DNA of 17,048 nucleotides from Sulfurimonadaceae bacterium (GCA_041562555.1 JBFEXS010000038.1:1-17048), one strand, 5' to 3'. Numbered from the stretch's first letter, positions 1 through 17,048 are shown. Translations and numbers: made by a program. Notes: generated by a model not told the origin, from the sequence alone.

Positions 1-204
1 ATCATCTAGCAGTTTTGCGTCACTAACACCGCTGCATTCGATACTCAGGTTCACCCAATCAAAGGCGCGGTTCTTGTCCTGTACCGTAAGCGTTATTTTA
101 AAGGCGGTAGGAGAGAGAATATCCAATGAGACAAGTTCTCCTCCTACAAGACTGTCAAAACGTTCCATAAAGGCTAGTAGGTCGTTTTTAGAGAGTGGTT
201 TCAT
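1..204 (-). CDS. Hypothetical protein, 5' part only (runs off the window edge): MKPLSKNDLLAFMERFDSLVGGELVSLDILSPTAFKITLTVQDKNRAFDWVNLSIECSGVSDAKLLDD...
   Basis: Manual translation: ATG at 204-202, open for 68 codons to position 1. AAGGA SD upstream; candidate -10 hexamers TAGAAT (259-254) and TATAAT (294-289). Absent from the ORF track, presumably because it is truncated. Confidence 0.8.
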   Translation of the reverse strand, partial: MKPLSKNDLLAFMERFDSLVGGELVSLDILSPTAFKITLTVQDKNRAFDWVNLSIECSGVSDAKLLDD

Positions 205-323
205 AAGTAGCTTGAGTTCCTTCTTTAAGTATATGTTTCGTAACGGTACAGAAATTCTATTAAAGATAGAATTTTACACGCATTTAATATTATACGTGCA
301 ATAATTTCCTTCTATTCAAATAC

Positions 324-365
324 AATTCATATTCTGGTTGTTGGCGCAATTTCAGAATATGAATT
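324..365. terminator. Strong hairpin, possible terminator or RNA-stabilising stem
   Basis: Perfect 13-bp inverted repeat AATTCATATTCTG (324-336) / CAGAATATGAATT (353-365), with further pairing possible inside the loop. No long U tract on either side. Confidence 0.5.
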
Positions 366-450
366 TACTATGACACATAACTTCTAATAGATTGATTACA
401 AAATCGACATCAATTATTAAATGTAGAGATTTGTATATTATTGTCATCAT
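352..450 (-). CDS. Candidate 32-aa small protein MMTIIYKSLHLIIDVDFVINLLEVMCHSKFIF
   Basis: Perfect SD AAGGAGG (463-457) 6 nt before ATG ATG; TGA at 354-352; candidate -10 TAAAAT at 527-522. No recognised homology. Confidence 0.45.
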   Translation of the reverse strand: MMTIIYKSLHLIIDVDFVINLLEVMCHSKFIF

Positions 451-581
451 TGGTTCCCTCCTTTGTGTGAACTATAAAGAAGGTTCCCTAGCTACTTATA
501 AAAACATCTCTTCGTCTAAGTATTTTACTCTGACAAGGCTTGTGCAATCTTAACGTTGATAAATATATTCTTATTCATTAA

Positions 582-601
582 GATTTAGCAGAAACTAAAT
601 C
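582..601 (-). terminator. Weak hairpin immediately after the nrdA stop
   Basis: GATTTAG (582-588) / CTAAATC (595-601), 7-bp stem with 6-nt loop; poor U tract. Confidence 0.35.
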
Positions 602-2968
602 CTATTGACAACCCACACATTCCATGGAGCGGTCTTCTACGTCATTGCTGGCTTCCGGAGACTGGCTTCTGAGATAGTAAGTCGACTTGAGGCCAAGTTT
701 CCATGCAAGCATATAGATCTCGTTGAGGTATTTACCTGAAGCTTTGTCCAGGGTGATGAAGATATTGAGACTCTGTCCCTGATCGATCCATTTTTGACGT
801 ACTGCAGCGGCCTTAATCAAAATCGTCTGGTTCAAATCATACGCCGGCGTATAGTAGGCCCATGTATCCGGTGAGAGTTTTGGTACGACAACAGGAATTA
901 GACCTGAAAGGTTCTCTTCAAACCATTTACGTTTATATACAGGCTCAATCGCTTGAGTTGTTCCTGTAAGGATCGAGATAGAAGAGGTCGGTGCAATTGC
1001 CATGAGGTAACCATTACGCATACCGTCTTTTTTAACCTTGGTTCGAAGTTCATCCCAGTCATAATTGGAAGCAAAAAGTCCGCCGCGATCGACAAGATTG
1101 ATGACTTCTGCATTCGCGTGATCCATCGGCATGATACCTTTACTCCATTTGGAACCTTCGAACTCCGGATAAGAACCTTTCTCAAGCGCAATTTCTGATG
1201 AGGCATAAATAGCGTTATAGGATACGGCTTCCATCACCTCATCGATTTTGTCAAAGTGTTCTTGAGATCCCCAGGAGATGCCGCTCATAGCCAACATCTC
1301 AGCCTCACCCATAACACCCAGCCCTACGGAACGGCTTTTAAGGTTGGTACGTTTTACTTTTTCTACCGGGTAGAAGTTTAGGTCGATCACATTATCAAGA
1401 GCACGCATCGCAATTGGGACAATACGTTCGATATCTTCCTTGGTATTGATACGGGAGAGGTTGACTGAGGCAAGATTACATACTGCTGTATCTCCGTTGA
1501 CTCTCTCTTTTTCAACGATGAAGATCTGTTTGCCATCGATCGCGTCAAGGGCAGTAACTTTGTTCGCCGGTTTTTCAACACCGCTGTCAACACGTACGAT
1601 CTCATCTTCGTCATAGGTGACATAGGTCTCATCTTCAAATTTGAGTTTGACCTTATATGTGTTCGGGTTAGTGTTTTGAAAGATCTCAGTACAGAGGTTA
1701 GACGATCTGATAACACCGTAGTGATCATTAGGGTTAGCACGGTTAGCATTGTCTTTGAAACATAAGAACGGAGAACCTGATTCAAAATAGGATGTCAGGA
1801 TCTTCTTCCACAGGTCTTTCGCTTTGATACGCTCTTTGATGATATCGTCATCCGCTTCTAACTCCAGATAACGTTTTTCAAACTCTTCTCCGTATAGAAC
1901 GGTGAGTTCCTTAGTCTGATACGGGTCAAAGAGTGTCCAGATGGCATCTTCTTGAACGCGCTTCATAAAGAGGTCATTGATCCATAGTGACGGGAAGAGA
2001 TCATGGGCACGTCTACGCTCTTCTCCTGAGTTCTTTTTAAGATCCAGGAAGTCATTGATATCCATATGCCACGGTTCAAGGTAAACGGCAATGGCTCCTT
2101 TACGTGTTCCCAGTTGGTCAACGGCGATTGCTACATCATTCGTGATCTTTAAAAATGGAACCGTTCCGCCGGCTGCATTTTTATGTCCGTCAATATATGA
2201 ACCGATTGAGCGTACCTGTGACCAATCCCAACCGATACCGCCACCAAATTTCGAGAGCATTGCCATCTCCTGATAAGCATCGAAAATACCTTCGATATTA
2301 TCCGGAGTCGATCCGATATAACATGATGAGAGTTGGTGACGAGGTGTACGTGCATTGGAAAGTGTCGGCGTTGCCAACATCACTTCAAAAGTAGAGATCA
2401 TGTCATAGAATTTTTTTGCCCACTCTTGTTTGTTTTCCTCACGTTGTGCCAGAAACATCGCGATACCCATGAACATATGTTGTGGGAGCTCGATAGGATT
2501 GCTTTCTCTGTCTTTGATTAGGTATCTGTCATAAAGTGTTTTAATTCCAAGGTAGTTAAATTGGAGATCGCGTTCAGGCTTGATGTATTTGTCTAGATCA
2601 TCCAAGTCGTACATGTCACGCAAGCCAAGAAGAAGACGCCCTTCCTTTTCCCCACGCTCAAAATATTTTTCCAGTTTGCAATATCCTGTAAAATGGTTTA
2701 CAGAATGATACAGGTTATATAGAAATAGACGTGAGGCGACAAAGGTCCAGTTTGGTGCATCGATGTCAATCTTATCGACAGCTGTCTTTATCAGCGCTTG
2801 TTGGATCTCTTTTGAGGTGATTCCATCACGGAACATGATCTGTGCATCGACCTCCAGTTCACTCTGACTTACACCGCTTAGACCTTGTACAGATGCTGAT
2901 GTGTACTTTTGGATTTTTGTTATGTCTAATGGTTCGCTTCGTCCATTTCTTTTAATGACAGTTATCAT
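602..2968 (-). CDS. nrdA: Class I ribonucleoside-diphosphate reductase alpha subunit (788 aa)
   Basis: N-terminal ATP cone (VIKRNG), ATPTLSN, SSCY, NLCTE catalytic loop, VCNL, APTSSIS, YYLR tyrosine dyad, C-terminal CxxC (CVGC). Confidence 0.98.
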   Translation of the reverse strand: MITVIKRNGRSEPLDITKIQKYTSASVQGLSGVSQSELEVDAQIMFRDGITSKEIQQALIKTAVDKIDIDAPNWTFVASRLFLYNLYHSVNHFTGYCKLEKYFERGEKEGRLLLGLRDMYDLDDLDKYIKPERDLQFNYLGIKTLYDRYLIKDRESNPIELPQHMFMGIAMFLAQREENKQEWAKKFYDMISTFEVMLATPTLSNARTPRHQLSSCYIGSTPDNIEGIFDAYQEMAMLSKFGGGIGWDWSQVRSIGSYIDGHKNAAGGTVPFLKITNDVAIAVDQLGTRKGAIAVYLEPWHMDINDFLDLKKNSGEERRRAHDLFPSLWINDLFMKRVQEDAIWTLFDPYQTKELTVLYGEEFEKRYLELEADDDIIKERIKAKDLWKKILTSYFESGSPFLCFKDNANRANPNDHYGVIRSSNLCTEIFQNTNPNTYKVKLKFEDETYVTYDEDEIVRVDSGVEKPANKVTALDAIDGKQIFIVEKERVNGDTAVCNLASVNLSRINTKEDIERIVPIAMRALDNVIDLNFYPVEKVKRTNLKSRSVGLGVMGEAEMLAMSGISWGSQEHFDKIDEVMEAVSYNAIYASSEIALEKGSYPEFEGSKWSKGIMPMDHANAEVINLVDRGGLFASNYDWDELRTKVKKDGMRNGYLMAIAPTSSISILTGTTQAIEPVYKRKWFEENLSGLIPVVVPKLSPDTWAYYTPAYDLNQTILIKAAAVRQKWIDQGQSLNIFITLDKASGKYLNEIYMLAWKLGLKSTYYLRSQSPEASNDVEDRSMECVGCQ

Positions 2969-3094
2969 AAAAATAACCCCTTGTAATTATACTTTTTGAC
3001 TCATATTTAGTTAAGAGAATATACCATTATAATTTTGAAATGAAGCTGTAATCTGTGAAAATGTTTGGATGTTTTTTAAGCACGTGTTCGAAGA

Positions 3095-3122
3095 AAAACA
3101 TCCATCAAAAAGTGGATGTTTT
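3095..3122 (-). terminator. Probable intrinsic terminator of purB
   Basis: 10-bp stem AAAACATCCA / TGGATGTTTT with 8-nt loop; on the - strand it ends in TTTTTCTT, about 40 nt after the purB stop. Confidence 0.6.
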
Positions 3123-3161
3123 AGGTTGAATATCAAGAGTTATAGTAGTGATAAAATATAC

Positions 3162-4490
3162 TTATCCAAAGACGCGTTTATAGATGGCATCTACGTTTTT
3201 CGTATAGTAGTCATAGTTGAAACATTCACGGATCTGCTCTTCGCTTAGTTTGCTGCGCAGCTCTTCATCTGCAAGAAGATGACCAAGGTAAAGTGATTCA
3301 CCGTTCTCGTTCAGTGTCGGTTTGCCCTGCTGAATCTCTTCCCATACTTTCATCGCATTTCGCTGTACTATTCTATAAGCATCTTCACGACTTACACCTT
3401 GCAGTGGAAGTTCAAGGAGTACACGTTGAGAGAAGACAAGTCCACCGGTAAGGTTTAGATTTTTCATCATGTTTTCAGGCATAACAGTCAGATTGGCGAT
3501 GACACTGTTCATACGGTGAAGCATGAAGTCAGTTGTGATAAACGCATCCGGTAACCAGAAACGCTCACTTGATGAGTGAGAGATATCTCTTTCATGCCAC
3601 AGCGCAACATTTTCTAATGCCGGTGTTACATAGGCACGGATGGTTCTTGCAAGACCTGTGATGTTCTCTGTTAAGATAGGGTTACGTTTATGTGGCATTG
3701 CCGAAGAACCTTTTTGCCCCTTTGCAAAATACTCCTCTGCTTCATATACTTCCGTACGTTGTAAGTGACGTACCTGTACGGCAAACTTCTCAACTGAAGA
3801 AGCCAGCATTCCCAAGGCAGTTGCCAAACGTGCATAACGGTCGCGGTGTACAACCTGGTTTGAACACGGTTCCGGTTTCAGACCAAGTTCCGCCATCGCA
3901 TACTCTTCGAGTTCAAGTGGTGCATGCGCAAAATTTCCCATAGCTCCAGAAATCTGCCCGACAGATATTACTTCCATCGTCTCTTCAAGGTTTTTAAGAT
4001 GACGTGCTACTTCATCATACCAAACAGCTAAGGTAAGCCCAAAGGTAATAGGCTCACCATGAATACCGTGACTTCGTCCTACCATAAGAGTCATCTTATG
4101 CTCCATCGCACGTTTCTTGATTGATTCCATCAACATCTTGACATCATCGATGATGATTTTCAATGAATCTCTCATCTGAAGAGCAACACCGGTATCTACC
4201 GCATCGGAACTTGTCATACCATAATGAAACCAACGTGACTCTTCTCCAAGGCTCTCTGCAACACTTGTATTGAAAGCAATAAGGTCATGCTTTGTAACGG
4301 CTTCGATTTCCTCTATTCGTTCTACAGAAAATTTTGCATTCTTTACAATCTTATCTGCATCCTCCTGAGGGATTTTCCCAAGTTTTGCCCATGCTTTTAC
4401 CGCTGCTTTTTCAACTTCTAACCATGCTGCATACCGTGCATATTGTGTCCATTTTTCAGACATCTCTTTTCTGGCGTATCGTTCTACCAT
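3162..4490 (-). CDS. purB: Adenylosuccinate lyase (442 aa)
   Basis: MVERY start, TKHD, HYGMTSSD, GRSHGIHGEP, fumarate-lyase signature GSSAMPHKRNP, HERDISHSS. Confidence 0.98.
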   Translation of the reverse strand: MVERYARKEMSEKWTQYARYAAWLEVEKAAVKAWAKLGKIPQEDADKIVKNAKFSVERIEEIEAVTKHDLIAFNTSVAESLGEESRWFHYGMTSSDAVDTGVALQMRDSLKIIIDDVKMLMESIKKRAMEHKMTLMVGRSHGIHGEPITFGLTLAVWYDEVARHLKNLEETMEVISVGQISGAMGNFAHAPLELEEYAMAELGLKPEPCSNQVVHRDRYARLATALGMLASSVEKFAVQVRHLQRTEVYEAEEYFAKGQKGSSAMPHKRNPILTENITGLARTIRAYVTPALENVALWHERDISHSSSERFWLPDAFITTDFMLHRMNSVIANLTVMPENMMKNLNLTGGLVFSQRVLLELPLQGVSREDAYRIVQRNAMKVWEEIQQGKPTLNENGESLYLGHLLADEELRSKLSEEQIRECFNYDYYTKNVDAIYKRVFG

Positions 4491-4602
4491 TCTGTTTACC
4501 TTGTAGGAAGTATTTTAATATTGGAAGGATAACAACTTACTGCTTATTCTTTGGTTAGAGGTCTTGGCTTGATGTGTCAGTCAGTGTTCTTTTTCTTCTC
4601 TA

Positions 4603-4618
4603 TGTTTCACGTGAAACA
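4603..4618. promoter_or_regulatory. parS centromere-like site (ParB binding)
   Basis: Exact 16-bp palindrome TGTTTCACGTGAAACA, the canonical chromosomal parS consensus, in the purB/rluA divergent gap. Confidence 0.92.
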
Positions 4619-4701
4619 TTATGGCAATAGCCAACCAGAACAATATCCTTATCTAAGTACTCCTAGGTTACAATCTCACATCATAAAAATCAGGAACGGT
4701 T

Positions 4702-5616
4702 ATGCCATTTGTAGTTAAAGAGTTTGAAGTAAAAGAGAGGGTAAAAGCGGTACTGTTTTTAATGCATGAACTCGACTACACGCAAAAAGAGGCTCAGCGG
4801 CTTGTATCAAAAGGACGTGTGAGTGTCAATGGTGAAGTCATGTCCCGTACCTCTGGTTTTTTGGAAGGAAAAGTGTCGTTTATCTGTTTCGAACCAGAGA
4901 CCAGGGGTTTGTCTCCTATCTTCCAAACACCTGATTTTGCAATCTATGATAAACCATCAGGTGTATTGGTCCATCCTCAGAACCGTCATACTCCTTATTC
5001 GATTATTGATGAAGCGAAACATGCTTTTGGGCGCGATGCAAATATAACTCATCGTATCGATCAGGAGACATCAGGTTTGTTATTGATTGCCAAACACAAA
5101 GAGTCTGAGCGCAGTTTGAAAATGATGTTTGAGAACCGAGAGATGAGCAAGAGTTATCTTGCGTTAGTTCACGGTGAGTTTCCGGAACAATTGGAGGTCA
5201 ATGCACCTTTGTTACGCAAAGAAGATACGAGTGCGATTGTTAGGATGGTTGTTAGAGTACATGGGGACGGTAAGCCCTCTAAAACCAGTTTCAAACGACT
5301 TCGTTATTACAAAGAACATGATATGAGTTTGGTGGAGTGTGTACCTCTAACAGGTAGACAACACCAGATAAGGGTTCATTTGTTTCACGTGAAACATCCG
5401 ATTGTTGGTGATCCGATTTATGGACAAAGTGAAAAAGACGTGGTACGTTTTCTGGATAGGGAGATATCTTTGGAAGAGCGTATAGAAAAGAGCGGTGCCT
5501 CACGTTTGTTATTGCATGCCAATCGACTGTGTTTTACATATGGGAATGAATATTGTATAAACTCACGATCCGATTTCGAGAAAGAGGCACTTGACTTACT
5601 GACAGAAAAAGTTTAA
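4702..5616 (+). CDS. RluA/RluC/RluD-family RNA pseudouridine synthase with S4-like N-terminus (304 aa)
   Basis: KPSGVLVHP motif, catalytic HRIDQETSG, TGRQHQIRVH, HPIVGDPIY, LLLHA. Confidence 0.93.
   Translation: MPFVVKEFEVKERVKAVLFLMHELDYTQKEAQRLVSKGRVSVNGEVMSRTSGFLEGKVSFICFEPETRGLSPIFQTPDFAIYDKPSGVLVHPQNRHTPYSIIDEAKHAFGRDANITHRIDQETSGLLLIAKHKESERSLKMMFENREMSKSYLALVHGEFPEQLEVNAPLLRKEDTSAIVRMVVRVHGDGKPSKTSFKRLRYYKEHDMSLVECVPLTGRQHQIRVHLFHVKHPIVGDPIYGQSEKDVVRFLDREISLEERIEKSGASRLLLHANRLCFTYGNEYCINSRSDFEKEALDLLTEKV
5381..5396. promoter_or_regulatory. Second parS site, inside the pseudouridine synthase CDS
   Basis: Exact TGTTTCACGTGAAACA, encoded by codons L-F-H-V-K-H. Confidence 0.9.
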
Positions 5617-5646
5617 ATTACTCATCCGTATCCTTATGTAATGTCA

Positions 5647-5670
5647 AGCAATATTGAATCACATATTGCT
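5647..5670. terminator. Hairpin between convergent genes, possible bidirectional terminator
   Basis: AGCAATAT (5647-5654) / ATATTGCT (5663-5670) inverted repeat in the 89-bp convergent gap. Confidence 0.45.
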
Positions 5671-5705
5671 CGAGACTTTATGTAACACCAGGTATGGAAA
5701 GAAGG

Positions 5706-7442
5706 TTAATTATTACTTGATTGTGAAATATAACGACGTCTTTTTTCCTCTTTTAATTTGTCCAGATCGACCATAAGGTATCCATCGATCGCATTATTGA
5801 AGTCAGGGTCTATACCAAAGTCGTAGAACTGTACACCATCCTCTGTACATAGATCTCCATATTGTTTGTAAAGTGTCGGTACAGATACTTCAAATCCTTT
5901 TAGATAAGCTTTCAGTGTACGGAAAGCTTCAGCATAATCCTGTCCTTTGAAGAGTATCTCAAACTCCGCTTTTGTATTGCGAGAGAGGATATAAGGATGT
6001 TTTGCCTTAAAGTGTTTTTGATCACTATTGAAATAGGTCGAATAGAAATAGACTAAAATATCCTTTGCAACTTTCGGATAGGTATTGGAGATACTCACCG
6101 GTCCATACATGTATTTGATATTTGGATTGTGGGAAAGATATGCACCGATACCCTGCCACAGATAATCAAGTGCACGTGAACCCCAATATTTTGGTTGGAC
6201 AAAACTACGTCCAAGTTCTATGGCATTCTCCAGCTTGTCATCGATATTTTTATCTATGGAACACAGTTCGTTCATATACAGACCTTCTTGGCCCAGCCAG
6301 GAAAGTATCCATGCACATTCACCAATACGATAGGCACCGGAGATCTCCAGTTCATCCTCATCCCATAAAACGAGGTGTAGATAGTATTCATCATACTTGT
6401 CAAGGTCACGTCGTGTACCTGTGCCCTCTCCTACCTTTCTGAAAGTATATTCACGCAGACGGCCTATCTCTTTCAGCACAGTGGATGAAATCTCAGGATC
6501 GACAAGATAGATCTGTTTACCGTCGGTAGTCGACCCAAGAAATTCGCCTTGTTTGAGTTCGGTACGAAGTGTCTGACGGTCTACAGGTCTTGAGATAGAC
6601 TGTTCTGTTGATAAAAGGGCTGCTCTTCCCTTTGCAATACGGTAGAGGTGTTTTCTAAAGAGGCGTGCATACTGTTTTGGTTTCAGGCTCTGATTGGAAA
6701 AAGCAGTAGGAGGAATAATATTACCAATAGAGAACTCCAAAGGTTTGGCTGATCGTGATGCAAATAGCTCATGTCCCAATAAAAGTGCCGAGAGAGGTTT
6801 ATACACCATCGAGAGTGCATAAAACAAGGAAGAGTTCCGTGCATTGATATGTATAGGCAATATCGGTGTTGATGTACGCTGAGCAATTTTCACAAAACCA
6901 CTTTTCCAATGTTTGTCTTTAATACCGTTGACAGATGCACGGGATACTTCACCTGCGGGGAAAAAAATAAGCAGCTCTTCATTTTCCAAAGCCCTATCAA
7001 TCGCATGCAAAGACTCTTTAGTCAAACGGCCGTGAATATTATCAACAGGTATTAACAACTCCGAGAGCTGAGGGATATGTGAAAGCATTTTGTTGGCCAC
7101 GATCTTGATCCCTTTGTCCTGTCGAACATTCGCCAGCATTTTGACAAGTGTAAGAGCATCTGCAGCACCAAGAGGGTGATTGGAAACGACGATTGTCTTT
7201 CCAAGAACGGGAATGTTCTCCAACTGTTTGTCATTTACCTTATAGGAGATGTTTAAGTACTCCAAGACTTCTTCAATAAAATCAAGACCATGCAAACGCG
7301 AATGTCTTTCAAGAAAGGTATTGATCTCTTTTTCGTGAAAGAGTTTCTTTAATATACTGATGCTTGGTCGTAAAGCAATATTTGGAATCTTGTTATAGAT
7401 AGCTGGATATGCTGTGCGTATCATTCCTTCAACATGAACCAT
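5706..7442 (-). CDS. Bifunctional PlsC-type acyltransferase + GNAT N-acyltransferase, OlsF-like amino-lipid (ornithine lipid) synthase (578 aa)
   Basis: N-terminal NHPLGAAD (HX4D) and FFPAGEVS acyltransferase blocks; C-terminal EIGRLREYTFR, DLDKYD, GAYR, IELGRSFV, LWQGIGAY motifs of OlsB-like GNATs; AAGGA SD. Confidence 0.8.
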   Translation of the reverse strand: MVHVEGMIRTAYPAIYNKIPNIALRPSISILKKLFHEKEINTFLERHSRLHGLDFIEEVLEYLNISYKVNDKQLENIPVLGKTIVVSNHPLGAADALTLVKMLANVRQDKGIKIVANKMLSHIPQLSELLIPVDNIHGRLTKESLHAIDRALENEELLIFFPAGEVSRASVNGIKDKHWKSGFVKIAQRTSTPILPIHINARNSSLFYALSMVYKPLSALLLGHELFASRSAKPLEFSIGNIIPPTAFSNQSLKPKQYARLFRKHLYRIAKGRAALLSTEQSISRPVDRQTLRTELKQGEFLGSTTDGKQIYLVDPEISSTVLKEIGRLREYTFRKVGEGTGTRRDLDKYDEYYLHLVLWDEDELEISGAYRIGECAWILSWLGQEGLYMNELCSIDKNIDDKLENAIELGRSFVQPKYWGSRALDYLWQGIGAYLSHNPNIKYMYGPVSISNTYPKVAKDILVYFYSTYFNSDQKHFKAKHPYILSRNTKAEFEILFKGQDYAEAFRTLKAYLKGFEVSVPTLYKQYGDLCTEDGVQFYDFGIDPDFNNAIDGYLMVDLDKLKEEKRRRYISQSSNN

Positions 7443-7484
7443 CTTTTATCCTTTATATTCAAGTGATTGATTTCTAGTTATAGA

Positions 7485-7540
7485 AGTGTAAATGTGATTC
7501 ATTACCACGGGACTACAATTTCGACACGAGAGTATTACAA
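7485..7540 (-). promoter_or_regulatory. Candidate OmpR/PhoB-type activated promoter of the olsF-like gene
   Basis: On the - strand, heptamers TTGTAAT, TCGTGTC, TTGTAGT, TGGTAAT recur with exact 11-bp period (7540-7501), followed 10 nt later by a -10-like TACACT (7490-7485). Confidence 0.45.
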
Positions 7541-7662
7541 TGCTAAAAATTGTTCACATGAATAGTTTGAAATAGAGGTAAATGTGAATAAGTTTATAAG
7601 TAGGTGTTTGGGGTAAAACTTATATTCCCGATAATAAGGAGTTTAAAGATGATTATGAATTT

Positions 7663-7687
7663 AAAAACCCCCAAAATATAGGGGTTT
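7663..7687 (-). terminator. Intrinsic terminator-like hairpin with no adjacent CDS
   Basis: - strand reads AAACCCC-TATATTTT-GGGGG-TTTTT, a GC stem followed by a U tract, more than 400 nt downstream of the perR stop. Confidence 0.5.
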
Positions 7688-7806
7688 AAGCTATATTTAT
7701 GTTAAGAAAACAGAGTGTGAGAATTTCAAAATTTCAGAAAAAAATAAAGAAATATTTATAAAAAATTAAGTCGTAAAATTTAGATTTTGATCAAAAAAAT
7801 CATTAG

Positions 7807-7852
7807 GTTGTTCACACCTTTGAACAACGTGTGAATATTACACATATTCACA
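7807..7852. repeat. Two abutting inverted repeats
   Basis: GTTGTTCA (7807-7814) / TGAACAAC (7821-7828) and TGTGAATAT (7830-7838) / ATATTCACA (7844-7852). Confidence 0.7.
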
Positions 7853-8067
7853 ATATTTTAAAATTTCATAGGTCCAAAAAATATGATTAAGCTCAAAAAA
7901 AAGTTGTAATTGGATATGTAACCATATATTCAAAATGGTGTTTGATGAGAGATTATTTGATATGGGGGAATCTTACGAAAAGGATGAAAATTGATTGTAA
8001 CTGAAATATAAATGGCTAACTCAGTTTATAAAGTAAAAATGCAGGTTTTGTGGTATTATTTCAACAC

Positions 8068-8096
8068 AAACAGTCTCCCTGGTGTGTTGACTGTTT
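8068..8096 (-). terminator. Hairpin just after the perR stop, possible terminator
   Basis: AAACAGTC / GACTGTTT 8-bp stem beginning 4 nt after the stop; - strand tail TTTGTGTT. Confidence 0.45.
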
Positions 8097-8100
8097 CCTT

Positions 8101-8505
8101 CTATTTGTTTTGACAAGCCTCACAAATCCCACTGAAGATGACAGAATAGTTTTCAATTTTATAATGACTTTGATCTTTTACCTGTTCGAGTAGTTCATGC
8201 ACATTAATATGTATATCCGTTACGGATTCACATTGTGTACATACCATGTGCATATGCTCGGTTTTTGACAGTTCATATTTTGACTTATTATGAGGTATCT
8301 TCACTTCTGAAATAAGCTTATTCTCCAACATCGCATTCACATTTTTATACAGGGTCGCCAGAGAAATAGAGGTAAACTTTTTTTTAATATGACTAAAAAG
8401 CTCTTCAATACTGATATGACCTTTGTCATGCATGATCGATAATATGCTAAGACGCTGAGGCGTGACTTTCAAATGGTGCTCACGCAGTAATGTTTCATAA
8501 TTCAT
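8101..8505 (-). CDS. perR: Fur-family peroxide-sensing repressor (134 aa)
   Basis: LKVTPQR, SISLATLYKN helix, HMHMVCTQC and C-terminal CEAC zinc motifs; divergent from peroxide-defence genes. Confidence 0.85.
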   Translation of the reverse strand: MNYETLLREHHLKVTPQRLSILSIMHDKGHISIEELFSHIKKKFTSISLATLYKNVNAMLENKLISEVKIPHNKSKYELSKTEHMHMVCTQCESVTDIHINVHELLEQVKDQSHYKIENYSVIFSGICEACQNK

Positions 8506-8511
8506 AATAGG

Positions 8512-8520
8512 ATTATAGCA
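8512..8520 (-). promoter_or_regulatory. Extended -10 promoter of perR (leaderless geometry)
   Basis: TGCTATAAT on the - strand, followed by 6 nt and then the ATG; no SD. Confidence 0.7.
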
Positions 8521-8560
8521 TAGGCAGAAAAATTAGTATCTGATAAAAATAATTAGTAAA

Positions 8561-8575
8561 GGATAATTATTATCC
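8561..8575. promoter_or_regulatory. Fur/PerR-type 7-1-7 operator
   Basis: GGATAAT-T-ATTATCC perfect 7-1-7 inverted repeat between perR and the rubrerythrin gene. Confidence 0.7.
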
Positions 8576-8589
8576 ACTAAGTTTTAAAC

Positions 8590-8598
8590 TGTTATAAT
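8590..8598 (+). promoter_or_regulatory. Extended -10 promoter of the rubrerythrin-peroxidase operon
   Basis: TGTTATAAT about 40 nt upstream of the ATG; AAGGAAGG SD follows. Confidence 0.7.
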
Positions 8599-8639
8599 TT
8601 TCCAAAGGAAAAAAATTCTCCTTTAGAAAGGAAGGCATT

Positions 8640-9299
8640 ATGCGACAGTATGAAAGCTATAAATGTTCTGTTTGTGGAAATGAGGTTGAGGTCTCCCATG
8701 TAGGTGGTGGTGAGCTTAGTTGTTGTGGAAAGCCGATGGAGAATATAACGGACAACCTGACAATGGTGAATCTGTTAAAGGCATTTGCCGGTGAATCACA
8801 GGCAAGGAATCGATATGAATATTATGCAAAGGTAGCACAAAAAGAGGGCTATAGAGATATCGCCGAACATTTTCAACGGGCAGCTAATAATGAAAAGACC
8901 CATGCCAAATTAGAGTTGGCCATGTATAATAGAATGGAAAGCGGGTCGGATAATAGTTTTGGTGATACCAAAGAAAACCTGCAAGAAGCGATCAACGGTG
9001 AGTCCTATGAGAATCTGACGATGTATCCTGAGTTCTCCCGTATAGCAGAAGAAGAGGGACATGTGGAAGCTGCGAAACTTTTTGCTGCGATTGGCAAGGT
9101 TGAAGTGGAACATGAAAAAATGTATAAGCTACTTTTAGATAGACTTAACGCAGGTGCAGAATTTGAGAGTGAAGATGACGAAGAAGAGTGGATTTGCGAA
9201 GTTTGCGGACATGTACATCGTGGCAAAAAAGCATTGAAAGTCTGTCCTGTGTGCAAACACCCTCAAGAGTATCAGTCGCGTTTAAATAATAAAAAATAA
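8640..9299 (+). CDS. Desulforubrerythrin (desulforedoxin domain + diiron four-helix bundle + rubredoxin-like domain, 219 aa)
   Basis: N-terminal YKCSVCGN...[18 protein letters not shown], two ExxH motifs (EKTH, EVEH), C-terminal WICEVCG...CPVC. Confidence 0.92.
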
Positions 9300-9313
9300 A
9301 AAGGAGACAATAG

Positions 9314-10333
9314 ATGTTGAAAACAGTAGTAATCAGTAGTACTTTAGCAGTAAGCGTTATGATGGGTTCGTCCCTGATAGATCAGGCAAAAGAAGCGGGT
9401 CTGCAAGCAATCCCAAAAGATGCGGGTGCAGTGCGCAAACTTGTGGATAATCCGAAAAACCCTATCACGGACGCCAAGGTCGCCCTTGGAAAGATGCTCT
9501 ATTTTGAGCCTCGTATCTCAAAGAGCGGATTGATCTCATGTAATACCTGTCACAACCTTGCTACCGGTGGTGTGGATGGTGTTGCTGCTGCGATAGGGCA
9601 TAAATGGACGGCAAACCCACACCATTTGAACTCACCGACGGTATATAATGCGGTCTTCTTTGATGCACAGTTCTGGGATGGACGGGATCCAGATCTAGAA
9701 AAGCAGGCGCAGGGCCCTATTCTGGCAGGACCGGAGATGGCTGCGACAAAAGAACATGTTGTTGCAACGGTAAGTTCAATGCCTGGATATGTGGATGCCT
9801 TCAAAAAAGCATATGGAAAAGATGTGAAGATCACGTATGAGAATATTACAGCTTCAATCGGACTGTTTGAGCGTACTTTAGTGACACCGGCACCATACGA
9901 TGCTTTTTTACAGGGTGATACCAAGGCCATGACTGCTGAAGAGCAAGAGGGTCTAAAGACATTTATTGATAAAGGATGTGCGACATGTCACACGGGTATC
10001 GCACTTGGTGGTTCGATGCAGGCATTTGGTGTCACCGGTGAATACAAATATGCAGACGTCGGTGACTTCAAAGGTGACAAGAACGGATTGGTAAAGGTTC
10101 CGACACTTAGAAATGTTACGCAGACAGCTCCATATTTCCATAATGGTGCAGTGACAACCTTGAAAGAGGCGATCGTCGAGATGGGACGCATTCAACTCGG
10201 GATAAAGATTAGCGATAACGAAGCAAAAAAGATCGAGACTTTCTTCCATGCACTTGAAGGTAAGAAACCTGAAGTGACCTATCCTCAGCTTCCAAATGCT
10301 ACGGCAACAACTCCAAAGCCAAACGTAAATTAG
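9314..10333 (+). CDS. Periplasmic di-haem cytochrome c peroxidase (339 aa)
   Basis: Signal peptide, two CxxCH motifs (CNTCH, CATCH), QFWDGR, KVPTLRN, APYFHNG; AAGGAG SD. Confidence 0.95.
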   Translation: MLKTVVISSTLAVSVMMGSSLIDQAKEAGLQAIPKDAGAVRKLVDNPKNPITDAKVALGKMLYFEPRISKSGLISCNTCHNLATGGVDGVAAAIGHKWTANPHHLNSPTVYNAVFFDAQFWDGRDPDLEKQAQGPILAGPEMAATKEHVVATVSSMPGYVDAFKKAYGKDVKITYENITASIGLFERTLVTPAPYDAFLQGDTKAMTAEEQEGLKTFIDKGCATCHTGIALGGSMQAFGVTGEYKYADVGDFKGDKNGLVKVPTLRNVTQTAPYFHNGAVTTLKEAIVEMGRIQLGIKISDNEAKKIETFFHALEGKKPEVTYPQLPNATATTPKPNVN

Positions 10334-10340
10334 ACCTTCC

Positions 10341-10371
10341 TGTCTCTTTGCCCTTCAAGGGTACAGAGACA
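10341..10371 (+). terminator. Long hairpin after the peroxidase gene
   Basis: TGTCTCT-t-TGCCCT / AGGGTA-c-AGAGACA stem, 7 nt after the stop. Confidence 0.65.
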
Positions 10372-10446
10372 ATTAACCAGACGACTTCAGATTAAATCAT
10401 ACAATTTAGTGTAAAATAGTATGGATTCCTAACAACAGAGGTAGAT

Positions 10447-11376
10447 ATGCCAAAGACAGCACAGATCCATGTGATGAAGGTTTTAATCATTGATAGTGCT
10501 AATAGCGGGAGCAATCTATTAAAAGCTGTATTAGAACAAGAAGCTTTTGAGAATGTATTTACGGCGACCTGCCTGGATGAGGTATGGGGTATATTACAGA
10601 CTCATGATATTGACCTTATATTACTCTCTTACGTTTTACCAAAGATCAGTGGTGCAGAGGCCTGTAAAAAGATCTCATCCAATCCACGGTATGAAGATAT
10701 ACCGATCATCATGGTAACGGCAAATAATGAGATCGAGACCCTGCAGAATAGTTTTGAGAATGGTGCGATCGATTACATAGCCAAGCCATTTAACGGGCAG
10801 GAACTGATAGCACGGGTTCAAGCTCATCTGATCCGAAAGAGTATTTCGGATCAACGCAAAAAGATAGCCATTACGGATCCGCTTACCGAGGTGTATAACC
10901 GTCGGCATTTTGATATGGTCTATGATGAGCTTTACACACGCTCTATACAAGAACATAAGACGATGACCTTTATGATGATCGATATTGACAACTTCAAGAA
11001 GTATAATGATAATTATGGACATCAGAAGGGGGATTCTGCACTTAAATCAGTCGCAGGTGCTATTAAGGAGCAAATAGAGGGCATAAATGGCAGTCTTTTT
11101 AGATTGGGAGGTGAAGAGTTCGCTGTTTTACTTTTTGATGCTTCTGAGACTCTTTTAAAAAGCCTTAGTGGGGATATTCACAAGGCTTTGGGCTTTTTAA
11201 AAATCGAACATGCATATAATGAAGCATTTGGGTATCTGACAATATCTATGGGCGTGACCCGTGTGCAATGCAGTCCGGAGATCTCCAAGTTTGCTATTTA
11301 TAACAGTGCGGATCAGGCATTATATGGGTCCAAGAAAAATGGCAGAAACCAAACGACCTTCTCTGTAGTCAATTAG
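10447..11376 (+). CDS. REC-like domain + GGDEF diguanylate cyclase (309 aa)
   Basis: Receiver fold motifs (VLIID, IPIIMVTA, GAIDYIAKPF); DPLT, DIDNFKKYND, GHQKGD, RLGGEEF, ADQALY...K..GRN. Confidence 0.92.
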   Translation: MPKTAQIHVMKVLIIDSANSGSNLLKAVLEQEAFENVFTATCLDEVWGILQTHDIDLILLSYVLPKISGAEACKKISSNPRYEDIPIIMVTANNEIETLQNSFENGAIDYIAKPFNGQELIARVQAHLIRKSISDQRKKIAITDPLTEVYNRRHFDMVYDELYTRSIQEHKTMTFMMIDIDNFKKYNDNYGHQKGDSALKSVAGAIKEQIEGINGSLFRLGGEEFAVLLFDASETLLKSLSGDIHKALGFLKIEHAYNEAFGYLTISMGVTRVQCSPEISKFAIYNSADQALYGSKKNGRNQTTFSVVN

Positions 11377-11378
11377 TC

Positions 11379-11483
11379 CTAATCCTCGTCATCCTTGCTG
11401 TTGACAACGACGATCATCCCGCCGATACCGATAATTGCGACAATACTGATAAATATGATTTGAAACAGGTCTGTTGCTAACAT
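11379..11483 (-). CDS. 34-aa single-pass membrane protein [34 protein letters not shown]
   Basis: AAAGGTGAG SD; ATG overlaps the rlmN stop; fills the gap to the convergent cyclase gene almost exactly; about 20 hydrophobic residues then an acidic tail. Confidence 0.8.
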
Positions 11484-12595
11484 GTGTGCTCACCTTTCTC
11501 ATTTAGATTGTCTTGCTTCTTGATTGTGGCCAACTCATCTTGATCTTTCTCTTTGAGCTGACCGCAGGCAGCCGAGATATCGATTCCTTTTGATTGTCGG
11601 ATAGTACATAAAAGCCCGTGTTTGATGAGGTATTCTTGAAACTTCACCATGGATGCTACGCTTGGGCGTTCATAAGGGCTTCCCGGATAGGGATTGAAAA
11701 AGATAAGATTGACCTTGGCTTTGATACCGGTCAAGAGTTTCACGAGCTTTTTGGCAGAGCCCAGGTCATCGTTCTTATCTTTGATAACAAGGTATTCGAA
11801 CATGACACGTTTACGCGTGTCGATAGGAAAGCGTTTGACAGCTTCGATGATAGAGTTGATATTGTGTGCTTTGTTCATAGGAATCAGTTCGGTCCTAAGT
11901 TCATCATCAACGGCATGCAGGGAAATGGCAATGTGTACACCCAGATCCATCTCTCCGAGTTTATCTATTTTTGTGCTGAGTCCGGAGGTGGATACGGTCT
12001 GACGTTTGGCGCCGATGGCCAGACCGTCTTCCTCTTTGAATATCTTAATGGCAGTTGCAAGATTATCAAGATTATCCAATGGTTCGCCCATGCCCATGTA
12101 GACGATGTTCATGCGCTTTGCAGCAGGGATGTTGTTGTCGATCTTTATCGCGAGTACCTGGGCGACGATCTCTCCGGGAGTAAGATCACGCGTAAATCCA
12201 CCCTTTGCTGTCAGACAGAAGGTGCACCCTACTTTACATCCGACTTGGGTAGATACACATACGGTATATTTCGCTTCAGAAGTGATCTCACCATCATGTC
12301 CAAGCTCTTCGGGTTTCATAAGCAGCAGAACGGATTCGATCGTCTTGCCGTCGGGAAGAGAAAAGAGATATTTGATGGTTCCATCATCACTTAGCTCTTT
12401 TTTGACAATACTCAAAGGCATCAAAGAGTATTTTTCATCCAGTTCCTGGCGTAGGCTTTTTGGGATGTTTTGCATCTCATCAAAGCTTTTGACATAATTA
12501 TGATAGATCCAGCTATAGACCTGCTTGGCACGAAAGGCCGGTTTGATCTCTTTAGCCAGCTCCTCTTTTGTAAAGTCTAATATGGTCTTTTTCAC
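11477..12595 (-). CDS. rlmN: 23S rRNA A2503 / tRNA A37 C2 methyltransferase, radical SAM (372 aa)
   Basis: [38 protein letters not shown] start overlaps the upstream stop (GTGA). Confidence 0.97.
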
Positions 12596-13131
12596 GAAGT
12601 GAGCTCTTTGATACGTCTTTGAACATGCTCGCTTAAAAGCTGTTTTGCCTTCTCATGATTCTCTAAAAAGTCCTTATGGGCATCGGCGTTGGTAAAGTTG
12701 GTCACACAAAAGACACCGCCGGCAGGAATGTTAAATTCCTGTGCGATACGCAATACAGAGAAGAATTCCATGTTTTCGATACCAACACCAAACTTCAAAT
12801 AGTTTTTTGCCAACTCAGCATCGGTAGAGATATAGTTGCATGAGTTCACAACGATATCTTTGGTTCCTTCGATATTCGTACTGACTACATTGTCCAAAGG
12901 AGTATAGGACTTATGTTCCAAAAAGGAGAGTTCAATATTCGAAGCTGTCTTGGATTCGACAATATCAAAGATGTTTTTGTGTCCATATGAGCCTGCAGTC
13001 CCTACAAAAAGAAGGAATTCGGGTTTATCAAACAGGCACAGACGCGTGAGGTTCATTGCCATCTCTACTAGACCTACTCCCATCGGAGTCGCAAAATCAA
13101 AGGTTTCGTTGTTTCCTGCACATATGATCAT
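12592..13131 (-). CDS. Short nucleoside phosphorylase/nucleosidase-family protein (179 aa)
   Basis: [19 protein letters not shown] and VTN motifs of the PNP/UDP phosphorylase fold. Confidence 0.8.
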
Positions 13132-13132
13132 T

Positions 13133-13891
13133 TTAGAGCCTTACCGGGATATTTTGGTCATGGAGATAGTGTTTCAGGTCCATGATATCGATCTCTTTAT
13201 AGTGAAAGATCGAAGCGGCCAAGGCGGCATCGGCACCATGGTCGAAAGCCTCCTTGATATGTTCCATTGTTCCCGCACCGCCACTGGCAATGATAGGAAC
13301 GTTGACGAGCTTGGAAATCTGTTCCGTGATCGGTATATCAAAACCGGCCTTAGTACCGTCAGTGTCCATAGAGGTAAGCAATATCTCCCCTGCACCTCTA
13401 TCAACGGCCTCTTTTGCCCATTCGACGGCATTGATCCCTGTATCGACACGTCCGCCGTTTAGATAGACATTGTATTGATCACCCGTCTTTTTCACATCAA
13501 TGGCGACGACAATACATTGAGCACCAAAACGTTTTGCACCTTCGTTGATCAATTCCGGACGTTTAATGGCGGCAGAGTTTAAACTGACCTTATCGCAGCC
13601 GACATTGAGCAACTTGTAAATGTCTTCAAGCTTTCGGATCCCGCCTCCCACAGTGAGCGGGATAAAAACCTCTTTCGCTACTTGTTCAACAATATCGACG
13701 ATAGTCTCTCTATTATCGGAAGAGGCAGTGATATCCAAGAATGTGATTTCGTCAGCACCCTCTTCATTGTAACGTTTAGCCACCTCTACAGGATCACCGG
13801 CGTCTTTCAGTCCAACAAAGTTAACACCTTTGACAACCCGCCCGTCTTTGACATCGAGACAGGGGATAATGCGTTTTGCGAAGTAGTCCAT
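13133..13891 (-). CDS. hisF: Imidazole glycerol phosphate synthase cyclase subunit (252 aa)
   Basis: [49 protein letters not shown]. Confidence 0.98.
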
Positions 13892-13914
13892 GGATTTTCC
13901 TTTATATAAACGCG

Positions 13915-13920
13915 ATTATA
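13915..13920 (-). promoter_or_regulatory. -10 element of the hisF operon
   Basis: TATAAT 23 nt upstream of the ATG, followed by an AAGGA SD. Confidence 0.6.
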
Positions 13921-13948
13921 ATCATTTTTGGCTTATGGAGCCTATAAG

Positions 13949-15418
13949 TCAATTTGAATCATTGAGTTTTATCTTGCCGATGCCGGCTTTTTCAAAACTG
14001 ATAAAAAGAGCGTCTTCTGCCTTGTTGAGAGTACTGCTTAAGGCGAGAGCATCCTTTTTGGTGCTTTTGTAGGTACTGACATGTTTCATATCTTTCTTAT
14101 CTGTCGTATTGATATAATAGACGCCATCCTCCAATGCTGAAGCATAAAGTCTCTCCCCATCTTTGGAAAGAGTAAAGGTATGGACCTGTGCCGGTGTTAA
14201 ACAGGTAGAGATCAAAGAGATATTATTGTCTTGAGAGAGATCAAGTACGTGAATTCCGGCATCTTTTGAAGCGACATATGCGATCTGTTTGTCGGGTGAT
14301 AGGATAAGATCATCCGCTCCCGTTTCAAGGGGAAAGTTTAGTAGCTCTCTTGGATTACCGAGGGTAGAGATGTCCAGTACACTGACGCCTTCACTGTGTG
14401 CAAGGTAGAGTCGTGAGCGGTTGTCATCCAGGTCAAGCTGATTGATCTTGACGCCACGGTTGTAGTTGGCAAGAAGGCGAAACTCATCCTTATTATAGAT
14501 ATCAATGATAGTCAAGCCCTTCTCTTTACGAACCACAAAGCTGGTGATACCATCTGCGGAAGTGATAGAGGCAGTGGCACGGATCTTGGTATAACTGTCT
14601 TTTTGCAGAGGTGCTTTTGGCTGGGAAATATCAAGGATTGTATATCCGTTTTTCACATCACTCAGGTAGAGAAAGTTCCCATCGGAAGATTGTGAGATAT
14701 CTACCAAAGAGCATCCTGTAGAGCTAAAGTCAAAGCTTGCGACTTCAGAAGCATTAGCAAAGTTTTTGATATCGATACTTTTAAAACAGTGGCTTCCATC
14801 GGCGATGAAGGCATAGTGCTCATTGTTTGAAAGCAGAAGCTTATGGCTTTCACCTTCGGCATTATAGCCCTGGTTCAGAAGGTGGACGGTAGGCATATGT
14901 CCTTTGACATACTCCATAAGCTCGGTGTCAGAGCTCAGTGTTTCGAAGTGTGTGTCGAGCACATCGATCTTACCCCGGGTTCGATAAGCGACATAAAAGG
15001 CCATGGCACGTTTTAGGATGACACGATTCTCGAGGATAGGTCCGCCACCTGTATTGATGATTCGGGTAAACCCTTCATAATCATCGGCATCAATCGTTTG
15101 CAGCAGATAGCCATTGATAGAGCGGATGATGTCGTCATGTTCCTTTTGCAGCGTTCTAAGACCGTTGATATAGGCTTTTTTGTCTTGTTTATCTGGTTTG
15201 GAAGCCTTTTCAATCTTGTTTGCCAGGGAAAGAAGCTCTTGAACATGGGCATGATAGGGCTGGGCTTTCTCACTGACTTTCTCAAAACTGGAAAACTTGG
15301 AAAATACGGCATCTGCCTTATATAAAGGTGTTCCGAGTTGGGCGAACATCTTAGGATATTCTTCTTGGGAAATAGCAGATGTAAACAAAAGGATCGAGAT
15401 TAAAAATATACGTATCAT
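13949..15418 (-). CDS. Exported protein: helical N-terminal domain + LVIVD-repeat beta-propeller (489 aa)
   Basis: Signal peptide MIRIFLISILLFTSAIS; repeats such as YTILDISQP, LTIIDI, VSVLDISTLGNP, IHVLDLS at about 42-residue spacing. Confidence 0.75.
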   Translation of the reverse strand: MIRIFLISILLFTSAISQEEYPKMFAQLGTPLYKADAVFSKFSSFEKVSEKAQPYHAHVQELLSLANKIEKASKPDKQDKKAYINGLRTLQKEHDDIIRSINGYLLQTIDADDYEGFTRIINTGGGPILENRVILKRAMAFYVAYRTRGKIDVLDTHFETLSSDTELMEYVKGHMPTVHLLNQGYNAEGESHKLLLSNNEHYAFIADGSHCFKSIDIKNFANASEVASFDFSSTGCSLVDISQSSDGNFLYLSDVKNGYTILDISQPKAPLQKDSYTKIRATASITSADGITSFVVRKEKGLTIIDIYNKDEFRLLANYNRGVKINQLDLDDNRSRLYLAHSEGVSVLDISTLGNPRELLNFPLETGADDLILSPDKQIAYVASKDAGIHVLDLSQDNNISLISTCLTPAQVHTFTLSKDGERLYASALEDGVYYINTTDKKDMKHVSTYKSTKKDALALSSTLNKAEDALFISFEKAGIGKIKLNDSN

Positions 15419-15481
15419 GATAGACCTGAGATTGTGAAAATATTGTATGGGTTTAGTAAATTGATTTTATTGGAAATGAGC

Positions 15482-15739
15482 TTAAACCATCTCTAGGTTT
15501 TGAATAAAATGTGTTACTTTCTCAGGGGACATTTCACAGGGTTTGAGTAATCCATTTTTAATATATGGATAGTAATTCATGGAAATAAAGTCGTTTCCAC
15601 CCAGTTCTTCGGCATAAAGTTTGATGAGTCTGTTGTTGAGGTGGGTGTGCTTTGTTAGCAGATAGCGCTTATGTTGATATATGACATCATAAGCTCCATT
15701 GGGAAGCTCAAGCACTATTGCATGAAACGATCTAATCAT
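15482..15739 (-). CDS. Small conserved protein (85 aa from ATG 15739), family often loosely labelled peptide methionine sulfoxide reductase
   Basis: Motifs LYAEELGGNDFIS and LLKPCEM, recalled from that small-protein family. ATG at 15739 preferred to the TTG at 15766. Lacks the MsrA GCFW motif. Confidence 0.65.
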   Translation of the reverse strand: MIRSFHAIVLELPNGAYDVIYQHKRYLLTKHTHLNNRLIKLYAEELGGNDFISMNYYPYIKNGLLKPCEMSPEKVTHFIQNLEMV

Positions 15740-15806
15740 TTGAACATACAGTACAGATTGACTCAATATCCAGTTTGATCTGCTTTACGTATGGTGATAT
15801 ATCCAT
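15732..15806 (-). CDS. Candidate 24-aa peptide MDISPYVKQIKLDIESICTVCSND
   Basis: -10 TAGAAT (15831-15826), SD AAGGGA (15819-15814), ATG at 15806; stop overlaps the next ATG (ATGATTAG). Confidence 0.45.
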   Translation of the reverse strand: MDISPYVKQIKLDIESICTVCSND

Positions 15807-15853
15807 GTTGTCTTCCCTTTTGAGGATTCTACTAGAAAAGGTATAATACCCCT

Positions 15854-16216
15854 ATGAAAGTTATTATAGATTTTATTGAAGACATTCGTACGGCGATCAA
15901 TAATGATCCGGATTTTTCTTTGCGCGTAGTTGGTTTATCGGAACAGAAAAAATCCGAGTTTGTCCCGACATGGCAGAGTGAATTGTGCAGTTATAAGCTG
16001 GACGAGGAACAAGGAAAGATCTTTCTGTTCATGGGAAAGGAGCAGGGCTTGAATGTCGGTGAGTTTTTACAGATGCTTAATGCCCTGAGCAATGATAAGA
16101 TGATGTATGAGATCTGTGTCTCATATAGTAAAGAGAACAGACGTATCGACGCATCATTAATGGGATTTGGTGAGTCATTTAGGGATAAAAGATACTTACT
16201 GTTTATCCCGGAGTGA
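15854..16216 (+). CDS. Hypothetical cytoplasmic protein (120 aa)
   Basis: Clean ORF with protein-like composition; TATAAT at 15842-15847, 6 nt before the ATG. Confidence 0.75.
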   Translation: MKVIIDFIEDIRTAINNDPDFSLRVVGLSEQKKSEFVPTWQSELCSYKLDEEQGKIFLFMGKEQGLNVGEFLQMLNALSNDKMMYEICVSYSKENRRIDASLMGFGESFRDKRYLLFIPE

Positions 16217-16229
16217 TATAGTTGAAAAG

Positions 16230-16700
16230 ATGAAATACATTCTATTGGGTATCTTGCTTCTGTCGTTGAATGCATGTTCGCAAAAAAAACCGGGTGTCGA
16301 GATCTCCGAGGCTATATGGCCGTATGAATTTTATAACCGCTTCAATCTTCGTACGATTATTAGTTCCTATTCAAACCCTTTAAAAGTATTGTGCGCCTCT
16401 TATCCTAAGGATTTTTACAGGCCAAGCAAGGTTAGAATGCCCAACACGGAGAAGGTTGTCATTGAGGATAAAAACCATTATCTGTCATTTGAGTTAGTCT
16501 CACAGGATCAAGTCATTGTAGAAGATATCATCAAAGATGGGACATATCATGCGACACACCTCTACAGAATCTATTATAATGAGGAGAATGATGATTTTCG
16601 TACCGAATCGTTTTTTATCCCTCAGCGTGAAAATTGTATAGAGCTTGTCTTGAAAGAGGATGAAAACAGTTCAGAAGTGAAACGAAGTACAAAAAAATAG
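16230..16700 (+). CDS. Hypothetical lipoprotein (156 aa; start revised from 16167)
   Basis: ATG at 16230 gives MKYILLGILLLSLNAC, a signal peptide II with lipobox LNAC, and removes the overlap with the upstream gene. Confidence 0.8.
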   Translation: MKYILLGILLLSLNACSQKKPGVEISEAIWPYEFYNRFNLRTIISSYSNPLKVLCASYPKDFYRPSKVRMPNTEKVVIEDKNHYLSFELVSQDQVIVEDIIKDGTYHATHLYRIYYNEENDDFRTESFFIPQRENCIELVLKEDENSSEVKRSTKK

Positions 16701-16809
16701 TGAAATTTTAGAAAAACTTATAATTATGTGAGATTACTTTAAGCCAAAGAAGATAAACTTTATCCAAATAAATGCTAATGTAAGTAGTTTTTAGTTATGC
16801 TTGCATCTA

Positions 16810-17048
16810 ATGAAACAAGATGTAGTTGCTAAAAAGAAGTTTGGACAGAACTTTCTTATTGATGAAAGTGTTGTCAGAAAAATTGTCGAAGCGATGCCCA
16901 ATAATAATAATCTTATTGCAGAGATTGGGCCTGGCTTAGGTGATTTGACTAAACATTTAGTAAACGTCAAAAGCGTGATTGCTTTTGAAGTGGACACCGA
17001 TTTGTGTAAGCTCCTTAACGAAGAGTTTAAAGAAGAGATGAATACCGG
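16810..17048 (+). CDS. rsmA: 16S rRNA adenine dimethyltransferase, 5' part (runs off the window)
   Basis: Manual translation MKQDVVAKKKFGQNFLID...AEIGPGLGDLT...AFEVD: KKFGQNFL and EIGPG.G SAM-binding motifs. Not in the ORF track. Confidence 0.96.
   Translation, partial: MKQDVVAKKKFGQNFLIDESVVRKIVEAMPNNNNLIAEIGPGLGDLTKHLVNVKSVIAFEVDTDLCKLLNEEFKEEMNT

Follow-up and report, generated by a model that had tools for sequence, protein, structure and literature searches.

Results and Discussion

The window, as we call the whole 17,048-nucleotide stretch of DNA from a Sulfurimonadaceae bacterium analyzed here (GCA_041562555.1 JBFEXS010000038.1:1-17048), begins with a group of genes and features that all read on the minus strand, from nrdA to the start of a downstream gene. 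The nrdA product matches Ribonuc_red_lgC with E 4e-179 (Pfam) and is closest to the corresponding protein of the related locus L001 (96% identity), the host belonging to the Sulfurimonadaceae (Campylobacterota). The original prediction, drawn from the window alone, held that a 41-nt segment downstream of nrdA is antisense to the ribosome-binding site of the neighboring gene and forms part of an RNA regulator of about 190 nt. The features of the locus are, in the order of minus-strand transcription, as follows.

602..2968, minus strand: nrdA, large subunit of class I ribonucleotide reductase, 788 aa (Pfam ATP-cone, Ribonuc_red_lgN, Ribonuc_red_lgC)
575..608, minus strand: hairpin across the nrdA stop codon, weak terminator candidate (inverted repeat, 14-nt arms, 86% complementary)
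522..527, minus strand: candidate -10 box TAAAAT of the small-ORF transcript, proposed from sequence alone
471..511, minus strand: 5′ arm (right arm of the original prediction), the 5′ UTR of the small ORF (repeat search, fold, duplex)
476..483, minus strand: anti-SD CCUUCUUU within the 5′ arm (short-RNA fold, accessibilities)
456..464, minus strand: Shine-Dalgarno (SD) sequence AAAGGAGGG, 5 nt 5′ of the ATG (sequence reading)
352..450, minus strand: small ORF, 32 codons plus TGA, with ATG at 450 and TGA at 354-352
324..365, minus strand: perfect 13-bp hairpin with a 16-nt loop (arms 324-336 / 353-365)
274..301, minus strand: second hairpin, terminator-like (fold, scan)
252..274, minus strand: third hairpin, 9 bp (MFE fold)
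190..230, minus strand: 3′ arm (left arm of the original prediction; repeat search, fold, duplex)
1..204, minus strand: downstream gene, 5′ part, 68 codons, running off the window

As can be seen, the stop codon of the small ORF forms the end of the 5′ stem of the 13-bp hairpin, which had been predicted at 324-365 and was returned by the repeat search as perfect; followed by UUGUAUUUG, it is a weak terminator candidate. The left arm had been predicted to cover the start of the 1..204 gene, and it does contain that gene's AAGGA (222-218), ATG (204-202) and initial five codons. This AAGGA is 13 nt from the downstream ATG, whereas in relatives AAGGA lies 5-7 nt upstream. The second hairpin contains a TATAAT (294-289), possibly the downstream gene's own promoter. 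As for the -10 element proposed for the regulator, the TAAAAT hexamer is present at 527-522 but went unflagged in a two-hexamer promoter scan of the window. Rfam covariance models, run over the whole window on both strands at E ≤ 1, gave no match, nor did a tRNA/tmRNA scan.

An Insert between nrdA and Its Partner Gene

The distance between nrdA and the downstream gene was surveyed in 80 related Sulfurimonadaceae loci, 71 of which hold both genes, with gaps estimated from tblastn ends. The gap is at most 13 nt in 54 of the 71, 39-97 nt in 11 and 127-197 nt in four (L007, L008, L033 and L041, with unrelated inserts at the same junction), while L052 and L039 have gaps of 315 and 330 nt. In the window it measures 397 nt, against at most 13 nt in those 54 relatives, and the inverted match therefore sits in an insertion: about 400 nt (positions 190-601) have been inserted between nrdA and the gene that usually accompanies it. 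What had been put forward as a candidate regulator downstream of nrdA is thus found in a lineage-specific insertion and is not conserved at this position, the 54 relatives coupling the gene directly to nrdA.

The downstream protein is 111-128 aa long in 43 complete homologues (mostly 119-123 aa), its gene normally lying directly after nrdA, and matches no Pfam or NCBIfam family. Its AF2 model, built from a 43-sequence alignment, has a pLDDT of 95.4, and no solved structure in the PDB resembles it (best Foldseek E 0.18, best profile search E 0.26). The original prediction had raised nrdB as the gene that might follow this neighbor; in L001 the next gene is instead a convergent thioredoxin-like gene, and in Sulfurovum (L023) nrdB stands directly after nrdA. 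The left arm of the window includes ancestral coding sequence, namely ATGAAACC... and the N-terminus MKPLSKN common to L001, L003, L004 and L009, so that the right arm would have been copied from the left arm or moulded to it.

An Inverted Repeat around a Small ORF

The inverted match between 190-230 and 471-511 was confirmed in two ways. A repeat search returned arms at 196-227 and 475-506 (32 nt, 81% complementary, spacing 247 nt), and minus-strand RNA segments 511 to 471 and 230 to 190 form a duplex of 36 pairs, two of them G-U as predicted, at -40.4 kcal/mol. Over 500 shuffles of the 3′ arm the energy averaged -12.2 kcal/mol (sd 3.1) and was never better than -25.5 kcal/mol. The arms also pair in the fold of an RNA running from 516 to 170 (347 nt; -87.1 kcal/mol, z = -6.3), which none of 100 shuffles equaled. 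A stricter test, ungapped and with Watson-Crick pairs only over 150-649, gave a score of 14 against 9.0 ± 1.1, equaled by 1 of 300 dinucleotide shuffles. The inverted repeat is beyond chance, though from the window alone not astronomically unlikely; the window by itself makes a good case, not an overwhelming one, and the comparative data given below carry the main weight. Two further elements of the prediction held: the neighbor is the top duplex partner among 15 start regions of the window (-40.4 vs -27.5 kcal/mol for the next best), and the helix does exist on the minus strand, where it is more stable as sense than as antisense RNA.

Between the arms lies an element that had gone unnoticed, a 32-codon ORF (450 to 352, minus strand), whose SD AAAGGAGGG is stronger than that of any other of the 15 window start regions listed. 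This consensus SD and the open frame behind it contradict the earlier view of the ~190-nt RNA as a plain non-coding regulator. The encoded peptide, MMTIIYKSLHLIIDVDFVINLLEVMCHSKFIF, is hydrophobic, with a GRAVY of 1.24 and a net charge of -1. A phmmer search with it against 1.84 billion representative proteins gave no match, and the best ESM Atlas score was 0.81, in a range that shuffled proteins attain one-third of the time.

Comparable Inserts in Relatives

Inserts at the same junction are found in two Sulfuricurvum loci, L039 (gap 330 nt), with SD GGAGGTGG and the 28-aa peptide MELLKLKIIIKMMFVAVEFLELLDKVLR, and L052 (gap 315 nt), with SD AAGGAGGC and the 28-aa peptide MKIWIIYISIDIHEVVQQVVGYLQNNSF. 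L002 likewise carries at this junction an SD, AGGAGG, and a 24-aa peptide, MINLDIYILIINVMKLIVECNCLN, on a contig that stops 56 nt past the ORF-end hairpin; complete inserts for comparison are those of the window, L039 and L052 (n = 3), all at the nrdA junction, with L002 being partial. The small ORFs count 32, 28, 28 and 24 codons (window, L039, L052 and L002, respectively), all with AGGAGG-type SDs, and each of the four terminates within or at a stable hairpin. The four peptides have GRAVY values of 0.54-1.38, a net charge of -1 in three of the four and no significant similarity to one another, and an exact look-up found none of them in the protein collection. Pfam searches of three of them (window, L039 and L052; E ≤ 1 or ≤ 10) and an NCBIfam search of the small peptides gave no family; CHASE6_C, at E 0.07 for the L052 peptide, was dismissed as a chance match.

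The MFE folds of L039 and L052 both contain a long 5′-3′ helix (z -5.9 and -3.9), whose 5′ segment lies just past a shared TTTTTGATA(C/G)AAT motif and whose 3′ segment, followed by a U-run, lies 14 to 24 nt before the downstream ATG (distance from the end of the arm to the ATG: 14 nt in L039, about 17-24 nt in L052). Duplexes of an insert's own arms come to -40.4 (window), -39.3 (L039) and -32.6 kcal/mol (L052), an energy that none of 500 arm shuffles reached in any of the three, whereas the six cross-genome arm combinations range from -6.1 to -23.3 kcal/mol: each arm fits its own partner only. As antisense RNA the same duplexes come to -35.1, -30.0 and -14.0 kcal/mol, and the sense duplexes hold 2, 3 and 4 G-U pairs in the three genomes. 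The sense duplex thus being the more stable in three of three, the data point to an RNA helix on the strand of the small ORF rather than a DNA-level repeat. The surviving part of L002 shows no such helix (-10.7 kcal/mol, no better than shuffles).

Local alignments of the window insert to those of L002, L039 and L052 were matched by 210, 586 and 155 of 1000 shuffles, respectively, and that between L039 and L052 is marginal (11 of 1000 as good). Arm-only similarity tests between inserts were not significant, and the central part of the MAFFT insert alignments is unreliable. DNA indels separate L039 from L052 and leave their peptides unrelated, yet both have 28 codons. The inserts are a shared design at a shared site, with homology unproven because the window insert has no significant primary-sequence similarity to the others.

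A first duplex-energy scan of 48 candidate small ORFs with strong SDs was uninformative, since the routine permitted very long loops. An ungapped-helix scan of 1.14 Mb gave 749 helices scoring at least 16, and among the best 60 of these 749 those with an SD-led small ORF inside are the three inserts together with L005, L064 and L057. The L005 helix (16881-16991) was rejected as a further case, having a weak SD and a terminator of its own. Consensus scans found no more promoter-like matches than expected from shuffles in the window, L039 and L052; in L002 there are three antisense promoter-like matches inside the ORF, where 1.5 ± 1.3 would be expected, and a hairpin at 10410-10396 resembles a terminator on the antisense strand. 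The ORF-end hairpin of L039, with the following TAAATTTTT, is terminator-like (0.0 expected in shuffles) and would therefore put the two arms on different transcripts. Neither the 13-bp hairpin of the window nor the ORF-end hairpin of L052 has a qualifying U-tract in the terminator scan.

Predicted Masking of the Two Start Sites

The anti-SD CCUUCUUU has two possible partners in silico, the SD of the small ORF or AAAGAAGG in the neighbor's leader. In the fold of a short window RNA it pairs (483-476) with its own ORF's SD across an 11-nt loop, and in window RNAs ending at 316, 262 or 235 this SD is predicted to be unpaired at 0.09-0.10. In the window RNA that includes the left arm the corresponding values are 0.63 for the small-ORF SD, 0.00 for the neighbor's AUG and 0.22 for the neighbor's AGAAGGAAC, whereas in RNAs starting at 300-245, without the 5′ arm, the AUG is at 0.61-0.78 and AGAAGGAAC at 0.33-0.67. 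The claim that the helix blocks the neighbor's start is thereby borne out in silico, and one anti-SD able to pair with either SD gives a predicted swap in the window. Taking the original interpretation as a whole, the minus-strand helix, the burial of the start and the top-ranking partner stand, and the plain small RNA does not.

The relatives differ in these respects. Truncation from the 3′ end closes the small-ORF SD in the window (0.63 to 0.09), while removal of the 3′ arm in silico leaves it essentially unchanged in L039 (0.26 to 0.21) and L052 (0.42 to 0.35). The SD is thus unpaired at 0.21-0.26 in L039, and in the MFE folds of L002 and L052 it pairs with a CU-rich stretch close by. In L039 and L052 the downstream start is masked inconsistently, depending on the start point of the RNA; an L039 RNA that starts 12 nt further upstream buries the SD of the downstream gene (0.05 vs 0.91). 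Masking of the AUG itself is seen in the window only, the 3′ arm of L039 and L052 lying upstream of the start codon, with the U-run after it.

Spread of the Insert

On a quick maximum-likelihood nrdA tree (77 genes) the four insert-bearing genomes occupy four separate places, and the distribution takes four changes, no fewer than with shuffled labels. Sister genomes are free of the insert, L001 being the sister of the window (support 98) and L037 that of L039 (support 99). The downstream protein of L039 is 78% identical to that of L037, and those of L039 and L052 are otherwise nearest to their vertical relatives. Both have a new N-terminus, MIPLT..., in place of VPIKPLN... in relatives, so the unit includes the start region of the downstream gene, and both retain a remnant of the old start beside nrdA. 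From these sequences the unit seems to spread via junction replacement, not transposition. No second copy of the insert was found in the 17-kb window or in 1.12 Mb of the 80 related loci, blastn against plasmid and phage collections gave no match, and no target-site duplication was seen by eye. The idea, raised with the original prediction, that the arms might be the termini of a multicopy MITE thus runs against the lack of a further copy in the window, the related loci, plasmids and phages alike.

Interpretation

The reading that we favor, tentatively and as still somewhat short of probable, is that of a small mRNA that resembles those of type I toxins and follows the hok/aapA design, with a leader that may mask the neighbor's start in cis or in trans; we rank it first because the design matches hallmarks from the Helicobacter literature. 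In it we infer the transcripts, the translation of the ORF, the toxicity of the peptide and an antitoxin RNA alike. A strongly initiating small ORF would be silenced by SD/anti-SD pairing, and the small mRNA would be closed by a long 5′-3′ interaction. With the arms unpaired the small-ORF SD would be masked, and with the arms paired it would be open and the neighbor's AUG buried. Because the 3′ arm of the window is the ribosome-binding region of the neighbor, the same helix would also hide the neighbor's start, whether within one read-through RNA (in cis) or between two RNAs (in trans). This reading draws on strong-SD ORFs and long helices of differing sequence at the same junction, and on a patchy presence with insert-free sister genomes. 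It has to contend with peptides that are net acidic in three of four cases, unlike most type I toxins, and that resemble neither each other nor any family; with the lack of a prominent antisense promoter or terminator in the consensus scans; with an SD that does not open on loss of the 3′ arm in L039 and L052 and behaves in reverse in the window; with the terminator-like hairpin and U-run of L039, which would separate the arms; and with the 155-586 of 1000 shuffles that match the similarity of the window insert to the other inserts. Carried further, one anti-SD might toggle reciprocally between the small-ORF SD and the neighbor's ribosome-binding region, so that the neighbor's leader, as an anti-anti-SD, would activate the toxin-like peptide while being itself silenced. 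We give this extension a small probability; if true, it would describe a type I-like module partnered by a host gene's mRNA instead of by a dedicated antitoxin RNA.

That the insert is a dedicated riboregulator, a small RNA or read-through leader that represses translation of the nrdA partner gene, with the small ORF incidental or the RNA dual-function, appears unlikely to us. The 3′ arm lies in or beside the downstream gene's leader in all three complete inserts, the neighbor heads the duplex partners among the 15 window start regions, the longer L039 RNA buries the downstream SD (0.05 vs 0.91), and the downstream gene of L039 and L052 received a new start and N-terminus with the insert, the indels between these two leaving peptides that are unrelated and both 28 codons long. 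Yet in 54 of 71 relatives the insert is absent and the gene is coupled directly to nrdA, start-site masking is inconsistent across L039 and L052, the consensus SD and open frame of all four inserts are left unexplained, and the patchy, sister-absent spread better suits a dispensable or selfish element. A leader-peptide attenuator, in which translation of the small ORF into the end hairpin sets read-through to the downstream gene, would suit the conservation of ORF presence and length but not of peptide sequence. It would also suit the stable hairpin within or at which the ORF terminates in four of four inserts, that of L039 with TAAATTTTT being terminator-like against 0.0 expected. We nevertheless hold this to be very improbable: the window and L052 hairpins lack a qualifying U-tract, there is no evident regulatory codon run, the long 5′-3′ helix is unexplained, and the predicted masking of the small-ORF SD would make its translation rare. 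Lastly, the repeat may be a functionless by-product, an inverted duplication or quasi-palindrome extension during insertion or a pair of MITE-like termini. The ancestral coding sequence in the left arm, the moderate improbability of the ungapped window repeat (1 of 300 shuffles) and a junction that also gathers unrelated 127-197-nt inserts (L007, L008, L033, L041) are what one would expect of it. Helices of equal design and different sequence in L039 and L052, a duplex stronger on the sense strand in three of three, and the failure to find either a further copy (window, 1.12 Mb of related loci, plasmids, phages) or, by eye, a target-site duplication lead us to consider this improbable.

Should the type-I-toxin-like reading be correct, mRNAs of the hok/aapA design, so far curated in Helicobacter and Campylobacter only, would extend to free-living sulfur-oxidizing Campylobacterota. 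The window would then offer a natural case of a closing helix fused to the start site of a host gene, and of a toxin-like ORF linked to a gene whose translation is normally coupled to that of ribonucleotide reductase. With the same junction, unrelated sequence, a conserved helix and insert-free sisters, the inserts make a small, clean set on which the arrival and retention of such a module can be followed.

Comparison with Known Systems

The Helicobacter aapA1 mRNA is 253 nt long and encodes 30 aa, and its 5′ UTR is base-paired to the 3′ end (Arnion 2017, PMC5416894; Masachis 2019, PMC6733600). PMC5416894, PMC6733600 and PMC8594479 give as a type I hallmark an untranslatable primary transcript with a masked SD, the anti-SD being either no more than 11 nt away from it or acting via a 5′-3′ long-distance interaction. 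The inserts resemble aapA/IsoA, a system of Helicobacter and Campylobacter and thus of the same phylum (PMC5416894, PMC6733600), in having a small ORF (24-32 aa vs 30 aa for aapA), an mRNA of ~250 nt (likewise ~250 nt in L039 and L052 from predicted start to U-run), a strong SD hidden through pairing with an anti-SD, long-range pairing of the 5′ UTR with a 3′ segment, predicted in silico in three of three complete inserts, and conserved syntenic loci with patchy presence. They differ in that the small-ORF SD lies outside the helix and is not exposed in silico by cutting off the 3′ end; in the window it is the anti-SD that is taken up by the helix, which reverses the logic, and the 3′ arm is the neighbor's ribosome-binding region. 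In general character the insert peptides are acidic or neutral rather than Lys/Arg-tailed. We do not claim the inserts as aapA/IsoA members, because SD release by 3′ truncation does not occur in silico and the peptides match no family.

Likeness to hok/sok lies in a closed, inert full-length toxin mRNA held by 5′-3′ pairing and in metastable hairpins that form locally close to the 5′ end (PMC6733600). It ends at the peptides, those of the window, L039 and L052 having no Hok_Gef match, and at the antitoxin, no Sok-like RNA having been identified. The analogy to hok and aapA made in the original prediction therefore fits the comparative picture, but AUG masking is confined to the window and the release of the SD by truncation is not reproduced in silico. 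Sulfurimonas receives no mention in the text of the T1TAdb article at hand (PMC8594479). Our literature searches found no description of an insert locus downstream of nrdA.

The antitoxin RNAs of tisB/istR-1 and zorO/orzO act in trans by pairing with the toxin 5′ UTR. If the arms are on separate RNAs, the inserts share with these systems a non-overlapping complementarity between toxin 5′ UTR and neighbor; here, however, the partner is the leader of a same-strand protein-coding neighbor and not a divergent small RNA. Assignment of the L039 peptide to TisB, suggested by a loose MAFFT alignment, was rejected, as BLASTP against E. coli K-12 TisB gave nothing at E ≤ 100 and no Pfam family was matched. 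The dual-function RNAs SgrS/SgrT and RNAIII/hld combine peptide coding with pairing to target start regions, using short seeds and unlinked targets, and DsrA activates rpoS in an anti-antisense manner, the SD being released by titration of the anti-SD. Unlike SgrS/SgrT, RNAIII/hld and DsrA, the window has a 36-pair helix with the adjacent gene, contained within an inserted unit.

The gene downstream of nrdA and its junction

The gene that usually follows nrdA encodes a conserved protein of 111–128 amino acids, mostly 119–123 (43 complete homologues), whose family is named in neither Pfam nor NCBIfam. In 54 of the 71 Sulfurimonadaceae loci holding both genes, it lies directly against nrdA or overlaps it. 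Its AlphaFold2 model is very confident (pLDDT 95.4) and of alpha+beta type, and a comparison of this model with the PDB gave no look-alike (best E 0.18). In a clade without an adjacent nrdB, the product may be a partner protein of ribonucleotide reductase that has so far escaped recognition. Features of this gene and of its junction with nrdA, in the window and in related loci (L numbers), are as follows.

Features at the nrdA junction
Window 1–204, − strand: gene downstream of nrdA, also at L001 10431–10790 and in 42 other loci
L007 10370–10533: unrelated insert
L008 4243–4418: unrelated insert, long GC-richer hairpins
L033 7260–7388: unrelated insert
L041 9283–9481: unrelated insert, long GC-richer hairpins
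L002 10396–10410, − strand: terminator-like hairpin, antisense, upstream of the leader of the small ORF
L002 10462–10517, antisense: three promoter-like sites inside the small ORF

The four unrelated inserts span 127–197 nt, and those with long GC-richer hairpins (L008 and L041) lack an ORF with a strong Shine–Dalgarno sequence. The junction looks like a hot spot at which structured inserts collect. In locus L039, which carries an insert comparable to that of the window, a remnant of the downstream gene's ancestral overlapping start (GTG..., VPIKP) adjoins nrdA at 10358–10430 and now opens a reading frame, some 22 codons long, whose end lies within the insert.

In L002 the 3′ part of the insert is absent for what looks like a technical reason, the public contig ending (10593–10626) in what we take to be sequencing-adapter sequence. 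Together, its antisense promoter-like sites and hairpin would yield a candidate antisense RNA of about 70–85 nt over the Shine–Dalgarno sequence and start codon of the small ORF. This RNA is the best antitoxin candidate seen, with a count of antisense promoter-like sites in L002 that is not above shuffle expectation.

Long-range repeats and other regions of the window

The ungapped-helix scan over 1.14 Mb found its strongest inverted repeat at L029 13922–14126 (score 33 on one strand and 32 on the other; 204 nt between the arms), a candidate small mobile element. Within the nrdA coding region of the Sulfuricurvum loci L017, L037, L039, L064 and L065, the helix scan also detected a long-range complementary pair about 206–218 nt apart (at ~8696–8904, scores 20–26), which could reflect either conserved mRNA structure or a coincidence of the coding sequence.

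Elsewhere in the window, an AT-rich, gene-free stretch of about 650 nt (7443–8100), for which Rfam gave no match, separates an acyltransferase gene from a Fur-family gene. It holds a 22-nt tandem repeat (7729–7769) and, on the + strand, a 10-codon mini-ORF with TAAGGAG and an ATG near 7650, terminating in a GC-stem hairpin (AAACCCCC...GGGGTTT). Beyond it, at 8101–10333, genes for a rubrerythrin carrying a desulfoferrodoxin-N domain and for a di-haem cytochrome c peroxidase diverge from that of the Fur-family regulator, in what looks like a peroxide-stress unit.
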